From Escherichia coli (lineage in GTDB: Bacteria; Pseudomonadota; Gammaproteobacteria; Enterobacterales; Enterobacteriaceae): a stretch of 64,000 nt of DNA. How positions within the stretch are numbered: position 1 is the stretch's first letter; each line of letters begins with the position of its first letter. Location: assembly GCF_013315695.1 (NCBI RefSeq), contig NZ_CP054356.1. The stretch is one strand, 5' to 3'. This document shows positions 1 to 64,000 of this stretch, one piece after another. The notes below the pieces were generated by a model that had not been told where the DNA came from, ran no database searches, and saw only the letters and a list, made by a program, of their open reading frames with translations. The position numbers were made by a program, and so were the translations under genes.

Positions 1-858
1 GTGACTGATCTTCACCAAACGTATTACCGCCAGGTAAAGAACCCGAATCCGGTGTTTACACCCCGTGAAGGTGCAGGAACGCTGAAGTTCTGCGAAAAAC
101 TGATGGAAAAGGCGGTGGGCTTCACTTCCCGTTTTGATTTCGCCATTCATGTGGCGCATGCCCGTTCGCGTGGTCTGCGTCGACGCATGCCACCAGTGCT
201 GCGTCGACGGGCTATTGATGCGCTCCTGCAGGGGCTGTGTTTCCACTATGACCCGCTGGCCAACCGCGTCCAGTGCTCCATCACCACGCTGGCCATTGAG
301 TGCGGACTGGCGACGGAGTCTGCTGCCGGAAAACTCTCCATCACCCGTGCCACCCGGGCCCTGACGTTCCTGTCAGAGCTGGGACTGATTACCTACCAGA
401 CGGAATATGACCCGCTTATCGGGTGCTACATTCCGACCGATATCACGTTCACATCTGCACTGTTTGCTGCCCTCGATGTATCAGAGGAGGCAGTGGCCGC
501 CGCGCGCCGCAGCCGTGTGGTATGGGAAAACAAACAACGCAAAAAGCAGGGGCTGGATACCCTGGGCATGGATGAACTGATAGCGAAAGCCTGGCGTTTT
601 GTTCGTGAGCGTTTTCGCAGTTATCAGACAGAGCTTAAGTCCCGGGGAATAAAGCGTGCCCGTGCGCGTCGTGATGCGGACAGGGAACGTCAGGATATTG
701 TCACCCTGGTGAAACGGCAGCTGACGCGCGAAATCGCGGAAGGGCGCTTCACTGCCAATCGTGAGGCGGTAAAACGCGAAGTTGAGCGTCGTGTGAAGGA
801 GCGCATGATTCTGTCACGTAACCGCAATTACAGCCGGCTGGCCACCGCTTCCCCCTGA
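1..858 (+). CDS. repA1: IncFII replication initiator RepA1 (285 aa, GTG start at window base 1)
   Basis: Translation [37 protein letters not shown]... matches the recalled R100/NR1 RepA1 along its length; upstream copA/repA2 lie outside the window. Confidence 0.9.
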
Positions 859-949
859 AAGTGACCTCCTCAGAATAATCCGGCCTGCGCCGGAGGAATC
901 CGCACGTCTGAAGCCCGCCAGTACAGAAAAAAACAGCACCACATACAAA

Positions 950-1250
950 AAACAACCTCATCATCCACTTTCAGATGCATCCGGTTCTCTCTGTTTTTGA
1001 TACAAAACACGCCTCACAGACGGGGAATTTTGCTTATCCACATTAAACTGCAAGGGACTTCCCCATAAGGTTACAACCGTTCATGTCATAAAGCGCCATC
1101 CGCCAGCGTTACAGGGTGCAATGTATCTTTTAAACACCTGTTTATATCTCCTTTAAACTACTTAATTACATTCATTTAAAAAGAAAACCTGTTCACTGCC
1201 TGTCCTGTGGACAGACAGATATGCACCTCCCACCGCAAGCGGCGGGCCCC
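950..1250. other. oriR: oriR, IncFII vegetative origin region (approximate bounds), with DnaA box TTATCCACA at 1034-1042
   Basis: Consensus DnaA box seen just downstream of repA1 with an AT-rich stretch, the expected position of the IncFII origin. Boundaries not determined. Confidence 0.45.
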
Positions 1251-1577
1251 AACCGGAGCCATTTTAGTTACAACACTCAAATACAAGCACCGGGAAAACC
1301 CCAGTCCAGCGCAGAACTGAAACCACAAAGCCCCTCCTCATAACTGAAAAGCGGCCCCGCCCCGGCCCGAAGGGCCGGAACAGAGTCGCTTTTAATTATG
1401 AATGTTGTAACTATACTCCGTCATCGCTGTCAGTGTTCTGGCTGGAAGTCCTCAGTACACGCTCGTAAGCGGCCCTGACGGCCCGCTAACGCGGAGATAC
1501 GCCCCGACTTCGGGTAAACCCTCGTCGGGACCACTCCGACCGCGCACAGAAGCTCTCTCATGGCTGAAAACAGGTAT

Positions 1578-1700
1578 GGTCTGGCAGGGCAAGGGATGGG
1601 TAAGGTGAAATCTATCAATCAGTACCGGCTGACGCCGGGCTTCGGCGGTTTTACTCCGGTATCACATGTAACCACAGCGTGCCGCCTTCCATGCCGCTGG
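1578..1700. repeat. Imperfect direct repeat, copy A (matches 17983-18068; 3' end also matches 36845-36880)
   Basis: Shared blocks tggtctggcagggc...gggtaaggtgaaa...tcaatcagtaccggct.acgccgg...gtgccgccttccat read directly in both copies; copy A carries a 7-bp stem hairpin atgccgc-tggc-gcggcat. Confidence 0.5.
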
Positions 1701-1926
1701 CGCGGCATAAGCATATGTTGGTGGCTGTGTCTGAAAGGTTATATACTCTGCATAAAACCTGACAACACGCAGATTGCCAGGCAAATGAGCATTATGCATC
1801 CGGTTATCGCCTGCCTGTGAAACAATATCACCGGGGCGAATATCGATACTCTGACTCGTTATACCCATGCGTGTGGCATCAAAAAACCTGCAATTGCCCT
1901 TTATTGAATGAAAGGGGGAGTCAATT

Positions 1927-2190
1927 ATGAATAGCACCACACATTACGAAAACGCCAATTTCCTGCGCGAGCTGGCCGAAAGCCTGCCTCGTATTTTTCC
2001 AGAAGGCAGTACAGACAAGTCTGCACTATTGCAACGCCTCGCTAATGAAGAACTGGCACGGGCGGAATACGACGAACAGATCCGAGCGAAAGTTGCCGCT
2101 GCCCGCGCCGATAAGCGGCCGGGAATGAGTTCCGCGCAACTGCGCCAGCAACTACAGGGACGTTATCAGGAACTGCGCAATGAGTTATGA
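1927..2190 (+). CDS. Putative type II antitoxin (ParD/RelB-like), 87 aa
   Basis: Small ORF immediately upstream of and overlapping by 11 nt a ParE/RelE-like ORF; RBS-like gggggag upstream. Family assignment is by context only. Confidence 0.5.
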   Translation: MNSTTHYENANFLRELAESLPRIFPEGSTDKSALLQRLANEELARAEYDEQIRAKVAAARADKRPGMSSAQLRQQLQGRYQELRNEL

Positions 2191-2479
2191 AATAGAATGG
2201 CGACCAGGTGCGATTGAGGATATAACGGCGTTGTTTGAATATCTGGTCGAGAATGCATCTCTTTGGGATGCAAGGAACGTGACAGAGCGTCTGATCACTG
2301 CAACCGATCGCCTGGCTGATTACCCCAGGCTGTATGAAACGGATGAACGCTATGGTGAAGGGGTTCGCCGTATTAGCTTACTTGGACAGCATGTACTTTA
2401 TGAAGTGAATGATGAGGCCAGTCGTGTCAATATCCTGGCGGTTGTAGGCCAGCGTCAGAATCCCCGATTCATTCTTTGA
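2180..2479 (+). CDS. Putative type II toxin, ParE/RelE family, 99 aa
   Basis: About 100 aa with size and sequence features typical of ParE/RelE toxins, overlapping the upstream antitoxin; sits where F-like plasmids carry pem/vag-type TA loci. Confidence 0.6.
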   Translation: MSYEIEWRPGAIEDITALFEYLVENASLWDARNVTERLITATDRLADYPRLYETDERYGEGVRRISLLGQHVLYEVNDEASRVNILAVVGQRQNPRFIL

Positions 2480-2514
2480 GTGTCCGGCTTGGAACTCCAT
2501 CTTCAGAGAATCGA

Positions 2515-2948
2515 TCAACGTTCTTTAGCTCCTTCCACTAACAGCCGACCTATCTCAAACACCGCAGCTGACCGTCCCGACTTCACCGCTTCGGCTTTCT
2601 GTCCCTCAACAAACCAGTTATTACCGTCCGTTCGGACCAACTCAAACATCCATGACATATCGTAAACGTGTTCCGGGATCAGCGACCCTTCTCCGGCCAG
2701 AATACCCGCCGTTATGGAGTGGTTGCCCCCGTGCACAAAGCCAATACGCCAGGGCAACCACAGGTCAACATAGTGGTTGTTTTTATCTTGCTTCCACGGC
2801 TTCCCCTTATGGGTTCCAATGCGTGAAACGTTATCGATATAGCGTGGTAGGCTCCAAGGCCACGGCAGCACTATGTCGCTTGCCAGCGACAACGGATAAT
2901 CAGCGCCGTTCATCTCACACTCTTTCATCTTTTCGTAAGATTGTATTT
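2515..2948 (-). pseudogene. 3' portion of an unknown gene interrupted by the Tn5403-like insertion (5' portion at 6829-7060)
   Basis: After removing 2949-6828 (element plus one TATTT copy) the minus-strand frame runs continuously from a GTG start at 7060 to the stop at 2515, about 221 aa; hand-translated junction ...KGLTQIQSYEKMKECEMNG.... Confidence 0.55.
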
Positions 2949-2981
2949 GGGCTCCGTTTGGGAAACGGAAAATATTGTACG

Positions 2982-5969
2982 TTAAGGCTGTTTTTTGTAC
3001 TGACTGACATCAACTGCTCGCAAAGGACGATACTTCCCTTCAGCCAGCTTCTTATTGTTTTTCCAGATATAGTCCCCTGTCAGATTAATGTGCTCCCAGC
3101 CCAGCGGAGACAAATGTGACAACAATTGCTCATTAATATGTAGCCCTTTCTTTTTCAGCAGGTTAATGGCGTTTTCTATATATACGGTATTCCACAAAGT
3201 GATTGCGGCAGTGAGCAGCGTAAGCCCACTGGCGCGGTAACTCTGGTTTTCAATACCACGATCCCTTATTTCTCCCAGACGATGCATGAAGACAGCTCTG
3301 GCAAGGGCATTCCGGGCTTCCCCTTTGTTCAGACCTGCCTGAACCCTACGACGAAGCGCCGGATCGCGGAACCAGTCCAGCATGAACAGTGTTCGCTCAA
3401 TACGACCAATTTCTCTTAACGCCTTAGCAAGGCCATTCTGTTTCGGATAACTGGTCAATTTTTTCAGCATCAGAGAAGCGGTCACTGTTCCCTGTTTTAT
3501 TGAGGTCGCCAGTCTCAGAATTTCATTCCAGTGTATTTTTATCTCTTTGATATTCAGGGGGGTTGTGGAGATAATTGACTGTAGAGCAGGATAGTTATCA
3601 GCTTTACCTTGAATAAACAAACGTTTGTCATGCAGATCCCGGATCCTTGGGGCAAAAGCGAATCCCAGCAGATGCATTAGTGCAAAAACATGCTCCGTGA
3701 AACCTGCTGTATCGGTGTAATGTTCCGTTATATCAAGGTCACTTTCGTGATACAGAAGACCATCAAGTACGTGGGTGGAATCACGAACACGACTGATTAC
3801 TTTGGTATAAAACGGACTATATTGATCTGAGATATGCGTATAAAACTGCACCCCAGGTTCCTGACCGTACTTCAAATTAACCTGACCGGCATAGCGCCCA
3901 TGACTGCCAACCCTAAAATTCTGGCCGTCAGAGGATGAGGTGGAACCGTCTCCCCATAATGCCGCCAGCGGTCGTGACTTCTGGGCATTAACCAGTTCTG
4001 CCAGTGCAGCAGAGTACGTTTCATCACGGATGTACCATGCTTGTATGTTTTCCAGCGAAGCTCGTGTGGTTCCCGGACAGGACTCTGCCATTTTTTCCAA
4101 CCCTAGATTGATGCCGTCCGCCAGGATAGTGGTTAGTAGTAAACGATTATCCTGAGGACGGATTAGCGGATTCTTAAGATGAGTAAAATGTCGCGAGAAG
4201 GCAGTCCATCGCTCGACTTCATCAAGTATCTCTGTAATTTTGGGGTGCGGTAGCATGTTGTAAATCAGGTCGGCCAGGGGAGAGACTGTTGAAGGAACGC
4301 TGTTATCCAGTGGGGTGATCTTTACACCTTTATCTGAAATATCCACATCAGGAAGCTCCCCTGCGACAGCCATTGCGTTAACTTCCTCCAGACGGGAGGC
4401 CAGTAGAGTCAGTCTGGCATTAAGATAAGCCCCGCATTCTGTGCCAACAGGTAAATTTAATAGGTTATTATTTAATAACTTTTCGAAATCATCGTTAGGC
4501 ATAAGATAATCATCAAAGTTTTTGTAGCGCCGGGAGCCCCTGACCCAGATATCACCCGCCCGCAGCGCCCCCTTTAGCTCATTCATTGCGCAAATTTCAT
4601 AGTATTGTCGGTCAATGCCTGAGGGGGTGACCACCATCTTTCTCCAGCTCTCAGGAATGAAATCCAGTGGTGCCGATGCAGGAACCTTTCGTAGCTGTTT
4701 ACGGTACATATCACGAATAGTTTCAAGGGCATCATTAAGCGGCAACGCTGCCGAAGTGGCTCTCAGTTGCAGGGCCGATAGAAAACGAAAAGAATATTTG
4801 CGCAATGTACTGAATTTTTCGGTAATAAGATGAAGCGGCTCAAAATTATCCTTACGTGCAAGAAGCTTTGTTTCCTCCAGACTGGCGACAAAATCGTCCC
4901 ACGGTAACACTCGTTCAATAGCAGACAGAGGATCTTCGCCTGCATTGCGTGCATCCAGGATAGCCTGGCCAACAGAAACATACTGACGTAACTTTTGCTG
5001 TATCAACTTGCCCGTTTTCTGAAGACGCTCAGCCTGCTGATGTTTTGCCCGACTGAACATGCTGCCTAGAATACGTTCATGCAGTTCTATAATTTCATCA
5101 ATGATTGTGGCTCTGGCCTCAGTCAGTACACAGACCATCGTTGCGTATCGACGAGCAGGGGAAAAATCAGCCAGATCGCGACTGCTCATTTTGCGGCCCT
5201 CACGCGCGAGTTTCAGCAATCGGTTCTGGTGAACGGTTCTCTCCACTCCTTCCGGCAGCGCCAGAGCTTCAATAGCGTTAAGGCGGTCAATGTGTTGCAG
5301 GACATTCTTTCCATTGATTTTCCCTGGAGGTTGAAGCAGCCACGTCAAACGGGATATTTGTTTTTCATTTGTCACCAACAGGGCATCAAGCGCAGATTTA
5401 TGCGTGATATCAAGGTGCGCATTCAGCGTTGTATACACCGTTTTATCACCCAGTGTCATTGCTTCTGCACAGGTACGTTCCAGAACATCAATGCCTGGAA
5501 TAATAATTCGCTGTTGATGCAGGTACTTTAGTAACTCCTCTGCGATAAGTATGCCTCTGTCCGTTCTGGTAGACAGAGGGAGCAGATGCCGGATACATTC
5601 TTTCTGAAGTGCACCGTTAAAGGCTTTCAGTTCAAGATATCGATAAAGTTCCCTCATATGCTCACGTCTGGTGGTATCACGACCGGAAACGTATTCCTGC
5701 CAAAGTTCTGCTGATAACTTAAGTCGAGCGCCAATGGTTTTTAGCAATTTTGCGGGTGGGGATGATTTTTTATCCGGGGCAAACCCAATACTTTTCAGAT
5801 AACAGAGAAGAACGGCAAAACCAAACCGGCTGGCAGGTTTACGGTGAGCATTGATAATTGCCAGATCCTGCTCACTGAAATACGTCATTCGAGTCAGTGT
5901 TAACTCATCGTCTGGCAATGCCAGTAATGATTCTCTTTCCGATAGAGAAAGAATCTGCCTCCTTGCCAT
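2982..5969 (-). CDS. tnpA: Tn3-family transposase TnpA, 995 aa, intact
   Basis: Uninterrupted 995-aa ORF with Tn3-family transposase length and organisation, distinct in sequence from the Tn2/Tn3 TnpA at 9012-12017. Confidence 0.9.
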   Translation of the reverse strand: MARRQILSLSERESLLALPDDELTLTRMTYFSEQDLAIINAHRKPASRFGFAVLLCYLKSIGFAPDKKSSPPAKLLKTIGARLKLSAELWQEYVSGRDTTRREHMRELYRYLELKAFNGALQKECIRHLLPLSTRTDRGILIAEELLKYLHQQRIIIPGIDVLERTCAEAMTLGDKTVYTTLNAHLDITHKSALDALLVTNEKQISRLTWLLQPPGKINGKNVLQHIDRLNAIEALALPEGVERTVHQNRLLKLAREGRKMSSRDLADFSPARRYATMVCVLTEARATIIDEIIELHERILGSMFSRAKHQQAERLQKTGKLIQQKLRQYVSVGQAILDARNAGEDPLSAIERVLPWDDFVASLEETKLLARKDNFEPLHLITEKFSTLRKYSFRFLSALQLRATSAALPLNDALETIRDMYRKQLRKVPASAPLDFIPESWRKMVVTPSGIDRQYYEICAMNELKGALRAGDIWVRGSRRYKNFDDYLMPNDDFEKLLNNNLLNLPVGTECGAYLNARLTLLASRLEEVNAMAVAGELPDVDISDKGVKITPLDNSVPSTVSPLADLIYNMLPHPKITEILDEVERWTAFSRHFTHLKNPLIRPQDNRLLLTTILADGINLGLEKMAESCPGTTRASLENIQAWYIRDETYSAALAELVNAQKSRPLAALWGDGSTSSSDGQNFRVGSHGRYAGQVNLKYGQEPGVQFYTHISDQYSPFYTKVISRVRDSTHVLDGLLYHESDLDITEHYTDTAGFTEHVFALMHLLGFAFAPRIRDLHDKRLFIQGKADNYPALQSIISTTPLNIKEIKIHWNEILRLATSIKQGTVTASLMLKKLTSYPKQNGLAKALREIGRIERTLFMLDWFRDPALRRRVQAGLNKGEARNALARAVFMHRLGEIRDRGIENQSYRASGLTLLTAAITLWNTVYIENAINLLKKKGLHINEQLLSHLSPLGWEHINLTGDYIWKNNKKLAEGKYRPLRAVDVSQYKKQP

Positions 5970-6135
5970 ATAGTTATCCTTGTTAATTATTTAGTACGTT
6001 ATTTTTGATGAAAAGGTTATTGCATAAGGGTACACCCTGATGCGAGATATAAAATGTGACCTCATACAAATAATGACATAACCTATATGCGATAGAATAT
6101 ATGCAACAACCTAAATGCGACAATGCGGTGAAAAA
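5970..6135. promoter_or_regulatory. Putative res site and divergent promoters between tnpA and tnpR of the Tn5403-like element
   Basis: Intergenic position between divergently transcribed tnpA and tnpR, as in other Tn3-family elements; subsites not mapped. Confidence 0.35.
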
Positions 6136-6777
6136 ATGTTCATCAGAGCTTATTTAAGGGCGTCAACAGAAGATCAGTTTGCAGATCGAGCAAAAGAGAT
6201 GCTGGAACAGTTCGTCCAAGAACGGGGGCATAAAATTGCCAGTTATTATCGGGAGAACATAAGCGGTACAAAACTTGACCGTCCGGAACTGAAACGCTTA
6301 CTGATGGACAGTCACCGTAATGATATTTTGCTGGTCGAGCAGATAGACCGCCTGACCCGACTGAGTAACAGCGACTGGATAACGCTGAAAAAGCAGATAG
6401 AACAACACGAACTGCGGATTGTCAGTCTGGATGTTCCAACATCATGGCAAGCCCTGTCAGATAAAGATCCTTCACAATCAGATCCGATTACCCGCGCAGT
6501 GATAACTGCAATAAATAATATGCTTATAGACCTGATGGCCGCGATGTCGCATAAGGACTGGCTGAGTCGTCGCCAACGCCAAAAACAGGGAATTGAACGA
6601 GCTCATACGTTGGGTAAATACCGGGGAAAACAGGCCGATCAGGAACGTCATCAGAAAGTGTTGTACTACAGACAAGTAAAAAAACTCAGCATTAGAGAAA
6701 CAGCAGATGCAACGGGCTACAGCACTTCGCAGGTTTGTCGCATTCAGGCTCTCTATAAAGAGGTTAAACCTGATTAA
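6136..6777 (+). CDS. tnpR: Serine recombinase resolvase TnpR, about 213 aa
   Basis: N-terminal FIRAYLRASTEDQ motif with the catalytic serine region and a C-terminal HTH; start chosen at the internal ATG at 6136. Confidence 0.85.
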   Translation: MFIRAYLRASTEDQFADRAKEMLEQFVQERGHKIASYYRENISGTKLDRPELKRLLMDSHRNDILLVEQIDRLTRLSNSDWITLKKQIEQHELRIVSLDVPTSWQALSDKDPSQSDPITRAVITAINNMLIDLMAAMSHKDWLSRRQRQKQGIERAHTLGKYRGKQADQERHQKVLYYRQVKKLSIRETADATGYSTSQVCRIQALYKEVKPD

Positions 6778-6828
6778 AAAACAGCCTTAACGTACAATAT
6801 TTTCCGTTTCCCAAACGGAGCCCTATTT

Positions 6829-7060
6829 GGGTAAGTCCCTTAAAGAAGAACTCCTGCGGGGTCATATCCGGGCGGGCATCTGTTCCCTCCTCAGCTACCG
6901 CCAGCAAGAAATCACTCTGTACTGGCCGCACGATAGCGCGAATGAGATCTGGTAGCGCCTTAACGGGTAGTTTCTCTGCCACAGAAAGCAGATGATTGAA
7001 GCGTTTTTTTTCATTGGCTATAGTTGCTTTATCTTTCTTGTTTCGGTTCCAGAACATCAC
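6829..7060 (-). pseudogene. 5' portion of the unknown gene interrupted by the Tn5403-like insertion (continues at 2948)
   Basis: GTG start at 7060 with a GGAGGG Shine-Dalgarno about 9 nt upstream on the minus strand; reading frame enters the transposon IR at 6828. Confidence 0.55.
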
Positions 7061-7247
7061 TGTCTGTAGCCCTCCTTATCGTGATCAGGATGATGGTTTT
7101 GGGGTCTGACGCTCAGTGGAACGAAAACTCACGTTAAGGGATTTTGGTCATGAGATTATCAAAAAGGATCTTCACCTAGATCCTTTTAAATTAAAAATGA
7201 AGTTTTAAATCAATCTAAAGTATATATGAGTAAACTTGGTCTGACAG

Positions 7248-8120
<873 letters not shown>

Positions 8121-8290
8121 TCAATATTATTGAAGCATTTACCAGGGTTATTGTCTCATGAGCGGATACATATTTGAATGTATTTAGAAAAATAAACAAA
8201 TAGGGGTTCCGCGCACATTTCCCCGAAAAGTGCCACCTGACGTCTAAGAAACCATTATTATCATGACATTAACCTATAAAAATAGGCGTA

Positions 8291-9011
<721 letters not shown>

Positions 9012-12000
9012 ATGCCCGTTGACTTTCTGACCACTGAGCAGACTGAAAGCTATGGCAGATTCACCGGTGAACCGGATGAGCTTCAGCTGGCACGATATTT
9101 TCACCTTGATGAAGCAGACAAGGAATTTATCGGAAAAAGCAGAGGTGATCACAACCGTCTGGGCATTGCCCTGCAAATTGGATGTGTCCGTTTTCTGGGC
9201 ACCTTCCTCACCGATATGAATCATATTCCTTCCGGCGTCCGGCATTTTACCGCCAGACAGCTCGGGATTCGTGATATCACCGTTCTTGCAGAATACGGTC
9301 AGAGGGAAAATACCCGCCGTGAGCATGCAGCGCTGATACGTCAGCACTATCAGTATCGTGAATTTGCCTGGCCCTGGACATTTCGCCTTACCCGTCTTTT
9401 ATATACCCGGAGCTGGATAAGCAACGAACGTCCTGGCCTGCTTTTCGATCTGGCGACAGGGTGGCTTATGCAACATCGTATTATTCTCCCCGGAGCCACT
9501 ACGCTGACCCGGTTGATTTCAGAGGTAAGGGAAAAGGCGACGTTGCGCCTGTGGAACAAACTGGCACTGATACCGTCAGCCGAACAGCGTTCACAGCTGG
9601 AGATGCTGCTGGGGCCAACTGATTGCAGCCGCCTGTCTTTACTGGAATCACTGAAAAAGGGCCCTGTGACCATCAGTGGTCCGGCGTTTAATGAAGCAAT
9701 TGAACGCTGGAAAACTCTGAACGATTTTGGCCTGCATGCTGAAAACCTGAGTACACTCCCGGCTGTGCGCCTGAAAAATCTCGCACGTTATGCTGGTATG
9801 ACTTCGGTGTTCAATATTGCCAGGATGTCACCGCAGAAAAGGATGGCGGTTCTGGTTGCCTTTGTCCTTGCATGGGAAACGCTGGCGCTGGATGATGCAT
9901 TGGACGTTCTGGACGCCATGCTGGCCGTTATCATCCGTGACGCCAGAAAGATTGGGCAGAAAAAACGGCTCCGCTCGCTGAAGGATCTGGATAAATCTGC
10001 ATTGGCGCTCGCCAGCGCATGTTCGTACCTGCTGAAAGAAGAAACACCGGACGAATCGATTCGTGCTGAGGTGTTCAGCTACATCCCAAGGCAAAAGCTG
10101 GCTGAAATCATCACGCTTGTCCGTGAAATTGCCCGGCCCTCAGACGATAATTTTCATGAAGAAATGGTGGAGCAGTACGGGCGCGTTCGTCGTTTCCTGC
10201 CCCATCTGCTGAATACCGTTAAATTTTCATCCGCACCTGCCGGGGTTACCACTCTGAATGCCTGTGACTACCTCAGCCGGGAGTTCAGCTCATGGCGGCA
10301 GTTTTTTGACGACGCACCAACGGAAATTATCAGTCGGTCATGGAAACGGCTGGTGATTAACAAGGAAAAACATATCACCCGCAGGGGATACACGCTCTGC
10401 TTTCTCAGTAAACTGCAGGATAGTCTGAGGCGGAGGGATGTCTACGTTACCGGCAGTAACCGGTGGGGAGATCCTCGTGCAAGATTACTACAGGGTGCTG
10501 ACTGGCAGGCAAACCGGATTAAGGTTTATCGTTCTTTGGGGCACCCGACAGACCCGCAGGAAGCAATAAAATCTCTGGGTCATCAGCTTGATAGTCGTTA
10601 CAGACAGGTTGCTGCACGTCTTTGCGAAAATGAGGCTGTCGAACTCGATGTTTCTGGCCCGAAGCCCCGGTTGACAATTTCTCCCCTCGCCAGTCTTGAT
10701 GAGCCGGACAGTCTGAAACGACTGAGCAAAATGATCAGTGATCTACTCCCTCCGGTGGATTTAACGGAGTTGCTGCTCGAAATTAACGCCCATACCGGAT
10801 TTGCTGATGAGTTTTTCCATGCTAGTGAAGCCAGTGCCAGAGTTGATGATCTGCCCGTCAGCATCAGCGCCGTGCTGATGGCTGAAGCCTGCAATATCGG
10901 TCTGGAACCACTGATCAGATCAAATGTTCCTGCACTGACCCGACACCGGCTGAACTGGACAAAAGCGAACTATCTGCGGGCTGAAACTATCACCAGCGCT
11001 AATGCCAGACTGGTTGATTTTCAGGCAACGCTGCCACTGGCACAGATATGGGGTGGAGGAGAAGTGGCATCTGCAGATGGAATGCGCTTTGTTACGCCAG
11101 TCAGAACAATCAATGCCGGACCGAACCGCAAATACTTTGGTAATAACAGAGGGATCACCTGGTACAACTTTGTGTCCGATCAGTATTCCGGCTTTCATGG
11201 CATCGTTATACCGGGGACGCTGAGGGACTCTATCTTTGTGCTGGAAGGTCTTCTGGAACAGGAGACCGGGCTGAATCCAACCGAAATTATGACCGATACA
11301 GCAGGTGCCAGCGAACTTGTCTTTGGCCTTTTCTGGCTGCTGGGATACCAGTTTTCTCCACGCCTGGCTGATGCCGGTGCTTCGGTTTTCTGGCGAATGG
11401 ACCATGATGCCGACTATGGCGTGCTGAATGATATTGCCAGAGGGCAATCAGATCCCCGAAAAATAGTCCTTCAGTGGGACGAAATGATCCGGACCGCTGG
11501 CTCCCTGAAGCTGGGCAAAGTACAGGTTTCAGTGCTGGTCCGTTCATTGCTGAAAAGTGAACGTCCTTCCGGACTGACTCAGGCAATCATTGAAGTGGGG
11601 CGCATCAACAAAACGCTGTATCTGCTTAATTATATTGATGATGAAGATTACCGCCGGCGCATTCTGACCCAGCTTAATCGGGGAGAAAGTCGCCATGCCG
11701 TTGCCAGAGCCATCTGTCACGGTCAAAAAGGTGAGATAAGAAAACGATATACCGACGGTCAGGAAGATCAACTGGGCACACTGGGGCTGGTCACTAACGC
11801 CGTCGTGTTATGGAACACTATTTATATGCAGGCAGCCCTGGATCATCTCCGGGCGCAGGGTGAAACACTGAATGATGAAGATATCGCACGCCTCTCCCCG
11901 CTTTGCCACGGACATATCAATATGCTCGGCCATTATTCCTTCACGCTGGCAGAACTGGTGACCAAAGGACATCTGAGACCATTAAAAGAGGCGTCAGAGG

Positions 12001-12017
12001 CAGAAAACGTTGCTTAA
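9012..12017 (+). CDS. tnpA: Tn3-type transposase TnpA, about 1001 aa, intact
   Basis: Translation from MPVDFLTTEQTESYGRFTGEPDELQLARYFHLDEADKEF... matches the recalled Tn3 TnpA; ORF ends just inside the terminal IR. Confidence 0.9.
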   Translation: MPVDFLTTEQTESYGRFTGEPDELQLARYFHLDEADKEFIGKSRGDHNRLGIALQIGCVRFLGTFLTDMNHIPSGVRHFTARQLGIRDITVLAEYGQRENTRREHAALIRQHYQYREFAWPWTFRLTRLLYTRSWISNERPGLLFDLATGWLMQHRIILPGATTLTRLISEVREKATLRLWNKLALIPSAEQRSQLEMLLGPTDCSRLSLLESLKKGPVTISGPAFNEAIERWKTLNDFGLHAENLSTLPAVRLKNLARYAGMTSVFNIARMSPQKRMAVLVAFVLAWETLALDDALDVLDAMLAVIIRDARKIGQKKRLRSLKDLDKSALALASACSYLLKEETPDESIRAEVFSYIPRQKLAEIITLVREIARPSDDNFHEEMVEQYGRVRRFLPHLLNTVKFSSAPAGVTTLNACDYLSREFSSWRQFFDDAPTEIISRSWKRLVINKEKHITRRGYTLCFLSKLQDSLRRRDVYVTGSNRWGDPRARLLQGADWQANRIKVYRSLGHPTDPQEAIKSLGHQLDSRYRQVAARLCENEAVELDVSGPKPRLTISPLASLDEPDSLKRLSKMISDLLPPVDLTELLLEINAHTGFADEFFHASEASARVDDLPVSISAVLMAEACNIGLEPLIRSNVPALTRHRLNWTKANYLRAETITSANARLVDFQATLPLAQIWGGGEVASADGMRFVTPVRTINAGPNRKYFGNNRGITWYNFVSDQYSGFHGIVIPGTLRDSIFVLEGLLEQETGLNPTEIMTDTAGASELVFGLFWLLGYQFSPRLADAGASVFWRMDHDADYGVLNDIARGQSDPRKIVLQWDEMIRTAGSLKLGKVQVSVLVRSLLKSERPSGLTQAIIEVGRINKTLYLLNYIDDEDYRRRILTQLNRGESRHAVARAICHGQKGEIRKRYTDGQEDQLGTLGLVTNAVVLWNTIYMQAALDHLRAQGETLNDEDIARLSPLCHGHINMLGHYSFTLAELVTKGHLRPLKEASEAENVA

Positions 12018-12132
12018 CGTGAGTTTTCGTTCCACTGAGCGTCAGACCCCGTTTTCATTCTAATGGTGTAGTAGTTTCACGTCACGCGCACGTGCATATT
12101 CTTCGAAAGCTTCGGCGTTAGCCGGTCAACCA

Positions 12133-12388
12133 GGGGTTTGAGGCCCAACCGTACGAGATCGTACGCTAAGTTCATTTTTTGAGCAGAAGAGGTGAGTAAA
12201 GAAAACGAGGGTTTTATTTACTCTTCCCGTCAATGCCAGTAGCCATGCGGTTTCAGGGACTTTCAGTGTTAATAAACTCGGTAATCAAATCAACGTAAAC
12301 CTGCCTAACAACGCCACGACTTTATTGACTTAAAATCATATAGTTAGCTTCTTAGCGTACGTTTCCGCTCCATTGGGCTTCAAACCCC
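12133..12388. mobile_element. Tn3-derived inverted-repeat miniature element (TIME-like), 256 bp, no ORF
   Basis: Inverted 38-bp ends GGGGTTTGAGGCCCAACCGTACGAGATCGTACGCTAAG (12133-12170) and GGGGTTTGAAGCCCAATGGAGCGGAAACGTACGCTAAG (reverse strand, 12351-12388), both ending in the Tn3-family CGTACGCTAAG motif; about 180 bp AT-rich interior; no clear target duplication. Confidence 0.5.
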
Positions 12389-12584
12389 ACACCCAATGAC
12401 ATGAGAAAAGCTGGATCTGATTCTCAAAATGCTGGGATACCCATCGAGATGGAGAACTCAGTCAATGTTCCATTCTTTCTGAAATATGTGTGGGGACACT
12501 GATCTGTCGGGAGCCGGATGCGGTAGTTCCGCAGGTCCGGTTCTGAGGAGGGGCCCGTCCGGGCAACCGGCGGGTCTACTCACC

Positions 12585-13148
12585 TCATCCCCCTACAACC
12601 ACTCCCATTCGTTTAAGTATTTTTAAACCTGCTTCCTGTGGTATCTTTATAGATAAGATCCTGTTTATCTCAGGATTTATATCGAGACCTTCTGTCATTG
12701 AAAAATCACAGTGAGACAAATCAGAATGTCTGAACTCTGTATTATTAAACTCCGAACCAGTAAAATCAGATTTACGAAGGTCTGTTTCCTCAAATAAACA
12801 ATCACGGAAGCGACAGGATAAAAAAATAGATTTCTGTAACCGTAAACTAATAAAATCAACAAATCTCAAATCACAATTTACAAGAGAAAAAGTACAGGGA
12901 AACATAATGTCTGCTGCATTTACTCCTTGTAATAAACAATCTTTGAATTCACAGTCAATAAGTTTAAAAAAATTAAGTTTTAAATTCTTTATTGAGCAGT
13001 TTACGAAGCGACATTTTTCGAACTCACAATCGCGAAAGTTAAAGTTGTCAAGCTGTATTCGTTCAAATATACAATTGTAATAATTTACACCTGATAATTC
13101 ACTTTCACTGAGGTGTCGTTTTGTGATTCTTTTTTCTATTATATCCAT
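12585..13148 (-). CDS. mcbG: Microcin B17 immunity protein McbG (pentapeptide-repeat DNA gyrase protector), 187 aa
   Basis: Pentapeptide-repeat-rich 187-aa protein at the last position of the mcbABCDEFG array. Confidence 0.85.
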   Translation of the reverse strand: MDIIEKRITKRHLSESELSGVNYYNCIFERIQLDNFNFRDCEFEKCRFVNCSIKNLKLNFFKLIDCEFKDCLLQGVNAADIMFPCTFSLVNCDLRFVDFISLRLQKSIFLSCRFRDCLFEETDLRKSDFTGSEFNNTEFRHSDLSHCDFSMTEGLDINPEINRILSIKIPQEAGLKILKRMGVVVGG

Positions 13149-13151
13149 GTG

Positions 13152-13883
13152 TCAGTCTCCTGTTCCCATAACTTCTTTAATAAATGCCTTTTCTGGAGTT
13201 GTTTCATTATTGGATTGAATAAAATCACTCATATCAGAATAACGATTTATACTATTTTTTGAAAGCATATAGAAGGGGATTTTATCTCTTGTTAATTCAT
13301 CAAAAATATGAGTTGAGAAAAATACCGTTTTCCCGTCAGCGGTGATCTTATTTATCAGTTCCCATAACATCATTCTGTACTGAATATCAATGCCTACAGT
13401 TGGTTCATCCAGTAAAAATAAACGGGCATTTTTGCAAAGCGTTAGCATCAAAGATATGATAAGCCAACGCTTCTCTCCATAACTTACCGTGTAAGTCCTT
13501 TTACGTCTTATTTTATCATAGCGAATGAAAAAATTATCATTCCATTTATGATTAAGCTCTGTCCATGCCTGTTTTTTAGTTAACTTATTGAAGCAGCAAA
13601 TCAAATCAAGAACCTCCTCATTCCTTAGTGTACCTGAAAGATTTATGACTTGAGGTAGACTTACTAATTCTCCACCAGAGAAATTTCGCTTGAGGGTCCC
13701 TTCATAATTACTGACTCCGCCCCTGATAAGGTTAAAAAGAGTGGTCTTCCCGGCTCCATTTTCTCCAAGCAGACCTATCAACTCTCCCTGCTCAATCTTA
13801 AGCGACAGATTATTGAAAACAGGGGGTAAATTTACTTTATATGAAAAGCTCAGAGAGTTGATTTCTAAAAGAGGTATGGTCAT
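13152..13883 (-). CDS. mcbF: Microcin B17 export ABC transporter ATP-binding protein McbF
   Basis: Walker A motif GENGAGKTT and ABC signature region; operon position. Confidence 0.85.
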   Translation of the reverse strand: MTIPLLEINSLSFSYKVNLPPVFNNLSLKIEQGELIGLLGENGAGKTTLFNLIRGGVSNYEGTLKRNFSGGELVSLPQVINLSGTLRNEEVLDLICCFNKLTKKQAWTELNHKWNDNFFIRYDKIRRKRTYTVSYGEKRWLIISLMLTLCKNARLFLLDEPTVGIDIQYRMMLWELINKITADGKTVFFSTHIFDELTRDKIPFYMLSKNSINRYSDMSDFIQSNNETTPEKAFIKEVMGTGD

Positions 13884-14605
13884 TGAGAACTCCAGACTGG
13901 CTCAGTTTTGAAGGTTAGTGCTGAAATAATACTTATGATTAACATTATACTATAGAAAAATATCGTCATCAGAGACAACTCCTGGTCTGACTGGAGTATT
14001 GTAGAATAGATGGCGATAGGATTAACCTGATTTATCCAGTAAACGATCCCCTCATTATATTTTAATGATACAATTCCTGATACCATACAGACAGTTATTA
14101 ATACAGAATAGATAGTGCTGGCTGTTTGGAATGTGACTCTGAACGATGCCATGAAAGTGAGTGAAACCATCATAAATGCATTTATGTATATCGATTTTAA
14201 AATAATCATTACTATTTGATAATCTGGACTTGCCTGGAATCCTGTTAGTACGACTAAAATGAAAAAAAACACATACAAAATAGACATGATAAGTGAGGCT
14301 ATTAATTGAGAACGAATAAATAATAGTCGACCATCCATATTATGCACGAAGGTAGCAATAAAACCACTTTCTCTTCTTCCGACCAGATACAGACAGTAAT
14401 TAAACAGAACAACAGAAAAAGAAATGTAGCCTACAAACCATGATATTTGTTTTCCGAGCCATGCTGTATCACCATAATGAAGTTCAATTTCATTGAAATG
14501 AAGGAAAAAGAACAACACTGTAGGTGACATAATTGTCCATATTAAGCTGAAAGGGGTTCTGATTTGTTCCATCAGAAAAATTATCGCCATTTTTAATGTA
14601 ACCAT
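13880..14605 (-). CDS. mcbE: Microcin B17 export permease McbE, 241 aa
   Basis: Polytopic hydrophobic protein, start overlapping the mcbF neighbour; operon position. Confidence 0.85.
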   Translation of the reverse strand: MVTLKMAIIFLMEQIRTPFSLIWTIMSPTVLFFFLHFNEIELHYGDTAWLGKQISWFVGYISFSVVLFNYCLYLVGRRESGFIATFVHNMDGRLLFIRSQLIASLIMSILYVFFFILVVLTGFQASPDYQIVMIILKSIYINAFMMVSLTFMASFRVTFQTASTIYSVLITVCMVSGIVSLKYNEGIVYWINQVNPIAIYSTILQSDQELSLMTIFFYSIMLIISIISALTFKTEPVWSSQ

Positions 14606-14614
14606 TTGTTATCC

Positions 14615-15805
14615 TTATGGGAATGGTACCATCTTTGATTCTCTGACTTTAATACCGTCCCCGGTATGGTAAATTTTATTATTAATGTTTATTGCACCTG
14701 AGTTATTCATATGAAGGAAAAAATCAGGGCTTACTATTTTTGTGTACCAGACAAGGCTGTTACTTACTCTTTCCCTGGCATAGTAAACAAAAATATTATC
14801 AGAAATTTGTTGAAGATAGTTTAATAAATTTGTGTCTGACGTAATATTTTCCTCAAGCGTTAACTTGACATCATCAGACAGTAGTACCGTATTTTCACAC
14901 AAATCCGTAAACGACTCGTACTTGTTGCATGACATAAAGTGACGCTGGTAACTATCAATAATGTCATCATCAGTATAACCGCCAATAAGAAAGTTGTGCA
15001 GGCATATATACGATTGCCACAATTCCACTACGGATTTACAAAGTGCTTTTTTCAGACTATTAGCATAGGATAATCCGGTACTGTATTTTATTCGACTGAT
15101 TTTGTTTTTTGTGCCATACAGGGTTAGTACTGCGTGTCCAGGAGCTCCGGGCAGGGTGATATCGAAAATCCTGATATCTCCTTCTGACCTGAGAGCCAGT
15201 AAAATCTCATCTATATGATTTATGCCTGTTACTATTTCACTGGATATTTCAGTATTGGCTTTTCCCTGTAACCAGTAAAGAAGGAGGGACTGTCTCTCCA
15301 TAAATTCACACAAGGAACCTTCTATGGCATCGTTCAAACTACCATGAAAGCTACATCCGCATGTATCTCTGTCAGGATAAAATTTCAGATCATCTGCAGC
15401 GGTTATATTGTCGAGTGCAATTATGACTGCAGGTATTTCTTGTTGTTCAAGGCTAAACAGATTAAAGGCTCTGACCGTTTTAAATTTATGGGTTATGATT
15501 TCATCGCGGGTCAGTGATGAGATCTGAAAAAATGCTTCGGTAAAAGCCTTTGCAGCAGATGGAGGCATCATCTCATATAATGTTTTCTGACCACCGGTGA
15601 CTATCTCATTAAAAAAATGACGGCGTTCAAAATATTCACCTATTGCCCCCTGAATTGACTTCAGAGTTTCACCGGCCGCGCTGGCTGGTGTAATACGCTC
15701 ATAGTCCCATATCTGAGAAAACGTTGGCATATTTCTGTTCAGTTTTGGACTCATGGCCATTGTGGCCGGCCATGCGGACATAAGGTTACTGTAGACATTT
15801 ATCAT
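14615..15805 (-). CDS. mcbD: Microcin B17 synthetase McbD (YcaO-type cyclodehydratase), 396 aa
   Basis: Size and position match McbD in the canonical operon. Confidence 0.85.
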   Translation of the reverse strand: MINVYSNLMSAWPATMAMSPKLNRNMPTFSQIWDYERITPASAAGETLKSIQGAIGEYFERRHFFNEIVTGGQKTLYEMMPPSAAKAFTEAFFQISSLTRDEIITHKFKTVRAFNLFSLEQQEIPAVIIALDNITAADDLKFYPDRDTCGCSFHGSLNDAIEGSLCEFMERQSLLLYWLQGKANTEISSEIVTGINHIDEILLALRSEGDIRIFDITLPGAPGHAVLTLYGTKNKISRIKYSTGLSYANSLKKALCKSVVELWQSYICLHNFLIGGYTDDDIIDSYQRHFMSCNKYESFTDLCENTVLLSDDVKLTLEENITSDTNLLNYLQQISDNIFVYYARERVSNSLVWYTKIVSPDFFLHMNNSGAININNKIYHTGDGIKVRESKMVPFP

Positions 15806-16604
15806 CGTTTACATCTCCAAAAAACTGAACGATCAGTGGCGCTACAGTCCTCTGATCCAGATTCATTGTTTTTGCTACGTATGAATCGGTATATCCCGCC
15901 CATACCCGGTTTTTCAGTCCTATTTGATCTGCAACCAATACTGCGTTCTGATACATCGAACCTGTTTCCATTAAGGCCATCCGGTATCCTCTGTAGCGAT
16001 ATTTGAACAAAGCTTTTTCAAAAATAATGCAATAGACGAGAGCAAAATGGGGTTTACCAAGACGTTCCGAATCCCCACCGGACAGGCTTCGGTAGAGTGA
16101 CTGAGTATTACATGTAGCAACAGGTTCCAGTGCCTGACTTAGCGGCAGGTAGTGATAAACATTAGTTCCTGCCTGCCAGTTTTCTGTATTTTCAGATAAT
16201 CTGCATAAAAAAACTTCAATCGGGTACAATGCCCCCCCAGAAGGATAAGGTCTTCTTACAGAGCCAGGATCAGGTGAGCTGAATGCATTGACTAATAACT
16301 TTTCAATAGTACGAATGGAAAGTTTATTTTTGTCGCAAAAGTTTATTCCTGATGGGAGCCTTTCACGACTAAAATTATGTGATGAGGATATGTTTATTAC
16401 GGAGCTGAAACCTGGCCTGAAGAGAACTTCTTTATTTTCAAATTTCTCCAGATGGGCAAGAGGTACCGCGGACACGAAAGTTCGTTCAGCAAATTCGGGG
16501 AGGGAAGCAAAGTTACCTCTGACATGAAAATCTTTAACAATGGCCAGAACTTCAGGATCTGTGTAATGCGTTACTTCCACTAAAGAGAGTTCGTGTTTTG
16601 ACAT
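15786..16604 (-). CDS. mcbC: Microcin B17 synthetase McbC (FMN-dependent dehydrogenase), 272 aa
   Basis: Size and position match McbC. Confidence 0.85.
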   Translation of the reverse strand: MSKHELSLVEVTHYTDPEVLAIVKDFHVRGNFASLPEFAERTFVSAVPLAHLEKFENKEVLFRPGFSSVINISSSHNFSRERLPSGINFCDKNKLSIRTIEKLLVNAFSSPDPGSVRRPYPSGGALYPIEVFLCRLSENTENWQAGTNVYHYLPLSQALEPVATCNTQSLYRSLSGGDSERLGKPHFALVYCIIFEKALFKYRYRGYRMALMETGSMYQNAVLVADQIGLKNRVWAGYTDSYVAKTMNLDQRTVAPLIVQFFGDVNDDKCLQ

Positions 16605-16605
16605 G

Positions 16606-17493
16606 TTATCTCTCCAGACAGCTGCAAGCCTGCCAGTGAATTACCGGCTCTTTACATAAAATACAGGTGATTAAATCAGCGCTAACAGATGACATAAAGT
16701 TATCGACATGACTTTTAACCAGTGAAGTACCTGTCAACTCCTGAAGTCGCCGTTTTATTAAATGATAGCTGAATCCTCTTTCTGATTCGCCTAAAGCCAA
16801 TGCTGGTAGTGTCATTTGGTATTTTTTCAGTAACTGAAGTAAGTTTGCCCAGGACATTTCGTTACGTCTGAAGCTTTTTTCTTCCCTGCTCAGCCATCTC
16901 TCTATATGACAAAAATGGCAGGGAGTACCAAGATCAGGTGAATATACTCCATCTATCCTGAATGACTCCTTTAGGTAGTAGCTTTGGATGAAGGCAACAC
17001 CAGGGTTACTTTCAAATTTTGAATAGATTCTTTTTACAATGTCTGAATGATAGTTTTCGAGATGTAACCAGATTAGTGTTGAATCGCTCACATTAATATT
17101 ATTATCTTTTATATCAATGATATGAGAAACAAAAACACCATCAGATTTCCATTGTTCCCGGGCATTACTGAAAAGATGTGGAACATCGCTTATTATGACT
17201 GAGTTTACCCAGAGAGGTGATGTTTTCGTTTTATTTATCACGCCTGTGGTAATAAGAAACTCTTTGCCCTTGTCTTTATCAATAAGCGATTCGTCCAGTA
17301 GTTTATCAAGGAGGTATTCAGAAATAATACCCTGTTTGGATCGTAGGCTTTCGAGTACTTTTTTCATTCCCTCATGTGTAATGTCTACTGAAGAAATGTA
17401 GGTAATAAGCAGGGTCTTTGTATTTCTGGAAATTATCTCAAACGGCAGAATATTGATCATATCTTTTCCTTTTTTAATATCAGGGAGCACCAT
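16606..17493 (-). CDS. mcbB: Microcin B17 synthetase McbB (zinc-binding scaffold/cyclodehydratase subunit), 295 aa
   Basis: Size and position match McbB; Cys-containing C-terminus. Confidence 0.85.
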   Translation of the reverse strand: MVLPDIKKGKDMINILPFEIISRNTKTLLITYISSVDITHEGMKKVLESLRSKQGIISEYLLDKLLDESLIDKDKGKEFLITTGVINKTKTSPLWVNSVIISDVPHLFSNAREQWKSDGVFVSHIIDIKDNNINVSDSTLIWLHLENYHSDIVKRIYSKFESNPGVAFIQSYYLKESFRIDGVYSPDLGTPCHFCHIERWLSREEKSFRRNEMSWANLLQLLKKYQMTLPALALGESERGFSYHLIKRRLQELTGTSLVKSHVDNFMSSVSADLITCILCKEPVIHWQACSCLER

Positions 17494-17519
17494 GCTCCCT
17501 GAACGGTTAATTCAACGTA

Positions 17520-17729
17520 TCAGATATGTGAACCACTTCCGCCGCTGCCACCGTTTCCACCACTACAACCGTTGCTGCAACCACCACAACCGCCACCTTG
17601 ACCACCGCAGCTACCGCCGCCGCCGCCGCCGCCACCACCACCAATGCCAACACCTAATGGAGACTGGCGTGATAATTTAAGAGCATCAACGGACAAAACT
17701 ACACCAAATTCACTCGCTTTTAATTCCAT
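17520..17729 (-). CDS. mcbA: Microcin B17 precursor peptide McbA, 69 aa
   Basis: Translation MELKASEFGVVLSVDALKLSRQSPLGVGIGGGGGGGGGGSCGGQGGGCGGCSNGCSGGNGGSGGSGSHI is the recalled pro-MccB17 (leader plus Gly/Ser/Cys core). Confidence 0.95.
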   Translation of the reverse strand: MELKASEFGVVLSVDALKLSRQSPLGVGIGGGGGGGGGGSCGGQGGGCGGCSNGCSGGNGGSGGSGSHI

Positions 17730-17982
17730 AAGGACTCCTTTTTTAAGGGAAATTAATGCTTATGACATCTGAATAGTATGTTGGCCAACACTAGTTACTT
17801 GCCGTCATTAACTATATTTTGCAATGATAATTTGAACTAAATTTGTACGCCTGTTAAATATTTAATAATAATATCAGTTGGTTATGTTTATGCTGTTATT
17901 GTTTTTTTACAAAAATTAATATTGTGTTTACATTTTGCTTTCAGTTGCTGTCAGGATGTCACACTACCCCTTTAAGCCCCCA

Positions 17983-18068
17983 CTGGTCTGGCAGGGCCGG
18001 GGGTGGGTAAGGTGAAACCTGTCAATCAGTACCGGCTTACGCCGGTATCATATGCAACAACTGAGTGC
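17983..18068. repeat. Imperfect direct repeat, copy B (matches 1578-1700)
   Basis: About 85 bp alignable to copy A with one roughly 19-bp indel and scattered substitutions. Confidence 0.5.
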
Positions 18069-18228
18069 CGCCTTCCATATCATATCATTTGCCCGTTTCC
18101 CGCCGTGCAGATCCGGTTTCCGGCTGAAGTGGATCCAGACCTGATTTGTTGCTGAGTATCGGTAAAAGAGCGGCTTATAATCTATTCTGAAACATGGCAA
18201 GTGAATCTGGGCTGTATAATTCCGGCAA

Positions 18229-18711
18229 GTGTCATCTGTATTTAAAGGTCGTGTGAGTATGAAATTTATGGAATGTGCTGTCCGGGATGTGATTTATGGG
18301 ACCAATGTCCGTATTGTCAAACCGGTCAACATTTATGAATGTGAACTCAGGGACAATGTGTTTGTCGGCCCCTTCGTTGAGATACAGAAAGGCTGTGTCA
18401 TTGGTAGTGGAAGCCGGATACAGTCGCACACGTTTATTTGTGAGAACGTAACACTGGGGGAGAACTGCTTCATTGGTCATAACGTGACGTTCGCCAACGA
18501 TCTGTTTCGTTCAGGAGCACCAGATCCGTCACCGGATAACTGGATCAGCATTACCCTGGGGGATTCGGTTACTGTTGGCAGTGGAGCCATTATTCTGTCT
18601 CCGTATATATGCAGCGGAGCTGTTATTGGTGCGGGGGCAGTTGTAGTAAAACCGATTGAGAACAAAGGCATTTATGCAGGAAACCCGGCAAGACTGATCA
18701 GAATATTATGA
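18229..18711 (+). CDS. Hexapeptide-repeat (left-handed beta-helix) acyl/acetyltransferase, about 150-160 aa; start uncertain (18229, 18259 or 18268)
   Basis: Repeated [LIV]-G-x-x-x-x hexapeptide units (IGSGSRI, IGHNVTF, VGSGAIIL, IGAGAVVV) and a C-terminal YAGNPARLI motif typical of this acetyltransferase family. Confidence 0.6.
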   Translation: MSSVFKGRVSMKFMECAVRDVIYGTNVRIVKPVNIYECELRDNVFVGPFVEIQKGCVIGSGSRIQSHTFICENVTLGENCFIGHNVTFANDLFRSGAPDPSPDNWISITLGDSVTVGSGAIILSPYICSGAVIGAGAVVVKPIENKGIYAGNPARLIRIL

Positions 18712-19113
18712 AAAAGAAAAGGGCCGTTACTGGCCCTTTTTATCAGAGGTAGGTCTGTGAATACGGCAGGTGTACAGAAATCGACTGCCGGGGATCGATT
18801 TCCAGGGCCGCCCGGTATTCTGCGTCAGTGATATCACCTTTTTTCAGTAAATAACCGAGAGCATCGTTTCCCAGCCCTGACAGTATGCGTATTCTGGCGA
18901 TCCGGACTGGCAAATAACCCATCAAAAACGTTATTGCCAGACATTGCGAACTCACCAATTTTGATTATTGGAGCCACTTTTTCATAAGTTCCGTGAAATT
19001 ATTTCATAATAACGACCCTGTTTATTTTATGTAATGACTGGCAATAAAATAACTTGATTAAGTTCCCTTTATCCAGCCTGATAGTGGATAAAGGAAACTC
19101 AATCATAATTTAA

Positions 19114-19467
19114 TTAGTTTATTAACTTCATCGCATTCTTTTTTGTCTCCTCATCACTTTTTTGCTCCGATTGTGAAGAGGACTGAATGATTGTTGAAGA
19201 ATTTAAATCGGCCATCTCTTTTGGAAATAGCGATCTCAATATATTCACGATATCTGAAAATGTGGTTTCTTTCGTCAGCAGTTCACATAAAAGGAAAGGG
19301 GCCCTGGGATCTTGTCTGTATAAGGCCAGACCTGCCGTCAGTGCAGCCCGGTTAAGGCGGCTGCGTTCCCCTTGCGGGATACTGTCCAGTGTATCACAAA
19401 CAATTTTATCTGTTTGATTTACATCTGGATTTAGCTTAAAGGCAATGGTTCTGCGCTTGTCCATCAT
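19114..19467 (-). CDS. parR: Plasmid partition centromere-binding protein ParR (StbB), 117 aa
   Basis: Translation [55 protein letters not shown]... matches the recalled R1/R100 ParR. Confidence 0.85.
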   Translation of the reverse strand: MMDKRRTIAFKLNPDVNQTDKIVCDTLDSIPQGERSRLNRAALTAGLALYRQDPRAPFLLCELLTKETTFSDIVNILRSLFPKEMADLNSSTIIQSSSQSEQKSDEETKKNAMKLIN

Positions 19468-20429
19468 TAATTACCTATGAGATACATACCGTTAACTAAA
19501 TCATATTGAGAGTTATTGGTTTTAAAAAAACGTTCATCACGAATCTGTGTGTGTTTTTTTACTGCATCGCATATTAATTCTGCGCCACCACCTATAACCA
19601 TAACATGAGTATAACCAGAAAATTCATTGAGTGTATTTAATACACGTTGCTCAAGTTTACGAAGTGCTTCATTCATTGCTTCGGTGACTATTGATATTTT
19701 ATTCTCATCATTAATTCGTTGCTTCAGATAGTTATTATCTTTTCTGTGAATAATTATATCGTCAGCAAGATAGCTACTTCCTTTTGTTCTCGCAAGAGAA
19801 AGGGCATCTTTTACTGCAGATGTGACCAGAGATACACCAAGAGATGAGTCTCCGTATATTTTACTGATTCCCGATAATTTCCCCATTACCTGAGAAATAT
19901 CTAATGTGGTGCCCCCGAGATCTATAATTAATAAAGAATCTAACTCATCCAGTTCTTGTAGAACTTCATAACCTGCCGGTATAGATTCAGGCATGACTTT
20001 TACATCTTTTATTGTGAATGTATCCCCACCATTTAATGTAATTTTTTTCCGGAAGTTTGCTTTCTTACGCTCAATATTTTCCGTATTGGGTTGGTTATTC
20101 CTGTCGTAATACTCTGTCAGAGGAAGTGTGCAAACAATATCCACTTCGCTTACCGGCAGACCACTGGTCAGTAAGGCGTGGTGCACCGCAACGACATTAA
20201 CGTCGCTGTATTGCCATGCGATATTGGTTGTGACTACAGCATCCGGGCTGATTGGATCAAATGAATACTGTTCGCCGTTCAGTGTGTAGTTAAAGACCTT
20301 TTTATCACCAAAAGAAACTGCCCACTCGCGTTTGAAGCTGTTCGGGCTAATGTGCTGTTTAATTGTTCCGTCGCTTTCCTGCCACTGTAGTTTGATGTTT
20401 GTTGAACCGTCATCAATGAATACCAACAT
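19467..20429 (-). CDS. parM: Actin-like partition ATPase ParM (StbA), 320 aa
   Basis: Translation [42 protein letters not shown]... matches the recalled R1 ParM; stop of parM abuts the parR start. Confidence 0.9.
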
Positions 20430-20600
20430 TTATAAAACTCCTTATGGTGTTTTTTTTGGTGTTTGTTTGGGTGTGTTTTGGGTTTTAAGTGGGTTTATTT
20501 GTCAAGTTTACCCCATTTTAACTATCAATCAATGATTATTTGTCTTGTTTTGGTGTTTTATTGGGTTTGGAGTGGGTTGTTTTTGGGTTTTGTTTGGCGG
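20430..20600. promoter_or_regulatory. parC: parC centromere/promoter region with tandem gggttt/ggtgttt-type iterons
   Basis: Immediately upstream of parM: repeated short units ttttggtgtttgtttgggtgtgttttgggtttt...ttggtgttttattgggtttggagtgggttgtttttgggttttgtttgg. Confidence 0.55.
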
Positions 20601-20610
20601 ATAACAAAAG

Positions 20611-20920
20611 ATGTCGCCGGGCTCCTCTTTTTACTGCGCCGGCTGACGCGGCGCGGCAGGAACGCTGCCTGTGGTCAGTGTCCCGCGTCCGGCCGGGCAC
20701 GGGACGGGCGCTTTTACCGCTCCCGGCTGGCGTCGGTGACAGTGTACGCCAGCCCGTCGCCCTTTTCTGATGAGCGCCCTTCAAGCCGCTTTCGCGGCAT
20801 AGCCTTGCCGTCAAAAAGACGACGGCTGCGGTATTCCACGGTCGGCCTGACCCGTTACCGGGCGCGGTGAACAGCCCACAGGCAGCGGGGAACGGGCGCC
20901 ACAGGGGCGCCCTCCCGATG
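20611..20920. repeat. Leading-region repeat family R1, copy a (about 310 bp, GC-rich, hairpin-rich)
   Basis: Near-identical to 21916-22230; each copy sits directly upstream of a plus-strand ORF; a short partial match occurs at 24473-24510. Confidence 0.5.
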
Positions 20921-20940
20921 CTCCTGTGAGGATAATTCCC

Positions 20941-21867
20941 ATGCCAAACTGGTGCTCGAATCGTATGTATTTTTCTGGTGAACCGGCACAGATCGCTGAG
21001 ATTAAACGACTGGCCAGCGGTGCAGTCACACCGTTTTATCGCCGCGCCACAAATGAAGGTATTCAGCTGTTTCTGGCCGGAAGTGCCGGACTTCTGCAGA
21101 CCACTGAAGATGTGCGGTTTGAACCATGCCCCGGACTGACGGCTGCCGGACGTGGTGTTTTATCGCCGGAGAATATCACGTTCACCCGCTGGCTGAAGCA
21201 CCTGCAGGACGGTGTACTGCTGGATGAGCAAAACTGCCTGATGCTGCATGAACTCTGGCTGCAGAGCGGTACTGGACAGCGTCGCTGGGAAGGGTTACCG
21301 GATGATGTCAGGGAAACTATCACTGTGCATTTCACCGCAAAAAGAGGTGACTGGTGTGACATCTGGGGTAACGAGGATGTATCGGTGTGGTGGAACCGTC
21401 TGTGTGACAACGTACTGCCGGAAAAAACCATGCCGTTTGACCTGCTGACGGTTTTGCCGACCCGCCTGGATATTGAAGTGAATGGCTTTAACGGCGGTGT
21501 TCTGAACGGTGTTCCTTCTGCATATCACTGGTATACAGAACGGTATGGCGTGAAGTGGCCTTGTGGGTATGACCTGAATATCAGCAGTCAGGGGGAAAAC
21601 TTCATTCAGGTAGATTTCGACACGCCGTGGTGTCAGCCGGAAAGCGACGTTGTTGCAGAATTAAGCCGCCGTTTCGGCTGCACGCTGGAGCACTGGTACG
21701 CCGAACAGGGCTGCAATTTCTGTGGCTGGCAGTTGTATGAGCGCGGAGAGCTTGTTGATGTGCTGTGGGGGGAACTGGAATGGTCTTCCCCGACAGATGA
21801 CGATGAGCTGCCGGAAGTCACCGGACCTGCGTGGATAGTCGACAATGTGGCGCATTATGGCGGATGA
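20941..21867 (+). CDS. Conserved leading-region protein of unknown function, about 308 aa (N-terminus MPNWCSNRMYFSGEP)
   Basis: ORF with a GAGG Shine-Dalgarno about 10 nt upstream of the ATG at 20941; family not confidently recognised. Confidence 0.55.
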   Translation: MPNWCSNRMYFSGEPAQIAEIKRLASGAVTPFYRRATNEGIQLFLAGSAGLLQTTEDVRFEPCPGLTAAGRGVLSPENITFTRWLKHLQDGVLLDEQNCLMLHELWLQSGTGQRRWEGLPDDVRETITVHFTAKRGDWCDIWGNEDVSVWWNRLCDNVLPEKTMPFDLLTVLPTRLDIEVNGFNGGVLNGVPSAYHWYTERYGVKWPCGYDLNISSQGENFIQVDFDTPWCQPESDVVAELSRRFGCTLEHWYAEQGCNFCGWQLYERGELVDVLWGELEWSSPTDDDELPEVTGPAWIVDNVAHYGG

Positions 21868-21915
21868 AGTATGACGGAGACGGGCGGGCAACCGCCCGTT
21901 TCTTTTCCGGTAAAG

Positions 21916-22230
21916 GATGTCGCCGTGCTCCTCTTTTTACTGCGCCGGCTGACGCGGCGCGGCATAAACGCTGCCTGTGGTCAGTGTCCCGCGTCCGGTG
22001 GGCACGGGACGGGCGCTTTTACCGCTCCCGGCTGGCGTCGGTGACAGTGTACGCCAGCCTGTCGCCCTTTTCTGATGAACGCCCTTCAAGCCGCTTTCGC
22101 GGCATAGCCTTGCCGTCAGAAAGACGACGGCTGCGGTATTCCACGGTCGGCCTGACCCGTTACCGGACGCGGTGAACAGCCCACAGGCAGCGGGGAACGG
22201 GCACCACAGGGGTGCCCTCCCGGTGCCCTC
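21916..22230. repeat. Leading-region repeat family R1, copy b
   Basis: See copy a; ends at the AAGGAG RBS of the methyltransferase gene. Confidence 0.5.
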
Positions 22231-22250
22231 TGTAAGAGAAGGAGTTTTGT

Positions 22251-22934
22251 ATGTCCCGTTTTGTCCTCGGTAACTGCATCGATGTTATGGCCCGTATTCC
22301 TGATAACGCCATTGATTTCATACTGACTGACCCGCCGTACCTCGTCGGTTTCCGTGACCGTTCCGGGCGCACCATTGCCGGTGATGTTAATGATGACTGG
22401 CTGCAACCTGCCAGCAATGAGATGTACCGCGTACTCAAAAAAGACGCGCTGATGGTCAGCTTCTACGGCTGGAACCGTGTCGATCGCTTTATGGCCGCCT
22501 GGAAACGCGCCGGATTCAGCGTGGCAGGGCACCTCGTGTTCACCAAAAACTACACATCCAAATCTGCGTATGTCGCGTACCGTCACGAATGCGCTTACAT
22601 CCTGGCAAAGGGCAGTCCGGCCCGGCCCCGTAACCCTCTGCCGGATGTGCTGGGCTGGAAATATTCAGGCAATCGTCATCACCCGACGGAAAAGCCCGTT
22701 ACCAGCCTGCAACCACTGATTGAGAGCTTCACACATCCGAACGCGATTGTGCTGGACCCGTTTGCAGGCAGCGGCTCAACCTGCGTCGCTGCCCTCCAGT
22801 CCGGACGCCGGTATATCGGTATCGAGCTGCTTGAACAGTATCACCGTGCCGGACAGCAACGACTGGCCGCCGTGCAACGGGCCATGCAGCAGGGGGCCGC
22901 GAATGATAACTGGTTTGAACCGGAGGCTGCGTAA
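22251..22934 (+). CDS. Orphan DNA N6-adenine methyltransferase (DPPY motif), 227 aa
   Basis: Motif ILTDPPYLVGF and a C-terminal DPFAGSGST SAM-binding motif (permuted order typical of beta-class N6/N4 MTases); no adjacent restriction endonuclease gene. Confidence 0.8.
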   Translation: MSRFVLGNCIDVMARIPDNAIDFILTDPPYLVGFRDRSGRTIAGDVNDDWLQPASNEMYRVLKKDALMVSFYGWNRVDRFMAAWKRAGFSVAGHLVFTKNYTSKSAYVAYRHECAYILAKGSPARPRNPLPDVLGWKYSGNRHHPTEKPVTSLQPLIESFTHPNAIVLDPFAGSGSTCVAALQSGRRYIGIELLEQYHRAGQQRLAAVQRAMQQGAANDNWFEPEAA

Positions 22935-23156
22935 ATGAACTATGCCGGACACGAAAAACTTCGCGCCGACGTGGCGGAGGTGGCCAACACCATGTGTGAC
23001 CTTCGGGCCAGGCTGAACGATATGGAGCATCGCTGTCGCTTTGATTCCGATGTGCTTGTTGAACGCCTGACACGCCAGACGCTGTATCGCGCCAATCGCC
23101 TGTTCATGGAGGCGTATACCGAAATTCTGGAACTGGATTCCTGCTTCAAAGATTGA
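22935..23156 (+). CDS. Small hypothetical protein, 73 aa
   Basis: ORF abutting the methyltransferase stop; no recognised motif. Confidence 0.35.
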   Translation: MNYAGHEKLRADVAEVANTMCDLRARLNDMEHRCRFDSDVLVERLTRQTLYRANRLFMEAYTEILELDSCFKD

Positions 23157-23169
23157 GAAGGAGACGAGA

Positions 23170-23604
23170 ATGTACGGAACATGCGAAACGCTATGCCGGG
23201 AGCTGGCAGCAAAGTATTCGGGAGACACGCCACTGATGCTGGTTATCTGGTCCCCGGAAGAAATTCAGGCCCTCTCTGACGGAATGGATATTGCCCTGAC
23301 CGATCATGAAATCAGGACTGTCCTGGCGCGCCTGGAGGACATCCCGGAAGACCAGCGGACTGAATCCGGTATTTCTTCCGGCGTGGCGATGGAGATCATC
23401 AATAACGTGAGCGAAAACCGCCAGGTGACTGTCCCTGCTGAACTGCTGGCGTCCCTGATTCAGACCGCTGAACAGGCATTGTGGAAACGTGAATGGGCCG
23501 CCCGGGATCATGGCCTCGCCGTCCCGGAATGCGTCACCCGCCGTCAGGCGGTGGTTAATCAGGTCCGCATCCTGCTGAAAAACAACACACACGAAAACGA
23601 CTGA
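23170..23604 (+). CDS. Hypothetical leading-region protein, 144 aa (paralogous to 25307-25726)
   Basis: Shares an MY.T start, an LTD.E..TV..RL.D block and a VTVPA.LL block with the ORF at 25307-25726. Confidence 0.5.
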   Translation: MYGTCETLCRELAAKYSGDTPLMLVIWSPEEIQALSDGMDIALTDHEIRTVLARLEDIPEDQRTESGISSGVAMEIINNVSENRQVTVPAELLASLIQTAEQALWKREWAARDHGLAVPECVTRRQAVVNQVRILLKNNTHEND

Positions 23605-23648
23605 TGTTATCGCCGCCTCCGGGCGGCGATACAGGGAGTTCATGAATT

Positions 23649-24419
23649 ATGAATGAAATGCTGAATGCACTGATTTATCGCCACGCCAGCAACCTGTTGC
23701 TGGCGCAGGGCTGGCCGGAAGAGACGGATGTTGACCAGCGTAACCCGAAGTATCCGGGCTGGATCAGCATTTACGTGCGGCTGGATGCGCCCCGGCTGGC
23801 GACGTTACTTATCAAGCGTCACGGCGGCGTACTGCCGCCGCTCCTGGCCTCTGCCATTCAGAAACTGACCGGAACCGGAGCGGAACTTGTTCTGTCCGGC
23901 AGTCAGTGGCAGTCGCTGCCGGTACTTCCGGCAGACGGAACGCAGGTGTCTTTCCCGTATGCCGGTGAGTGGCTGGCAGAGGACGAAATCAGGGCCGTTC
24001 TTGGTGCGGTACGCGATGCAGTATGCAGTGTCAGTTACCAGGTGGCAGAAGATGCGCGGCGTATCCGTGCGGCGCTGACCACCACCGGTCAGACGTTGCT
24101 GACCCGCCAGACGCGCCGCTTTCGCCTGGTGGTGAAGGAAAGCGATCACCCCTGCTGGCTCGATGAAGACGACGAAAACCTGCCCGTGGTGCTCGATGCC
24201 ATCCTGAACCGGGGCGCTCGTTTTTCGTCGGTGGAAATGTATCTGGTCAGTGAGTGTGTGGAGCATATCCTGTCCAGTGGGCTGGCCTGCGATATGCTGC
24301 GTATACCGGATGAACCGCCCCGCCGCTGGTTTGACCGTGGTGTTCTGCGGGAGGTGGTCCGGGAAGCCCGGAACGAAATCCGCAGCATGGCGGATGCCCT
24401 GGCAAAAATCCGGAAATGA
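23649..24419 (+). CDS. Hypothetical leading-region protein, 256 aa
   Basis: Uninterrupted ORF in the same orientation as neighbouring leading-region genes; no recognised motif. Confidence 0.5.
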
Positions 24420-24566
24420 TGACGCTGGCGGGGAAAAATCTCCGCCTTTTCCAGTCGGTCCCCGGAAAGAGCAAAAGGATGTCGCCGCAGGCTCCTCTTT
24501 ACCCGGCCATGTGGGGCATGGCCTTGTGGGTTTTCAGTTATGTGGCCTCAGCGTCGTGTGCGGGCT

Positions 24567-24792
24567 GTGCCGTGCCTCCATCGTAGCCGGGCTTCTGCGG
24601 GCGGGTTGCAAGGTAAGGTGAACCGCTGCGGTCACCCGGTCCCTCCTTCCCGTCTGCCGTGATTTTCCGGTCGTTCACCCGCTCAGATTTCGCGGTCTCA
24701 CCCTTCAACTCCCGTCAGCCGTGCGCGTCAGGCTGCGGCTTCCCTTGCGCCCTTGCAACCCTGCAGGCCCGGCAAAGATGGAGGCACGGCAC
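24567..24792. other. Long imperfect inverted repeat (about 45-bp arms at 24567-24612 and 24751-24792) upstream of klcA; candidate ssDNA hairpin (ssi/Frpo-like)
   Basis: Arm 1 gtgccgtgcctccatcgtagccgggcttctgcgggcgggttgcaagg and reverse complement of arm 2 gtgccgtgcctccatctttgccgggcctgcagggttgcaagg, read directly. Confidence 0.5.
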
Positions 24793-24834
24793 CGCCCGGT
24801 GTCGCGGAATATGTGAACAACGGAGGAAAACATC

Positions 24835-25260
24835 ATGCAATATGCGAAACCTGTCACTCTGAACGTTGAAGAGTGTGACCGTCTCTCCTTTCTGCCTTAC
24901 CTGTTTGGCAACGATTTTCTGTATGCCGAGGCGTATGTGTACGCGCTGGCGCAAAAAATGATGCCGGAATATCAGGGAGGCTTCTGGCATTTCATCCGCC
25001 TGCCGGACGGTGGCGGTTACATGATGCCGGATGGCGACCGTTTTCATCTGGTCAACGGTGAAAACTGGTTTGACCGCACTGTGAGTGCTGATGCCGCAGG
25101 TATCATCCTGACTTCCCTTGTGATTAACCGCCAGTTGTGGCTGTACCACGACAGCGGGGATGCGGGACTGACACACCTTTACCGGATGCGCGATGCGCAG
25201 TTGTGGAGCCACATCGAATTTCACCCCGAATGCAATGCGATTTACGCGGCACTTGACTGA
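24835..25260 (+). CDS. klcA: Antirestriction protein KlcA/ArdB family, 141 aa
   Basis: Translation [53 protein letters not shown]... matches recalled KlcA/ArdB proteins of F-like and IncP plasmids. Confidence 0.8.
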
Positions 25261-25306
25261 TTAACGGACGGGGCGGCGATGCCGCCCCTGTAAAGGAGAC
25301 GAGAAC

Positions 25307-25726
25307 ATGTACTGTACTGTTAAAGAAATTATCCGCGAAGTGCTGGATACAGACGTGCCGGACAGTGAATGCGTTTTTGCCGTGGTGCTGACCCGTGGGG
25401 ATGTGCGTCACATAGCCCAGGACTGGAGTCTGACAGACGATGAGCTGGAAACCGTCATGCAGCGGCTGGACGATGCCTTTGAGCATGGTGCTGATGTCAG
25501 CATTGTTCACGACGTTGTTCGTGAACTGATGGAGGAAAAGCGCGTAAACCGTCTTGTAACAGTCCCTGCGGTGCTGCTGGAAAAAGTGATGGTGATGGCT
25601 GGTAGTGAAATTTATCGCCTCCATGCTGTAGGGAGCGAGAACGGGGGCGACGGTGACGCATTTGTCAGGGAAGAACGTGAGATTATGCGGGTGATGCGTC
25701 AGGCGCTGGACGGGGAGAATGGGTAA
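25307..25726 (+). CDS. Hypothetical leading-region protein, 139 aa (paralogous to 23170-23604)
   Basis: See 23170-23604. Confidence 0.5.
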   Translation: MYCTVKEIIREVLDTDVPDSECVFAVVLTRGDVRHIAQDWSLTDDELETVMQRLDDAFEHGADVSIVHDVVRELMEEKRVNRLVTVPAVLLEKVMVMAGSEIYRLHAVGSENGGDGDAFVREEREIMRVMRQALDGENG

Positions 25727-25917
25727 TGAATATCAGCAAGGAAACCCGCGAAATTCTGCGTAATTACAGGGCCGTGATTAATGCGCGGCGTCGTGAAATG
25801 GGGCAGAAACCGCTCACCACCGCGCAGATTGTTGATGAAATATGTGATTTTGTGGTGAATCAGCAGGCTGTTTTCCTCGGTGGTCACTACATCCTTCAGG
25901 GCAGCAGGCACAGGTGA
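25726..25917 (+). CDS. Small hypothetical protein, 63 aa
   Basis: ORF start overlapping the upstream stop (ATGA); basic N-terminal half. Confidence 0.3.
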   Translation: MNISKETREILRNYRAVINARRREMGQKPLTTAQIVDEICDFVVNQQAVFLGGHYILQGSRHR

Positions 25918-26109
25918 TACAGGGCAGGCGGTGGAGGCCGCCTGTCAGCCCGCGCGAAAACCCCTGGCAGGCTGGCGCCTGCCGGAAGGGAAGCGGGCCA
26001 CGCTGGCGCGTCGCCCGTTACCCTTCCCGTTTGTGATGTGTCCGGAATGTTTTTTCCTGATGTTATGTTTCTGTGGTTACTGTTCTTCTTCTTCCTCTTC
26101 TTTCCGTTC

Positions 26110-26650
26110 CTCTCCTGTTTATGCCTTTTCCGGGCGTCCCCCTGGCGGGGCGGGCTGTCGTGAACGGAGCCAGCGGAGCTGTCTCCGCCCTGGCGGGCTT
26201 CCATCCCTGACGCAAAACCCCGGGTTTGCAGCGACCGGAACGGTCGCGCCACCCCTGTCGCGCCGTGGCCTGCGCTCCCGGCATCCCGGCAAAAAGACGC
26301 CGGGATGTAAGGAGCAACGCCGTTTCGCAAACCGCGCTTCACGTCGTTGCAGCGGGTCCCTGCTCATTGCCTGCCGGGTGCCACACACCCGTATGAGTCC
26401 CTGTCGCCGGGGGCATAGACAGCCACAACCTGCCGCACTGACTGTCCAGGGTAAATGAACAGCCCACAAAATTTTTTACCTAAAACCCGGTAAAAAATTT
26501 TGCGTTCTGCCCAGGACAGGTGCGTCAGGCCGTGGCAGTGATGCCCCTTGCGGCGAAGGTTCTCAAACGGGTGAAGTTCATACCACAGGGAATACAGCAG
26601 CAGGTTCCCGCGAAACGTCAAAACCGCGGCTCCCGAAACTCAACGGGTGA
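26110..26650. repeat. Leading-region repeat family R2 (Frpo/ssi-like ssDNA promoter candidate), copy 1
   Basis: About 540 bp alignable to 29390-29935 and 34800-35370; shared core ggtaaatgaacagcccacaaaattttttacc.aaaacccggtaaaaaattttgcgttctgc...gtcaaaaccgcggctcccgaaactcaac; preceded by a TTC/CTC-rich simple tract. Confidence 0.5.
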
Positions 26651-26884
26651 TGTTCTTTAAAAATCAGGATTTATTTCAGGCTCCGGCAATACGCATTTAT
26701 GTGTTCTGTCAGTCATCCGGCTGGCAGGTAATGAAAACGCAGGAACAGAAGGAGGAAAACACCGGAAAGCGTCAGATGCAGATATGAAAAAAAGCAGGTC
26801 AGGGACCTGCTTAATCCACGCCGTAAGAATTGTGCGACCAATTTTGACGGCATTGTTAACCAATTTGTCATAAGGAATCCATTT

Positions 26885-27115
26885 ATGACTGTAAGCATTG
26901 TTTCACCTTCCGCAGCGGCTGTAAAGCCCCGCCGTCATCCCCGTTTCAGACGCGAAGACATCCCCGCGCCGGAACTTGACCCCGTGCTGAAAGCCTTCGG
27001 GCGACACATTGCCCGGAGTTTTCGCCGGGGGCGTGGTGTACACATCCCCGCCATGAAAAACACGGCCTTCGGGCAGGTGCTCCGCACACTCGAACTGAAA
27101 CGCGCTTTTAACTGA
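26885..27115 (+). CDS. Small basic hypothetical protein, 76 aa
   Basis: Arg-rich ORF downstream of R2 copy 1. Confidence 0.3.
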   Translation: MTVSIVSPSAAAVKPRRHPRFRREDIPAPELDPVLKAFGRHIARSFRRGRGVHIPAMKNTAFGQVLRTLELKRAFN

Positions 27116-27166
27116 TGAGGTGAGCCGCCCCGCGAGGGGCGGCAACAGACGGAAGGAGAACATTTT

Positions 27167-28528
27167 ATGACATTAGCAGCAATCACCATGACCGCCCCGG
27201 AAGCCGCCAGCCCTGTGCAGATGTACCGCGCGACCTACTCACCGGATGACAACAAACTGCGCCTGTATGCCGTGTCACGTCTTGACCCGGAGACGTATAA
27301 AAAAGTGCATGATGCCGGTTTTCGCTGGGCACCAGAACAGGCGCTGTTTGTGGCTCCAGCCTGGACACCGGGCCGGGAAGACGTGCTCCTCTCACTTGCC
27401 GGAGAGATTGAGGATGAAGACAGCACGCTCGCTGAACGTCAGGAAGCACGGGCGGAGCGGTTTACCGGATACAGCGGAAAGCGGGCCAGTGAATCCGCAC
27501 AGGCACTTGATGAAGTGGAAAGACTGGCCGCGATGATCCCGCCCGGTCAGCCCATTCTTGTGGGGCATCACAGCGAACGCCGCGCCCGTCGTGATGCGCA
27601 GCGTATTGAAAACGGCATGAAACGTGCCGTGATGCTCTTTGAACGTGCGGAATACTGGGAAGAACGTGCGCGGTCGGCACTGCTTCACGCGAAGTATAAA
27701 GAACGTCCGGACGTTCGCTGGCGTCGTATCAAAAAAATCGAAGCTGATTTGCGCAAGGCTGAAAAGACCATCGCACAGTCGCAGAAATATCTGACGATGT
27801 GGCGGGCTGAATCGCTGGATCTGAATATGGCAAAACTCATCAGCAGTCATGACCATATCAGCGCCTGTTTCCCGCTGGATACGTATCCGCGCCCGGCAGA
27901 AAAAAGCCAGTATGAAGGAAGTCGATCGTTATGGTCGGCCCTGGATGATGACATCATCACCACGGAGCAGGCCCGCGAAATTGCGATCCGCTGTCATGAA
28001 CGGCAGATTCAGCATCAGCAACGCTGGGTTAACCACTATCAGAACCGCCTGATCTATGAGCGTGCCATGCTGGACGAAAGCGGCGGCGTGGTTACCCGGA
28101 CACAGGATTTTGAGCCGGGCGGACAGGTTTTCAGCCGGGGCGAGTGGCTGACCATCATCCGCGTGAACAAAAGCAACGGGGCGGTGAGTTCAGTCACAAC
28201 GCCGAATTACAGTTTTCTCGGGTACAGCGGCACGATGAAAGTGACGCCCGATCGCATCACGGACTACAAAGCACCATCGGCAGAAGAGGCTGCCGTCGCC
28301 AGCCAGGCCGCGAAGCGTCCGCCGGTAGTCAACTATCCGGGGGAAGGTTTCCGGGAAATGACAAAGGCGCAGTGGGCCGCCCTGCCCCGGGACTGTAAGG
28401 CCGTGCGCAGTGTGGCAGAGACAGAAGACCACGGGGCATACCGCTACCGCCGCACAATGGACAATAATTTCCGCCTGGTGAATGTGTATATCACCGACAT
28501 GAAAATCACGGAAATCCCGCAGAAATAA
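27167..28528 (+). CDS. Conserved leading-region protein of unknown function, 453 aa
   Basis: Long uninterrupted ORF with a GGAGAA RBS; no catalytic motif recognised. Confidence 0.6.
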   Translation: MTLAAITMTAPEAASPVQMYRATYSPDDNKLRLYAVSRLDPETYKKVHDAGFRWAPEQALFVAPAWTPGREDVLLSLAGEIEDEDSTLAERQEARAERFTGYSGKRASESAQALDEVERLAAMIPPGQPILVGHHSERRARRDAQRIENGMKRAVMLFERAEYWEERARSALLHAKYKERPDVRWRRIKKIEADLRKAEKTIAQSQKYLTMWRAESLDLNMAKLISSHDHISACFPLDTYPRPAEKSQYEGSRSLWSALDDDIITTEQAREIAIRCHERQIQHQQRWVNHYQNRLIYERAMLDESGGVVTRTQDFEPGGQVFSRGEWLTIIRVNKSNGAVSSVTTPNYSFLGYSGTMKVTPDRITDYKAPSAEEAAVASQAAKRPPVVNYPGEGFREMTKAQWAALPRDCKAVRSVAETEDHGAYRYRRTMDNNFRLVNVYITDMKITEIPQK

Positions 28529-28574
28529 GGTATATCCCCCCGGGAAATCCCCGGGGGATGACGGAGATAATGAT

Positions 28575-29138
28575 ATGCACAGTCAGTTAAAAGAACGTAT
28601 CCGGCTGATGCGCGCAAGGCTGGATAACGCCGCGCCGGTTGCTGAAATCCGGGCTGAATCTCAGCTTTTTGTGACTCCTGCCCCGGTCTGTGATCGCCTG
28701 GTGACGCTGGCGGAGATCAGCAACCGTGATCACATTCTGGAACCCTCTGCCGGCACCGGGGCCATACTGCGGGCGATTCGTCATGTCGCGCCGGGGGCCA
28801 TGTGTGATGCGGTGGAGATTAACAGCGGGCTGGTCCGGTATCTGCGGGATAATTTTAACGGTGTCAGGGTTCAGTGTGGCGACTTCATGGAATGGCAGCC
28901 GGTGCAGTATTACAGCCGGATTATCATGAATCCGCCGTTCAGTCACGGGCAGGATATCCGGCATATCCTGCGGGCTTTTTCCCTGTTGCGTCCGGGTGGT
29001 GTGCTGGTTGCCGTCTGTCTGAACGGGCCGCGCCAGCAGGAGAAGCTGTTACCGTTTTCTGATGTCCGCGAGGTGCTGCCGTGCGGCACATTTGCTTATA
29101 CCCGTGTTCCGACGATGATTATTCGTCTGCGTGCCTGA
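28575..29138 (+). CDS. SAM-dependent methyltransferase (NPPF motif), 187 aa; second orphan MTase
   Basis: GTG-containing SAM-binding region LEPSAGTGAIL and motif IV IIMNPPFS, typical of N6-adenine/N-methyltransferases. Confidence 0.7.
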   Translation: MHSQLKERIRLMRARLDNAAPVAEIRAESQLFVTPAPVCDRLVTLAEISNRDHILEPSAGTGAILRAIRHVAPGAMCDAVEINSGLVRYLRDNFNGVRVQCGDFMEWQPVQYYSRIIMNPPFSHGQDIRHILRAFSLLRPGGVLVAVCLNGPRQQEKLLPFSDVREVLPCGTFAYTRVPTMIIRLRA

Positions 29139-29389
29139 TGACTCCGGGCAGGCGGGAGGATAAATGCCCGTCTGCCCGCGCCGGGAAAAGACCGCGCGCC
29201 GGTGGCGCTGAAAGGGGCCGCGCTTACGCGCCGCCCCTTTCATTACGCGGACGTTCTGCTGTGGGCTTCTGTCTTTTCAGACCTGTCATTTGCCTGTTAC
29301 TGATGATGTTGTTGTTCCTGCTACTGCTACTGCTACTGCTACTGCTACTGTTCTTCTTTTTTCTGCTGCTCTGATTACTGTCTGTTTTG

Positions 29390-29935
29390 TTGTTCTCCTG
29401 CTTATGCCTTTTCCGGGCGTCCCCCTGGCGGGGCGGGCTGTCGTGAACGGAGCCAGCGGAGCTGTCTCCGCCCTGGCGGGCTTCCATCCCTGACGCAAAA
29501 ACCCGGGTTTGCAGCGACCGGAACGGTCGCGCCACCCTTGTCGCGCCGTGGCCTGCGCTCCCGGCATCCCGGCAAAAGACGCCGGGATGTAAGGAGCAAC
29601 GCTGTTTCGCAAACCGCGCTTCACGTCGTTGCGGCGGGTCCCTGCCCGTTGTTCTGTCCGGTGCCATTCACCTGTTTAAGCCCCTGTCGCCGGGGGCTGA
29701 TACAGCCACAACCTGCCGCACTGACTGTCCAGGGTAAATGAACAGCCCACAAAATTTTTTACCCAAAACCCGGTAAAAAATTTTGCGTTCTGCCCAGGAC
29801 AGGTGCGTCAGGCCGTGGCAGTGATGCCCCATGCGGCGAAGGTTCTCAAACAGGTGATGGTGAATACCGGAGGGAACAAAAGGCAGGTCCCCGCAAAACG
29901 TCAAAACCGCGGCTCCCGAAACTCAACAGATGATG
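29390..29935. repeat. Leading-region repeat family R2 (Frpo/ssi-like), copy 2, directly upstream of ssb; preceded by a (CTGCTA)5 microsatellite at 29318-29350
   Basis: See copy 1; microsatellite read directly. Confidence 0.5.
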
Positions 29936-29968
29936 GGGGCTGAAAACATCAACAGAAGGAGACACATC

Positions 29969-30496
29969 ATGGCAGTTCGTGGCATTAACAAGGTCATTCT
30001 TGTCGGTCGTCTGGGAAAAGATCCGGAAGTCCGTTACATCCCCAACGGGGGCGCAGTGGCAAACCTGCAGGTGGCCACGTCAGAAACCTGGCGCGACAAA
30101 CAGACGGGGGAAATGAAGGAGCAGACGGAATGGCACCGCGTGGTGCTGTTCGGCAAGCTCGCGGAAGTGGCAGGTGAATATCTGCGTAAGGGGGCGCAGG
30201 TCTACATTGAAGGCCAGCTTCGCACCCGTAGCTGGGAAGATAACGGTATTACCCGTTACGTCACCGAAATCCTTGTTAAAACCACGGGCACCATGCAGAT
30301 GCTGGGGAGTGCACCACAGCAGAACGCTCAGGTGCAACCGCAGCCTCAGCAGAATGGTCAGTCACAGAGTGCTGACGCGACGAAAAAAGGGAGCGCGAAA
30401 ACGAAAGGCCGTGGACGTAAGGCTGCGCAGCCGGAGCCTCAGCCGCAACCACCGGAGGGGGAGGATTACGGGTTTTCAGACGATATCCCGTTCTGA
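29969..30496 (+). CDS. ssb: Plasmid single-stranded DNA-binding protein SSB, 175 aa
   Basis: Translation [48 protein letters not shown]... with the C-terminal acidic tail DDIPF. Confidence 0.92.
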
Positions 30497-30514
30497 CTGG
30501 CCTGACTGTGATAA

Positions 30515-30787
<273 letters not shown>

Positions 30788-30847
30788 GAGAGGTGCCGGA
30801 CGGGGATCACGTCCGGCAGACATTAACTACACAATAAGGGGATAGTC

Positions 30848-32812
30848 ATGTCAGTAACAAAGTCTGAACCAAAATCTACCCGTAAAGCAAGCCGTAAACC
30901 TGCAAAAACGCAGGAAACTGTCCTGTCTGCCCTGCTGGCGCAGACGGAGGAAGTGAGCGTGCCGCTGGCCTCGCTGATTAAGTCACCACTGAATGTGCGC
31001 ACGGTGCCGTATTCTGCGGAGTCCGTCAGCGAACTGGCTGATTCCATTAAGGGGGTCGGCCTGCTGCAGAATCTGGTTGTTCATGCCCTGCCAGGTGACC
31101 GCCACGGTGTCGCCGCAGGTGGTCGCCGACTGGCAGCACTCAACATGCTGGCAGAGCGTGGCATCATTCCGGCTGACTGGCCTGTCCGCGTGAAAATTAT
31201 TCCGCAGGAACTGGCGACGGCCGCATCGATGACCGAGAACGGTCATCGTCGGGATATGCACCCAGCCGAACAGATTGCCGGATTCTGTGCAATGGCGCAG
31301 GAAGGCAAAACACCTGCACAAATCGGTGATTTGCTGGGCTATTCACCCCGCCACGTTCAGCGAATGCTGAAACTGGCTGACCTTGCGCCTGTCATCCTCG
31401 ATGCGCTGGCAGAAGACCTCATCACCACCGAGCACTGTCAGGCGCTGGCGCTGGAGAACGACACCGCGCGTCAGGTGCAGGTGTTTGAAGCCGCCTGTCA
31501 GTCGGGATGGGGCGGTAAACCGGAAGTACAGACCATTCGTCGTCTGGTGACCGAAAGTGAAGTGGCGGTGGCAGGGAACAGTAAATTCCGCTTCGTGGGG
31601 GCTGATGCCTTCTCGCCAGATGAACTGCGCACTGACCTGTTCAGCGACGACGAGGGTGGCTATGTGGACTGCGTGGCGCTCGATGCCGCCCTGCTGGAAA
31701 AACTCCAGGCTGTTGCTGAACACCTTCGGGAAGCCGAAGGCTGGGGATGGTGCGCCGGACGCATGGAGCCTGTCGGTGAGTGCCGTGAGGATGCCGGAAC
31801 ATACCGCTGTCTGCCGGAGCCGGAAGCGGTGCTGACGGAGGCGGAAGAAGAACGTCTGAACGAACTGATGACGCGTTACGACGCGCTGGAAAACCAGTGT
31901 GAGGAATCTGACCTGCTGGAAGCAGAAATGAAGCTGATGCGCTGCATGGCGAAGGTCAGGGCGTGGACGCCGGAGATGCGTGCCGGAAGCGGTGTGGTGG
32001 TGTCCTGGCGTTATGGCAACGTGTGTGTCCAGCGTGGTGTGCAGTTGCGCAGCGAGGATGATGCGGCTGACGACGCTGACCGCACGGAACAGGTGCAGGA
32101 GAAAGCGCCCGTGGAGGAAATCAGTCTGCCACTGCTGACGAAAATGTCTTCCGAACGCACGCTGGCAGTCCAGGCAGCACTGATGCAGCAACCGGACAAA
32201 TCCCTGGCACTGCTGGCATGGACGCTCTGCCTGAATGTGTTTGGCAGCGGAGCGTACAGTAAACCAGCACAAATCAGCCTGGAATGTAAACATTATTCGC
32301 TGACCAGCGATGCGCCATCGGGGAAGGACGGTGCCGCATTCCTGGCGCTGATGGCAGAAAAAGCCCGTCTTGCAGCCCTGTTACCGGAGGGATGGTCACG
32401 GGATATGACGACGTTCCTGTCACTCAGCCAGGAGGTACTGTTATCCCTGCTCAGTTTCTGCACCGCGTGCAGCATCCACGGCGTTCAGACCCGCGAGCAT
32501 GGTCACACGTCACGCAGTCCGCTGGACTCGCTGGAGAGCGCTATCGGATTCCACATGCGCGACTGGTGGCAGCCGACGAAAGCAAACTTCTTCGGACACC
32601 TGCAAAAGCCGCAGATTATCGATGCCCTGAATGATGCCGGACTGTCCGGTGCTGCGCGGGACGCGGAGAAAATGAAGAAAGGCGATGCCGCTGAACATGC
32701 AGAGTTCCACATGAAAGACAACCGCTGGGTGCCTGGCTGGATGTGTACACCACGTCCACAGGCAGAGACGGAAACCACGGAGTACCGTGACGACCAGGCA
32801 GAAGCCGCCTGA
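30848..32812 (+). CDS. ParB-like nuclease-domain protein of the leading region, 654 aa
   Basis: N-terminal ParB/Srx-like region (...[30 protein letters not shown]...) and large acidic C-terminal extension; position between ssb and psiB as in F-like plasmids. Confidence 0.7.
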
Positions 32813-32880
32813 CCGCCAGTCATAAACCATTTATCACGCCGCCCTGCCGGAGACGGGGCGGCAGCAAGGGAGATACCGTG

Positions 32881-33315
32881 ATGAAAACTGAACTGACCCT
32901 GAATGTATTACAGACCATGAGCGCACAGGAATATGAAGATATCCGGGCTGCCGGAAGTGATGAACGTCGTGAACTCACACATGCCGTGATGCGGGAGCTG
33001 GATGCGCCGGATAACTGGACGATGAACGGCGAGTATGGCAGCGAGTTCGGCGGCTTTTTCCCCGTCCAGGTCCGTTTCACGCCTGCCCACGAACGTTTTC
33101 ACCTGGCGTTATGTTCACCGGGCGATGTCTCTCAGGTCTGGGTGCTGGTTCTGGTGAATGCCGGTGGTGAGCCGTTTGCGGTGGTTCAGGTACAGCGGCG
33201 GTTTGCACCGGAAGCCGTCAGCCATTCACTGGCACTGGCGGCGTCACTGGACGCGCAGGGGTACAGCGTCAGTGACATCATCCATATCCTGATGGCGGAA
33301 GGAGGTCAGGCATGA
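32881..33315 (+). CDS. psiB: Plasmid SOS inhibition protein PsiB, 144 aa
   Basis: Translation [46 protein letters not shown]... matches the recalled F PsiB. Confidence 0.9.
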
Positions 33316-34031
33316 GCGCACGTTCACAGGCACTGGTTCCCCTCAGCGCAGAGCAACAGGCCGCATGGCGGGCGGTGGCGGAGACAGAAAAACGCCGCCA
33401 CCAGGGAAACACGCTGGCGGAATATCCGTATGCGGGGGCGTTTTTCCGCTGTCTGAACGGAAGCCGCAGGATATCGCTGTCTGACCTGCGATTTTTCATG
33501 CCGTCCCTGACCGCAGAAGAACTGCGCGGCAACCGTTCTCAGTGGCTGTATGCCGTCGATGTGCTGATTGAAACTCAGGGCGAGGTCTGCCTTCTTCCCC
33601 TTCCCGGCGATGCAGCAGAGCGGCTGTTCCCGTCGGTGCGGTTCCGTGTCAGGGAGCGCAGTCGCCACAAATCCGCACTGGTCATGCAAAAGTACAGCCG
33701 CCAGCAGGCGAGGGAGGCAGAGCAGAAAGCCCGTGCGTACCAGGCGCTGGTCGCTCAGGCTGAAATCGAACTGGCATTCCATTCGCCGGAAACAGTCGGA
33801 AGCTGGCATGCCCGCTGGAGTGACCGGGTGGCAGAGCATGACCTGGAAACCCTGTTCTGGCAGTGGGGTGAGCGTTTTCCGTCACTGGCCGGAATGGAAC
33901 GCTGGCAGTGGCAGGATATGCCGTTCTGGCAGGTTATTGCGGAAGCCAGTCTTGCAGCAAGAGAGGCCGGTCACGCTGTCCGTGAGATGGAGCGGTGGAT
34001 GGTGCCGAACAAACTCCGGGAGGCGGCGTGA
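33312..34031 (+). CDS. psiA: Plasmid SOS inhibition protein PsiA, 239 aa
   Basis: Overlaps the psiB stop (ATGA); translation [32 protein letters not shown]... matches recalled PsiA. Confidence 0.88.
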
Positions 34032-34194
34032 TGCGGCAACAATCGCACAGATTACCCGTAAACAGCCTGAATGAGCGGGTTATTTTCAGGAAAAGTGAGT
34101 GTGGTCAGCGTGCAGGTATATGGGCTATGATGTGCCCGGCGCTTGAGGCTTTCTGCCTCATGACGTGAAGGTGGTTTGTTACCGTGTTGTGTGG

Positions 34195-34265
34195 CAGAAA
34201 GAAGATAGCCCCGTAGTAAGTTAATTTTCATTAACCACCACGAGGCATCCCTATGTCTAGTCCAC
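34195..34265 (-). ncRNA. sok: Putative Sok antisense RNA of the hok/sok (flm) locus; coordinates approximate
   Basis: Inferred from the position complementary to the hok/mok mRNA leader; ends not mapped. Confidence 0.3.
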
Positions 34266-34465
34266 ATCAGGATAGCCTCTTACCGCGCTTTGCGCAAGGA
34301 GAAGAAGGCCATGAAACTACCACGAAGTTCCCTTGTCTGGTGTGTGTTGATCGTGTGTCTCACACTGTTGATATTCACTTATCTGACACGAAAATCGCTG
34401 TGCGAGATTCGTTACAGAGACGGACACAGGGAGGTGGCGGCTTTCATGGCTTACGAATCCGGTAA
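34253..34465 (+). CDS. mok: Mok (modulator of killing) overlapping reading frame, 70 aa
   Basis: Translation [52 protein letters not shown]... overlapping hok in another frame. Confidence 0.6.
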
Positions 34466-34469
34466 GTAG
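34311..34469 (+). CDS. hok: Hok/FlmA post-segregational killing toxin, 52 aa
   Basis: Hand translation [52 protein letters not shown] matches recalled Hok; the downstream fold-back region ...cttttcagggctgatgctggtctgactgc... is present. Confidence 0.85.
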
Positions 34470-34799
34470 CAACCTGGAGGCGGGCGCAGGCCCGCCTTTT
34501 CAGGGCTGATGCTGGTCTGACTGCACTGAAGCGCCTTTATAAAGGGGCTGCTGGTTCGCCGGTGGCCCCTTTCTCCTTGCTGGCATTGTACGGGCATGAA
34601 CAACCAGACTGCCAGGAAGGCCGTTTCCCTCCGGGAACGGGGATGAACGTGCGCCTGCGGCGCCCGTTCTTTTCCCCCGCCTTCTCTGTTTATGACTTAC
34701 CAGAAATCACATCACCTTCCCTTTGATTATTCTCTTTTTCCTCCTGCTCTGACTCTGATTACTGCTCTGACTCTGATTACTGCTGCCCTGATTATTGTC

Positions 34800-35370
34800 T
34801 GTTTTGTTGTTCTCCTGCTTATGCCTTTTCCGGGCGTCCCCCTGGCGGGGCGGGCTGTCGTGAACGGAGCCAGCGAAGCTGTCTCCGCCCTGGCGGGCTT
34901 CCATCCCTGACGCAAAACCCCCGGCTTGCAGCGACTGTTCCGGTCGCGCCGCCTCTGTCGCGCCGTGGCCTGCGCTCCTGGCATCCCGGCAAAAGGCCGC
35001 CGGGATGTAAGGCGCAACGCCGTTTCGCAAACCGCGCTTCACGTCGTTGCGGCGGGTCCCTGCCCGTTGTTGTGTCCGGTGCCATTCACCTGTTTAAGCC
35101 CTGTCGCCGGGGCTGATAGTTGATACAACCTGCCGCACTGACTGTCCGGTAAAATGAACAGCCCACAAAATTTTTTACCCAAAACCCGGTAAAAATTTTG
35201 CGTTCTGCTCCAGACAGGTGCGTCAGGCCGTGGCAGGTGATGCCCCTGCGGCGAAGGTTCTCAAACAGGTGATGGTGAATACCGGAGGAACAAAAGGCAG
35301 GTCCCCGCAAAACGTCAAAACCGCGGCTCCCGAAACTCAACAGATGATGGGGGCTGAAAACATCAGATAC
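34800..35370. repeat. Leading-region repeat family R2 (Frpo/ssi-like), copy 3; preceded by a tandem 18-bp unit (ctgactctgattactgct x2) at 34748-34783
   Basis: See copy 1; ends at the RBS (caggagga) of the ORF at 35381. Confidence 0.5.
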
Positions 35371-35380
35371 AGGAGGAATT

Positions 35381-35677
35381 ATGAGCGCATTTTCTTTTAA
35401 CACCACTTATCAGCCAACAGGCGATCAGCAGAAAGACGCAATCGCACAAATCGGGATCATGCAGAATCGTGCTGTTCAGGCAAATCTTGCATATCAGAGC
35501 TGCCGGGATTCTGGTGCACTCTTTAAGGTGCTCCACCAGGTCAATAATGAGCTGCATGACTTACTGGATAGCCTGGAGAATCATACTCCTCTTGTCAGAA
35601 AAAACGCTGATGAGTTGATCGCGCTGTTACTGCTTTTCACTCGGCAGGTTGGTCAGTCCCGAACTGACCTGATTTGA
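35381..35677 (+). CDS. Hypothetical protein, 98 aa; first ORF downstream of the oriT-proximal R2 copy
   Basis: Strong RBS AGGAGGA 7 nt upstream of the ATG; no recognised motif. Confidence 0.5.
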   Translation: MSAFSFNTTYQPTGDQQKDAIAQIGIMQNRAVQANLAYQSCRDSGALFKVLHQVNNELHDLLDSLENHTPLVRKNADELIALLLLFTRQVGQSRTDLI

Positions 35678-35787
35678 TGGTCCTTCCCCTCGGAATTGTT
35701 GTCTTTTTGTTAACGATAACCGAGGGGGGATGATATTAAGCGAAAAAACTTTTATTAATTTTATGCCTTCATAAAGGAGTTACTGTT

Positions 35788-36609
35788 ATGCGATTAGCTT
35801 CCCGTTTTGGTCGATATAATTCTATTCGCCGTGAGCGCCCGTTAACGGATGACGAATTAATGCAGTTTGTTCCATCTGTCTTTTCTGGTGATAAACATGA
35901 ATCCCGGAGTGAGCGTTATACATATATCCCAACCATCAATATCATCAATAAGTTACGTGATGAAGGTTTCCAGCCATTCTTTGCCTGTCAGAGTCGGGTT
36001 CGTGATTTGGGACGCCGCGAATACAGTAAACATATGTTACGTCTTCGCAGGGAAGGGCATATTAACGGGAAAGAAGTTCCTGAAATTATCCTGCTTAATT
36101 CACATGATGGTTCATCCAGTTATCAGATGATCCCAGGAATTTTTCGTTTTGTCTGCACAAATGGCCTGGTGTGTGGGAATAATTTTGGCGAAATCCGCGT
36201 TCCACATAAAGGTGATATTGTCGGGCAGGTTATTGAGGGAGCGTATGAAGTGCTCGGTGTCTTTGATAAAGTCACTGAAAATATGGAGACAATGAAAGAG
36301 ATACATCTTAACAGTGACGAACAACATTTATTTGGCAGAGCTGCATTGATGGCCAGGTACGAAGATGAAAATAAAACGCCAGTGACGCCAGAACAAATAA
36401 TTACTCCCCGCCGTTGGGAGGATAAACAGAACGATCTCTGGACAACCTGGCAGCGGGTTCAGGAGAATATGATAAAAGGTGGATTATCGGGGCGAAGTGC
36501 CTCCGGTAAAAATACCAGAACAAGAGCCATTACAGGCATTGACGGTGATATCCGAATCAACAAAGCATTATGGATGATTGCCGAACAGTTCAGGGAGTGG
36601 AAGTCATGA
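35788..36609 (+). CDS. Conserved leading-region protein (orf273/YubP-like), 273 aa
   Basis: Size and position match the 273-aa ORF found between hok and gene X in F-like plasmids; assignment by synteny and recall. Confidence 0.55.
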   Translation: MRLASRFGRYNSIRRERPLTDDELMQFVPSVFSGDKHESRSERYTYIPTINIINKLRDEGFQPFFACQSRVRDLGRREYSKHMLRLRREGHINGKEVPEIILLNSHDGSSSYQMIPGIFRFVCTNGLVCGNNFGEIRVPHKGDIVGQVIEGAYEVLGVFDKVTENMETMKEIHLNSDEQHLFGRAALMARYEDENKTPVTPEQIITPRRWEDKQNDLWTTWQRVQENMIKGGLSGRSASGKNTRTRAITGIDGDIRINKALWMIAEQFREWKS

Positions 36610-36905
36610 TAATATAAGTAAAGCCCCGAAAAATTTTTCGGGGCTTTACTTATATTATCATCCTGCGGCATTGCTGTGTCGTCTGATATGCCTCAATTTC
36701 ATCAACTGGCTTTTCGGTAGTCTGTAAATATTGTGCCCGCGAAAAATGGTCTGGCAGGAGGCTGCACAGTTACCGGATATATATAAGATGGGATCCCGCT
36801 TTGCGGGGCTTCGGCCAGTCAGCATTATCACTCATATGATATTTTTGTGTGTGGCCTTCCATGCCGCTGTCGCGGCATAACCGGTATTTGACAATGTATA
36901 CAATA

Positions 36906-37415
36906 TTAATTTTTCTGCACACTGTTAATTTGGGAAAGTGATTTCTTCGTGGTCGGAACCCGGATGCCTTTACTGCTCTTTATCCAGGTATAAATCCGGT
37001 AAACCTCTGATGCGTAGGCAAGACGTCTCTGGTTCTGGCGTTCGGTCTTCCTGAATCCGGCATTGTATGCACCAACGGCCTCCCAGGAGACGCCCCATTT
37101 TTTAAAGGCTATTGCCAGATAATAAGCACCGGTATAAATGTTCATGCAGGGATCTGTTGTCAGATGTTCCGGCTTAATTCCATAGCGGGCCAGTTCGTTA
37201 AAATGCTGGGAATCTACCTGCATCAGTCCGCTGCCATATCCCGTTACCGGATTAATACCGATGGCATTAACCCGGTAACGGGATTCTTTCCATGATATCG
37301 CTCTCAGTAAATCCGGGTCTATTTTGTAATCCCGACCTGCAAGATCAAAGCAATCGGCGGCTTCGCAGATCCCATTTATAAACATCAGGCAGATTGCTAA
37401 CATCCATTTTTTCAT
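36906..37415 (-). CDS. Lytic transglycosylase (gene X / orf169 / P19 family), 169 aa
   Basis: Signal peptide, then the lytic transglycosylase catalytic region ...[32 protein letters not shown]... (catalytic Glu in the WKES motif) and AYNAG motif. Confidence 0.85.
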
Positions 37416-37439
37416 TTTTCCACCTCTGGTGACTTTATC

Positions 37440-37810
37440 CGTAAATAATTTAACCTACTCCACAAAAAGGCTCAACAGGTTGGTGGTTCTCACCACCAAA
37501 AGCACCACACCCCACGCAAAAACAATTTTTTGCTGATTTTTCTTTATAAATAGAGTGTTATGAAAAATTAGTTTCTCTTACTCTCTTTATGATATTTAAA
37601 AAAGCGGTGTCGGCGCGGCTACAACAACGCGCCGACACCGCTTTGTAGGGGTGGTACTGACTATTTTTATAAAAAACATCATTTTATATTAGGGGCGCTG
37701 CTAGCGGCGCGGTGTGTTTTTTTATAGGATACCGCTAGGGGCGCTGCTAGCGGTGCGTCCCTGTTTGTATTATGAATTTTAGTGTTCCGAAATTAACTTT
37801 ATTTTATGTT
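37440..37810. other. oriT: oriT (origin of transfer): F-type nic sequence on the minus strand (GGGGTGT^GGTGCT, nick between 37507 and 37506), with TraM-binding repeats near traM
   Basis: Reverse complement of 37490-37520 reads gcgtggggtgtggtgcttttggtggtgag, the recalled F/R100 nic region; ctagcggcgcg/cgctaggggcgctgctagcgg repeats upstream of traM resemble sbm sites. Transfer would proceed from 37506 toward lower coordinates, so the leading region enters first. Confidence 0.8.
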
Positions 37811-37828
37811 CAAAAAAGGTAATCTCTA

Positions 37829-38212
37829 ATGGCTAAGGTGAACCTGTATATCAGCAATGATGCCTATGAAAAAATAAATTCGATTATTGAGAAGCGTCGA
37901 CAGGAAGGGGCAAGGGAAAAAGATGTCAGTTTTTCAGCAACAGCTTCAATGCTTCTTGAACTGGGGCTTCGTGTATATGAGGCTCAGATGGAGCGTAAAG
38001 AGTCTGCATTTAATCAGACTGAGTTTAATAAATTGCTTCTTGAATGCGTTGTAAAAACACAATCATCAGTAGCGAAAATTTTGGGTATTGAGTCTCTCAG
38101 TCCTCATGTCTCCGGAAATCCAAAGTTTGAATATGCCAATATGGTTGAAGATATCAGGGAGAAGGTATCATCTGAGATGGAACGATTTTTTCCAAAAAAT
38201 GATGATGAATAA
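37829..38212 (+). CDS. traM: Relaxosome protein TraM, 127 aa
   Basis: Translation MAKVNLYISNDAYEKINSIIEKRRQEGAREKDVSFSATASMLLELGLRVYE... matches recalled F TraM. Confidence 0.92.
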   Translation: MAKVNLYISNDAYEKINSIIEKRRQEGAREKDVSFSATASMLLELGLRVYEAQMERKESAFNQTEFNKLLLECVVKTQSSVAKILGIESLSPHVSGNPKFEYANMVEDIREKVSSEMERFFPKNDDE

Positions 38213-38304
38213 AAGAAATTTGACTTCGTTCAAATATCAGAGTTTTTATGATTTAAAAAGGTGACAGTACGAAAGATAATTAGTATATTAATTACGTGGT
38301 TAAT

Positions 38305-38395
38305 GCCACGTTAAAATTTGAATTTGAAAATCGCCGATGCAGGGAGTTCTCTCCTCCCCGCATCGACTGTCCATAGAATCCTTTGTGAGGAGGTT
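38305..38395 (-). ncRNA. finP: Putative FinP antisense RNA (fertility inhibition); coordinates approximate
   Basis: Expected antisense to the traJ leader between traM and traJ; ends not mapped from sequence. Confidence 0.35.
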
Positions 38396-39088
38396 CCTAT
38401 GTATCCGATGGATCGTATTCAACAAAAACATGCTCGTCAAATAGATCTGCTGGAAAATCTGACGGCAGTTATTCAGGATTATCCAAATCCAGCCTGTATC
38501 AGGGACGAAACTGGAAAATTTATTTTTTGCAATACGCTGTTTCATGAGTCATTTCTTACACAAGATCAAAGTGCTGAAAAATGGCTTCTGTCGCAGAGAG
38601 ATTTTTATGAATTGATCTCTGTCACAGAGATGGAAGCATACAGGAATGAGCATACGCATCTTAATCTTGTAGAGGATGTTTTTATTCAGAACAGATTCTG
38701 GACAATATCTGTCCAGTCATTTCTTAATGGACACAGAAATATTATTCTGTGGCAATTTTATGATGCTGCTCATGTTCGTCATAAAGACAGTTATAATCAA
38801 AAAACGATTGTCAGTGATGATATCAGAAATATAATCAGAAGAATGAGTGATGATTCTTCTGTATCATCATATGTAAATGATGTATTTTACTTATATAGCA
38901 CCGGAATCAGTCATAATGCTATAGCAAGAATATTAAACATATCCATCTCCACATCAAAGAAACACGCATCTCTGATATGCGACTACTTCTCTGTTTCTAA
39001 TAAAGATGAGTTAATCATCTTACTCTACAATAAAAAGTTTATTCATTATTTATACGAGAAGGCTATGTGTATCATAAATATGCGTTAA
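38396..39088 (+). CDS. traJ: Transfer operon activator TraJ, about 230 aa
   Basis: Translation from MYPMDRIQQKHARQIDLLENLTAVIQDYPNPACIRDETGK... matches recalled F TraJ; the longer upstream ORF is probably not translated. Confidence 0.85.
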   Translation, partial: PMYPMDRIQQKHARQIDLLENLTAVIQDYPNPACIRDETGKFIFCNTLFHESFLTQDQSAEKWLLSQRDFYELISVTEMEAYRNEHTHLNLVEDVFIQNRFWTISVQSFLNGHRNIILWQFYDAAHVRHKDSYNQKTIVSDDIRNIIRRMSDDSSVSSYVNDVFYLYSTGISHNAIARILNISISTSKKHASLICDYFSVSNKDELIILLYNKKFIHYLYEKAMCIINMR

Positions 39089-39180
39089 TAAAGTGTTAAT
39101 AAAATATAGACTTTCCGTCTATTTACCTTTTCTGATTATTCTGCAAACATAAGTGGTAACCAGAAGATAAACAGCGGGAG

Positions 39181-39582
39181 GTGTTATTGAAAAGATTTGG
39201 TACACGTTCTGCAACAGGTAAGATGGTAAAACTAAAATTACCTGTAGATGTGGAAAGTCTATTAATTGAGGCAAGTAACAGAAGCGGAAGAAGTCGATCG
39301 TTTGAGGCAGTAATAAGACTTAAAGATCATCTTCACCGCTATCCAAAGTTTAACAGGGCAGGAAATATCTATGGTAAGTCGCTGGTTAAGTATCTGACAA
39401 TGCGTCTGGATGATGAAACTAACCAGCTACTTATTGCAGCAAAAAATCGTAGTGGATGGTGTAAAACAGATGAGGCTGCAGACAGAGTTATTGATCATTT
39501 GATCAAGTTTCCTGATTTTTATAACTCGGAGATATTCAGGGAGGCAGATAAAGAGGAAGATATAACATTTAATACACTCTAG
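39181..39582 (+). CDS. traY: Relaxosome accessory protein TraY (ribbon-helix-helix), about 131-133 aa
   Basis: Translation ...KRFGTRSATGKMVKLKLPVDVESLLIEASNRSGRSRSFEAVIRLKDHL... with duplicated RHH modules; non-ATG start likely. Confidence 0.85.
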   Translation: MLLKRFGTRSATGKMVKLKLPVDVESLLIEASNRSGRSRSFEAVIRLKDHLHRYPKFNRAGNIYGKSLVKYLTMRLDDETNQLLIAAKNRSGWCKTDEAADRVIDHLIKFPDFYNSEIFREADKEEDITFNTL

Positions 39583-39614
39583 TTTTATTCATTTATCCGA
39601 AATTGAGGTAACTT

Positions 39615-39974
39615 ATGAATACTGTTTTAAGTGTTCAGGGTGCTTCTGCGCCCGTCAAAAAGAAATCGTTTTTTTCTAAATTCACTCGTCTGAATATGCT
39701 TCGCCTGGTTCGTGCAGTGATCCCGGTTGCTGTTCTGATGATGTTGTTCCCTGAGTTAGCTATGGCTGCTGGTAAAGGCGACCTGATGGCTAAAGGTAAC
39801 GATACGGTTAAGGCGACCTTCGGTAAGGACTCCAGTATCGTTAAATGGGTTGTTCTGGCTGAGGTGCTGGTCGGTGCGGTCATGTACATGATGACCAAAA
39901 ACGTCAAGTTCCTGGTCGGCTTTGCCATCATCTCTGTATTTATTGCTGTGGGTATGAGCGTCGTTGGCCTCTGA
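39615..39974 (+). CDS. traA: Propilin TraA, 119 aa
   Basis: Long leader peptide ending ...LAMA, then mature pilin ending [23 protein letters not shown]; N-terminal mature region differs from the F type ([13 protein letters not shown]). Confidence 0.9.
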
Positions 39975-39988
39975 CAGGAAATAAAACG

Positions 39989-40300
39989 ATGTCGGGAGAC
40001 GAGAATAAACTTAAGAAATATCGTTTCCCGGAAACACTGACCAACCAGAGCCGCTGGTTTGGCCTGCCACTGGATGAACTGATCCCCGCAGCAATCTGTG
40101 TTGGCTGGGGTATCACAACATCGAAATATCTGTTCGGTATTGGTGCAGCGGTTCTGGTTTATTTCGGGATTAAAAAACTGAAAAAAGGGCGGGGCAGTTC
40201 CTGGTTACGTGACCTGATTTACTGGTATATGCCAACAGCCCTGCTGCGCGGTATTTTTCATAATGTTCCCGATTCGTGTTTCCGGCAGTGGATTAAATAG
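39989..40300 (+). CDS. traL: Pilus assembly protein TraL
   Basis: Position and size in the tra operon; membrane-spanning segment. Confidence 0.8.
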
Positions 40301-40321
40301 AACTGATACCAGGATTGTTAT

Positions 40322-40888
40322 ATGGAACACGGTGCCCGTTTAAGTACCAGTCGTGTAATGGCCATCGCCTTTATATTTATGTCAGTGCTTATTGTTCTCA
40401 GCCTCTCTGTTAACGTCATTCAGGGGGTGAATAACTACCGCCTTCAGAATGAGCAACGCACTGCCGTGACGCCAATGGGATTTAATGTGCCCTTTGCCGT
40501 GTCACAGAACAGTGCCGATGCCTCTTATTTGCAGCAGATGGCGCTGTCATTTATTGCCCTCCGTCTGAATGTCTCACCGGAAATCGTCGATGCCTCACAT
40601 CAGGCGCTTCTGCAATATATCCGCCCGGGCGCACAGAACCAGATGAAAGTTATTCTGGCTGAAGAAGCGAAACTCATTAAAAAAGATAACGTGAATTCTG
40701 CTTTTTTCCAGACCAGTGTCCGTGTCTGGCCTCAGTATGGTCGTGTGGAAATCCGTGGAATTCGGAAAACATGGATTGGTAACTCCGAACCTTTTACTGA
40801 TATCAAACATTACATCCTTATTCTGAAGCGGGAAAACGGGGTGACCTGGCTGGATAATTTCGGGGAAACAGACGATGAGAAAAAATAA
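40322..40888 (+). CDS. traE: Pilus assembly protein TraE, 188 aa
   Basis: Position, size, N-terminal TM anchor. Confidence 0.88.
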
Positions 40889-41603
40889 TACGGCAATAAT
40901 ATTCGGCGGCCTGTTTTTTTCCTGCAGCGTGATGGCCGCAAACGGTACGCTGGCCCCCACTGTGGTGCCAATGGTGAACGGTGGTCAGGCCAGTATTGCC
41001 ATCAGCAATACCAGCCCGAATCTGTTTACCGTTCCCGGTGACCGGATTATCGCCGTGAACAGTCTGGATGGTGCCCTGACCAATAATGAGCAGACCGCCT
41101 CCGGCGGTGTGGTGGTGGCCACCGTCAACAAAAAGCCCTTTACGTTCATTCTGGAAACAGAGCGTGGTCTGAACCTTTCCATTCAGGCTGTTCCCCGTGA
41201 AGGCGCGGGGCGTACCATTCAGCTGGTCAGTGACCTGCGCGGAACCGGAGAAGAAGCCGGAGCGTGGGAAACGTCCACGCCTTACGAATCCCTGCTTGTG
41301 ACCATCAGCCAGGCTGTCCGTGGCGGAAAATTACCTGCAGGCTGGTATCAGGTTCCTGTGACAAAGGAAACCCTGCAGGCCCCGGCGGGGCTGTCTTCAG
41401 TGGCAGATTCCGTATGGACGGGGAATCACCTGAAGATGGTCCGCTTTGCCGTGGAAAATAAAACGCTGTCTGCCCTGAATATCCGGGAAAGTGATTTCTG
41501 GCAGCCGGGAACCCGTGCCGTGATGTTCAGCCAGCCTGCCAGCCAGTTACTGGCAGGTGCGCGCATGGATGTGTATGTCATCCGTGACGGGGAGGGCAAC
41601 TGA
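40875..41603 (+). CDS. traK: Secretin-like transfer protein TraK, 242 aa
   Basis: Signal peptide, position and size. Confidence 0.88.
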
Positions 41604-43054
41604 TGGCCAGTATCAATACCATTGTGAAACGCAAGCAGTACCTGTGGCTGGGGATTGTGGTTGTCGGTGCAGCCTCCGCGATTGGTGGGGTACTGTATCT
41701 GTCTGATGTGGACATGTCCGGTAACGGTGAGGCGGTGGCTGAACAGGAGCCTGTGCCGGATATGACAGGTGTGGTGGATACGACCTTTGATGACAAGGTG
41801 CGTCAGCATGCCACCACAGAGATGCAGGTGACGGCAGCGCAGATGCAGAAGCAGTATGAGGAAATCCGTCGTGAACTGGATGTCCTGAACAAACAGCGCG
41901 GTGATGACCAGCGTCGTATTGAAAAGCTGGGACAGGACAATGCCGCCCTGGCAGAGCAGGTAAAAGCCCTGGGTGCTAATCCCGTCACGGCGACCGGTGA
42001 GCCTGTACCTCAGATGCCTGCCTCACCGCCCGGGCCGGAAGGCGAACCACAGCCAGGAAACACCCCCGTATCCTTCCCGCCGCAGGGCAGCGTTGCTGTT
42101 CCACCGCCGACGGCGTTTTATCCCGGGAATGGTGTCACGCCACCACCACAGGTGACGTACCAGTCTGTGCCGGTGCCTAACCGGATACAGCGTAAGGTGT
42201 TTACCCGTAATGAGGGAAAACAGGGACCATCGCTGCCGTACATTCCGTCAGGAAGTTTTGCGAAAGCCATGCTGATTGAAGGGGCGGATGCCAATGCCTC
42301 AGTCACCGGTAATGAATCCACGGTGCCGATGCAGTTGCGTATCACCGGCCTGGTGGAAATGCCGAACAGCAAGACGTATGACGCAACGGGATGTTTTGTG
42401 GGGCTGGAAGCCTGGGGGGATGTGTCCAGTGAACGTGCCATTGTACGCACCCGCAATATCAGTTGCCTGAAGGACGGCAAAACTATTGATATGCCGATTA
42501 AGGGGCATGTCAGCTTCCGGGGTAAAAACGGTATCAAGGGCGAAGTGGTGATGCGTAACGGCAAAATCCTCGGCTGGGCATGGGGCGCGGGATTTGTTGA
42601 CGGTATCGGTCAGGGAATGGAGCGCGCCTCCCAACCGGCTGTCGGGCTGGGTGCCACAGCCGCTTACGGGGCTGGTGATGTCCTGAAAATGGGTATCGGT
42701 GGCGGCGCATCGAAAGCCGCACAGACGCTCAGTGACTACTACATCAAACGTGCCGAACAGTATCACCCGGTGATACCGATTGGTGCGGGCAACGAAGTGA
42801 CCGTGGTGTTCCAGGACGGCTTCCAGCTGAAAACCGTGGAGGAAATGGCGCTGGAGCAGTCACAGAGTACAGCGGAAGAGGGTAACCCGGAAAGCCCGGT
42901 GCCGAATCCTCCCTCGGCAGAAAGCCACCTGAACGGTTTTAACACCGACCAGATGCTGAAACAGCTGGGCAATCTGAATCCGCAGCAGTTTATGTCCGGA
43001 GACAAGAACCCGCTGGGCGGGGATGCCGGCAAGGAGGGCGGAAATGGCGGGTGA
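41603..43054 (+). CDS. traB: Transfer protein TraB (VirB10-like), 483 aa
   Basis: N-terminal TM, Pro-rich linker, C-terminal VirB10-like domain. Confidence 0.9.
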   Translation: MASINTIVKRKQYLWLGIVVVGAASAIGGVLYLSDVDMSGNGEAVAEQEPVPDMTGVVDTTFDDKVRQHATTEMQVTAAQMQKQYEEIRRELDVLNKQRGDDQRRIEKLGQDNAALAEQVKALGANPVTATGEPVPQMPASPPGPEGEPQPGNTPVSFPPQGSVAVPPPTAFYPGNGVTPPPQVTYQSVPVPNRIQRKVFTRNEGKQGPSLPYIPSGSFAKAMLIEGADANASVTGNESTVPMQLRITGLVEMPNSKTYDATGCFVGLEAWGDVSSERAIVRTRNISCLKDGKTIDMPIKGHVSFRGKNGIKGEVVMRNGKILGWAWGAGFVDGIGQGMERASQPAVGLGATAAYGAGDVLKMGIGGGASKAAQTLSDYYIKRAEQYHPVIPIGAGNEVTVVFQDGFQLKTVEEMALEQSQSTAEEGNPESPVPNPPSAESHLNGFNTDQMLKQLGNLNPQQFMSGDKNPLGGDAGKEGGNGG

Positions 43055-43610
43055 TGCACTGACATTCCGTGTGGCGTTTGTCGTTCGCTGGCTGCTGTGG
43101 GTCGTCAGGTTTGTGGTTATCTGGCCGCTGGCCACAATGGCCCTGATGGCTCTGTTTGTTTTATGGAAGGACAACACCACGCCGGGGAAATTACTGGTTA
43201 AGGAGATTAACTTCGTAAGACAAACAGCACCTGCCGGACAGTTCCCGGTCAGTGAATGCTGGTTTTCTTCCTCTGATTCTTCAGGCAGATCAGAAATACA
43301 GGATATCTGCCATTACCGCGCGGCTGATGCTGCAGATTATGTCAGGGAGACTGACCGGTCACTGATGCAACTGGTCACCGCATTCTGGGCAACGCTGGCA
43401 CTGATGTATATGTCGTTTGCGGCAGGCACCGGGAAATATCCGATGTGGCCCGGAAAAATGAAATGTGTCCGGGTGGGAACCGCAGATGAACATCTGAAGG
43501 AAGTTTATACGGAAGACGCTTCCCTGCCGGAAAAAATCAGGAAATGCCCTGTTTATTTCCATGATGACAGAACAAACAGAAGCAACGGAGATAAAAATGA
43601 ACATGCGTAA
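43023..43610 (+). CDS. traP: Transfer protein TraP, 195 aa
   Basis: Position and size in the tra operon. Confidence 0.8.
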   Translation: MPARRAEMAGDALTFRVAFVVRWLLWVVRFVVIWPLATMALMALFVLWKDNTTPGKLLVKEINFVRQTAPAGQFPVSECWFSSSDSSGRSEIQDICHYRAADAADYVRETDRSLMQLVTAFWATLALMYMSFAAGTGKYPMWPGKMKCVRVGTADEHLKEVYTEDASLPEKIRKCPVYFHDDRTNRSNGDKNEHA

Positions 43611-43914
43611 TATTAATGTTATTACTGCCCGCGCTGTGCCGGATAAAAACGTATCAGATGATTTTATGCATGCTGTTCTCAGTAACTGCACCACAAGAAT
43701 CGCACTTCCTGCGCCGAAGAAATTCAGTTCTGAATCATTGCCGCACAATTTTAATATGGCTGCTGTCGGAGTGATGAAGAAGGGTATGTCGATGAGTTTA
43801 TTTTCTTCTCCGGGAAATACAGTAGTCTCCGGACAACCCTGTGCAGGAAAAACAAATCTGACAGTAGAGTTAATTTCTGCTGTTGTGGAGAGTAATAAAA
43901 AAGGAGAAGGGTAA
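43597..43914 (+). CDS. TrbD/TrbG region ORF (start uncertain)
   Basis: Small ORF between traP and traV where F carries trbD and trbG; exact gene boundaries not resolved. Confidence 0.45.
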   Translation: MNMRNINVITARAVPDKNVSDDFMHAVLSNCTTRIALPAPKKFSSESLPHNFNMAAVGVMKKGMSMSLFSSPGNTVVSGQPCAGKTNLTVELISAVVESNKKGEG

Positions 43915-44429
43915 TGAAACAGATTTCTTTATTTATTCCTCTGCTGGGAACCTTATTACTTTCCGGCTGTGCAGGAACGAACTCTGATTTTGAGTGTGAT
44001 GCCACCACGTCAGATACCTGTATGACGATGGAGCAGGCTAATGAGAAGGCCAAAAAACTGGAGCAGTCCTCAGAAGCAAAGCCGGTTGCGGCATCACTGC
44101 CGCGCCTGGCTGAAGGGAACTTCCGGACCACGTCGGTGCAGGCCGTTGCGGCGACAACGCCGTCCCGCAGCAGGCCTGCGGTGACAGCACATCCGGAGCA
44201 GAAACTGCTGGCACCACGCCCGCTGTTTACCGCTGCCCGGGAAGTGAAAACGGTTGTTCCGGTCAGTTCAGTTGCGCCGGTAACACCTCCCCGTCCGCTA
44301 AGAACGGGTGAGCAGACGGCTGCATTATGGATAGCGCCTTATATTGATAATCAGGATGTTTATCATCAGCCATCCAGTGTGTTTTTTGTTATTAAACCGT
44401 CTGCGTGGGGAAAACCACGTATTAATTAA
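43914..44429 (+). CDS. traV: Outer-membrane lipoprotein TraV, 171 aa
   Basis: Lipobox LLSGC at the N-terminus; position and size. Confidence 0.9.
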   Translation: MKQISLFIPLLGTLLLSGCAGTNSDFECDATTSDTCMTMEQANEKAKKLEQSSEAKPVAASLPRLAEGNFRTTSVQAVAATTPSRSRPAVTAHPEQKLLAPRPLFTAAREVKTVVPVSSVAPVTPPRPLRTGEQTAALWIAPYIDNQDVYHQPSSVFFVIKPSAWGKPRIN

Positions 44430-44563
44430 CTGGCCCTGAAGTTGTATATCAGCCGGCAATGCCGGCGGGCTTTCTGTATTCAAAATCTGCCTGTAAAACG
44501 AGTGCCCTGTGCGTGAAAAGGGATGGGCGGTAGCGTGTCAGAACATGTCGGGAGGAATATTCC

Positions 44564-44785
44564 GTGAGTGATGAAGCCGATGAAGCATATTCAGTGACAG
44601 AACAACTGACCATGACAGGAATAAACCGGATACGCCAGAAAATAAATGTTCATGGTATTCCTGTTTATCTCTGTGAAGCATGCGGAAATCCTATTCCGGA
44701 AGCCCGGAGGAAAATATTTCCCGGTGTGACGTTGTGCGTTGAATGTCAGGCGTATCAGGAAAGGCAGAGGAAACACTATGCATAA
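44564..44785 (+). CDS. traR: TraR (DksA/TraR-family C4 zinc finger), 73 aa
   Basis: Motifs CEACGNPIPEARRK...CVEC. Confidence 0.9.
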   Translation: MSDEADEAYSVTEQLTMTGINRIRQKINVHGIPVYLCEACGNPIPEARRKIFPGVTLCVECQAYQERQRKHYA

Positions 44786-44793
44786 ATCAGAAA

Positions 44794-45255
44794 ATGAAAA
44801 AAATAGATTTTATTCTGGATGAGCATGAGCAGATATTCAGAAAACAGGGTTCTTTGTGTATGGCACTGGGTAAGGGCTTTTTAGTTATAGCTATTCTTTG
44901 TGGTGTTGCCACATTCTGTGTTTCTGGCCTGTATCTGAAATCCCTGTGCCTGTCCGTTGCCTGCTGTTGTGGGGTATTCAGTCGTATTTTTAATTATTAC
45001 AGCGTACCGGAGGAATCACGCATGGTACTCAGTCGTCAGGAATTACTCCGGCTTATGCGTCTGACTGAAGACGTACCAGATGTGAGACAGGAACTGCTTA
45101 ACCGTTTGTTGTCCGGTAAAAAACTGACTGGTCGGGATGAACAGGATATCCGGCGTCTCTGGCAGGAGAAAGTGGATGCAATGCAGGAGTCTGCCACCCG
45201 TCAGCGTGAACAGGATACTATTCGGAAGTTTACTGAAGGGAATAAATCCGAATGA
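44794..45255 (+). CDS. Hypothetical membrane protein, about 153 aa (insert between traR and traC); start uncertain
   Basis: Cys-rich hydrophobic segment, then a charged helical C-terminus; AT-rich relative to the flanking tra genes. Confidence 0.4.
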   Translation: MKKIDFILDEHEQIFRKQGSLCMALGKGFLVIAILCGVATFCVSGLYLKSLCLSVACCCGVFSRIFNYYSVPEESRMVLSRQELLRLMRLTEDVPDVRQELLNRLLSGKKLTGRDEQDIRRLWQEKVDAMQESATRQREQDTIRKFTEGNKSE

Positions 45256-45334
45256 GAATCTGCAGTGTTTTATGACCTCATAAGTTAACTGAAGGGATAT
45301 TCAGTGATTAATATACAAGCGGAGATAATAAAGA

Positions 45335-45553
45335 ATGCATACCTTTATTTTTCTTGTGCTGATAAAAAATATTAACGGTGGCGGAAGCTGGAATATTACA
45401 CCCATGCCAAATACGGACGTATGCGTGCAGGTTCTTCGGACAATCGAAGCACATGGCGGCAGGGGCTTTGGAAATACAGGGGAGTGTATTGAAGTTAAAA
45501 CAAATGAACCTTTGAACAGCGTGATGGAAACACTAAATGGTGGTGGGCAATGA
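45335..45553 (+). CDS. Small hypothetical protein, 72 aa (insert between traR and traC)
   Basis: GGAGA RBS about 10 nt upstream; hydrophobic N-terminus. Confidence 0.3.
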   Translation: MHTFIFLVLIKNINGGGSWNITPMPNTDVCVQVLRTIEAHGGRGFGNTGECIEVKTNEPLNSVMETLNGGGQ

Positions 45554-45580
45554 GTGCTTACTGCTTCGAAGGAAAATGAA

Positions 45581-45928
45581 ATGAAGTCGATATATTTAAA
45601 ATCTGTTCTGGCTTTTATATTTGTTGGCGTTATGGCTATGATTGTATGTATTCCTTTTTACATCGTTTACCTTGCGCAACAACCTGCAACACCAGAACAA
45701 CTGACAGAGATTTTACAGGAAACTCCCTGTGCAGCAGAAGCATTTCAGGAGACACTTAATTATCAGTCTGAACCTTTAACACTTGGTAAGGCAAATAAAA
45801 TCGCATCAGAATGCAGAAAAAGAAACGAAATGGCAGAGGTGAAACGTGTAAGAGAAAATGAGCGCAATAAGATTCGCGAAAAACAAATTCAGGCATTAAA
45901 TGATGCTCATTCAGTAAAGGAACGTTAA
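45581..45928 (+). CDS. Hypothetical membrane-anchored protein, about 115 aa (insert between traR and traC)
   Basis: AAGGA RBS; N-terminal TM helix then a charged C-terminal tail. Confidence 0.4.
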   Translation: MKSIYLKSVLAFIFVGVMAMIVCIPFYIVYLAQQPATPEQLTEILQETPCAAEAFQETLNYQSEPLTLGKANKIASECRKRNEMAEVKRVRENERNKIREKQIQALNDAHSVKER

Positions 45929-46053
45929 TCCTGGTTTCCTGTTAAAAGCCTCCATCTCTTATTTGTGCTGTGGTTTCAGGAATGGCACTGCGTGATATAT
46001 CCACGGCCACAGACTGATATTTTCCTTTTTTAAACGCACTAAGGAATACTCAT

Positions 46054-48684
46054 ATGAGTAATAACCCACTTGAGGCCGTCACTCAGGCGGTTAACTCCCT
46101 CGTCACAGCACTGAAACTGCCTGACGAATCCGCAAAGGCCAATGAAGTTCTGGGCGAAATGAGCTTCCCGCAGTTCAGCCGTCTGCTGCCGTACCGTGAT
46201 TACAACCAGGAATCCGGTCTGTTCATGAATGACACCACGATGGGCTTTATGCTGGAAGCCATTCCCATCAATGGGGCGAATAAGTCCATTGTGGAGGCAC
46301 TCGATCACATGCTGCGCACCAAACTGCCGCGCGGTATTCCGTTGTGTATCCATCTGATGTCCAGTCAGCTGGTTGGTGACAGGATTGAATACGGGCTGCG
46401 TGAGTTCTCCTGGTCAGGTGAACAGGCTGAACGGTTTAACGCCATTACCCGTGCCTATTATATGAAAGCGGCAGCGACACAGTTCCCGCTGCCGGAGGGG
46501 ATGAATCTGCCCCTGACCCTGCGCCATTACCGGGTGTTTATCTCGTACTGTTCTCCCTCGAAGAAAAAAAGCCGGGCTGACATTCTGGAAATGGAAAATC
46601 TGGTGAAAATCATCCGTGCCTCTTTTCACGGCGCAAAAATCACCACACAGACAGTGGATGCACAGGCTTTCATCGAGATTGTCGGGGAGATGATTAACCA
46701 TAATCCGGACTCTCTGTACCCGAAAAGACGTCAGCTGGACCCGTATTCTGATCTGAATTATCAGTGTGTGGAGGACAGTTTTGACCTGAATGTCCGGGCT
46801 GATTACCTGACGCTGGGCCTGCGTGAGAACGGCAGGAACAGCACGGCCCGCATCCTGAATTTCCATCTGGCCCGTAACCCGGAAATCGCCTTCCTGTGGA
46901 ACATGGCCGACAACTACAGCAATCTGCTGAACCCGGAAATGTCCATTTCCTGCCCGTTCATCCTGACGCTGACTCTGGTGGTGGAAGACCAGGTGAAAAC
47001 CCACAGCGAAGCCAACCTGAAGTACATGGACCTGGAGAAGAAGTCGAAGACCTCCTATGCCAAATGGTTTCCGTCCGTGGAGAAAGAGGCGAAGGAGTGG
47101 GGGGAACTGCGCCAGCGGCTGGGCTCCGGCCAGTCTTCTGTCGTGTCCTACTTCCTCAACATCACAGCCTTCTGCAAGGACAATAATGAAACGGCACTGG
47201 AAGTGGAGCAGGACATCCTGAACAGCTTCCGTAAAAACGGTTTTGAGCTGATTTCACCGCGCTTTAACCACATGCGCAATTTCCTGACCTGCCTGCCCTT
47301 TATGGCCGGGAAAGGGCTGTTTAAACAGCTGAAAGAGGCCGGTGTGGTTCAGCGCGCAGAGAGCTTTAATGTGGCCAACCTGATGCCGTTAGTGGCGGAT
47401 AACCCCCTGACACCGGCAGGTCTGCTGGCGCCCACCTACCGTAACCAGCTGGCGTTTATCGATATCTTCTTTAAGGGGATGAATAACACCAACTACAACA
47501 TGGCGGTCTGTGGCACCTCCGGGGCCGGTAAAACCGGACTGATACAGCCACTTATCCGCAGCGTGCTGGACTCCGGGGGCTTTGCCGTGGTGTTCGACAT
47601 GGGGGATGGCTACAAGTCCCTGTGTGAGAACATGGGGGGCGTATATCTGGACGGTGAAACCCTGCGTTTTAACCCGTTTGCGAACATCACCGATATCGAC
47701 CAGTCAGCGGAGCGTGTCCGCGACCAGTTGTCGGTGATGGCCAGCCCCAACGGTAACCTGGATGAAGTGCATGAAGGTCTGCTGCTGCAGGCGGTCAAAG
47801 CCTCCTGGCTGGCCAAAAAGAATCAGGCGCGCATTGATGATGTGGTGAATTTCCTGAAAAACGCCAGTGACAGCGAGCAGTATGCCGGGTCACCGACCAT
47901 CCGCAGCCGTCTGGATGAAATGATTGTGCTGCTTGACCAGTACACTGCCAACGGCACTTATGGCCGGTATTTTAACTCTGATGAGCCGTCCCTGCGGGAT
48001 GATGCCAGAATGGTGGTGCTGGAGCTGGGTGGGCTGGAAGACCGTCCGTCCCTGCTTGTTGCGGTGATGTTCTCCCTTATTATCTACATCGAGAACAGGA
48101 TGTACCGCACGCCGCGTACTCTCAAGAAACTGAACGTCATTGATGAAGGCTGGCGTCTGCTGGACTTCAAAAATCGTAAAGTCGGTGAGTTTATTCAAAA
48201 AGGTTACCGCACCTGTCGCCGCCATACCGGTGCCTATATCACCATCACACAGAACATCGTCGACTTTGACTCTGACAAGGCCTCCAGTGCGGCCCGTGCG
48301 GCATGGGGTAACTCCTCCTACAAAATTATCCTCAAACAGAGTGCGAAGGAGTTCGCGAAATATAACCAGTTATTCCCGGATCAGTTCCAGCCACTGCAGC
48401 GCGACATGATTGGCAAGTTTGGTGCGGCCAAAGACCAGTGGTTCAGTTCCTTCCTGCTGCAGGTGGAAAACCATTCCTCCTGGCACCGTCTGTTTGTGGA
48501 CCCGTTAAGCCGCGCCATGTACAGCTCTGACGGCCCGGATTTTGAGTTTGTGCAGCAGAAACGCAGGGAGGGCCTGAGTATTCATGAGGCGGTGTGGCAG
48601 CTGGCGTGGAAGAAGTCAGGGCCGGAGATGGCTTCGCTGGAAGCCTGGCTGGAAGAACATGAGAAATACAGGAGTGTTGCATGA
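46054..48684 (+). CDS. traC: Type IV secretion ATPase TraC (VirB4-like), 876 aa
   Basis: Walker A GTSGAGKT; size and position. Confidence 0.95.
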   Translation: MSNNPLEAVTQAVNSLVTALKLPDESAKANEVLGEMSFPQFSRLLPYRDYNQESGLFMNDTTMGFMLEAIPINGANKSIVEALDHMLRTKLPRGIPLCIHLMSSQLVGDRIEYGLREFSWSGEQAERFNAITRAYYMKAAATQFPLPEGMNLPLTLRHYRVFISYCSPSKKKSRADILEMENLVKIIRASFHGAKITTQTVDAQAFIEIVGEMINHNPDSLYPKRRQLDPYSDLNYQCVEDSFDLNVRADYLTLGLRENGRNSTARILNFHLARNPEIAFLWNMADNYSNLLNPEMSISCPFILTLTLVVEDQVKTHSEANLKYMDLEKKSKTSYAKWFPSVEKEAKEWGELRQRLGSGQSSVVSYFLNITAFCKDNNETALEVEQDILNSFRKNGFELISPRFNHMRNFLTCLPFMAGKGLFKQLKEAGVVQRAESFNVANLMPLVADNPLTPAGLLAPTYRNQLAFIDIFFKGMNNTNYNMAVCGTSGAGKTGLIQPLIRSVLDSGGFAVVFDMGDGYKSLCENMGGVYLDGETLRFNPFANITDIDQSAERVRDQLSVMASPNGNLDEVHEGLLLQAVKASWLAKKNQARIDDVVNFLKNASDSEQYAGSPTIRSRLDEMIVLLDQYTANGTYGRYFNSDEPSLRDDARMVVLELGGLEDRPSLLVAVMFSLIIYIENRMYRTPRTLKKLNVIDEGWRLLDFKNRKVGEFIQKGYRTCRRHTGAYITITQNIVDFDSDKASSAARAAWGNSSYKIILKQSAKEFAKYNQLFPDQFQPLQRDMIGKFGAAKDQWFSSFLLQVENHSSWHRLFVDPLSRAMYSSDGPDFEFVQQKRREGLSIHEAVWQLAWKKSGPEMASLEAWLEEHEKYRSVA

Positions 48685-49067
48685 CCACAACGCAAAAAAC
48701 GACTGATGTTACAGCCCCCCGACGCAGCCACTGGTGGTGGACGGTGCCGGGATGCCTGGCAATGGTGTTACTGAACGCAGCCGTCAGTTACGGCATTGTC
48801 AGACTGAACGCACCGGTGACTGCCGCCTTCAACATGAAACAGACTGTGGATGCATTTTTTGACAGCGCCAGTCAGAAACAACTGTCAGAAGCACAGTCAA
48901 AAGCCCTTTCAGCGCGTTTTAACACGGCACTGGAAGCCAGCCTGCAGGCGTGGCAGCAGAAACACCACGCGGTCATTCTGGTGTCGCCTGCCGTGGTACA
49001 GGGGGCTCCGGATATCACCCGGGAAATCCAGCAGGATATTGCCCGGCGAATGAGAGCGGAACCATGA
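48681..49067 (+). CDS. trbI: Transfer protein TrbI, 128 aa
   Basis: Position and size. Confidence 0.85.
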   Translation: MTTTQKTTDVTAPRRSHWWWTVPGCLAMVLLNAAVSYGIVRLNAPVTAAFNMKQTVDAFFDSASQKQLSEAQSKALSARFNTALEASLQAWQQKHHAVILVSPAVVQGAPDITREIQQDIARRMRAEP

Positions 49068-49696
49068 GATGCCGGGGGCTGATTGCCCTGCTGATATGGG
49101 GGCAGAGTGTGGCCGCCGCCGATCTTGGCACCTGGGGCGATCTGTGGCCGGTAAAGGAGCCGGACATGCTGACGGTGATCATGCAGCGCCTGACGGCACT
49201 GGAGCAGTCCGGTGAGATGGGCCGGAAAATGGATGCCTTTAAGGAGCGGGTGATCCGCAACAGTCTGCGGCCCCCTGCCGTGCCCGGTATCGGACGCACG
49301 GAGAAATACGGCAGCCGGTTGTTTGACCCGTCCGTCAGACTGGCTGCGGATATCCGGGATAACGAAGGGCGGGTGTTTGCCCGTCAGGGTGAAGTGATGA
49401 ATCCGCTGCAGTATGTGCCTTTTAACCAGACGCTGTATTTCATCAATGGCGATGATCCGGCGCAGGTGGCCTGGATGAAACGCCAGACGCCGCCCACACT
49501 GGAGAGCAAAATTATCCTCGTGCAGGGCAGTATCCCGGAGATGCAGAAGTCTCTGGACAGCCGTGTTTACTTTGACCAGAACGGTGTGCTCTGCCAGCGC
49601 CTCGGCATTGATCAGGTCCCGGCACGGGTGAGCGCCGTTCCCGGCGATCGCTTCCTGAAGGTGGAATTTATTCCGGCAGAGGAGGGCAGAAAATGA
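49064..49696 (+). CDS. traW: Pilus assembly protein TraW, about 210 aa
   Basis: Start at MRCRGLIALLIWGQSVAA (signal peptide), overlapping the trbI stop. Confidence 0.85.
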   Translation: MRCRGLIALLIWGQSVAAADLGTWGDLWPVKEPDMLTVIMQRLTALEQSGEMGRKMDAFKERVIRNSLRPPAVPGIGRTEKYGSRLFDPSVRLAADIRDNEGRVFARQGEVMNPLQYVPFNQTLYFINGDDPAQVAWMKRQTPPTLESKIILVQGSIPEMQKSLDSRVYFDQNGVLCQRLGIDQVPARVSAVPGDRFLKVEFIPAEEGRK

Positions 49697-50685
49697 AGCG
49701 AAGCCTGTGGCTGCTGATGTTATTCCTTCTCGCCGGTCATGTCCCTGCAGCGTCTGCGGATTCTGCCTGTGAGGGGCGTTTTGTAAACCCGATCACGGAT
49801 ATCTGCTGGAGCTGTATTTTCCCGCTCTCGCTGGGCAGTGTCAAAGTCAGTCAGGGTAAGGTCCCCGACACGGCGAACCCGTCGATGCCCATTCAGATTT
49901 GTCCGGCACCGCCGCCGCTGTTCAGGCGTATCGGGCTGGCCATTGGTTACTGGGAGCCGATGGCGCTGACGGACGTCACCCGGTCACCGGGATGCATGGT
50001 TAACCTGGGCTTCAGCCTGCCGGCTTTTGGTAAAACGGCACAGGGAACGGCGAAAAAGGATGAGAAGCAGGTGAACGGGGCGTTCTATCACGTTCACTGG
50101 TACAAATACCCGCTGACGTACTGGCTGAACATCATCACATCGCTGGGCTGTCTGGAAGGTGGTGACCTGGATATCGCTTATCTTTCTGAAATTGACCCCA
50201 CCTGGACGGACAGCAGCCTGACCACCATTCTCAATCCGGAAGCTGTCATCTTTGCCAATCCGATAGCACAGGGGGCCTGTGCAGCAGATGCCATTGCCAG
50301 CGCCTTTAATATGCCTCTCGATGTTCTGTTCTGGTGTGCCGGTTCGCAGGGAAGTATGTACCCGTTCAATGGCTGGGTGAGTAATGAGTCCAGTCCGTTG
50401 CAGTCCTCCCTGCTGGTCAGTGAACGCATGGCGTTCAAACTACACCGTCAGGGCATGATTATGGAAACCATCGGGAAAAATAACGCCGTCTGTAATGAAT
50501 ATCCGTCCCCAATCCTGCCCAAAGAACGCTGGCGTTATCAGATGGTGAATATGTATCCGGACAGCGGGCAGTGCCATCCGTTCGGGCGCAGTGTGATGCG
50601 CTGGGAGACGGGAAAAAATCCGCCCAACACAAAGAAAAACTTCGGCTACCTGATGTGGCGTAAACGTAACTGTGTATTCCTGTAA
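49693..50685 (+). CDS. traU: Transfer protein TraU, 330 aa
   Basis: Signal peptide; size and position. Confidence 0.9.
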   Translation: MKRSLWLLMLFLLAGHVPAASADSACEGRFVNPITDICWSCIFPLSLGSVKVSQGKVPDTANPSMPIQICPAPPPLFRRIGLAIGYWEPMALTDVTRSPGCMVNLGFSLPAFGKTAQGTAKKDEKQVNGAFYHVHWYKYPLTYWLNIITSLGCLEGGDLDIAYLSEIDPTWTDSSLTTILNPEAVIFANPIAQGACAADAIASAFNMPLDVLFWCAGSQGSMYPFNGWVSNESSPLQSSLLVSERMAFKLHRQGMIMETIGKNNAVCNEYPSPILPKERWRYQMVNMYPDSGQCHPFGRSVMRWETGKNPPNTKKNFGYLMWRKRNCVFL

Positions 50686-50708
50686 ATCATTTTAATGAAT
50701 AAGAGGAA

Positions 50709-51020
50709 ATGAAAATGGCAACAATGGACAGTAAATATATTCAGCACCTCAGGAAAATAAGTGCTGTGCTGCTCAGGCTGATAAGCAGAACATTAAAATT
50801 ATTTCCTTTTGGTCTTGTAATGGTGCCCGTTATATTATTTTATTTTGCACCTGACAGTTTTCTCGCTGAAATTATTCATGAATGGAAGAAGGCAGATATA
50901 TCAGAACAAGTGACACTTGTCAGATTATATCTGAAGGTGACATTTACATGTGCGTTTATGGCTGTTTTTCTCAATTATCTTTTTTCTGATGAGTTCATGC
51001 CTGTAAATAGCAGAAAGTGA
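50709..51020 (+). CDS. Hypothetical membrane protein, 103 aa (between traU and trbC)
   Basis: GAGGA RBS; two predicted hydrophobic helices; AT-rich. Confidence 0.4.
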   Translation: MKMATMDSKYIQHLRKISAVLLRLISRTLKLFPFGLVMVPVILFYFAPDSFLAEIIHEWKKADISEQVTLVRLYLKVTFTCAFMAVFLNYLFSDEFMPVNSRK

Positions 51021-51667
51021 GAAATATCATGAACCGGAAAATATTTGCACTTTTTGCTCTGACAGCAGGGATGCATCTTGCTGTTCATGCTTCAGAAAAT
51101 GTGAACACACCTGAAAACCGCCAGTTCCTGAAGCAGCAGGAAAATTTAAGCAGACAACTGCGAGAGAAACCTGACCATCAGCTGAAAGCCTGGGCGGAGA
51201 AACAGGTGCTGGAAAACCCCCTTCAGCGTTCAGATAACCATTTTCTGGATGAGCTGGTTCGTAAACAGCAGGCTTCGCAGGACGGGAAACCCCGGCAGGG
51301 TGCCCTGTATTTTGTGTCGTTTTCCATTCCCGAAGAGGGGCTGAAACGGATGCTGGGCGAAACCCGGCACTACGGTATTCCGGCCACACTGCGGGGCATG
51401 GTGAACAATGACCTGAAGACCACCGCTGAAGCCGTGCTGTCCCTGGTGAAAGACGGCGCGACTGATGGTGTTCAGATCGACCCGACGCTGTTTTCACAGT
51501 ACGGCATTCGCAGTGTACCGGCACTGGTGGTGTTCTGCAGTCAGGGATACGACATCATCCGGGGAAACCTGCGGGTCGGCCTGGCGCTGGAGAAAGTGGC
51601 CGCCACGGGTGACTGCCGGCAGGTGGCTCATGATTTACTGGCAGGGAAAGGAGATTCCGGGAAATGA
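51017..51667 (+). CDS. trbC: Transfer protein TrbC, 216 aa
   Basis: Signal peptide; position and size. Confidence 0.85.
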   Translation: MRNIMNRKIFALFALTAGMHLAVHASENVNTPENRQFLKQQENLSRQLREKPDHQLKAWAEKQVLENPLQRSDNHFLDELVRKQQASQDGKPRQGALYFVSFSIPEEGLKRMLGETRHYGIPATLRGMVNNDLKTTAEAVLSLVKDGATDGVQIDPTLFSQYGIRSVPALVVFCSQGYDIIRGNLRVGLALEKVAATGDCRQVAHDLLAGKGDSGK

Positions 51668-53514
51668 AACGTATTTTACCTCTGATACTGGCTCTGGTTG
51701 CCGGCATGGCACAGGCTGACAGCAACAGTGATTACCGGGCCGGTTCTGATTTTGCCCGTCAGATTCAGGGGCAGGGTACAGGCAGTATTCAGGGCTTTAA
51801 GCCACAGGAGAGTATCCCCAGCTATAACGCGAATCCGGACGAGACAAAATATTACGGTGGCGTGACTGCCGGCGGGGATGGCGGCCTGAAAAATGACGGC
51901 ACCACGGAATGGGCGACCGGTGAAACCGGAAAAACCATCACAGAGTCCTTCATGAACAAGCCGAAAGACATTCTGTCACCGGATGCACCGTTCATTCAGA
52001 CCGGCAGGGATGTGGTGAACCGGGCTGACAGCATTGTGGGAAACACCGGGCAGCAGTGCAGTGCGCAGCAGATAAACCGCAGTGAGTTCACAAACTATAC
52101 CTGTGAGCGGGACACGATGGTGGAGGAGTACTGCACACGGACTGCCAGTATCACCGGGGACTGGAAATACACGGATGAATATCGTGAAGTGACGATACCG
52201 CACTCACAGTTCCGGTTCAGTATGAACGGGCTGAAACTGGTGTTCAGTGTCACGGCTCCGGTAACCGGTACAGTGGAAAGTGCATCATTGTCTGTATACG
52301 CCGCTTTTTTCTTCCTGAACTCCCGTTATACCTTCATGAATACAACCTTTAATGTCGGCCTGGCAAACGGGCAGTCGGATACTTACCCCCTGTCCGGGGC
52401 GACAGGTTTGCAGGTGACACAGGGGCAGGTTCTGACCGGTAGTGGCTGTACTGCTAACGGTAATTGCCTCCCGCACGGGAATGGTGACAGGAAAGTCTAT
52501 GAATCGCTTGTCAGTGGTGCTTCCACCTTTACGCTGAAACTCAGGATGAAGGTCCGTGATAAAGAATGGGTTCCCCGGGTGGAGTGGGTGGAGAGTTGTC
52601 CGTTTAATAAAGCGGATGGCGTGCTGACAGGCACTGAGTGTTCAGAGCCGGGTGGTACGAAAACCGGAGTGATGGAAGGTAAACCCTGGAACATCACACA
52701 GGCATGCTGGGCATACCGGGATAAATATGTCACTCAGTCCGCAGATAACGGCACCTGTCAGAAATATGTCGATAATCCGGCCTGTACGCTGGCCTCACGT
52801 CAGTGCGCGTTTTATTCCGATGAGGGAACCTGTCTGCATGAGTACGCCACGTACTCCTGCGAGTCCAGAACATCAGGAAAAGTGATGGTCTGTGGTGGTG
52901 ATGTCTTCTGCCTTGACGGTGAATGCGATAAGGCACAGAGCGGAAAAAACAGTGATTTTGGTGAAGCAGTATCACAGCTGGCTGCGCTTGCCGCCGCAGG
53001 TAAGGATGTTGCCGCCCTGAATGGTGTGGATGTCAGGGCTTTCACGGGTGAGGCGAAATTCTGCCGTAAGGCCGCAGCCGGCTTCAGTAACTGCTGTAAG
53101 GATGGCGGCTGGGGTCAGGATGTGGGGCTGGCGAAGTGCAACAGTGAAGAAAAGGCGCTGGGAAAGGCAAAGGACAACAAACTGACGGTGAGTGTGGGCG
53201 AGTTCTGCTCCCGGAAAGTGCTGGGTGTCTGTCTGCAGAAAAAGCGCAGCTACTGCCAGTTTGATTCGAAGCTGGCGCAGATAGTCCAGCAGCAGGGGCG
53301 TAACGGGCAGTTGCGTATCAGTTTTGGCAGTGCGAAGCATCCTGACTGTCGGGGGATTACGGTTGATGAGCTGCAGAAAATTCAGTTCGACAGACTGGAT
53401 TTCACTAACTTCTACGAAGACCTGATGAATAACCAGAAAATCCCGGACAGTGGCGTTCTGACGCAGAAAGTGAAAGAGCAGATTGCTGACCAGCTGAAAC
53501 AGGCAGGACAGTAA
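51664..53514 (+). CDS. traN: Mating-pair stabilisation outer-membrane protein TraN, 616 aa
   Basis: Signal peptide, many conserved Cys in the C-terminal third; size and position. Confidence 0.9.
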   Translation: MKRILPLILALVAGMAQADSNSDYRAGSDFARQIQGQGTGSIQGFKPQESIPSYNANPDETKYYGGVTAGGDGGLKNDGTTEWATGETGKTITESFMNKPKDILSPDAPFIQTGRDVVNRADSIVGNTGQQCSAQQINRSEFTNYTCERDTMVEEYCTRTASITGDWKYTDEYREVTIPHSQFRFSMNGLKLVFSVTAPVTGTVESASLSVYAAFFFLNSRYTFMNTTFNVGLANGQSDTYPLSGATGLQVTQGQVLTGSGCTANGNCLPHGNGDRKVYESLVSGASTFTLKLRMKVRDKEWVPRVEWVESCPFNKADGVLTGTECSEPGGTKTGVMEGKPWNITQACWAYRDKYVTQSADNGTCQKYVDNPACTLASRQCAFYSDEGTCLHEYATYSCESRTSGKVMVCGGDVFCLDGECDKAQSGKNSDFGEAVSQLAALAAAGKDVAALNGVDVRAFTGEAKFCRKAAAGFSNCCKDGGWGQDVGLAKCNSEEKALGKAKDNKLTVSVGEFCSRKVLGVCLQKKRSYCQFDSKLAQIVQQQGRNGQLRISFGSAKHPDCRGITVDELQKIQFDRLDFTNFYEDLMNNQKIPDSGVLTQKVKEQIADQLKQAGQ

Positions 53515-53537
53515 GGTATGGAAAATAACCGGGGGAA

Positions 53538-53798
53538 ATGATGAAAGTCATATTCACGTCGAACCGTTTTATTGATTTTCTTATCCGGCTTTTGATTACA
53601 GCGATTGTCATTTCCCCGGTAATTATCTGGTCGTGGGATACGGTAAAAGAAACCACTGCAGGTGAGATGCTTGCTGCTTGTTTTGTTATTTTTTACTCCG
53701 GTGTGCTCCTGTTTATTCTGTATTTTTGTTTTTCTGCCCTGACTGGCCTGCAGAAAGATGATGAAAGAAAAAATGATGAAAGGAATGAAGATGAATAA
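53538..53798 (+). CDS. trbE: Transfer protein TrbE, 86 aa
   Basis: Position and size. Confidence 0.7.
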   Translation: MMKVIFTSNRFIDFLIRLLITAIVISPVIIWSWDTVKETTAGEMLAACFVIFYSGVLLFILYFCFSALTGLQKDDERKNDERNEDE

Positions 53799-54534
53799 AG
53801 CATTACTGCCACTGTTACTCTGCTGCTTTATTTTTCCGGCGTCAGGGAAAGATGCAGGCTGGCAGTGGTATAACGAGAAAATAAATCCGAAGGAAAAAGA
53901 AAATAAACCTGTACCTGCAGCCCCCCGTCAGGAGCCGGATATTATGCAGAAACTGGCCGCGCTGCAGACGGCAACAAAGCGGGCGCTGTACGAAGCCATT
54001 CTGTATCCCGGCGTGGATAATTTTGTGAAATATTTCCGGCTGCAGAATTACTGGACTCAGCAGGCCGGGCTTTTCACCATGAGTGCTAAAAAGGCCATGC
54101 TGGCACATCCCGAACTGGACTATAACCTGCAGTACAGCCATTACAACGGCACGGTACGGAACCAGCTGGCGGCAGACCAGGCGCAGCAGCGACAGGCCAT
54201 TGCGAAACTGGCTGAACACTACGGCATCATGTTTTTTTACCGGGGGCAGGACCCCATCGACGGGCAACTGGCGCAGGTCATTAATGGCTTCCGGGATACG
54301 TATGGTCTGAGTGTTATTCCCGTTTCCGTGGATGGCGTGATTAATCCGCTGTTGCCGGATTCCCGGACTGACCAGGGGCAGGCGCAGCGCCTCGGCGTGA
54401 AATATTTCCCGGCCATGATGCTGGTTGACCCGAAACAGGGCAGTGTTCGCCCGTTATCATACGGCTTTATTTCGCAGGACGACCTGGCAAAACAATTCCT
54501 GAACGTTTCTGAAGATTTTAAACCGAATTTTTAA
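53791..54534 (+). CDS. traF: Pilus assembly protein TraF (thioredoxin-like fold), 247 aa
   Basis: Start at MNKALLPLLLCCFIFPASG; position and size. Confidence 0.88.
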   Translation: MNKALLPLLLCCFIFPASGKDAGWQWYNEKINPKEKENKPVPAAPRQEPDIMQKLAALQTATKRALYEAILYPGVDNFVKYFRLQNYWTQQAGLFTMSAKKAMLAHPELDYNLQYSHYNGTVRNQLAADQAQQRQAIAKLAEHYGIMFFYRGQDPIDGQLAQVINGFRDTYGLSVIPVSVDGVINPLLPDSRTDQGQAQRLGVKYFPAMMLVDPKQGSVRPLSYGFISQDDLAKQFLNVSEDFKPNF

Positions 54535-54547
54535 CCAAAGGTTATAT

Positions 54548-54892
54548 ATGCATACAGGGGATTTGTGTTTTTTTACAGGTGCCAGCCTGTTTATCGTGGG
54601 GGTTGTTGGTTATTTCTTTACAGGACCAAATAATAAAGGAGTTTATCTGCTGAGCTCGTTTGTCTTCTTTGTAGTAAATGTCATAAGTGTATGTATGCTG
54701 CCAGATAATTTCTTGTTTCTTTGTGGTGCGGTTATGAATCAGTGTGCCGTACCGGTTGTTTCAATGGCAGTCAGTACCATACCGGTTATCACGAAGTTTG
54801 ACAGTTTCAGAAGGATGTTTGTTTGTATTATGTTGTCATCAGCATGGTCCGGAGTGATGTGGTTTTTTATAAGGGGGCTTATGACAGGCTAA
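54548..54892 (+). CDS. trbA: Transfer protein TrbA, 114 aa
   Basis: Hydrophobic small protein at the expected position. Confidence 0.6.
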   Translation: MHTGDLCFFTGASLFIVGVVGYFFTGPNNKGVYLLSSFVFFVVNVISVCMLPDNFLFLCGAVMNQCAVPVVSMAVSTIPVITKFDSFRRMFVCIMLSSAWSGVMWFFIRGLMTG

Positions 54893-55010
54893 GTCATATA
54901 AAACGGTAATAAAAACCATACAAAATAATGAGGTTGATCTGATTAATATCACACAAACGCGAATATTACAGACATGAATACTCTCATGTAAATAATAACC
55001 GGAGTTTAAC

Positions 55011-55295
55011 ATGATAAGTAAACGCAGATTCTCTTTACCACGGCTTGATATTACGGGAATGTGGGTATTTTCCCTGGGTGTCTGGTTTCATATCGTCGCC
55101 CGTCTTGTTTACAGCAAACCCTGGATGGCTTTTTTTCTGGCGGAGTTGATTGCGGCCATCCTTGTGCTGTTCGGCGCATACCAGGTGCTGGATGCATGGA
55201 TTGCACGTGTCAGCCTGGAAGAGCGTGAGGCACTGGAAGCCAGGCAACAGGCCATGATGGAAGGGCAGCAGGAGGGCGGACATGTCTCTCACTAA
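55011..55295 (+). CDS. traQ: Pilin chaperone TraQ, 94 aa
   Basis: Position and size; membrane segment. Confidence 0.85.
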   Translation: MISKRRFSLPRLDITGMWVFSLGVWFHIVARLVYSKPWMAFFLAELIAAILVLFGAYQVLDAWIARVSLEEREALEARQQAMMEGQQEGGHVSH

Positions 55296-55827
55296 ATTAC
55301 TGCCGGTCATTTTGTTGATGATGGCCACAGGTGTGCAGGCCTCCACCCGGGATGAAATTGAACGACTCTGGAATCCGCAGGGTATGGCCGTGCAGCCTGC
55401 ACAACCGGCAGCAGACACATCAGCCAGAACAGAAAAGCCGGCTCCCCGCTGGTTCCGCCTCAGCAACGGCAGGCAGGTTAACCTGGCCGACTGGAAGGTG
55501 GTGCTGTTTATGCAGGGGCATTGCCCTTACTGTCACCAGTTTGACCCGGTACTGAAACAGCTGGCACAGCAGTACGGCTTTTCCGTTTTTCCCTACACCC
55601 TGGATGGTCAGGGGGATACCGCCTTTCCGGAAGCATTACCGGTGCCACCGGACGTGATGCAGACCTTCTTCCCGAATATCCCGGTGGCCACACCGACCAC
55701 CTTCCTGGTCAACGTCAACACACTTGAGGCATTACCGCTTTTGCAGGGGGCAACGGATGCCGCCAGTTTTATGGCGCGGATGGATACCGTTCTGCAGATG
55801 TACGGAGAGGAAAAAGGTACGAAATAA
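55282..55827 (+). CDS. trbB: Periplasmic thioredoxin-like disulfide isomerase TrbB, 181 aa
   Basis: Signal peptide and CPYC active-site motif. Confidence 0.88.
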   Translation: MSLTKLLPVILLMMATGVQASTRDEIERLWNPQGMAVQPAQPAADTSARTEKPAPRWFRLSNGRQVNLADWKVVLFMQGHCPYCHQFDPVLKQLAQQYGFSVFPYTLDGQGDTAFPEALPVPPDVMQTFFPNIPVATPTTFLVNVNTLEALPLLQGATDAASFMARMDTVLQMYGEEKGTK

Positions 55828-55831
55828 GCAG

Positions 55832-56104
55832 GTGGTGTTACTCATTGCCGGAATATCCGGCATCGCGACGGGAATAATCGTCAGCCTGAATATCCCCTTT
55901 ATCCGTCAGGGGCTTTTTTATCCCGCCAGCCCTGTGGAAATTGTCGTTTCGCTGTGTCTTACCTTTTCTGTTTCTGTTGTGTTTTTTGTGGGGGCAATTG
56001 TGGGATGGATTTCGGTGTCTGAAATATATTACAGCCGCATGAACGGCCTGAATGAATCATCGGAAATATCAGAGGAAACTTATAATGAAAGAAAAAAGAA
56101 ATGA
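55832..56104 (+). CDS. trbJ: Transfer protein TrbJ, about 90 aa (probable GTG start)
   Basis: Hydrophobic ORF overlapping the trbB stop; start codon assignment tentative. Confidence 0.5.
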   Translation: MVLLIAGISGIATGIIVSLNIPFIRQGLFYPASPVEIVVSLCLTFSVSVVFFVGAIVGWISVSEIYYSRMNGLNESSEISEETYNERKKK

Positions 56105-56477
56105 TGCGGAACTAAAAAACAGAAAAACTAAACGGGATTATGATTATGAACGCAGGGTTTCTGATATATATTTTGATCTGTTTTTTGTGTTCGTTGCTGC
56201 CGGAACTTTTTTATGGGTGATTATGCATAGTATTTTTGATGCCTGTATTGATTCGTGGAAAGCTGACCCGGAATTAAATAATTTTCGTTATATGTGGAAC
56301 ATCCTGATGTATGTCATTCCGTATACGTTATGGGCGTTTGCAGGTGGATTTCTTATCGTATACGTCAGGAACCCTTTAAATGAATTAATAAACGGGGGGA
56401 TCAGAATATTCCGGCTGAAACGCCGTATGCGCCGGGAGAACAAATTAAGGGAGGGTGGCAATAATGCTTCGCATTAA
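56085..56477 (+). CDS. trbF: Transfer protein TrbF, about 130 aa
   Basis: Position and size; start chosen at the internal ATG. Confidence 0.55.
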   Translation: MKEKRNDAELKNRKTKRDYDYERRVSDIYFDLFFVFVAAGTFLWVIMHSIFDACIDSWKADPELNNFRYMWNILMYVIPYTLWAFAGGFLIVYVRNPLNELINGGIRIFRLKRRMRRENKLREGGNNASH

Positions 56478-57837
56478 ACCTCTTCTGGTTCTTTGTGCCG
56501 CTTTACTGACGGTCACACCCGCAGCGTCAGCGGATGTGAACAGCGACATGAATCAGTTCTTTAATAAGCTGGGATTTGCTTCCAATACCACACAACCGGG
56601 CGTCTGGCAGGGGCAGGCCGCCGGGTATGCCTATGGTGGCTCCCTGTATGCCCGCACCCAGGTCAAAAATATCCAGCTGATTTCCATGACGCTGCCGGAT
56701 ATCAATGCCGGATGTGGCGGCATCGACGCCTATCTCGGCTCGTTCAGTTTTATTAATGGCGATCAGTTGCAGCGTTTTGTTAAGCAGATTATGAGCAACG
56801 CTGCCGGTTACTTTTTTGACCTTGCCCTGCAGGCAACGGTGCCGGAAATCAAAACCGCAAAAGACTTCCTGCAGAAAATGGCAAGCGACATTAACAGTAT
56901 GAACCTCAGCTCCTGTCAGGTGGCGCAGGGGATTGTCGGAGGATTATTTCCTCAGACTCAGGTGTCACAGCAGAAGGTCTGTCAGGACATTGCCGGTGAG
57001 AGCAATATTTTTGCTGACTGGGCCGCGTCCCGTCAGGGCTGCACGGTCGGAGGACAGTCATCGTCTGTTCGTGACAAGGCCAGTGACAAAGATAAGGAAC
57101 GGGTGCTGAAGAACATCAATATCATCTGGGACTCGCTGTCCAAAAACAGGATGCTTGATGGTAACAAAGAACTGAAAGAATTTATTATGACGCTCACCGG
57201 TACGCTGATTTTTGGGGAAGACAGCGAGATTACCCCCCTGCCGGCGCGTACCACTGACCGCGATATCCTCCGGGCGATTATGGAGGGGGGAACGGCAAAA
57301 GTTTATCACTGCAACGATTCGGACAAGTGTCTGAAGGTGGTGGCGGATGCAAATGTGACCATCGCCCGGGATAAAGCCCTGAAATCACAGATTACAAAAC
57401 TGCTCACCAGTATTCAGAATAAAGCGGTGAGTGATACTCCACTGGATGACAGGGAAAAAGGCTTCATTTCCAGCACCACCGTCCCCGTCTTTAAATATCT
57501 TATTGACCCGCAGATGCTCGGTGTGTCCAGCAGCGTGGTTTACCAGCTGACGGACTATATCGGCTACGACATCATGCTCCAGTACATTCAGGAACTGCTT
57601 CAGCAGGCCCGGGCCATGATTGCCACCGGGAACTATCCACAGACCGTGCTGGACAGTGTGCTGGAGAATCTGAATCAGGCACAGCAACAGATTGCGGTTT
57701 TCCAGGGGCAGGTAAAGGTCCAGCAGGATGCATTGCTGGTTGTTGACCGTCAGATGAGCTACATGCGCCAGCAGCTTTCCGCCCGCATGCTCAGCCGTTA
57801 CCAGAACAACTATCACTTCGGAGGGAGCACGCTGTGA
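56455..57837 (+). CDS. traH: Pilus assembly protein TraH, about 460 aa
   Basis: Signal peptide; size and position. Confidence 0.9.
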   Translation: MAIMLRIKPLLVLCAALLTVTPAASADVNSDMNQFFNKLGFASNTTQPGVWQGQAAGYAYGGSLYARTQVKNIQLISMTLPDINAGCGGIDAYLGSFSFINGDQLQRFVKQIMSNAAGYFFDLALQATVPEIKTAKDFLQKMASDINSMNLSSCQVAQGIVGGLFPQTQVSQQKVCQDIAGESNIFADWAASRQGCTVGGQSSSVRDKASDKDKERVLKNINIIWDSLSKNRMLDGNKELKEFIMTLTGTLIFGEDSEITPLPARTTDRDILRAIMEGGTAKVYHCNDSDKCLKVVADANVTIARDKALKSQITKLLTSIQNKAVSDTPLDDREKGFISSTTVPVFKYLIDPQMLGVSSSVVYQLTDYIGYDIMLQYIQELLQQARAMIATGNYPQTVLDSVLENLNQAQQQIAVFQGQVKVQQDALLVVDRQMSYMRQQLSARMLSRYQNNYHFGGSTL

Positions 57838-60656
57838 ATGAAGTCTATGTGATTGCCGGTGGTGAGTGGTTAAGCAATAACCTGAACGCCATTGCCGCCT
57901 TTATGGGGACCCGGACGTGGGATTCCATCGAAAAAATTGCGCTCACATTGTCTGTTCTCGCGGTGGCCGTGATGTGGGTACAGCGGCACAACGTGATGGA
58001 TTTGCTGGGCTGGGTGGCCGTGTTTGTGCTTATCAGCCTGCTGGTTAATGTCCGTACATCGGTGCAGATTATTGATAACAGTGACCTGGTCAAAGTTCAC
58101 CGGGTGGATAATGTGCCGGTCGGACTGGCGATGCCACTTTCACTGACGACCCGTATCGGGCATGCAATGGTGGCCAGTTACGAGATGATATTCACCCAGC
58201 CGGACAGTGTCACCTACAGCAAAACGGGGATGCTGTTCGGCGCAGAACTGGTATCAAAAAGCACCGACTTTTTGTCCCGCAATCCGGAAATCGCCAATCT
58301 TTTTCAGGATTATGTGCAGAACTGTGTGATGGGGGATATTTACCTGAACCACAAATACACGCTGGAGGAGCTGATGGCCTCCGCTGATCCCTACACGCTG
58401 ATTTTTTCCCGCCCCAGTCCGCTGCGGGGCGTTTACGACAGCAATAATAATTTCGTGACCTGTAAGGACGCGTCGGTTTCGCTGAAAGACAAGCTGAATC
58501 TGGACACACAGAGTGGCGGAAAAACCTGGCATTATTATGCCCAGCAGTTATTTGGTGGTCGCCCTGATCCGAACCTGTTGTTCAGTACGCTGATTGGCGA
58601 CAGTTACAGTTACTTCTATGGCTCAAGTAAATCAGCCAGCCAGATCATCCGCCAGAATGTCACCATCAATGCGCTGAAGGAGGGGATCACCAGTTATGCC
58701 GCACGTAATGGTGATTCGGCCAGCCTGGTGAATCTGGCCACCACATCATCGATGGAGAAGCAACGTCTGGCACATGTCTCCATCGGTCATGTGGCGATGC
58801 GGACACTGCCCATGACGCAGACCATCCTGACGGGGATCGCCATCGGTATTTTCCCGCTCCTGGTACTGGCGGCTGTCTTCAACAAACTGACGCTGTCCGT
58901 CCTGAAAGGCTATGTGTTTGCCCTGATGTGGTTGCAGTCATGGCCAATGTTGTACGCCATTCTGAACAGTGCCATGACATTTTATGCGAAGCAGAACGGT
59001 GCACCGGTGGTGCTCTCAGAAATTTCACAGATACAGCTGAAATACTCCGATCTGGCTTCCACTGCCGGGTATCTTTCCATGATGATCCCGCCATTATCCT
59101 GGATGATGGTCAGGGGACTCGGGGCCGGATTTTCCAGTGTGTACAGCCATTTCGCTTCCTCTGCTATCAGCCCGACCGCCAGTGCGGCAGGCAGTGTGGT
59201 TGACGGTAATTACTCCTACGGCAACATGCAGACGGAAAACGTGAACGGCTTCAGCTGGAGCACCAACAGCACCACGTCGTTTGGTCAGATGATGTACCAG
59301 ACCGGCAGTGGCGCAACTGCCACACAGACCCGTGACGGTAATATGGTGATGGATGCGAGCGGGGCGATGTCCCGGTTACCGGTTGGTATCAATGCAACGC
59401 GTCAGATTGCAGCGGCACAACAGGAAATGGCCCGGGAGGCGTCGAACAGAGCAGAAAGCGCCCTGCATGGGTTCAGCAGCAGTATTGCCAGTGCCTGGAA
59501 CTCGCTCAGCCAGTTTGGTTCTAACCGGGGGAGCAGTGATTCTGTCACAGGTGGTGCTGACAGCACGATGAGCGCACAGGACTCCATGATGGCCAGCCGT
59601 ATGCGCAGTGCAGTGGAAAGCTATGCGAAGGCGCATAATATCAGTAATGAGCAGGCGACTCAGGAACTGGCATCCAGAAGTACGAGAACTTCTGCCGGGA
59701 TGTATGGAGATGCTCATGCTGAATGGGGGGTTAAACCTAAAATTCTTGGTGTTGGTGGAGGATTAGGCGTTAGAGGTGGTGGTCGGGCTGGTATTGATTG
59801 GGAAGATAATGATGCGCATACGGCAAGTAGTAATACTCAGTCGAGCCATAATGCTCGTCATGATATCGATGCCAGAGCTACACAAGACTTTAAAGAGGCC
59901 AGCGATTACTTTACCAGTCGCAAGGTCAGTGAGTCCGGCAGCCATACTGACAATAATGCTGATTCCCGTGTGGATCAGTTGTCTGCAGCCCTGAATTCAG
60001 CGAAGCAGAGTTACGACCAGTACACGACGAATATGACCCGCAGCCATGAATATGCTGAAATGGCATCCCGTACTGAAAGCATGAGTGGGCAGATGAGTGA
60101 AGACCTGTCGCAACAGTTTGCACAGTATGTAATGAAACACGCGCCACAGGATGCAGAAGCTATTCTGACAAACACCAGTTCACCGGAGATTGCAGAACGT
60201 CGTCGGGCGATGGCCTGGTCTTTTGTGCAGGAACAGGTACAGCCTGGTGTTGATAATGCCTGGCGGGAATCCCGTGGTGATATTGGTAAAGGAATGGAGA
60301 GCGTACCTTCGGGTGGTGGCAGTCAGGATATTATTGCTGACCATCAGGGACATCAGGCCATTATTGAGCAAAGAACGCAGGACAGTAATATCCGTAATGA
60401 TGTAAAACATCAGGTTGATAATATGGTCACAGAATATAAAGGGAATATAGGTGATACTCAGAACAGCGTACGTGGCGAGGAAAATATTGTAAGAGGACAG
60501 TATTCTGAACTGCAGAATCACCATAAAACAGAGGCATTATCTCAGAATAATAAATATAATGAAGAAAAGTCGGCTCAGGAAAGAATGCCCGGGGCTGACA
60601 GTCCACAGGAACTTATGAAAAGGGCAAAGGAATATCAGGATAAGTATAAGCAATAA
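57834..60656 (+). CDS. traG: Mating-pair stabilisation / entry-exclusion specificity protein TraG, 940 aa
   Basis: N-terminal polytopic membrane region and large periplasmic C-terminus; size and position. Confidence 0.9.
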   Translation: MNEVYVIAGGEWLSNNLNAIAAFMGTRTWDSIEKIALTLSVLAVAVMWVQRHNVMDLLGWVAVFVLISLLVNVRTSVQIIDNSDLVKVHRVDNVPVGLAMPLSLTTRIGHAMVASYEMIFTQPDSVTYSKTGMLFGAELVSKSTDFLSRNPEIANLFQDYVQNCVMGDIYLNHKYTLEELMASADPYTLIFSRPSPLRGVYDSNNNFVTCKDASVSLKDKLNLDTQSGGKTWHYYAQQLFGGRPDPNLLFSTLIGDSYSYFYGSSKSASQIIRQNVTINALKEGITSYAARNGDSASLVNLATTSSMEKQRLAHVSIGHVAMRTLPMTQTILTGIAIGIFPLLVLAAVFNKLTLSVLKGYVFALMWLQSWPMLYAILNSAMTFYAKQNGAPVVLSEISQIQLKYSDLASTAGYLSMMIPPLSWMMVRGLGAGFSSVYSHFASSAISPTASAAGSVVDGNYSYGNMQTENVNGFSWSTNSTTSFGQMMYQTGSGATATQTRDGNMVMDASGAMSRLPVGINATRQIAAAQQEMAREASNRAESALHGFSSSIASAWNSLSQFGSNRGSSDSVTGGADSTMSAQDSMMASRMRSAVESYAKAHNISNEQATQELASRSTRTSAGMYGDAHAEWGVKPKILGVGGGLGVRGGGRAGIDWEDNDAHTASSNTQSSHNARHDIDARATQDFKEASDYFTSRKVSESGSHTDNNADSRVDQLSAALNSAKQSYDQYTTNMTRSHEYAEMASRTESMSGQMSEDLSQQFAQYVMKHAPQDAEAILTNTSSPEIAERRRAMAWSFVQEQVQPGVDNAWRESRGDIGKGMESVPSGGGSQDIIADHQGHQAIIEQRTQDSNIRNDVKHQVDNMVTEYKGNIGDTQNSVRGEENIVRGQYSELQNHHKTEALSQNNKYNEEKSAQERMPGADSPQELMKRAKEYQDKYKQ

Positions 60657-60671
60657 TGCTGTTTTTGGGAG

Positions 60672-61157
60672 ATGATAATGAGATGTTTAACCCATATTAC
60701 TCTGGTAACGGTGATACAGTTTATCGCCTGTTATCTGGCTGGTTGGGGGAATGCCGAAACAATTTTTATGCTGTTCTTCATAGTACTATGGCAGGGACTG
60801 TTTATATGGTTGTTCTCTCAAATACGAAAAAAACGGAATGTGTCGGATGAGTTTAAGTTTAGTAAAGGCGTTTGGTATATAACGATGCCAGTATCTTCCT
60901 TACTCTCTCCATTATTAAGCCTGATGGTTTTTATCATTGGTACACTATACGAATTAAGGCGAGTTAGTGGTTGTGTAAGCGTAAGAGAATGGATGCAATC
61001 TCAGGTAAATGAACAAACTAATGAAGATTTGCATCTGGATTTTGATAATATGGATTTTCATCGTACTAATCCTGCAACAGGGTTACCTATGTCAGGTATT
61101 GGTGTGGATATCGGTGGTAATTCATATGGTTATAGTTCAAAACGATATGATGAGTGA
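60672..61157 (+). CDS. traS: Entry exclusion inner-membrane protein TraS (divergent), about 150-161 aa
   Basis: Hydrophobic ORF between traG and traT; assignment by synteny, since TraS is poorly conserved. Confidence 0.6.
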   Translation: MIMRCLTHITLVTVIQFIACYLAGWGNAETIFMLFFIVLWQGLFIWLFSQIRKKRNVSDEFKFSKGVWYITMPVSSLLSPLLSLMVFIIGTLYELRRVSGCVSVREWMQSQVNEQTNEDLHLDFDNMDFHRTNPATGLPMSGIGVDIGGNSYGYSSKRYDE

Positions 61158-61202
61158 ATCTTAATTTGTATATTATGACGTTTTATTCAATATGAAGGAA
61201 CA

Positions 61203-61937
61203 TTGATGAAAATGAAAAAATTGATGATGGTTGCACTGGTCAGTTCCACTCTGGCCCTTTCAGGGTGTGGTGCGATGAGCACAGCAATCAAGAAGCGTAA
61301 CCTTGAGGTGAAGACTCAGATGAGTGAGACCATCTGGCTTGAACCCGCCAGCGAACGCACGGTATTTCTGCAGATCAAAAACACGTCTGATAAAGACATG
61401 AGTGGGCTGCAGGGCAAAATTGCTGATGCTGTGAAAGCAAAAGGATATCAGGTGGTGACTTCTCCGGATAAAGCCTACTACTGGATTCAGGCGAATGTGC
61501 TGAAGGCTGATAAGATGGATCTGCGGGAGTCTCAGGGATGGCTGAACCGTGGTTATGAAGGCGCAGCTGTTGGTGCAGCGTTAGGTGCCGGTATTACCGG
61601 CTATAACTCAAATTCTGCCGGTGCCACACTCGGTGTAGGCCTTGCTGCTGGTCTGGTGGGTATGGCTGCAGATGCGATGGTGGAAGATGTGAACTATACC
61701 ATGATCACGGATGTACAGATTGCAGAGCGTACTAAGGCAACGGTGACAACGGATAATGTTGCCGCCCTGCGTCAGGGCACATCAGGTGCGAAAATTCAGA
61801 CCAGTACTGAAACAGGTAACCAGCATAAATACCAGACCCGTGTGGTTTCAAATGCGAACAAGGTTAACCTGAAATTTGAAGAGGCGAAGCCTGTTCTCGA
61901 AGACCAACTGGCCAAATCAATCGCAAATATTCTCTGA
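61203..61937 (+). CDS. traT: Surface exclusion / serum-resistance lipoprotein TraT, about 243 aa
   Basis: Translation [42 protein letters not shown]... matches recalled TraT; a stem-loop follows the stop. Confidence 0.92.
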
Positions 61938-62139
61938 ACCTCGTCAGGAGGCTGATCTGACCGGCCTCCTTGCTGACGCCTCGCGTTGCTCGTTGTCCAA
62001 CCCCGGGATGTAACAAAATAAATTTTGTCACCTCCCGGCGTTTCCGAAATAAATATGAAAACACTGAGCGGTTGTGCAAATTCTTTGTGCGACCGTGAAG
62101 TGTTGCCGGCGAAGCCGGGATCTTCCGGAGAAAGTCATT

Positions 62140-62877
62140 ATGACATCAGACAATATCGCTGAATATGTTGGTGAGAATAATCAATTTACTGAGAAGCCTG
62201 TAACTGAATACCCCCCGGTGATACAGGATAATACAGTGACCACTAAAGACTATCTGTACAGCAATAATATTGATACTGACCTTTTAGTGGTTATCGGAGG
62301 GCTTATTGTTATATTGTTTCTCATGATGCTTATCATGTACTTTATTAATTCTCTCAGGCATAAGGAATTAACTGAAATACTGGAAAAAATATCTTTTCCT
62401 GAAAAATCCGGGAGCAATTTGCTTAAACCGGAGGCGGTCAGCTGTAATTTGTTGTCCCTGTGTGTGCTGGCACCGGTACTCTGTACACCCAGAAAGCTGG
62501 CAGAAGTCTCCAGGGAGATCATCGTGGCGAGTGCGCAGGAAATTGCATGGACGCCGGGGAGCAGTCGTATTGATGGTCATCAGGGCGAAAATATTACCTG
62601 GTCTCTGTCATCGCAGTCTCCTGCCGATAAGTATGATCTCATCAATAAAACCTCCCGTGTTTCTCCTGACAGTGGCCGTTTTTATGAACCGGACACAGTT
62701 CTGGATCACCGTGAACGGGTACGCCTTTTTATTCAGATCCAGTTTCCGCACGGGAGTGACTGGTCTGAAGTATTGCGACTGACTGACATTGTTACAGAGA
62801 AGGTCTCTTCCGGCAGGGCTGCAGGCGGGTATCACCACCGGCATACAGGGTACACCTGGTCTGTTTCTGTGAATTAA
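62140..62877 (+). CDS. Hypothetical single-pass membrane protein, about 245 aa, inserted between traT and traD
   Basis: GGAGA RBS 9 nt upstream; one predicted TM helix ([22 protein letters not shown]) and a roughly 180-aa C-terminal domain; lies downstream of the traT stem-loop. Confidence 0.45.
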
Positions 62878-62927
62878 CCCCACATCATCCTTTTCTGCCC
62901 TGTTCCAGATTTTCCCGGAGTTTCATC

Positions 62928-64000
62928 ATGAGTTTTAACGCAAAGGATATGACCCAGGGCGGTCAGATTGCGTCCATGCGTATCCGCATGTTCAGCCAGA
63001 TCGCCAATATCATGCTTTACTGCCTGTTTATTTTTTTCTGGATACTCGTTGGTCTGATTTTATGGGTAAAAATAAGCTGGCAGACGTTTGTGAACGGCTG
63101 TATTTACTGGTGGTGTACCACGCTGGAAGGCATGCGGGATTTAATCAAGTCCCAGCCAGTATATGAGATCCAGTATTACGGCAAAACCTTCCGGATGAAC
63201 GCTGCCCAGGTACTGCATGATAAATATATGATCTGGTGCGGAGAGCAGCTATGGTCCGCATTCGTTCTGGCCACAGTTGTGGCACTGGTTATTTGCCTGA
63301 TCACCTTCTTTGTTGTCTCCTGGATTCTGGGGCGTCAGGGTAAACAACAGAGCGAAAATGAAGTCACAGGTGGTCGTCAGCTGACAGACAATCCGAAAGA
63401 CGTTGCCCGGATGCTGAAAAAAGACGGCAAGGACTCCGATATCCGGATTGGCGACCTGCCGATTATCCGGGATTCCGAAATCCAGAACTTCTGTCTGCAC
63501 GGCACGGTCGGGGCCGGTAAGTCGGAGGTTATCCGTCGTCTGGCCAACTATGCCCGTCAGCGCGGTGATATGGTGGTGATTTATGACCGTTCAGGGGAAT
63601 TTGTTAAAAGTTACTATGATCCCTCCATCGATAAAATCCTGAATCCGCTGGATGCCCGCTGTGCCGCATGGGATTTGTGGAAGGAGTGCCTGACACAGCC
63701 GGATTTTGATAATACCGCAAATACTCTGATCCCTATGGGTACAAAAGAGGACCCGTTCTGGCAGGGTTCAGGACGTACCATTTTTGCGGAAGCGGCGTAC
63801 CTGATGCGTAATGACCCCAACCGCAGCTACAGCAAACTGGTGGACACACTGCTTTCCATCAAAATTGAAAAACTGCGTACCTTCCTGCGTAATTCACCGG
63901 CAGCCAACCTGGTGGAAGAGAAAATTGAGAAAACGGCGATTTCCATCCGTGCTGTGCTGACCAACTACGTGAAAGCCATCCGTTACCTGCAGGGGATTGA
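62928..64000 (+). CDS. traD: Coupling protein TraD (VirD4-like), 5' portion only; continues beyond the window
   Basis: Translation [34 protein letters not shown]... with Walker A GTVGAGKS; no stop within the window. Confidence 0.9.

Follow-up and report, generated by a model that had tools for sequence, protein, structure and literature searches.

Fertility inhibition by FipA and other plasmid proteins

FipA of IncN plasmids (pKM101/R46 type) inhibits RP4 conjugation via TraG and also blocks T-DNA transfer, according to Getino et al. 2017 (PMC5696584), where Santini & Stanisich 1998 and Maindola et al. 2014 are cited for these effects. Osa (pSa/R388) and FiwA (RP4), with the ParB/Srx fold (Pfam PF22162), are likewise small plasmid proteins, and both they and FipA are reported to block transfer of a rival's T4SS substrate at the coupling-protein step. 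In the same paper (PMC5696584), the FipA-type and Osa/FiwA-type HMM profiles are unrelated, PifC belongs to yet another family, and IncP transfer is the reported target of PifC (F) and Tir (R100). The latter two are IncF-encoded and thus come from the plasmid group studied here, but neither is homologous to the gene described below.

A fipA-like gene split at codon 78

In the window, by which we mean the whole 64,000-nt stretch of E. coli DNA analysed, a minus-strand ORF is interrupted by a 3,875-bp Tn3-family element, an anatomy confirmed to the base on the window sequence. Joining 2515–2948 and 6829–7060 gives a 666-nt minus-strand ORF, and in silico deletion of 2949–6828 yields a protein of 221 aa. 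An earlier reading of the sequence alone (the sequence-only reading) had claimed a split gene that can be rebuilt exactly, and the joined fragments translate to its protein at every residue. The start is the GTG at 7060, followed by ATG as the next codon (7057), and a Shine-Dalgarno sequence GGAGGG (7070–7075, minus strand) lies 9 nt upstream of the GTG and 12 nt upstream of the ATG. The 5′ fragment (6829–7060, minus strand) contains codons 1–77 and the first base of codon 78, and now runs into the transposon end to form a 98-aa ORF (6764–7060). The 3′ fragment (2515–2948, minus strand) contains the rest of codon 78 to codon 221 and the stop.

When both transposons at the locus, the inner one and a Tn2 upstream of the gene, were deleted with one repeat copy each, the resulting empty-site rebuild of 2,466 nt was found at 100% identity and in a single piece in at least 27 natural plasmids (PLSDB). 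The whole 666-nt ORF is carried at 100% identity by many complete E. coli plasmids. Because natural empty sites and whole ORFs match at 100%, the rebuilt ORF is no chance ORF. A search for intact copies in related plasmids had been proposed; a different frame at such loci, which had been allowed for, is excluded by PGAP annotation and family conservation.

The fipA-like gene in this window is a null allele. The cryptic element went in at codon 78, duplicating 5 bp, and severed the conserved C-terminal domain from the start.

The rebuilt protein belongs to DUF6710

The family had not been recognised from the sequence, yet it is in Pfam. The rebuilt protein matches DUF6710 (PF20457) with an E value of 1.3e-48, its residues 13–216 covering model positions 8–200 of 205, and RefSeq annotates the intact protein as ‘DUF6710 family protein’. 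By BLASTP it shares 50% identity (100/200, E 5e-77) with the protein that the submitters of the IncN plasmid pRSB206 annotated as FipA (AEW28930.1), and many IncN plasmids yield the same 50% match; FipA is the one family member that has been characterised. Two relatives are named ‘Fip’ in UniRef. All of the 126 diverse homologues that were aligned match DUF6710 and no other family. At E ≤ 1e-3, DUF6710 comprises 1,122 cluster representatives. Thus, the gene is already catalogued rather than unknown, and it is knocked out by an ordinary transposon insertion.

The likeness to IncN FipA spans essentially the whole protein, with the motifs LPWPW, NH, GGNHS and FEIGR in common, and both genes are carried on conjugative plasmids. 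On the other hand, the protein here has ~13 extra N-terminal residues, and its gene lies outside the tra region. Relatives of 87% identity on IncN-type plasmids hold the position of fipA, directly after the MOBF relaxase gene; one of them overlaps the end of that gene, reproducing the fipA-after-traI synteny. On the present plasmid the gene is not directly downstream of a MOBF relaxase gene (traI).

We consider it about 75% probable that the rebuilt ORF encodes a plasmid-borne FipA/DUF6710 member and is a gene of inter-plasmid competition (‘fertility inhibition’). By homology, the intact protein would act in the donor cytoplasm, where it would block conjugative transfer of a co-resident rival (IncP/RP4-type, VirB/D4-type) at the coupling-protein (TraG/VirD4) step while sparing transfer of its own plasmid. 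Loss of such a gene would cost the plasmid nothing unless a rival is present, and therefore the inner insertion would most likely be neutral and tolerated.

Conserved residues and predicted fold

In the AlphaFold model of the rebuilt protein (pLDDT 94.3, pTM 0.89), the 5′ fragment is the N-terminal helical hairpin only, and the 3′ fragment holds the conserved α/β domain with the GGNHS motif. The residues conserved family-wide and present here are W109, N135/H136, P143, G152-N153-H154-S155, G165, G186, E209, G211 and R212 (alignments A1 and A2); all of these lie in the 3′ fragment, severed from the start codon. D132 and D174 are nearly invariant in the alignments. On the model, the conserved polar residues N135/H136, G152-N153-H154-S155, E209 and R212, with D132 and D174, suggest a site that binds a ligand or performs catalysis, and not a protein that acts as a mere plug.

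The model core appears to resemble ParB/sulfiredoxin, a fold that Osa, an inhibitor with no relation to DUF6710, also has. ParB/Srx (sulfiredoxin) domains are the closest structural neighbours of the DUF6710 model, as seen in structure searches only, and Foldseek against the PDB returned nothing significant. The order of secondary structures (β 137–142, β 146–151, the motif, helix 153–162, β 171–174) fits the ParB/Srx core. The ParB signature is GERRxR, which is visible in the Spo0J query. In DUF6710 the motif at the β-to-helix turn is V-x-G-G-N-H-S with conserved Gly-Gly and His; it resembles F-G-G-C-H-R of Srx and F-T-D-G-M-T-R of Osa, but the Arg-ending phosphate-binding signature of ParB/Srx is absent, an invariant Ser replacing the Arg. 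Signatures of this kind are FGGCHR in Srx, DGQQR in GmrS and DGQHR in DndB (PMC4619093).

A further difference from Osa/FiwA is the extra N-terminal helical hairpin of DUF6710, and no sequence relationship is detectable: hhalign gave probabilities below 2% against Osa, the Osa-family alignment, human Srx, the Spo0J N-terminal domain and a 120-sequence ParB alignment, and ParBc matches were absent among the 126 DUF6710 members.

The ParB/sulfiredoxin-like model is a new lead, as are distant homologues in Pseudomonas defence islands. Because the surroundings of some distant homologues are chromosomal defence islands and not conjugative modules, the role of the family may, judging from these sequence contexts, be broader than IncP fertility inhibition. 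In its strong form, DUF6710 would be a general stand-alone defence against mobile elements or phages, IncP inhibition being one manifestation, and the plasmid copy would guard the host or plasmid against incoming DNA instead of acting on a co-resident rival. In two Pseudomonas genomes the homologue is the immediate neighbour of a type III CBASS operon (SMODS-HORMA-AAA-RNase_T), with a BrxR-type regulator, a Cap17-like protein and a Gabija-like pair alongside; other homologues adjoin YobI-ATPase, DUF4145 or integrase-bearing elements, and the conserved polar residues look enzyme-like. However, the defence-island setting is guilt by association from the few contexts inspected, the rebuilt protein matched no PADLOC-DB family at E ≤ 1 and nothing in PHROG, and what experiments there are on the family (PMC5696584) concern conjugation only. 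We consider general defence unlikely.

Neighbourhood on the IncFII-type plasmid

The gene lies between the FII replicon with its ParE pair and mcbG of the microcin B17 operon. Identical intact copies are common on E. coli IncFII-type F-like plasmids with microcin B17, which MOB-suite types as IncFIA/IncFIC and whose RepA is of the IncFII family. In R100, tir presumably lies between repA and pemI, a position analogous to that of the fipA-like gene (downstream of FII repA, beside a TA pair); the annotation of R100 shows a gene for a CPBP-family intramembrane protease there.

The neighbouring TA-like pair (1927–2479, plus strand) consists of an 87-aa upstream ORF and a 99-aa RelE/ParE-family toxin, and is not part of the fipA-like gene. 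Both this pair and the IncFII setting had been read correctly from the sequence, as ORFs and annotation confirm for the pair. That a RelE/ParE toxin pair adjoins the gene here, that a 97%-identical copy adjoins a different RelE/ParE-NadS pair, and that a Burkholderia homologue is near YefM/YoeB and ParAB might make the gene a third component of a ParDE-like toxin-antitoxin or maintenance module. We give this hardly any credence. The gene is convergent with the pair rather than co-oriented, no TA genes adjoin the homologues of IncN plasmids and Pseudomonas, and the partners vary by context, as expected for unrelated plasmid accessory cargo; a conserved co-oriented operonic partner, looked for as in type II TA systems, was not found in the contexts inspected.

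Two transposons at the locus

The inner element (2949–6823) is a cryptic transposon with tnpA and tnpR as its sole genes. tnpA (2982–5969, minus strand) encodes a 995-aa Tn3-family DDE transposase that scores 1146 bits against NCBIfam NF033527 (cutoff 500) and matches a PHROG transposase, and tnpR (6115–6777, plus strand) encodes a 220-aa serine recombinase/resolvase by its serine recombinase matches. The terminal inverted repeats are perfect over 48 bp (2949–2996 and 6776–6823; GGGCTCCGTTTGGGAAACGGAAAATATTGTACGTTAAGGCTGTTTTTT), and TATTT is directly repeated on both sides as the target-site duplication (2944–2948 and 6824–6828). A DDE transposase, a serine resolvase, long inverted repeats and a 5-bp duplication are thus all present, bearing out the earlier assignment to the Tn3 family. 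Compared with cryptic tnpA-tnpR transposons of the Tn5403 type and with Tn2, the element is alike in its transposase, resolvase and AT-rich 5-bp duplication, and it likewise has long terminal inverted repeats with an inner ...ACGTTAAG; the earlier label ‘Tn5403-like’ is provisional. Its nearest full-length relatives in PLSDB are 94.8% (E. albertii plasmids) and 87.8% (Klebsiella) identical and are annotated with a Tn3 family transposase and a ‘recombinase family protein’, with no element name given; an identical element is absent from PLSDB.

The second element is a Tn2/Tn3-type transposon of 4,950 bp (7101–12050) with 38-bp inverted repeats, flanked by GTTTT at 7096–7100 and 12051–12055. It sits 36–40 nt upstream of the start of the fipA-like gene, in agreement with the ~40 bp estimated before, and the annotations of NZ_CP074408.1 and NZ_CP054381.1 show this arrangement too. 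A promoter scan was run on the intact locus (L007) and its coordinates were then mapped to the window. The sole upstream σ70-like match, just beyond the Tn2 insertion point, is a candidate ancestral promoter at 12057–12085 (minus strand), with −35 GTGACG (12085–12080), a 17-nt spacer and −10 TAGAAT (12062–12057); its 9/12 consensus match is no better than that of shuffled sequence (not significant). This candidate is now 4,955 bp farther from the gene, by Tn2 and the duplicated 5 bp, and it is plausible that Tn2 cut the gene off from its promoter. Within Tn2, blaTEM-1 (7248–8108, minus strand) points the same way as the fipA-like gene and reads toward it, and the scan called no terminator between the two.

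Repeated insertions in and near the gene

The gene is present in 130 of 5,426 complete E. coli genomes; in 115 of the 130 it is at least 80% whole, for the most part with 100% nucleotide identity. The Tn2 junction is common to 20 genomes, and no other record in PLSDB or the complete E. coli genomes has the inner-element junction. Tn2 would therefore have inserted earlier, because its junction is shared, and the inner element later, because its junction is found here alone.

Besides the inner element, four Tn3-family elements and one of the IS3 family were tallied as independent insertions in the gene or just upstream; other dispensable DNA nearby comprises the mcb operon and a 530-bp spacer. 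Counting Tn2 at −40 and the inner element at nt 232, five independent Tn3-family insertions thus fall within ~0.7 kb of the same backbone. Of the others, a different Tn2 is at nt 563 of the gene (public data) and a related element (90%/74%) at nt 336. The fifth, at about nt 327, gives no blastn match to the inner element; the IS3-family element is at nt 540.

This clustering, with TATTT and GTTTT duplications that are both AT-rich, is what a regional Tn3-family hotspot could produce independently of gene function, whether through AT-rich pentanucleotide targets just downstream from the IncFII origin or through a target preference associated with forks. However, survivorship gives the same pattern, since only insertions in non-essential DNA get seen, and an IS3-family element with a different transposition mechanism also struck the gene. 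We regard a hotspot as possible at somewhat less than even odds, and it is compatible with the FipA/DUF6710 explanation. The sequence-only reading had raised an insertion hotspot; the further insertions speak for it, but tolerance in a dispensable gene explains them equally well.

It had also raised a cost or toxicity to the host, by which promoter and coding sequence would have been knocked out under selection. Two elements did strike the locus in this plasmid, and several other disrupted alleles are public, among them the IS3-family, Tn2 and Tn3-family insertions above and frameshifts such as P0065 (104 member sequences). Nonetheless, toxicity is very unlikely. No immunity or antitoxin gene is paired with this one, the adjacent TA pair being convergent, and DUF6710 occurs widely as a lone gene. 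In the 115 carriers mentioned above the ORF is essentially intact, and in the 10 genomes listed of the 20 with the Tn2 junction, the matching stretch carries a DUF6710 CDS annotation.

The split gene and its intact form

A cryptic Tn3-family element of 3,875 bp (2949-6823), bounded by perfect 48-bp inverted repeats and flanked by the target duplication TATTT (2944-2948 and 6824-6828), splits a minus-strand gene, here called the fipA-like gene. The element encodes a Tn3-family transposase of 995 aa (2982-5969, minus strand; NCBIfam NF033527, 1146 bits) and a serine recombinase of 220 aa (6115-6777, plus strand). When 2515-2948 and 6829-7060 are joined, a 666-nt minus-strand ORF is obtained, starting with GTG at 7060, with ATG as the next codon and the Shine-Dalgarno sequence GGAGGG 9 nt upstream. 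The sequence-only reading had described a transposon-split gene that could be rebuilt exactly, and it was right on the anatomy and on the translation, whose 221 residues are identical throughout. A second transposon, Tn2 (7101-12050; 4,950 bp with 38-bp inverted repeats), has GTTTT on both sides and lies 36-40 nt upstream of the start.

After removal of the two transposons, each together with one copy of its duplication, the resulting 2,466 nt are found at 100% identity, in a single piece, in at least 27 PLSDB plasmids, and 64 PLSDB plasmids cover at least 80% of this sequence (NZ_CP014112.1, for example). The check for intact copies in related plasmids was thus positive, and the rebuild is no artefact. 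The fipA-like gene is carried by 130 of 5,426 complete E. coli genomes; in 115 of these, an unbroken stretch of at least 80% of the gene is present, in most cases at 100% identity.

The Tn2 junction is common to 20 genomes, and in the ten listed the match falls under an annotated DUF6710 CDS. The inner junction, between the cryptic element and the gene, is absent from PLSDB and from the complete E. coli genomes searched. Because 20 genomes share the Tn2 junction and no record has the inner one, Tn2 likely inserted first, in a lineage common to these genomes, with the cryptic element following in the present isolate alone. Otherwise the window follows pSCU-175-2 collinearly, at 99.9%. The disruption, a Tn3-family insertion of the ordinary kind, amounts to a routine transposon knock-out of a gene that is accessory to the plasmid.

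The gene belongs to the DUF6710/FipA family

The rebuilt protein matches Pfam DUF6710 (PF20457) with E 1.3e-48 over residues 13-216, and an identical protein is present in RefSeq as WP_001535733.1, ‘DUF6710 family protein’. Matches to it occur in 1,701 PLSDB plasmids by tblastn. IncN copies annotated as fipA by their submitters share 50% identity with it across 200 residues (E 5e-77), two relatives in UniRef are named ‘Fip’, and an 87%-identical relative on an IncN-type plasmid has its gene overlapping the stop of the MobF relaxase gene, which is the classical fipA position after traI. Therefore, what had been taken for an unknown family is a catalogued one with one experimentally characterised member, and the gene is, as judged by homology, a DUF6710 member and a FipA homologue. 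The gene, the family and the intact allele are already in databases and already known.

No match was found for the rebuilt protein in NCBIfam, PADLOC or PHROGs, and searching PDB by sequence, whether with the protein alone or with a profile of its family, returned nothing meaningful. None of the papers searched contains ‘DUF6710’, and PMC7434980 contains nothing on FipA. In R100, the gene between repA and pemI, at the position equivalent to that of the fipA-like gene, encodes a CPBP-family protease; we take this unrelated IncF inhibitor to be tir, and R100 tir was rejected as the identity of the fipA-like gene. Membership in a ParDE module was also rejected on the basis of gene orientation and non-conserved neighbours. 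The adjacent 87-aa ORF (1927-2190), upstream of the RelE/ParE-family toxin and hypothetical in RefSeq, is presumed to be the antitoxin; NCBIfam gave no match for it, and PHROGs just a marginal one.

In the passage of Getino et al. 2017 (PMC5696584) that cites Santini & Stanisich 1998 and Maindola et al. 2014, FipA of pKM101 is described as inhibiting RP4 conjugation by affecting the coupling protein TraG, and also as blocking Agrobacterium T-DNA transfer. By homology to FipA, the intact fipA-like protein would work in the same way. Given that their DUF6710 gene is a FipA homologue, the F-like (IncFII-type) microcin-B17 plasmids of E. coli are probably armed against rivals of the IncP type, and the present isolate has lost that weapon.

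Recurrent disruption of the gene

Other copies of the fipA-like gene are also disrupted. An IS3-family element lies at nt 540 of the gene in NZ_AP027791.1 (locus L020, 3501-5445), and a second, independent Tn2 at nt 563 in NZ_CP196522.1 (locus L021, 3501-5071). A related cryptic Tn3-family element, 90% and 74% identical to the window element in two aligned parts, is inserted at nt 336, and a resolvase-transposase Tn3-family element without blastn match to the window element at about nt 327 (loci L023, 6001-10157, and L024, 382-4830, as listed with these two sites). The copy in NZ_AP027831.1 (locus L022) is truncated at nt 375, and further copies are frameshift alleles.

Including the two events in the window, five independent Tn3-family insertions fall within about 0.7 kb. 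This local concentration at the gene is striking, and suggests either that Tn3-family elements have a regional target preference here or that the site is one of the few insertion-tolerant places on an F-like plasmid. The sequence-only reading had raised a gene ‘costly or toxic’ to the host as a reason for the two hits, but toxicity fits poorly with the essentially whole gene in 115 of the 130 carriers. Since a fertility-inhibition gene would be useless without a rival plasmid, its loss would be neutral, and neutral loss is the simplest reading of the disruption.

Genomic contexts of the family

A profile search of the DUF6710 family gave 1,122 cluster representatives (50% identity). On IncN-type plasmids the gene follows the relaxase gene; on the present plasmid, a Burkholderia Rep3 plasmid and NZ_AP027831.1 it lies in the plasmid maintenance region near a TA pair; other homologues are in integrase-bearing elements. 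On two Pseudomonas chromosomes (locus L010, 3724-7705; locus L016, 7001-10800), distant homologues, about 43-48% identical, stand directly beside a type III CBASS operon (SMODS, bacterial HORMA, AAA and RNase_T). With BrxR, a Cap17-like protein and a Gabija-like OLD-TOPRIM/UvrD pair also nearby, the Pseudomonas locus is a defence island. In every context inspected, the DUF6710 gene stands alone, which fits a role in conflict or competition and leaves room for a broader anti-MGE role.

The truncated L022 copy (2580-3887), 97% identical, adjoins a different TA pair (RelE/ParE toxin and NadS) and a 3'-5' exonuclease gene. This copy shows that the fipA-like gene moves between plasmid accessory regions.

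A structural lead toward the ParB/Srx fold

An AlphaFold2 model of the rebuilt protein, built on a 32-sequence alignment, is confident (pLDDT 94.3, pTM 0.89). Two long helices (3-30, 33-58) form a hairpin at the N-terminus, and the C-terminal part is an alpha/beta domain; as the insertion is at codon 78, only the hairpin stays joined to the start codon. Residues invariant or nearly so in family-wide alignments (W109, D132, N135, H136, P143, G152-N153-H154-S155, D174, E209, G211 and R212) all fall in the detached part, and their pattern looks like a binding or catalytic pocket.

In the model, a beta-hairpin (137-142, 146-151) is followed by V-H-G-G-N-H-S, a helix (153-162) and the ‘IPEHV’ strand (171-174). 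This predicted local layout fits the ParB/Srx core. The corresponding stretch of Osa is FTDGMTR as against V-H-G-G-N-H-S in DUF6710. Srx carries F-G-G-C-H-R as its signature, and GmrS the motif DGQQR (PMC4619093); the Arg of the Srx signature is replaced by an invariant Ser in DUF6710.

Foldseek of the model against PDB gave nothing significant. By hhalign, the probability was below 2% against Osa_R388 and a 7-sequence Osa-family alignment, against human sulfiredoxin and the Spo0J N-terminal domain, and against a 120-sequence ParB alignment, so that a sequence relationship of the fipA-like protein to Osa/FiwA is not detectable. When 126 diverse members of the family were scanned against Pfam, DUF6710 was the only domain detected, with no second domain and no ParBc bridge. 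HMM profiles of FipA and Osa/FiwA were also unrelated in Getino et al. (PMC5696584). Because every sequence-level test is negative, the ParB/Srx-like core suggested by the model is a structural lead and not membership. What makes the lead attractive is that the ParB/Srx fold is also that of Osa, a fertility inhibitor unrelated in sequence.

Taken jointly, FipA/DUF6710 proteins would form a highly divergent branch, so far unrecognised, within the ParB/sulfiredoxin fold; chromosomal defence islands would deploy this one-gene module too, beside CBASS, as a general anti-plasmid/anti-MGE effector; and the gene would lie in a genuine hotspot for Tn3-family insertion, immediately downstream of the IncFII origin. 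We regard this joint reading as rather unlikely, at roughly three chances in ten. If true, Osa/FiwA and FipA, unrelated to each other in sequence but both acting at the coupling-protein step, would share a nucleotide-binding or nuclease-type scaffold.

A ParB/Srx-like core with the invariant GGNHS motif, together with the Pseudomonas defence-island neighbourhood, offers a possible mechanistic handle on the biochemistry of FipA and a candidate single-gene anti-plasmid defence module. For annotation the value is modest, in that a ‘hypothetical’ or ‘DUF6710’ gene of common E. coli IncFII-type (F-like) microcin-B17 plasmids is recognised as a FipA homologue, and for the window itself the finding matters little, the intact form being already catalogued.

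Transcription of the disrupted gene

Upstream of the gene in an intact locus, GTGACG-17-TAGAAT (9/12) is the single sigma-70-like match; it is not significant, since the region has 2 such matches against 1.4 expected from shuffles. The Tn2 duplication starts one base after the candidate -10 hexamer, and therefore the candidate promoter is now at 12057-12085, beyond Tn2. blaTEM-1 (7248-8108) shares the strand of the fipA-like gene, and its end lies 187 bp before the start of that gene. No terminator was called by the scan between the two genes; by eye, the interval has a hairpin, AAGGATCT-N6-AGATCCTT, followed by TTTGAT. Tn2 may thus either have silenced the gene or have given it a new source of transcription.

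Inside Tn2, just past the blaTEM stop, a sigma-70-like CTGTCA-17-TATACT (7219-7247, minus strand) points outward toward the fipA-like gene and, if functional, could replace the displaced native promoter. In the ancestral upstream region, an imperfect palindrome, CACGTCACGCGCACGTG (12072-12088), overlaps the candidate -35 hexamer; in the intact locus, the scan marked it as resembling a terminator on the plus strand. The palindrome may serve as an operator, or may terminate a convergent or neighbouring transcript.

Neighbouring features

All 25 mismatches of window positions 1-2948 to pSCU-175-2 are within 284 bp (825-1108), in the 3′-terminal part of repA and the sequence immediately after it, versus only 31 mismatches in the remaining 47 kb. 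This clustering has the look of a short recombined patch within the IncFII replicon/origin region. The mcbB-G ORFs of the microcin B17 operon (12585-17493) lie immediately upstream of the fipA-like gene, on the minus strand, namely McbB, a SagB-type dehydrogenase, YcaO, McbE, an ABC ATPase and the pentapeptide-repeat McbG, as identified from the annotation of near-identical plasmids.

Follow-up and report, generated by a model that had tools for sequence, protein, structure and literature searches.

A 256-bp Tn3-type miniature element with a putatively res-derived interior on enterobacterial plasmids

Main finding

The unit at 12133-12388 of the window (64,000 nucleotides of an Escherichia coli IncFII-type plasmid, i.e., the whole stretch of DNA analysed here) is very probably a Tn3-derived inverted-repeat miniature element (TIME), a mobile unit of the Tn3 subgroup. 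We consider that the best explanation of the observations as a whole (probability roughly 0.7) is a TIME that is mobilized in trans and has a res-derived interior, both its mobility and its res function being predictions from sequence. As we picture it, the element would consist of two 38-bp repeats bound by a Tn3-subgroup transposase and a 180-bp interior derived from a res region, and would itself encode nothing. It is a TIME built like IS101, but its putative res belongs to another lineage; it is widely distributed and goes unannotated, and it may already bear a name. In the literature searched we found no name for the element, no match to its repeat string, and no IS101-like element or MITE beside mcb; publications mentioning a MITEEc appear, by their titles, to concern MITEEc1 as called routinely by annotation software. 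New is the alignment-based homology between its interior and a res region belonging to a full-length Tn3-subgroup transposon on the E. coli plasmid p67_100.

Miniature elements of the Tn3 family are invisible to standard annotation, and they can fuse replicons, delete adjacent DNA and, in pairs, move the DNA between them. A 2026 survey demonstrated this for resistance genes and states that more such elements go undetected on larger plasmids (PMC13367494). The element described here adds a widespread family with its own putative res type and a plausible enzyme donor, its presence explains a puzzling module boundary beside the microcin B17 operon, and annotators gain a sequence to seek at the joints of plasmid mosaics. 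The understanding of Tn3-family transposition itself is unchanged by it.

Anatomy of the element

The features of the element and its immediate surroundings are collected in Table 1. Its two arms, 38 nt each and 180 nt apart, are imperfect inverted repeats, complementary at 30 of 38 positions (79%). Both read inward as described in the original prediction, with an outer end GGGGTTTGA(G/A)GCCCAA and an inner end CGTACGCTAAG; these two ends are the signature of the Tn3 family, and each tip begins with GGGG. The terminal repeats expected of a TIME (ca. 38 bp, GGGG tip, ACGYTAAG inner end) are thus found in both arms, and the length of 256 bp lies within the 50-500 bp of such elements. Chance can be excluded as the source of this pairing, given that the probability of 30 or more matches out of 38 is ca. 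5e-12 per pair (ca. 3e-4 expected over the whole window) and that the best arm-pair score in five shuffles of a 2-kb segment was 21-24, as against the 30 observed.

The only ORFs overlapping the element are 21-35 aa long, i.e., there is no transposase gene and no coding capacity. The interior is poorer in GC (38%) than the window (50%), and its description as ca. 180 bp of AT-rich, non-coding DNA holds insofar as it has this composition and no meaningful ORF, but it is not mere filler, as it shows homology to a res region (see below). Among the repeats compared, the left repeat (IRL) agrees with the right repeat of IS101 at 34 of 38 positions, with the repeats of the p67_100 transposon at 35/38 and 33/38, and with the Tn3/Tn2 repeat at 26/38, while the right repeat (IRR) is best matched by gamma-delta-like repeats in locus L013 (34/38).

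Table 1 Features of the miniature element and its flanks (window coordinates)
Feature	Position	Strand	Basis
Non-autonomous Tn3-family element (TIME), whole, 256 bp	12133..12388	+	Plasmid matches start and stop at these coordinates
IRL (left terminal inverted repeat), GGGGTTTGAGGCCCAACCGTACGAGATCGTACGCTAAG	12133..12170	+	Repeat comparison
IRR (right terminal inverted repeat), inward reading GGGGTTTGAAGCCCAATGGAGCGGAAACGTACGCTAAG	12351..12388	-	Repeat comparison
Putative res subsite I (crossover site), near-palindrome GAGTAAAGAAAACG-AG-GGTTTTATTTACTC	12193..12223		Alignment with the p67_100 transposon (L012), conservation, symmetry
Putative res subsite II, conserved interior block, element positions 134-168	12266..12300		Aligns with the block GTGTTAACATACCCGATAAAGAAATCAATGTTAAC in the res of L012
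Putative res subsite III and inner flank of IRR, element positions 189-218	12321..12350		Conservation 0.90
Left flank, 82 bp from the Tn2 end to the element, part of the DUF6710 module	12051..12132		Contiguous with the DUF6710 gene region in relatives without Tn2 (L001)
Right flank, last ca. 206 bp of a group II intron (end of ltrA and domains V-VI)	12389..12594	+	Rfam and L020 homology

Distribution and conservation

The 256-bp unit was detected in 174 PLSDB plasmids by megablast, and 209 PLSDB records contain it at a cover of at least 80% by blastn, so the possibility that no other copies exist, on which a mobile element would have been hard to defend, is not borne out. It is present in 163 of 5,426 complete E. 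coli genomes, where 183 of its 184 places are plasmid-borne (megablast), and in 9 further species-representative genomes, a scan that added Rosenbergiella, Erwinia, Buttiauxella, Kosakonia, Rahnella, Ewingella and Rouxiella (including Rouxiella silvae) and brings all carriers to ca. 14 genera. Variants at 92, 86, 84, 88 and 77-72% identity occur across Klebsiella, Proteus, Pantoea, Enterobacter, Citrobacter, Providencia, Rouxiella and Yersinia. The carrier plasmids are of the IncF, IncK, IncX and other types, and come from clinical E. coli and Klebsiella as well as from plant- and insect-associated Enterobacterales; the element is marked in none of the ca. 200 plasmid records looked at.

When the flanks were included in the query, many plasmids matched the element alone, to within 1-2 bases of (chance) flank identity. 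Full-length copies were examined together with both flanks in 22 cases, representing ca. 20 contexts, and homology stops at the repeat tips in every one of them. With 22 copies in ca. 20 contexts and ca. 14 genera, the unit behaves as a discrete entity that recurs in multiple surroundings, as expected of a TIME. The first eight variants aligned, down to 84% identity, are all 256 bp long and free of indels, the more distant members measure 244-255 bp, and the entire set of 22 spans 244-256 bp. Column conservation across these copies is 0.92-0.95 in the terminal repeats, with the highest value in IRR (0.95), and 0.79-0.85 in the linkers. Taken together, the repeats, the absence of coding capacity and this recurrence support the view put forward in the original prediction, i.e., an ORF-less, TIME-like element of 256 bp that would depend on enzymes supplied in trans.

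Several individual occurrences deserve mention. One complete E. coli genome has 8 places matching the element, as against a median of 1, which might reflect recent amplification. In the K. pneumoniae plasmid pKPC-167 (L008:2643-3000), a Tn1721-like repeat, itself part of another short repeat-bounded unit of ca. 340 bp, is interrupted in its inner portion by an 86% variant of the element. The chromosome of Buttiauxella agrestis (L047:1710-1940) carries a 231-bp unit with the same repeat type and another interior, possibly a further, chromosomal TIME lineage. In Ewingella americana (L049:7325-10903) a complete copy of the element has an ORF of 189 aa immediately behind it at the tnpR position, and then come two ORFs resembling broken tnpA fragments. 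A related repeat at 10866-10903 (34/38) closes the stretch, which is perhaps a composite or else an autonomous relative in decay.

An interior related to a transposon res region

The interior of the element (positions ca. 60-200, ca. 140 bp) aligns with the tnpR-tnpA intergenic region of the p67_100 transposon (locus L012) with a score of 176, as against 64 +/- 11 for dinucleotide shuffles (z = 10.3), and an nhmmer profile built from eight copies independently matched the same region (E = 2.4e-5). In the positive control, the IS101 interior against the Tn2/Tn3 res, z was 6.1, a relationship that has been published as significant and functional; in the negative control, the IS101 interior against the L012 res, it was -0.5. 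The element interior gave z values of about 0 against both the Tn2 res and the intergenic region of the other transposon resident in the window (2949-6824). A res-homologous interior is also what is found in the res-bearing TIMEs, such as IS101 and TIME244. We therefore regard it as likely that the interior derives from the res region of a transposon, judging by these alignments, and we would give even odds that this putative res is still functional.

The near-palindrome that we designate putative subsite I aligns with a perfect palindrome located next to tnpA in the L012 tnpR-tnpA intergenic region. Crossover sites of the Tn3 type, as in the res of Tn3 and gamma-delta, adjoin tnpA. Its conservation (0.93) is level with that of the terminal repeats, and its two-fold symmetry is kept in the divergent members L014, L025 and L012. 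Conservation amounts to 0.91 in the block of putative subsite II, while only the 5' part (to about element position 199) of the block assigned to subsite III falls inside the ca. 140-bp L012 alignment. The three-subsite layout would fit these features, with subsite boundaries that are guesses from conservation and alignment. A perfect palindrome of the crossover-site type (CAGTAAATAAAACGAGGGTTTTATTTACTG) was also seen by itself in Arsenophonus nasoniae pArsFIN2 (L025:4499-4528), with no recognisable repeats around it, and so the motif on its own is not diagnostic of a res.

A candidate enzyme donor

The p67_100 transposon (L012:9001-12870, 3.87 kb) carries tnpR on the minus strand (9040-9606) and tnpA on the plus strand (9777-12785), encoding a 188-aa serine resolvase and a 1002-aa TnpA. 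The first 12 bp inside one of its ends also match the element. Its TnpA is 68% identical over the full length to that of the Tn2 present in the window, which places it in the Tn3 subgroup, and 28% identical to the TnpA of the 2949-6824 transposon; its resolvase shares 34% identity with that of Tn2. It resembles the element in having related repeats and a related res, but is autonomous, with both TnpA and resolvase. Such transposons are uncommon (35 PLSDB records hold at least 80% of it), and we found no name for it.

Where they align, the L012 res and the element interior are roughly 60% identical (by eye), and given this divergence the transposon is better seen as a cousin than as the direct parent; it likely represents the lineage from which the element originated. 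This transposon, or a closer relative, is the leading candidate for supplying both transposase and resolvase, and we put the odds that the donor would be of the L012 type at about even. A closer parent was sought with the interior alone, and all eight weaker matches inspected proved to be miniature copies or fragments, none of them located between tnpR and tnpA. Transposon ends with the repeat type of the element turned up in the species-genome scan (L032-L040, L045, L046, L050, L051), and res similarity was absent from the two tnpR-tnpA intergenic regions tested (L046, L049).

Movement of the element would require a cognate transposase provided by another element (trans-mobilization). In replicative transposition of the Tn3 type, donor and target replicons would fuse, with a copy of the element at each joint and a 5-bp target duplication, and the fused replicons would then be separated either by host recombination or by a cognate serine resolvase working at the internal res.

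The locus beside the microcin B17 operon

Two intact Tn3-family transposons lie to the left of the element. The nearer one, Tn2 (7101-12050, repeats at 7101-7138 and 12013-12050), carries blaTEM-1, tnpR and tnpA, with an intact TnpA ORF (8853-12017) and its own GTTTT duplication; there are also relatives in which the element is present and Tn2 is not. The closest relative (NZ_CP024888) has the same Tn2, interrupted there by ISEc10, and a different region to the left of it. The other transposon (2949-6824) interrupts the DUF6710 gene, is flanked by a 5-bp duplication and is missing from the closest relative plasmid. Between its 38-bp repeats of the MITESen1 type (GGGCTCCGTTTGGGAAACGGAAAATATTGTACGTTAAG) it encodes a TnpA of 995 aa (minus strand, 2982-5969) and a serine recombinase of 220 aa (plus strand, 6115-6777). 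The repeats of the element had been predicted to differ from those of both residents, and they do: they match those of Tn2 at 26-29 of 38 positions and are clearly unlike those of 2949-6824 in a by-eye comparison. It was also right that the transposase acting on the element is not obviously in the window. As neither transposon is a good match in repeats or res, the window copy probably needs outside enzymes, and on the plasmid where it now resides it probably cannot move unless some other replicon brings in a cognate enzyme.

To the right, homology to a full group II intron starts at the first base past IRR, i.e., the intron has been cut off exactly at the tip of the element. The remnant shares 93.8% identity with the 3' end of a complete, ltrA-bearing intron in L020 (such complete copies are found on other E. 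coli plasmids), and Rfam matches Intron_gpII at 12509-12584 with 34.4 bits (E = 1e-4), a score under the gathering threshold. The microcin B17 operon (mcbG-mcbA, minus strand) begins 196 bp to the right of the element, with the intron remnant downstream of mcbG. The element has no functional link to microcin B17, and the adjacency is incidental.

The module on the left otherwise occurs in IncN backbones, with homology ending 28 bp short of the element, and the module on the right otherwise adjoins ltrA genes. Because the two occur separately elsewhere, the window copy sits on a rearrangement joint, a seam between the unrelated DUF6710 module and the truncated intron. The bases flanking it (aacca and acacc) do not match, so there is no 5-bp duplication, in agreement with the original prediction. 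In PLSDB the site of this copy was not found empty, every full-length match to the fused flanks being occupied; one candidate (H333/L021) was rejected as it carries the element. Such a joint would be the expected outcome of an unresolved fusion, of an adjacent deletion or of recombination between two copies of the element, and the history of this locus presumably involved one of these.

Insertion and rearrangement junctions

A copy with an intact target duplication, which had been proposed as a thing to look for in plasmid and chromosome databases, was found in P. stewartii. It reads TAAAC[element]TAAAC, i.e., the 5-bp duplication is clean, and in Pantoea sp. JZ2 a related plasmid shows the same site uninterrupted, with a single TAAAC and 96.7% identity across the joint. 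The P. stewartii copy is a clean insertion of the Tn3 type. The duplication of 5 bp (rarely 6 bp) expected of Tn3-type transposition is thus seen in the family, but not at the window copy. The other 21 of the 22 copies, the window copy among them, are without a 5-bp duplication, and their AT-rich flanks do not match each other. Since only one of 22 copies has a duplication, most junctions are not simple insertions, a point that counts against our preferred reading.

Without a transposase, no new junction can form at the tips of the repeats. The loss of duplications is what would be expected after unresolved replicon fusions, intramolecular transposition or recombination between copies, the cause at each locus being our reading of the junctions. 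The missing duplication had been attributed to an old insertion or a later rearrangement; the rearrangement is supported, as the joint is seen, but the absence characterizes the family as a whole (21 of 22 copies), goes together with rearrangements and is not a sign of age at the window locus.

Individual junctions illustrate this. At L004 the element stands where related IncF plasmids have a further 159 bp of a DUF2726 gene, which is an insertion with an adjacent deletion. At L003 and L006 the right flank is common and the left flanks differ. Two identical direct copies of the element surround 919 bp containing a ColE1-type RNAI gene at L009:6001-7431 (RNAI at L009 6817-6913, above the Rfam gathering score), and another two surround 635 bp at L019:11071-12215, a fragment with a resemblance to a ColE1-type origin that is by eye alone and below threshold. 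A single copy from Kosakonia adjoins RNAI (L043 376-482) at L043:1-482. These three loci look like trimmed fusions with small plasmids. The pattern of a simple cointegrate was rejected for the two-copy loci L009 and L019, as neither has matching outer or inner 5-bp flanks, and no resistance gene was seen between paired copies of the element.

Alternative explanations

The seams at which the element is found invite readings in which simple insertion plays a lesser part. It is possible, though we hold it as a tentative view, that the element is mainly a portable Tn3-type joint for fusion and recombination (repeats and res, no enzymes) that repeatedly welds modules, such as small ColE1-type replicons into large plasmids or modules of the IncN type to backbones of the IncF type, and is left behind at the seams; this would explain why 21 of 22 copies have no duplication and, if true, would make the element an abundant, unannotated driver of plasmid mosaicism across Enterobacterales. 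Less probable still is that it is a domesticated or relic res, i.e., a portable recombination or multimer-resolution site or a plasmid-fusion hotspot served by resolvases in trans, with negligible transposition. TIME-RES elements have been proposed as portable recombination modules (Szuplewska et al., PMC4133298), and the interior blocks conserved like the repeats, the length held to 244-256 bp across ca. 14 genera, the prevalence of copies without duplication, several of them at module joints, and the single shared flank of L003 and L006 would all suit such a role. Yet recombination inside the element cannot create new junctions at its tips, of which there are ca. 20 different ones, the terminal repeats are its most conserved part down to the outermost bases (which argues for continuing selection for recognition by a transposase), one recent clean insertion is documented, and the window contains no resolvase with a related res. 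The idea that the repeats are the leftover ends of two truncated transposons, joined here by deletion, had been named as what would speak against a mobile element. It could draw on the 8 of 38 positions at which the arms differ, on the different best matches of the two (IRL to IS101 IRR and the L012 repeats, IRR to gamma-delta-like repeats) and on the missing duplication at the window locus, but the same unit, with both arms and interior and ending at the tips, recurs in ca. 20 other contexts and ca. 14 genera, one insertion is clean and has an empty counterpart, and IS101 pairs unlike arms as well. A chance fusion is refuted for the window locus and could be entertained only as the distant origin of the founder of the family.

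Given that Tn2 lies only 82 bp away, its transposase might be thought to mobilize the element: it is intact, belongs like the L012-type TnpA to the Tn3 subgroup (the two being 68% identical), and the inner repeat motif ACG(C/T)TAAG is common to both. The transposases of Tn3 and gamma-delta are not interchangeable despite a similar relatedness, which counts against such cross-recognition, as do the 26-29 of 38 matches between the repeats and the unrelatedness of the Tn2 res to the interior of the element (z near 0) and of the Tn2 resolvase to that of the L012 transposon (34% identity). Moreover, Tn2 inserted cleanly (GTTTT) 82 bp from a pre-existing copy of the element, and as a bound repeat confers target immunity, this would be unexpected if the Tn2 TnpA bound its repeats well; we consider mobilization by Tn2 quite unlikely. 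There is even less to recommend a role as structured RNA or transcription signal of the microcin B17 operon, e.g., a 3' stabilizer or terminator downstream of mcbG. The unit does lie downstream of mcbG on the transcribed strand and has a strong predicted RNA fold (-88.8 kcal/mol, z = -6.6), but the fold is dominated by the pairing of the terminal repeats, as in any such element, the unit contains no Rfam match and no promoter-like or terminator-like site, most copies are far from mcb, and some mcbG-bearing plasmids are without the element. A TIME mobilized in trans, with a res-derived interior, accordingly stays our preferred reading.

Relation to named miniature elements

The sequences of named elements were taken from Table S2 of Gomi and Yano 2026 (PMC13367494). 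Among those compared, IS101 (TIME-IS101, 209 bp, pSC101) has the closest repeats and the same design, i.e., 38-bp repeats of the Tn3 subgroup in two unlike arms, no gene and a res-derived interior; in addition to the IRL match given above, the element IRR agrees with the IS101 IRL at 30 of 38 positions. It is a 209-bp TIME with a functional res that undergoes cointegration by the Tn1000 transposase (PMC13367494; PMC4133298). The two differ in length (209 versus 256 bp) and their interiors are unrelated, with the repeats alone aligning: the interior of IS101 corresponds to the Tn3/Tn2 res and shows no match to that of L012, whereas the reverse applies to the element. The element is a separate lineage from IS101, with another resolvase partner.

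MITESen1 (IncX1 plasmids; ISfinder) belongs to the same TIME class and has the same length of 256 bp, and identity with it had been suspected for that reason, but the published sequence rules this out, the repeats agreeing at only 18-21 of 38 positions and global identity being at the level of unrelated elements. Its describers found no res similarity, and copies without flanking repeats have also been reported (PMC13367494). The MITESen1 repeat type is that of the 2949-6824 transposon and not that of the element, and this transposon could be the autonomous partner of the MITESen1 family. TIME244 (MITEEc2) and IMU are likewise TIMEs of enterobacterial plasmids, known for resistance genes in two-copy composites, but they have repeats of the Tn21 subgroup (those of TIME244 match the element at 17-18/38) and a res of the Tn21/Tn1721 type, with no meaningful similarity to the element. 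The putative res of TIME244 was recognised by homology to a transposon res (PMC13367494). Identity with TIME244, IMU or MITEKpn1 was excluded by sequence comparison.

Miniature elements of different kinds were also encountered side by side. In the E. coli plasmid pWS0115A_186 (L005:~2750-3001) only 6 bp separate the end of a MITESen1 copy from the start of the element, i.e., two TIMEs lie back to back. In E. coli pUTAK-4-3 (L002:7513-8440) an IS101-like element of 209 bp (7543-7751), whose left repeat agrees with that of the element at 37 of 38 positions, is located beside the colicin V operon, with a 30-bp partial repeat directly upstream (7513-7542) and a MITESen1-like unit ca. 450 bp downstream, so that three miniature relics of the Tn3 type are found within less than 1 kb.

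Follow-up and report, generated by a model that had tools for sequence, protein, structure and literature searches.

Left-handed beta-helix (LbH) N-acetyltransferases for 3-amino sugars have been described in FdtD (N-terminal domain), QdtC, WlbB and an enzyme of Helicobacter pullorum, which act on dTDP- or UDP-linked sugars and are encoded in O-antigen or S-layer glycan clusters. CatB and Vat, which have the LbH fold and acetyl-CoA-dependent transfer in common with this group, are often encoded by single plasmid- or integron-borne genes, and ApmA, an LbH acetyltransferase inactivating apramycin (PMC7885111), provides a precedent for a stand-alone LbH resistance enzyme acting on a free amino-sugar/aminocyclitol antibiotic. 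A further system of relevance is the KabABC/NtdABC trio of B. cereus and B. subtilis, with enzyme roles as assigned in PMC8788734; these Bacillus loci comprise an MFS transporter and a LacI regulator, without an FMO-type flavin monooxygenase (FMO) and without an LbH acetyltransferase.

Here we analyzed a 64,000-nucleotide stretch of Escherichia coli plasmid DNA (contig NZ_CP054356.1; hereafter the window) that harbors an acyltransferase gene. In the window alone, this locus is ordinary, with one intact gene of a well-known superfamily plus a stub, and with a product called 'acyltransferase' in hundreds of records. As compared with FdtD, QdtC and WlbB, the enzyme is shorter (150 aa) and belongs beside a sugar-phosphate pathway that has no nucleotidyltransferase. 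We propose, with a probability of about 0.6, that the gene is a member of a kanosamine cassette, stranded here by deletion, and encodes an amino-sugar N-acetyltransferase whose substrate is probably kanosamine or one of its derivatives.

The acyltransferase gene and its mosaic surroundings

The ORF list of the window contained a GTG-started mechanical frame of 160 aa (18229-18711, plus strand), but both RefSeq annotation and alignment of homologs place the start at the ATG at 18259, giving a product identical to WP_000670962.1 (RefSeq name 'acyltransferase'). Three stretches of this product matched Pfam Hexapep PF00132 (57 bits vs. a cut-off of 27, E 1e-15), thus placing it in the hexapeptide-repeat superfamily, and the AF2 model, a monomer built on a 64-sequence alignment (pLDDT 96), is predicted to adopt the LbH fold; an earlier AF2 model, built on 28 close homologs, reached a pLDDT of only 65 and was set aside. 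By analogy with the fold family, whose homotrimers bind acyl-CoA where subunits meet, the enzyme would be a trimer. The gene is flanked by mcbA (17520-17729, minus strand) on one side and parR/parM (19114-20429, minus strand) on the other. Its 5' flank travels with it, with the proximal ~60 bp alignable among loci of the cassette clade, and a promoter consensus scan of this flank yielded nothing above chance or shuffled sequences. Rfam analysis of 17600-19300 returned only sub-threshold chance matches, and the PADLOC anti-phage defence models gave zero families for the acyltransferase at E <= 0.01.

Table 1. Coordinates of the features in and around the mosaic patch of the window.
Feature	Position	Strand	Remarks
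Left junction of patch	18078..18124		47 bp flanking the cassette insertion site in IncI/IncK/ColV-type plasmids, present there without acyltransferase
5' flank travelling with acyltransferase gene	18125..18258	+	two perfect TATAAT hexamers, 18176-18181 and 18215-18220
Acyltransferase CDS	18259..18711	+	150 aa, LbH, predicted 3-amino-sugar N-acetyltransferase-like class
Predicted terminator hairpin	18717..18740		GC-rich GGGCC-6 nt-GGCCC, T/A runs on both sides; from terminator scan
FMO-like flavin monooxygenase 3' remnant	18743..18904	-	last 53 of 510 codons plus stop
Right junction of patch	18897..18906		parR-side backbone homology from 18897, cassette homology until 18906; 10-bp overlap
5' stub of parR-adjacent backbone gene	18903..18944	-	about 14 codons, MSGNNVFDGLFASP; intact form 136 aa

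The acyltransferase gene lies within an 829-bp mosaic patch (18078-18906) with a GC content of 47.3%, vs. 47.5% for the cassette described below and 38-41% for the flanks. At 18078, homology to an mcb plasmid devoid of the acyltransferase stops and homology to cassette plasmids begins; the 47 bp of the left junction by themselves adjoin hyp196/hyp85 in pGM351-2. On the right side, a 71-aa ORF (18743-18958, minus strand) was found by BLASTP to match, in its residues 19-71, the C-terminus (residues 458-510) of the 510-aa FMO-type protein WP_001017349.1 with 53/53 identities, and tblastn positioned this remnant at 18904-18746. The first 18 codons of the ORF are unrelated backbone DNA read in a chance frame. 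The same right junction has cut the parR-adjacent backbone gene, the stub of which is crossed by the 71-aa ORF in a different frame; an ORF at 18834-18977 includes MSGNNVFDGLFASPDR, and the intact backbone gene of pNDM-SDCRK18-7 begins MSGNNVFDGLFASPER. The exact 1371-bp arrangement was found in 87 plasmid records, and because these independent records have the breakpoints and the 53-codon match in common, an assembly artefact is unlikely. The hairpin between the two genes is predicted to be the terminator common to the convergent acyltransferase/FMO pair; its stem is conserved, with differing loops, in Pectobacterium, Plesiomonas, Photobacterium and Pantoea.

A preliminary description of this DNA had portrayed a hexapeptide-repeat acyltransferase of roughly 150 aa between the microcin (mcb) operon and parMR, with no obvious partner gene and followed by a minus-strand ORF that might be a gene fragment. 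These statements agree with our data, including the lack of a partner within the window, where tblastn with the five other cassette proteins hit a single fragment, the FMO stub.

Relationship to 3-amino-sugar N-acetyltransferases

The same description asked whether the enzyme modifies antibiotics or sugars. In a search with the family profile, E values ranged from 5e-32 to 7e-26 for FdtD, QdtC, WlbB and the 3-N-acetyltransferase of H. pullorum and were 8e-20 or worse for all others, with the four 3-amino-sugar enzymes 6-12 orders of magnitude ahead of other solved LbH enzymes (CatB 4e-15, VioB 2e-13), making the QdtC/FdtD/WlbB type the closest relationship in this search. We relied on the profile search for this class assignment because the fold alone separates LbH classes poorly. 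In the Foldseek ranking, the gamma-carbonic-anhydrase-like YrdA is mixed with WlbB and FdtD. Asn80, one of three invariant columns among 64 sequences, aligns with the N of the TFTND, FCNDK, LTND and FTNV motifs of FdtD/QdtC/WlbB-type enzymes, and the Asn of this F-x-N-(D) loop in QdtC and WlbB presumably contacts the sugar amine. Two residues near-invariant in the family, His57 and His74, have no counterpart in FdtD and WlbB, so the mechanism of the acyltransferase may differ. Fusions occur among relatives at 45-55% identity, with DegT aminotransferases (4 proteins), FdtA or a formyltransferase as the partner; the DegT fusions are the closest relatives outside the acyltransferase family, and we surmise from the aminotransferase partners that the acceptor is an amine. 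As for genomic context, in 7 genera the acyltransferase lies next to a sugar-phosphate pathway of the Kab/Ntd type, without nucleotidyltransferase or 4,6-dehydratase. For want of an NDP-sugar context we say that the acyltransferase works like QdtC, FdtD and WlbB, not that it is a member of their group.

None of the NCBIfam models reached its own cut-off with the acyltransferase. TIGR03570 (NeuD/PglB/VioB) scored 59.9 vs. 160.8 bits over only the last ~48 residues (model positions 154-202), and the 150-aa model lacks the N-terminal globular domain found in NeuD, PglB and VioB. An enzyme of the CatB/Vat type, acetylating xenobiotics and conferring chloramphenicol or streptogramin A resistance, would be in keeping with the LbH superfamily, with weak C-terminal matches to the Vat and CatB models (E 1e-6) and with carriage on conjugative plasmids; nevertheless the scores (CatB 26.8 vs. 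350 bits, Vat 27.5 vs. 300 bits), with only residues ~98-148 aligned where a full-length match of ~210 aa is required, come close to refuting it, and we regard it as extremely improbable. An O-acetyltransferase acting on the hydroxyl of a polysaccharide or free sugar (WbbJ/WcaF/Maa/LacA/NodL-like) is very unlikely as well. Maltose transacetylase ranks sixth among the PDB profile matches and several models give weak signals (WbbJ 39.8 vs. 243, WcaF 37.1 vs. 192, Maa 33 vs. 314, LacA 32.4 vs. 347 bits), but these signals fall well short of the 183-347 bits that the models require and cover just the C-terminal third, polysaccharide genes are absent near the gene in all contexts examined, and the fusion partners of relatives are aminotransferases. 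Grouping with sugar O-acetyltransferases was not seen, and for the antibiotic-or-sugar question of the preliminary description the profiles and family scores speak for amino-sugar N-acetylation and against both CatB/Vat-type antibiotic acetylation and sugar O-acetylation. The acyltransferase, by its sequence and predicted structure, groups with the 3-amino-sugar N-acetyltransferases. A resistance or immunity role, if any, would be directed against an amino-sugar product and not against chloramphenicol or streptogramins.

A kanosamine-type cassette and its remnant

In other genomes the gene belongs to a six-gene cassette, with a five-gene operon (KabA/NtdA-like aminotransferase, KabB/NtdB-like phosphatase, KabC/NtdC-like dehydrogenase, SemiSWEET and FMO) and the acyltransferase convergent to it, carried by E. 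coli and E. albertii plasmids, Pectobacterium, Erwinia amylovora, Pantoea ananatis, Plesiomonas and Photobacterium. Searching from the acyltransferase side revealed it in pRM11911, pEA26_3, pSTEC2018_166-c and Pectobacterium, the latter with 94% identity in the acyltransferase and 85-92% in the other cassette proteins. From the FMO side, all four look-ups (Pantoea ananatis, Erwinia amylovora, Plesiomonas and Photobacterium) displayed the same order of all six genes with a convergent gap of 28-31 bp, and unrelated flanks. More distant FMO homologs (<=54% identity) sit outside the cassette and hence are uninformative for the acyltransferase; in Yersinia canariae the FMO stands alone, and in Actinacidiphila and Marinomonas it lies beside radical-SAM/GT2/PIG-L/GH3 genes. 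Among 5,426 complete E. coli genomes, 699 contain a piece of the cassette and 65 a nearly complete one. A full-length acyltransferase was counted in 359 of 366 plasmid records and an FMO of at least 80% completeness in 72 of 504; a small number of clonal plasmid lineages account for these counts.

The window retains this hairpin together with the 53 FMO codons at the position expected from the cassette, and of the five partners it carries the FMO stub only. The acyltransferase and this stub are thus the leftover of a cassette whose other five genes are not intact in the window, i.e., a remnant and not a cassette. The term 'orphan' used in the preliminary description is apt for this plasmid only; what survives here is one end of a unit conserved elsewhere. 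In certain ColV-type plasmids it is an FMO/SemiSWEET/dehydrogenase piece that has been retained and the acyltransferase that is gone.

The cassette can be assigned to the kanosamine (3-amino-3-deoxyglucose) type from sequence comparisons as follows: 1) the aminotransferase matched KabA (7kz3) at E 1e-90 and NtdA at E 8e-88; 2) the phosphatase matched NtdB at E 5e-46, with the next match at 1e-6; 3) the best matches of the dehydrogenase were C3-oxidising sugar dehydrogenases; 4) the trio is 44/37/35% identical, in the same order, to a B. cereus plasmid trio in kabA/kabB/kabC position and order. Like the Bacillus loci, the cassette has these three genes, homologous over their full length, in A-B-C order with a transporter gene next. 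The SemiSWEET (the crystallised EcSemiSWEET), the FMO and the convergent acyltransferase go beyond the Bacillus loci, and because they are added we surmise that the end product is a modified kanosamine. Overall, the cassette looks built for making, modifying and exporting an amino sugar. A search of the available literature found no biochemical or genetic test of any cassette gene, the sole mention being 'ntdABC and phnO' in passing for an EAEC plasmid (PMC5320562), and this conserved unit of kanosamine type seems to be uncharacterised so far.

Possible role of the stranded acyltransferase

In the pathway we envisage, the first three cassette enzymes would convert glucose-6-phosphate to kanosamine (3-amino-3-deoxy-D-glucose), the FMO would probably oxygenate the amine, and the SemiSWEET would probably carry the sugar across the membrane. 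The acyltransferase would use acetyl-CoA, and its most likely acceptor is the 3-amino (or 3-hydroxylamino) group, whether on kanosamine itself, on kanosamine 6-phosphate or on the product of the FMO. In the window, deletion or recombination left only the acyltransferase, its own 5' flank, the terminator and the last 53 FMO codons, with the microcin B17 module on one side and parMR on the other. Two observations sit uneasily with this reading, in that the tie to the cassette is one of convergent adjacency and not of co-transcription, and the solved relatives use nucleotide-linked sugars vs. the sugar phosphates and free sugar of the Kab/Ntd pathway.

The gene is under purifying selection, as evidenced by dN/dS of 0.04-0.14 in informative comparisons, cassette-less copies included; alleles within E. 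coli differ by 2-4 residues only, too few to reveal selection since orphaning. Homologs of 150 aa number in the hundreds (58-99% identity), with cassette-linked and orphan copies interleaved in one clade. Older orphans have kept their full length and every conserved residue (Salmonella 91%, Cedecea 93%, Brenneria 85%, Klebsiella 83% and Superficieibacter 79% identity), and that of Salmonella retains the hairpin and about 45 bp of a degraded FMO 3' end. In the wider family (clades at 58-75% identity) the majority are never beside the cassette, which argues that family function does not depend on it; a 60%-identical homolog in Vibrio europaeus is a single integron cassette, and homologs in Kluyvera, Raoultella and Citrobacter occupy the malG-psiE...yjbH/pgi core region of the chromosome. 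In the first three loci inspected for a conserved partner, the upstream (142/156-aa) and downstream (64/67-aa) ORFs were unrelated to each other, one neighbor being a resolvase fragment and the 67-aa Salmonella ORF overlying degraded FMO 3' sequence. Clustering the neighbors of the best 80 genomic loci found none in >15 loci, all common ones reflecting lineage synteny.

These data bear on whether the enzyme is a stand-alone housekeeping or detoxifying acetyltransferase with a substrate unrelated to kanosamine, its adjacency to the cassette being co-mobilisation only. About 70 of the 80 best loci have neither cassette nor conserved neighbor, and copies are chromosomally syntenic in several genera. 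We nonetheless find this improbable since the acyltransferase is present in all FMO-side cassettes with fixed convergent spacing and a conserved hairpin despite FMO divergence down to 62%, and its 3-amino-sugar class matches the chemistry of the adjoining pathway.

A more serious, if still tentative, contender is pure tailoring, in which the enzyme makes an N-acetyl (or N-acetyl-N-hydroxy, hydroxamate-like) amino sugar and the window copy is a functionless passenger devoid of substrate that has so far escaped decay. The acyltransferase is constant in the cassette across 7 genera, and an FMO-type N-hydroxylase (with a weak Lys_Orn_oxgnase Pfam match) next to an acetyltransferase follows a hydroxamate-forming logic, as in IucD/IucB, where an N-hydroxylase and an acetyltransferase yield a hydroxamate. 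The small number of differences among E. coli alleles and the remnants devoid of the acyltransferase fit this reading too. Also, E. coli expressing B. subtilis ntdABC without an acetyltransferase yields 12.7-18 g/l of kanosamine (PMC8788734), a tolerance that counts against immunity to kanosamine itself and suggests that immunity may be unnecessary. Speaking against pure tailoring are the opposite-strand transcription unit of its own in every instance of the acyltransferase, the older orphans still being full-length, and the sister clades and Vibrio integron cassette in which the family works alone.

On balance we lean, slightly, to the stranded acyltransferase being able by itself to detoxify, or confer immunity to, the amino sugar that cassette carriers produce, over tailoring without a substrate. 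Taking this further, we speculate, with considerable doubt, that the cassette product is an N-oxygenated and/or N-acetylated kanosamine metabolite, exported by EcSemiSWEET for competition among enterobacteria, that the acetyltransferase confers immunity, and that the copies stranded on microcin B17 plasmids, on ColV plasmids and in chromosomal islands represent orphan immunity genes. Among colicins and microcins, an orphan immunity gene is a protective gene that survives and spreads without the production genes. By analogy, the acyltransferase is intact on mcb plasmids, ColV plasmids and islands with production genes truncated; the difference is that cassette remnants minus the acyltransferase exist too, which counts against selective retention, and that immunity here is only putative. 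Under such an orphan-immunity role, the enzyme might also, as a by-product, acetylate kanamycin-class aminoglycosides at the 3''-amine of their kanosamine ring.

The question of antibiotic vs. sugar is largely settled by these findings, in that the acyltransferase gene is no cat or vat gene hidden on a clinical-type IncF plasmid. Tracing the acyltransferase exposes a kanosamine-type cassette that pathogens of plants and fish carry as well (Erwinia amylovora, Pantoea ananatis, Pectobacterium and Photobacterium damselae). Crystal structures of SemiSWEET have been published, with the authors doubting sucrose as the real substrate (PMC4309421), and the cassette context now gives EcSemiSWEET a concrete candidate substrate.

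The acyltransferase locus and its mosaic patch

The window, a segment of an IncF-type plasmid, carries the hexapeptide-repeat acyltransferase gene between the microcin B17 operon and the partition locus, where the preliminary description had placed it. The 150-aa product is identical to WP_000670962.1 ('acyltransferase') and was recognized in Pfam by hexapeptide repeats only (PF00132, 57 bits vs. a cut-off of 27), in keeping with the ~150-aa acyltransferase described before. Two TATAAT hexamers lie 5' of the gene, at 18176 and 18215, and no consensus promoter was found in this 5' flank; we presume from the sequence that the gene is expressed from its own flank. The 71-aa minus-strand ORF, previously suspected to be a gene fragment, does contain one and is not itself a gene. 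Its final 53 codons match residues 458-510 of a flavin monooxygenase (FMO; 510 aa) at 100% identity. The 18 codons before them cross, in a chance frame, an unrelated backbone gene of which only a 5' stub is left. The backbone gene, reading MSGNNVFDGLFASP at its start in another frame, adjoins parR and encodes 136 aa where intact, e.g. in pNDM-SDCRK18-7. With its descriptive points all confirmed, the window feature is an uncharacterised new member of a known enzyme kind, together with two gene stubs from plasmid mosaicism.

Features of the acyltransferase locus in the window
Feature	Position	Strand	Remarks
mcbA, microcin B17 operon	17520-17729	minus	
Acyltransferase, mechanical ORF	18229-18711	plus	160 aa from GTG
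Acyltransferase CDS	start ATG 18259	plus	150 aa; from RefSeq annotation of identical plasmids and homolog alignment
GC-rich hairpin	18717-18740		3' of acyltransferase stop codon
71-aa ORF	18743-18958	minus	FMO fragment plus chance-frame backbone read-through
Backbone-gene stub adjoining parR	18903-18944	minus	~14 first codons; cut by right junction of the patch
parM and parR	19114-20429	minus	

The gene sits in an 829-bp mosaic patch; when its flanks were compared by megablast with 72,556 plasmids, the breakpoints were sharp. In direct comparisons, homology with pSTEC1024_2, an mcb plasmid without the gene, stops at 18078; homology with plasmids in which the gene lies beside an intact monooxygenase covers 18078-18906; and homology with parMR plasmids lacking the gene starts at 18897. 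The leading 47 bp of the patch (18078-18124) belong to the backbone of IncI/IncK/ColV-type plasmids, in which this stretch has a site-specific integrase gene and two hypothetical genes as neighbours and marks the place where a larger cassette is inserted. The GC contents fit this mosaic picture, since the patch (47.3%) resembles the cassette (47.5%) and both exceed the flanks (38-41%). The 1371-bp arrangement of the window was found in 87 plasmid records, nearly all from E. coli.

The ~95 bp left of the left junction (17984-18078) have partial copies in a ColV plasmid (record L009) at 2576-2691 (73%) and 14707-14750 (89%), and their last 42 bp also occur in IncI1 plasmids within a small 'hypothetical protein'; this segment may be a recurrent recombination site. 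On IncI/IncK/ColV plasmids, an unannotated gene pair (196 aa and 85 aa) is always adjacent to the cassette insertion site (L091:6008-6855, the pRM11911 record; also records L008, L009 and L101) and to colicin Ia immunity/DUF6404; neither protein had a Pfam or NCBIfam match, and identities of the 85-aa protein span 56-100% among plasmids. In the region adjoining parM, a DUF1281 gene lies between two copies, in direct orientation, of an element of ~315 bp (20606-20921 and 21912-22226; 95% identity over 87 nt and 97% over 227 nt). Folded as single-stranded DNA, one copy gives an extended, imperfect hairpin (-91.6 kcal/mol, z -4.5), which recalls the Frpo/ssi single-strand promoters in the leading regions of F-like plasmids.

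Affinity to 3-amino-sugar N-acetyltransferases

No NCBIfam model reached its cut-off with the window acyltransferase, including NeuD/PglB/VioB (59.9 bits vs. 160.8). An antibiotic or a sugar substrate had been left undecided in the preliminary description. An enzyme of CatB/Vat type is rejected, with scores far under the cut-offs (26.8 vs. 350 and 27.5 vs. 300 bits), as is a Maa, LacA or WbbJ enzyme (33 vs. 314, 32.4 vs. 347 and 39.8 vs. 243 bits). A profile built from 64 family members and relatives, searched against solved left-handed beta-helix (LbH) enzymes, separated these cleanly, with FdtD (E 5e-32), the dTDP-3-amino-3,6-dideoxyglucose N-acetyltransferase of Helicobacter pullorum (6e-32), QdtC (5e-27) and WlbB (7e-26) ahead of maltose transacetylase (8e-20), GlmU (1e-18), CatB8 (4e-15) and VioB (2e-13). 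For all of the top four, the reaction is acetylation of a hexose at its C-3 amino group. By this profile the window enzyme, which has an LbH fold, is nearest to FdtD/QdtC/WlbB and falls on the sugar side, with affinity to 3-amino-sugar N-acetyltransferases and not to sugar O-acetyltransferases.

Only three positions are invariant, Asn80 among them; its counterpart in FdtD, QdtC, WlbB and the H. pullorum enzyme is the F-T-N-D loop Asn, a residue that in QdtC and WlbB reportedly orients the sugar amine. His57 and His74, near-invariant in the family of the window gene, are missing in FdtD and WlbB. In the nearest clusters beyond the family, at 45-55% identity, the long proteins join the domain to a DegT aminotransferase (n=4), an FdtA isomerase or a formyltransferase. 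These fusions, an independent 'Rosetta stone' line of evidence, make it almost certain that the acceptor is an amine and that a DegT-type aminotransferase supplies it; in the native cassette, described below, this would be the KabA/NtdA homolog. The acyltransferase would work like QdtC, FdtD and WlbB; the nucleotide-sugar context defining that group was tested for and is absent, and for this reason we set the acyltransferase outside it.

A six-gene kanosamine-type cassette

That the gene has no obvious partner is true of the window but not of some other plasmids and genera. In pRM11911, pEA26_3 and pSTEC2018_166-c it converges on a five-gene operon encoding, in order, a DegT-family aminotransferase (408 aa), a HAD-IIB hydrolase (275 aa), a Gfo/Idh/MocA oxidoreductase (338 aa), a SemiSWEET (89 aa) and an FMO-like monooxygenase (510 aa). 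All six genes recur on a Pectobacterium brasiliense contig (acyltransferase 94% identical, the other five 85-92%). To prevent circularity, a second search was begun from FMO homologs: 4/4 look-ups, in Pantoea ananatis (FMO 63% identical), Erwinia amylovora (75%), Plesiomonas shigelloides (85%) and Photobacterium damselae (88%), displayed the six genes in cassette order with a convergent gap of 28-31 bp and wholly different flanks. The acyltransferase is a constant member of the cassette. Between the two facing stop codons the hairpin persists, with differing loop sequences, and partial cassettes occur in Cedecea sulfonylureivorans and Edwardsiella ictaluri. FMO homologs of at most 54% identity lie in other contexts. 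Distant ones (39-43%) in Actinacidiphila (record L099) and Marinomonas (L100), around 8001-9600, accompany a separate conserved set of radical SAM, GT2 glycosyltransferase, PIG-L deacetylase, GH3 and MFS genes, which is a further sugar-amine context for the FMO-like family.

The aminotransferase, by its matches to KabA (7kz3, E 1e-90) and NtdA (4k2b, E 8e-88; other sugar aminotransferases ~1e-50), is a KabA/NtdA homolog; the hydrolase matches NtdB (3gyg, E 5e-46; second-best match 1e-6), and the solved enzymes most closely related to the oxidoreductase, e.g. levoglucosan dehydrogenase and glycoside 3-dehydrogenases, act on glucose derivatives by oxidation at C-3. A trio beside NRPS genes on a B. 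cereus plasmid, to which we assigned kab names from kabA/kabB/kabC position and order (the record annotation is generic), shares 44%, 37% and 35% identity with the first three cassette proteins over almost the whole of each, and the order of the three agrees; a transporter gene comes next in both. KabC/NtdC, KabA/NtdA and KabB/NtdB convert glucose-6-phosphate via 3-oxo-glucose-6-phosphate and kanosamine-6-phosphate to kanosamine (PMC8788734). These matches identify a Kab/Ntd-type pathway, extended in enterobacteria by the SemiSWEET, the acyltransferase and the monooxygenase, most plausibly an amine oxygenase by family. The SemiSWEET (L091:9195-9464 in pRM11911) aligns full-length with the E. 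coli SemiSWEET of known crystal structure (4x5m/4x5n, E 3e-52). The structure paper reported slow transport of sucrose only and questioned sucrose as its physiological substrate (PMC4309421); gene context suggests kanosamine or a derivative instead. Our literature search found no published description of the cassette, and a paper on EAEC pAA plasmids mentions in passing, for an E. coli plasmid of ~120 kb, 'ntdABC ... as well as phnO' (PMC5320562). That 'phnO' may be the LbH acyltransferase under an automatic name; the window protein weakly matches TIGR03308, a model for phosphonate-associated hexapeptide proteins.

Orphaning and possible role

The family is compact, with just 29 clusters at 50% identity reaching E 1e-30 among 1.84 billion representatives; its members, always about 150 aa, are common in Enterobacterales, Vibrionaceae and Aeromonas (373 confirmed loci; 100,044 species genomes). 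Where dS is measurable, dN/dS vs. the window copy is 0.04-0.14, cassette-less copies included, indicating purifying selection at the level of coding sequence. In a neighbour-joining tree, the cassette-linked copies all fall in one clade (at least 72% identity to the window), interleaved with cassette-less copies from Salmonella, Cedecea, Brenneria, Klebsiella, Superficieibacter, a second Photobacterium damselae locus and an E. coli tRNA-Phe island; the Salmonella copy retains the hairpin and about 45 bp of decayed FMO 3' end. This interleaving and the FMO remnant argue that the acyltransferase has been orphaned repeatedly. Cassette linkage was never seen in sister clades (58-75% identity), whose gene in Kluyvera, Raoultella and Citrobacter has malEFG-psiE on one side and yjbFGH or pgi on the other. 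In Vibrio europaeus the homolog (60% identical; L076:5850-6556) forms a gene cassette of its own within an integron array on the chromosome, bounded by ~125-nt attC-like repeats (10 occurrences, ~440-850 bp spacing).

Some piece of the 5.56-kb cassette is present in 699 of 5,426 complete E. coli genomes and at least 80% of its length in only 65; the acyltransferase is full-length in 359/366 plasmid records and the monooxygenase at least 80% complete in 72/504, counts that reflect a few successful plasmid lineages and hence not independent events. The decay forms comprise: 1) the acyltransferase alone (ColV plasmids and islands); 2) the acyltransferase with 53 FMO codons (mcb plasmids and the window, whose locus is a remnant); 3) the acyltransferase with 71 FMO codons, SemiSWEET and part of the dehydrogenase (ATCC 11775 ColV plasmid); and 4) pieces without the acyltransferase.

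We surmise, with a probability of roughly 0.6, that the acyltransferase is an amino-sugar N-acetyltransferase of the kab-like cassette, stranded in the window; its substrate would be kanosamine, kanosamine phosphate or an FMO-modified form. It may serve as a self-protection or detoxification enzyme, from which the separate opposed transcription unit, orphan survival under constraint and the integron form would follow. Alternatively, it may be a tailoring enzyme, possibly for hydroxamate-type N-acetylation after N-hydroxylation by the FMO; constant cassette membership would follow from this role. Tailoring also fits the reported tolerance of E. coli with Bacillus ntdABC to 12.7-18 g/l kanosamine (PMC8788734), which speaks against a need for immunity to plain kanosamine. 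Within this composite reading, we slightly prefer an autonomous protective role to pure tailoring. The intact cassette, outside the window, is a more interesting object than the window gene.

Follow-up and report, generated by a model that had tools for sequence, protein, structure and literature searches.

The 64-kb stretch of Escherichia coli DNA analyzed in this study, referred to as the window, is an F-type conjugative plasmid. A scan of the window against Rfam matched the traJ 5′ UTR and FinP at 38.3 kb and sok at 34.1 kb. The F-type oriT nick-site sequence, GTGGGGTGTGGTGCTTT, occurs once in the window as an exact match, on the minus strand at 37499–37515. The position of the nick sequence on the minus strand identifies this strand as the transferred (T) strand, which enters the recipient from ~37.5 kb leftwards. 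The parM and parR genes occupy the minus strand at 19114–20429 and are followed by 11-bp iterons, detected by repeat search at 20430–20600 and read as parC. To their right, on the leading side and 15–17 kb from the nick, lie two plus-strand genes. One encodes a 308-aa protein with DUF1281 and DUF1281_C assigned by domain search (20941–21867), with the Shine-Dalgarno (SD) sequence GAGGA at 20929–20933 and the ATG at 20941. The other encodes a 227-aa N6/N4 DNA methyltransferase (N6_N4_Mtase; 22251–22934) of the DPPY type, a homologue of M.EcoGIX with the motif L-T-D-P-P-Y as translated, and has the SD AAGGAG at 22237–22242 and the ATG at 22251. Because both genes are on the plus strand, the transferred strand is their template.

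Each of these genes is preceded by one copy of a GC-rich direct repeat of ~315 bp, here named R1. Repeat search and blastn delimited R1a (20606–20921) ahead of the DUF1281 gene and R1b (21912–22226) ahead of the methyltransferase gene, the functional strand of both being the minus, i.e., transferred, strand. The copies are 95.1% identical over 326 nt (blastn), and the 308-nt core, at 96.4% identity, contains 11 differing positions, including one 1-nt indel. Two near-identical, GC-rich copies had been recognized in the initial annotation of this DNA, with coordinates that were off by no more than 5 nt. The repeat had been said there to end exactly at the ribosome-binding sites; the similarity between R1a and R1b stops 8–11 nt short of the SD of each gene. 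R1a is 97.1% and R1b 95.5% identical to the copy in F; the slightly closer relationship of R1a to the F copy than to R1b indicates that the two copies are not a fresh duplication. Inside the element, R1a also retains all the columns that are invariant in the other 16 homologues of the alignment described below.

R1 is, with high confidence, the class 3 single-stranded DNA (ssDNA) promoter of IncF and IncI leading regions, probably the element called ssp3 in F. In the study by Wen et al. (NAR 2025, PMC12672017), six operons of the plasmid pESBL are strongly induced early after transfer, hairpins are predicted upstream of 6/6, and the start sites of all six are mapped by 5′ RACE. The same study divides these promoters into class 1 (Frpo/ssi1-3), class 2 (klcA and ardA), and class 3 (M.EcoGIX), describes the hairpin upstream of M.EcoGIX as a class 3 ssDNA promoter with strong early (zygotic) induction in pESBL, and reports that class 2 and class 3 promoters are conserved in F (Wen et al. 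2025, PMC12672017). R1b is identical at 307/307 positions to the pESBL-EA11 sequence between the DUF1281 gene and M.EcoGIX, so promoter activity in ssDNA form is its published function. R1a is 96–97% identical to R1b and to the pESBL and F copies. The assignment to class 3 thus draws on homology to the M.EcoGIX hairpin (R1b, 307/307; R1a, 96.4%), on a leading-region position with the transferred strand as the template, and on a large stable fold of the single transferred strand. Neither strand contains a sigma-70 consensus promoter for double-stranded DNA between 20400 and 22300. The elements of F have been named ssp1a/b, ssp2, and ssp3, and ssp3, which is described as a promoter that lacks roadblock activity, has been used in F in place of ssp2 as a promoter of equal strength (Fraikin et al. 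bioRxiv 2026). Taken together, the texts of the Wen and Fraikin papers indicate that F ssp3 is probably the class 3 promoter. The initial annotation had pictured the repeat as a portable regulatory cassette, whether promoter, ssDNA priming site, or RNA leader. The promoter option has turned out to be the published function of an identical sequence, and the portability is evident as well: R1 precedes two unrelated genes here, the promoters of the methyltransferase gene differ by genome, and the exchange of ssp3 for ssp2 works in F.

The nature and function of R1 are therefore already known from work published in 2025, and our additions are modest: the copy at the DUF1281 gene, a covariation-supported junction with mismatches in the −10 element, a boundary module, and the swapping of promoter classes. 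DUF1281 is absent from the six induced pESBL operons (Wen et al. 2025, PMC12672017). The DUF1281 gene of pESBL is not preceded by R1, and its upstream sequence is unrelated. On the basis of its sequence, we predict that R1a is a functional promoter that would make DUF1281 zygotically induced in the present plasmid lineage.

The single T strand of both copies is predicted to form a large and stable structure, with a folding energy of −101.1 kcal/mol for R1a and −97.8 kcal/mol for R1b (z = −5.5 for each). Folding of both strands, suggested with the initial annotation, confirmed that both are stable, the plus strand reaching −96.7 kcal/mol with z = −5.0 compared to z = −5.5 for the T strand. Homologues were collected from methyltransferase loci, taking one genome per species; 17 loci held diverged class 3 homologues, which scored 119–153 bits in nhmmer compared to ~320 bits for near-identical copies. 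The alignment used throughout contains 17 sequences from different genera, namely 14 diverged homologues, R1a, R1b, and the F copy. Its RNAalifold consensus for the T strand has an outer stem of 24 pairs (S1), followed inwards by a three-way junction with the helices ACGGG/CCCGT, TCAGGCCG/CGGCTTGA, and GGGCG/CGCCC. One junction arm carries the invariant sequence GCGAAAGC, and the other is a hairpin (hairpin H) with the loop TACACT or TAAAAT. Across the 17 homologues, 98% of the cells pair, compared to 33–46% when the partners are slid by 1–3 columns, and compensatory changes occur at 17 pairs, a number equalled in 0/500 shuffles, although the same alignment yielded the structure, so that the slid control is generous to it. 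In R1a, inverted-repeat analysis placed the 3′ arm of S1, the proposed non-template arm, at 20663–20692 on the minus strand, with compensatory changes at 9 S1 pairs among the 17 homologues; the 5′ arm, the proposed template arm, lies at 20858–20887 on the same strand, as located from the inverted repeat and the consensus fold. The same two approaches put the arms of R1b at 21969–21999 (3′) and 22162–22192 (5′), again on the minus strand.

Smaller structural elements are also conserved. The alignment shows the invariant GCGAAAGC mini-hairpin on the minus strand at 20788–20795 in R1a and 22093–22100 in R1b; d(GCGAAAGC) reportedly belongs to a very stable type of DNA mini-hairpin, associated with the work of Hirao and colleagues. 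Between S1 and the ribosome-binding site, the plus strand carries a small GC hairpin, GGGCGCC-ACAGG-GGCGCCC (R1a, 20894–20912; R1b, 22199–22217), in which 4/6 pairs show compensatory changes. R1b has GGGCACC...GGTGCCC at this place, so that the two copies differ by a compensatory G-C to A-T change. This hairpin is probably within the 5′ UTR of the mRNA. The strand preference of the large fold is consistent: in 17/17 homologues the T strand folds more stably than its complement (mean difference, 5.4 kcal/mol), the consensus energy is −54.6 for the T strand compared to −39.8 for the plus strand, and the alignment contains 76 G.T cells against 6 A.C cells. These energies and the excess of G.T point to folded T-strand DNA rather than to an mRNA leader. 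Rfam 15 gave no match in the R1 region at gathering thresholds, the best sub-threshold match scoring 18.7 bits against 138.

The −10 element is inferred to be nACACT, a conserved sequence in the 3′ arm of S1. It reads GACACT on the minus strand at 20682–20677 in R1a and 21988–21983 in R1b, and it is invariant in the 17 homologues except for one AGACT. The second base, A (A275), is always opposite C or G, and the sixth base, T (T279), is always opposite T, while the pairs flanking these mismatches covary in the 17 homologues. The equivalents of these two bases, A(−11) and T(−7), are those that sigma-70 flips out of the −10 element. Judged from the −10 spacing, the predicted +1 would be ~7 nt downstream, near 20880 in R1a and 22185 in R1b. 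The position is a purine in 17/17 homologues; in R1 it corresponds to the last A of TGAACAGCCCACA. The 5′ UTRs would accordingly be 61 nt (R1a) and 66 nt (R1b) long and would contain the small covarying hairpin as a stabilizing element. At a linear distance of 16–18 nt from this −10 there is no canonical −35, and on the T strand even the best-scoring linear pairs of boxes match at 7/12 positions. The sequence TTGAAG (columns 172–177 of the alignment) is invariant in 17/17 homologues and lies at the three-way junction on the minus strand (R1a, 20779–20784; R1b, 22084–22089). Speculatively, the junction TTGA could supply the −35 contact if two helices stack; with the helices stacked, its distance to the −10 would be 15 nt if counted along the template side and 19 nt along the non-template side.

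Other candidates for promoter boxes were considered. Linear matching of sigma-70 boxes was rejected, as it gave no consensus on either strand and only 7/12 on the T strand. The loop of hairpin H contains a second −10-like hexamer, TACACT, held single-stranded on the minus strand (R1a, 20741–20746; R1b, 22046–22051). In most diverged homologues the loop reads TAAAAT, and A2, A4, and T6 are invariant. The presence of this hexamer means that the assignment of the −10 box is not unique. As the main −10, TACACT/TAAAAT was set aside because the DNA on its 3′ side could find a template partner only in the DNA on its 5′ side, a geometrically inconsistent arrangement; it is retained as a conserved loop. 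The 13-mer TGAACAGCCCACA was likewise rejected as a core of class 1 and class 3, as it is missing from F ssiD and from diverged class 3 elements and is on opposite arms in the two classes.

The boundary of R1 is shared with class 2 promoters. The initial annotation had described a third, 38-bp piece of the repeat at 24473–24510. The piece is real but shorter, spanning 29 nt at 24474–24502 with a 2-nt insertion, and it is not an R1 fragment but a boundary module common to class 2 promoters. Repeat search located this module on the plus strand at the distal edge of R1a (20606–20634, where it reads AAAAGATGTCGCCGGGCTCCTCTTTTTAC), of R1b (21912–21940), and of the class 2 klcA hairpin (24474–24502). 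There are exactly three occurrences of the pattern GATGTCGC-N2-6-GCTCC in the window, where 0.03 would be expected. As AAGGA[T/A/C]GTCGCC-N2-5-GCTCC, the module marks the end of class 2 and class 3 elements that is distal to the promoter; as GGAAGTCGCC or the GGACGTCGCC variant, it is also in the F klcA, pESBL klcA, and pESBL ardA copies, and Frpo'4 and Frpo*3, two published candidate sequences (Samuel et al. 2024), contain it too. In the diverged loci it is located ~305–336 nt upstream of the ATG, and the copy-to-copy homology starts exactly at it. In the lineage of R1, F, and pESBL, pairing of the module with the SD and start codon reaches −20 kcal/mol and beats 98–100% of control windows, whereas in the diverged homologues the pairing is no better than in control windows. 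A general anti-SD or anti-start function was thus rejected, since the pairing is strong only in the R1/F/pESBL lineage. A leader-peptide ORF was rejected as well, because the reading frame changes between class 2 and class 3 copies and the encoded peptide lacks conservation. As a tentative model, which we consider possible but less than even in probability, class 3 would be a three-way-junction promoter whose −10 is pre-melted by two invariant mismatches and whose −35 TTGA is registered only by coaxial stacking, with the boundary module being functional in classes 2 and 3, either silencing read-through via SD/start pairing or marking the edge of the folded domain to polymerase or the replisome.

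The comparison with known ssDNA promoters places R1 apart from classes 1 and 2. The class 3 element of pESBL and ssp3 of F share with R1 the orthologous methyltransferase downstream, the strand relative to oriT, and the large GC-rich fold; what sets the present plasmid apart from pESBL is a second copy, which lies beside parC and is fused to the DUF1281 gene. Class 1 elements (Frpo/ssiD of F and ssi1-3 of ColIb-P9; Masai and Arai 1997, Bates 1999, Nasim 2004, Couturier 2023) follow the same logic, i.e., a T-strand fold of ~300 nt ahead of leading genes that is recognized by the host RNA polymerase only when single-stranded. Three class 1 copies are present in the window, near 26.4, 29.7, and 35.2 kb. 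Class 1 folds into one long hairpin whose apex is AT-rich (z = −12.6), whereas R1 is branched, more GC-rich, and without canonical boxes. Searches of the window with nhmmer and blastn for homology between R1 and class 1 returned only the R1 copies, and the two share one 13-mer. With class 2 (klcA/ardA; ssp2 or 'Frpo3' of F), represented in the window by the klcA hairpin at 24561–24798, R1 shares the distal-edge module AAGGAnGTCGCC-N-GCTCC, and this 29-nt module is the only sequence in common. By inspection, the T strand of class 2 carries recognizable boxes in its 3′ arm, TTGCA(T/A)-15 to 20 nt-TA(A/C)GAT, and TA(A/C)GAT is analogous to the class 3 nACACT on the same arm. Class 2 acts as a replication roadblock, whereas ssp3 reportedly does not. 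Nevertheless, class 2 and class 3 are interchangeable ahead of the methyltransferase gene, both across genomes and by experiment.

R1 is widespread and occurs in several arrangements. At ≥90% identity, it is present in at least 5000 plasmid records, mostly from Escherichia, Klebsiella, Salmonella, and Shigella. Together with the stable folds, this runs against the possibility, raised in the initial annotation, of a repeat with no stable structure and no conservation outside this plasmid. In plasmid searches, the R1-to-DUF1281 junction was found in at least 361 records (≥80% coverage) and the parC-to-R1 junction in at least 1624. The order parC-R1-DUF1281-R1-methyltransferase is found in this window and in pEA36_3 of E. 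albertii, parC-R1-methyltransferase in pDETEC24, and DUF1281-R1-methyltransferase without the upstream copy in pESBL and an F-like segment. The second of these is what would be expected to remain after recombination between two R1 copies. F has a single copy, upstream of its methylase and preceded by the 3′ end only of a DUF1281-like gene, and up to three copies per plasmid occur among the matches listed. Depending on the genome, either class 3 or a class-2-like hairpin stands ahead of the same methyltransferase gene, i.e., the promoters are swapped. In the RefSeq records of F, pESBL, pDETEC24, and pEA36_3, an annotated CDS for a ~100-aa "hypothetical protein" overlaps R1.

Two alternatives also assign R1 a role in plasmid establishment or gene expression. 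It may mainly be a priming signal (ssi) for the complementary strand, acting via an RNA polymerase transcript or a primase (G4-type) site, with expression being secondary. In vitro, transcripts from class 1 Frpo serve as primers for DNA synthesis, an early rifampicin-sensitive conversion occurs downstream of ssp1 in vivo, and R1 contains the invariant GCGAAAGC mini-hairpin, a motif known from the phage G4 complementary-strand origin. The priming evidence in the papers cited here, however, concerns ssp1/Frpo only, and ssp3 is described as a promoter without a roadblock. Moreover, the copies sit sense-oriented 8–11 nt from the ribosome-binding site, which fits expression, while a priming site has no such constraint. 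We therefore regard a mainly priming role as unlikely; priming and promoter roles of R1 are not mutually exclusive. An appreciably less probable reading is that R1 is a plus-sense mRNA leader that controls translation or stability and is transcribed from a conventional promoter upstream. It can point to the good fold of the plus strand (−96.7 kcal/mol, z = −5.0), to the hairpin next to the ribosome-binding site with its compensatory changes, where three sequences have a C.A on the DNA that corresponds to G.U in RNA, and to the ability of the boundary module to pair with the SD and start codon in the R1/F/pESBL lineage. However, the T strand is the more stable one in every homologue (17/17), so the RNA-leader option of the initial annotation is disfavored, and G.T far exceeds A.C. 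There is also no Rfam family at threshold, no sigma-70 promoter was found upstream, and the pairing of the module with the translation initiation region is no better than in controls in the diverged homologues. A hairpin and T-run at ~21881–21907, before R1b, is terminator-like by eye, although the scan did not call it.

Hardly any credence can be given to two further readings, in which R1 has no regulatory role of this kind. The first takes R1 as a protein-coding gene for the ~100-aa hypothetical protein of RefSeq, consistent with the CDSs annotated across it in F, pESBL, pDETEC24, and pEA36_3 and with a stop-free stretch of ~89 codons in the R1/F lineage. Yet a 1-nt indel separates R1a and R1b, the open frame varies in position, phase, and length among diverged homologues, the substitutions track base-pair covariation rather than codons, and GC-rich palindromic sequence yields long ORFs by chance. 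The other takes R1 as a small mobile or repetitive element (MITE- or REP-like), which would account for several copies per plasmid (up to three among the matches listed) and for the sharp homology boundaries. In the records inspected, however, R1 is always in one orientation, with the same strand as the template, directly 5′ of leading-region genes; it has neither a transposase nor a target duplication, and its internal structure is kept across genera with covariation. The record with three copies has two leading-region segments, which explains the extra copy. The class 3 ssDNA promoter is thus the preferred reading of R1.

As a class 3 promoter, R1 would act during the first phase of conjugation. 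The minus strand would enter the recipient 5′-first from the nick at ~37.5 kb, and each R1 copy, while single-stranded, would fold on this strand into a structure of ~230 nt with a 30-bp outer stem leading to the three-way junction. The host sigma-70 RNA polymerase may then take the folded R1 as a promoter and transcribe the same strand rightwards into the adjacent gene. Methyltransferase (from R1b) and, in this plasmid, DUF1281 protein (from R1a) are predicted to be produced in a burst while there is still no complementary strand. Synthesis of the complementary strand would remove the fold and switch the promoter off.

Because a 2025 publication had already described the element and what it does, the field's picture remains unchanged, and the contribution of this locus is more specific. 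The assignment of R1 to class 3 would correct the "hypothetical protein" annotation in four RefSeq records (F, pESBL, pDETEC24, and pEA36_3). For at least ~360 plasmids with the R1-DUF1281 junction, it predicts that the uncharacterized DUF1281 protein acts in establishment and is induced zygotically. Predictions at the nucleotide level follow for the −10 mismatches, for the TTGA at the junction, and for the boundary module, and promoter classes are seen to be swapped ahead of the same gene. ssDNA promoters set the first seconds of plasmid life in a new host. By timing anti-restriction, methylation, and SOS suppression, they influence the spread of resistance plasmids.

Three class 1 (Frpo/ssi-type) ssDNA promoters lie at about 26320-26660, 29600-29935 and 35010-35385, and the copy upstream of ssb has a predicted fold of -106 kcal/mol (z = -12.6). 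Together with one class 2 (klcA-type hairpin) and two class 3 promoters, they bring the number of ssDNA promoters in the window to six, from three classes. The promoter-distal edge of class 2 and class 3 promoters alike is marked by a conserved module, AAGGAnGTCGCC-N2-5-GCTCC, located at 20606-20634 and 21912-21940 in the class 3 copies R1a and R1b, and at 24474-24502 in the klcA promoter. The module recurs in several genera and within the published candidates Frpo'4 and Frpo*3 (Samuel et al. 2024); copies lie near 7000 and near 13860 in the pESBL locus (L003) and near 10390 in the F locus (L001). Between parM and R1a, GT-rich iterons of 11-12 bp occupy 20430-20600, as would be expected for parC, the centromere of a ParMR system. 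R1a begins no more than about 6 nt from where this array stops.

An exact 13-mer, TGAACAGCCCACA, is common to both class 3 copies (20868-20880 and 22173-22185) and all three class 1 copies (26456-26468, 29739-29751 and 35155-35167) of the same plasmid. It was absent from ssiD of F, a class 1 element, and from diverged class 3 homologues, and its sharing between the two classes probably reflects either a short conversion tract or coincidence. The class 3 element is covered in RefSeq by an annotated "hypothetical protein" of ~100 aa in F, pESBL and other plasmids (7785-8090 in F; 4395-4706 in pESBL; 2578-2871 in pDETEC24, L048; 2220-2531 and 3540-3851 in pEA36_3, L049). Homologues do not conserve its reading frame, and a 1-nt indel that distinguishes R1a from R1b disrupts it; the annotation is likely a spurious call.

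Leading-region sequence of enterobacterial plasmids, at 82-100% protein identity, also appeared in assemblies labelled Actinobacteria or Firmicutes, namely a Streptomyces morookaense assembly (L016, L029) and Collinsella, Oscillibacter and Oscillospiraceae MAGs (L004, L007, L023), most likely through contamination or mis-binning. Betaproteobacterial methyltransferase homologues (Achromobacter, Bordetella and Paraburkholderia; L034-L038, L041, L043) share 61-65% identity and have unrelated upstream regions, some with TTGACC and short inverted repeats.

The orthologous methyltransferase gene has a distant class-2-like hairpin ahead of it, rather than class 3, in 13 other loci from 12 genomes, including K. 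pneumoniae ATCC 13883, Y. pestis NCTC5923 and S. enterica subsp. arizonae (about 300 nt upstream of the match in L006, L009-L011, L013, L015-L017, L020, L021, L024, L044, L045). A single gene is thereby served by different promoter classes, which have been exchanged ahead of it.
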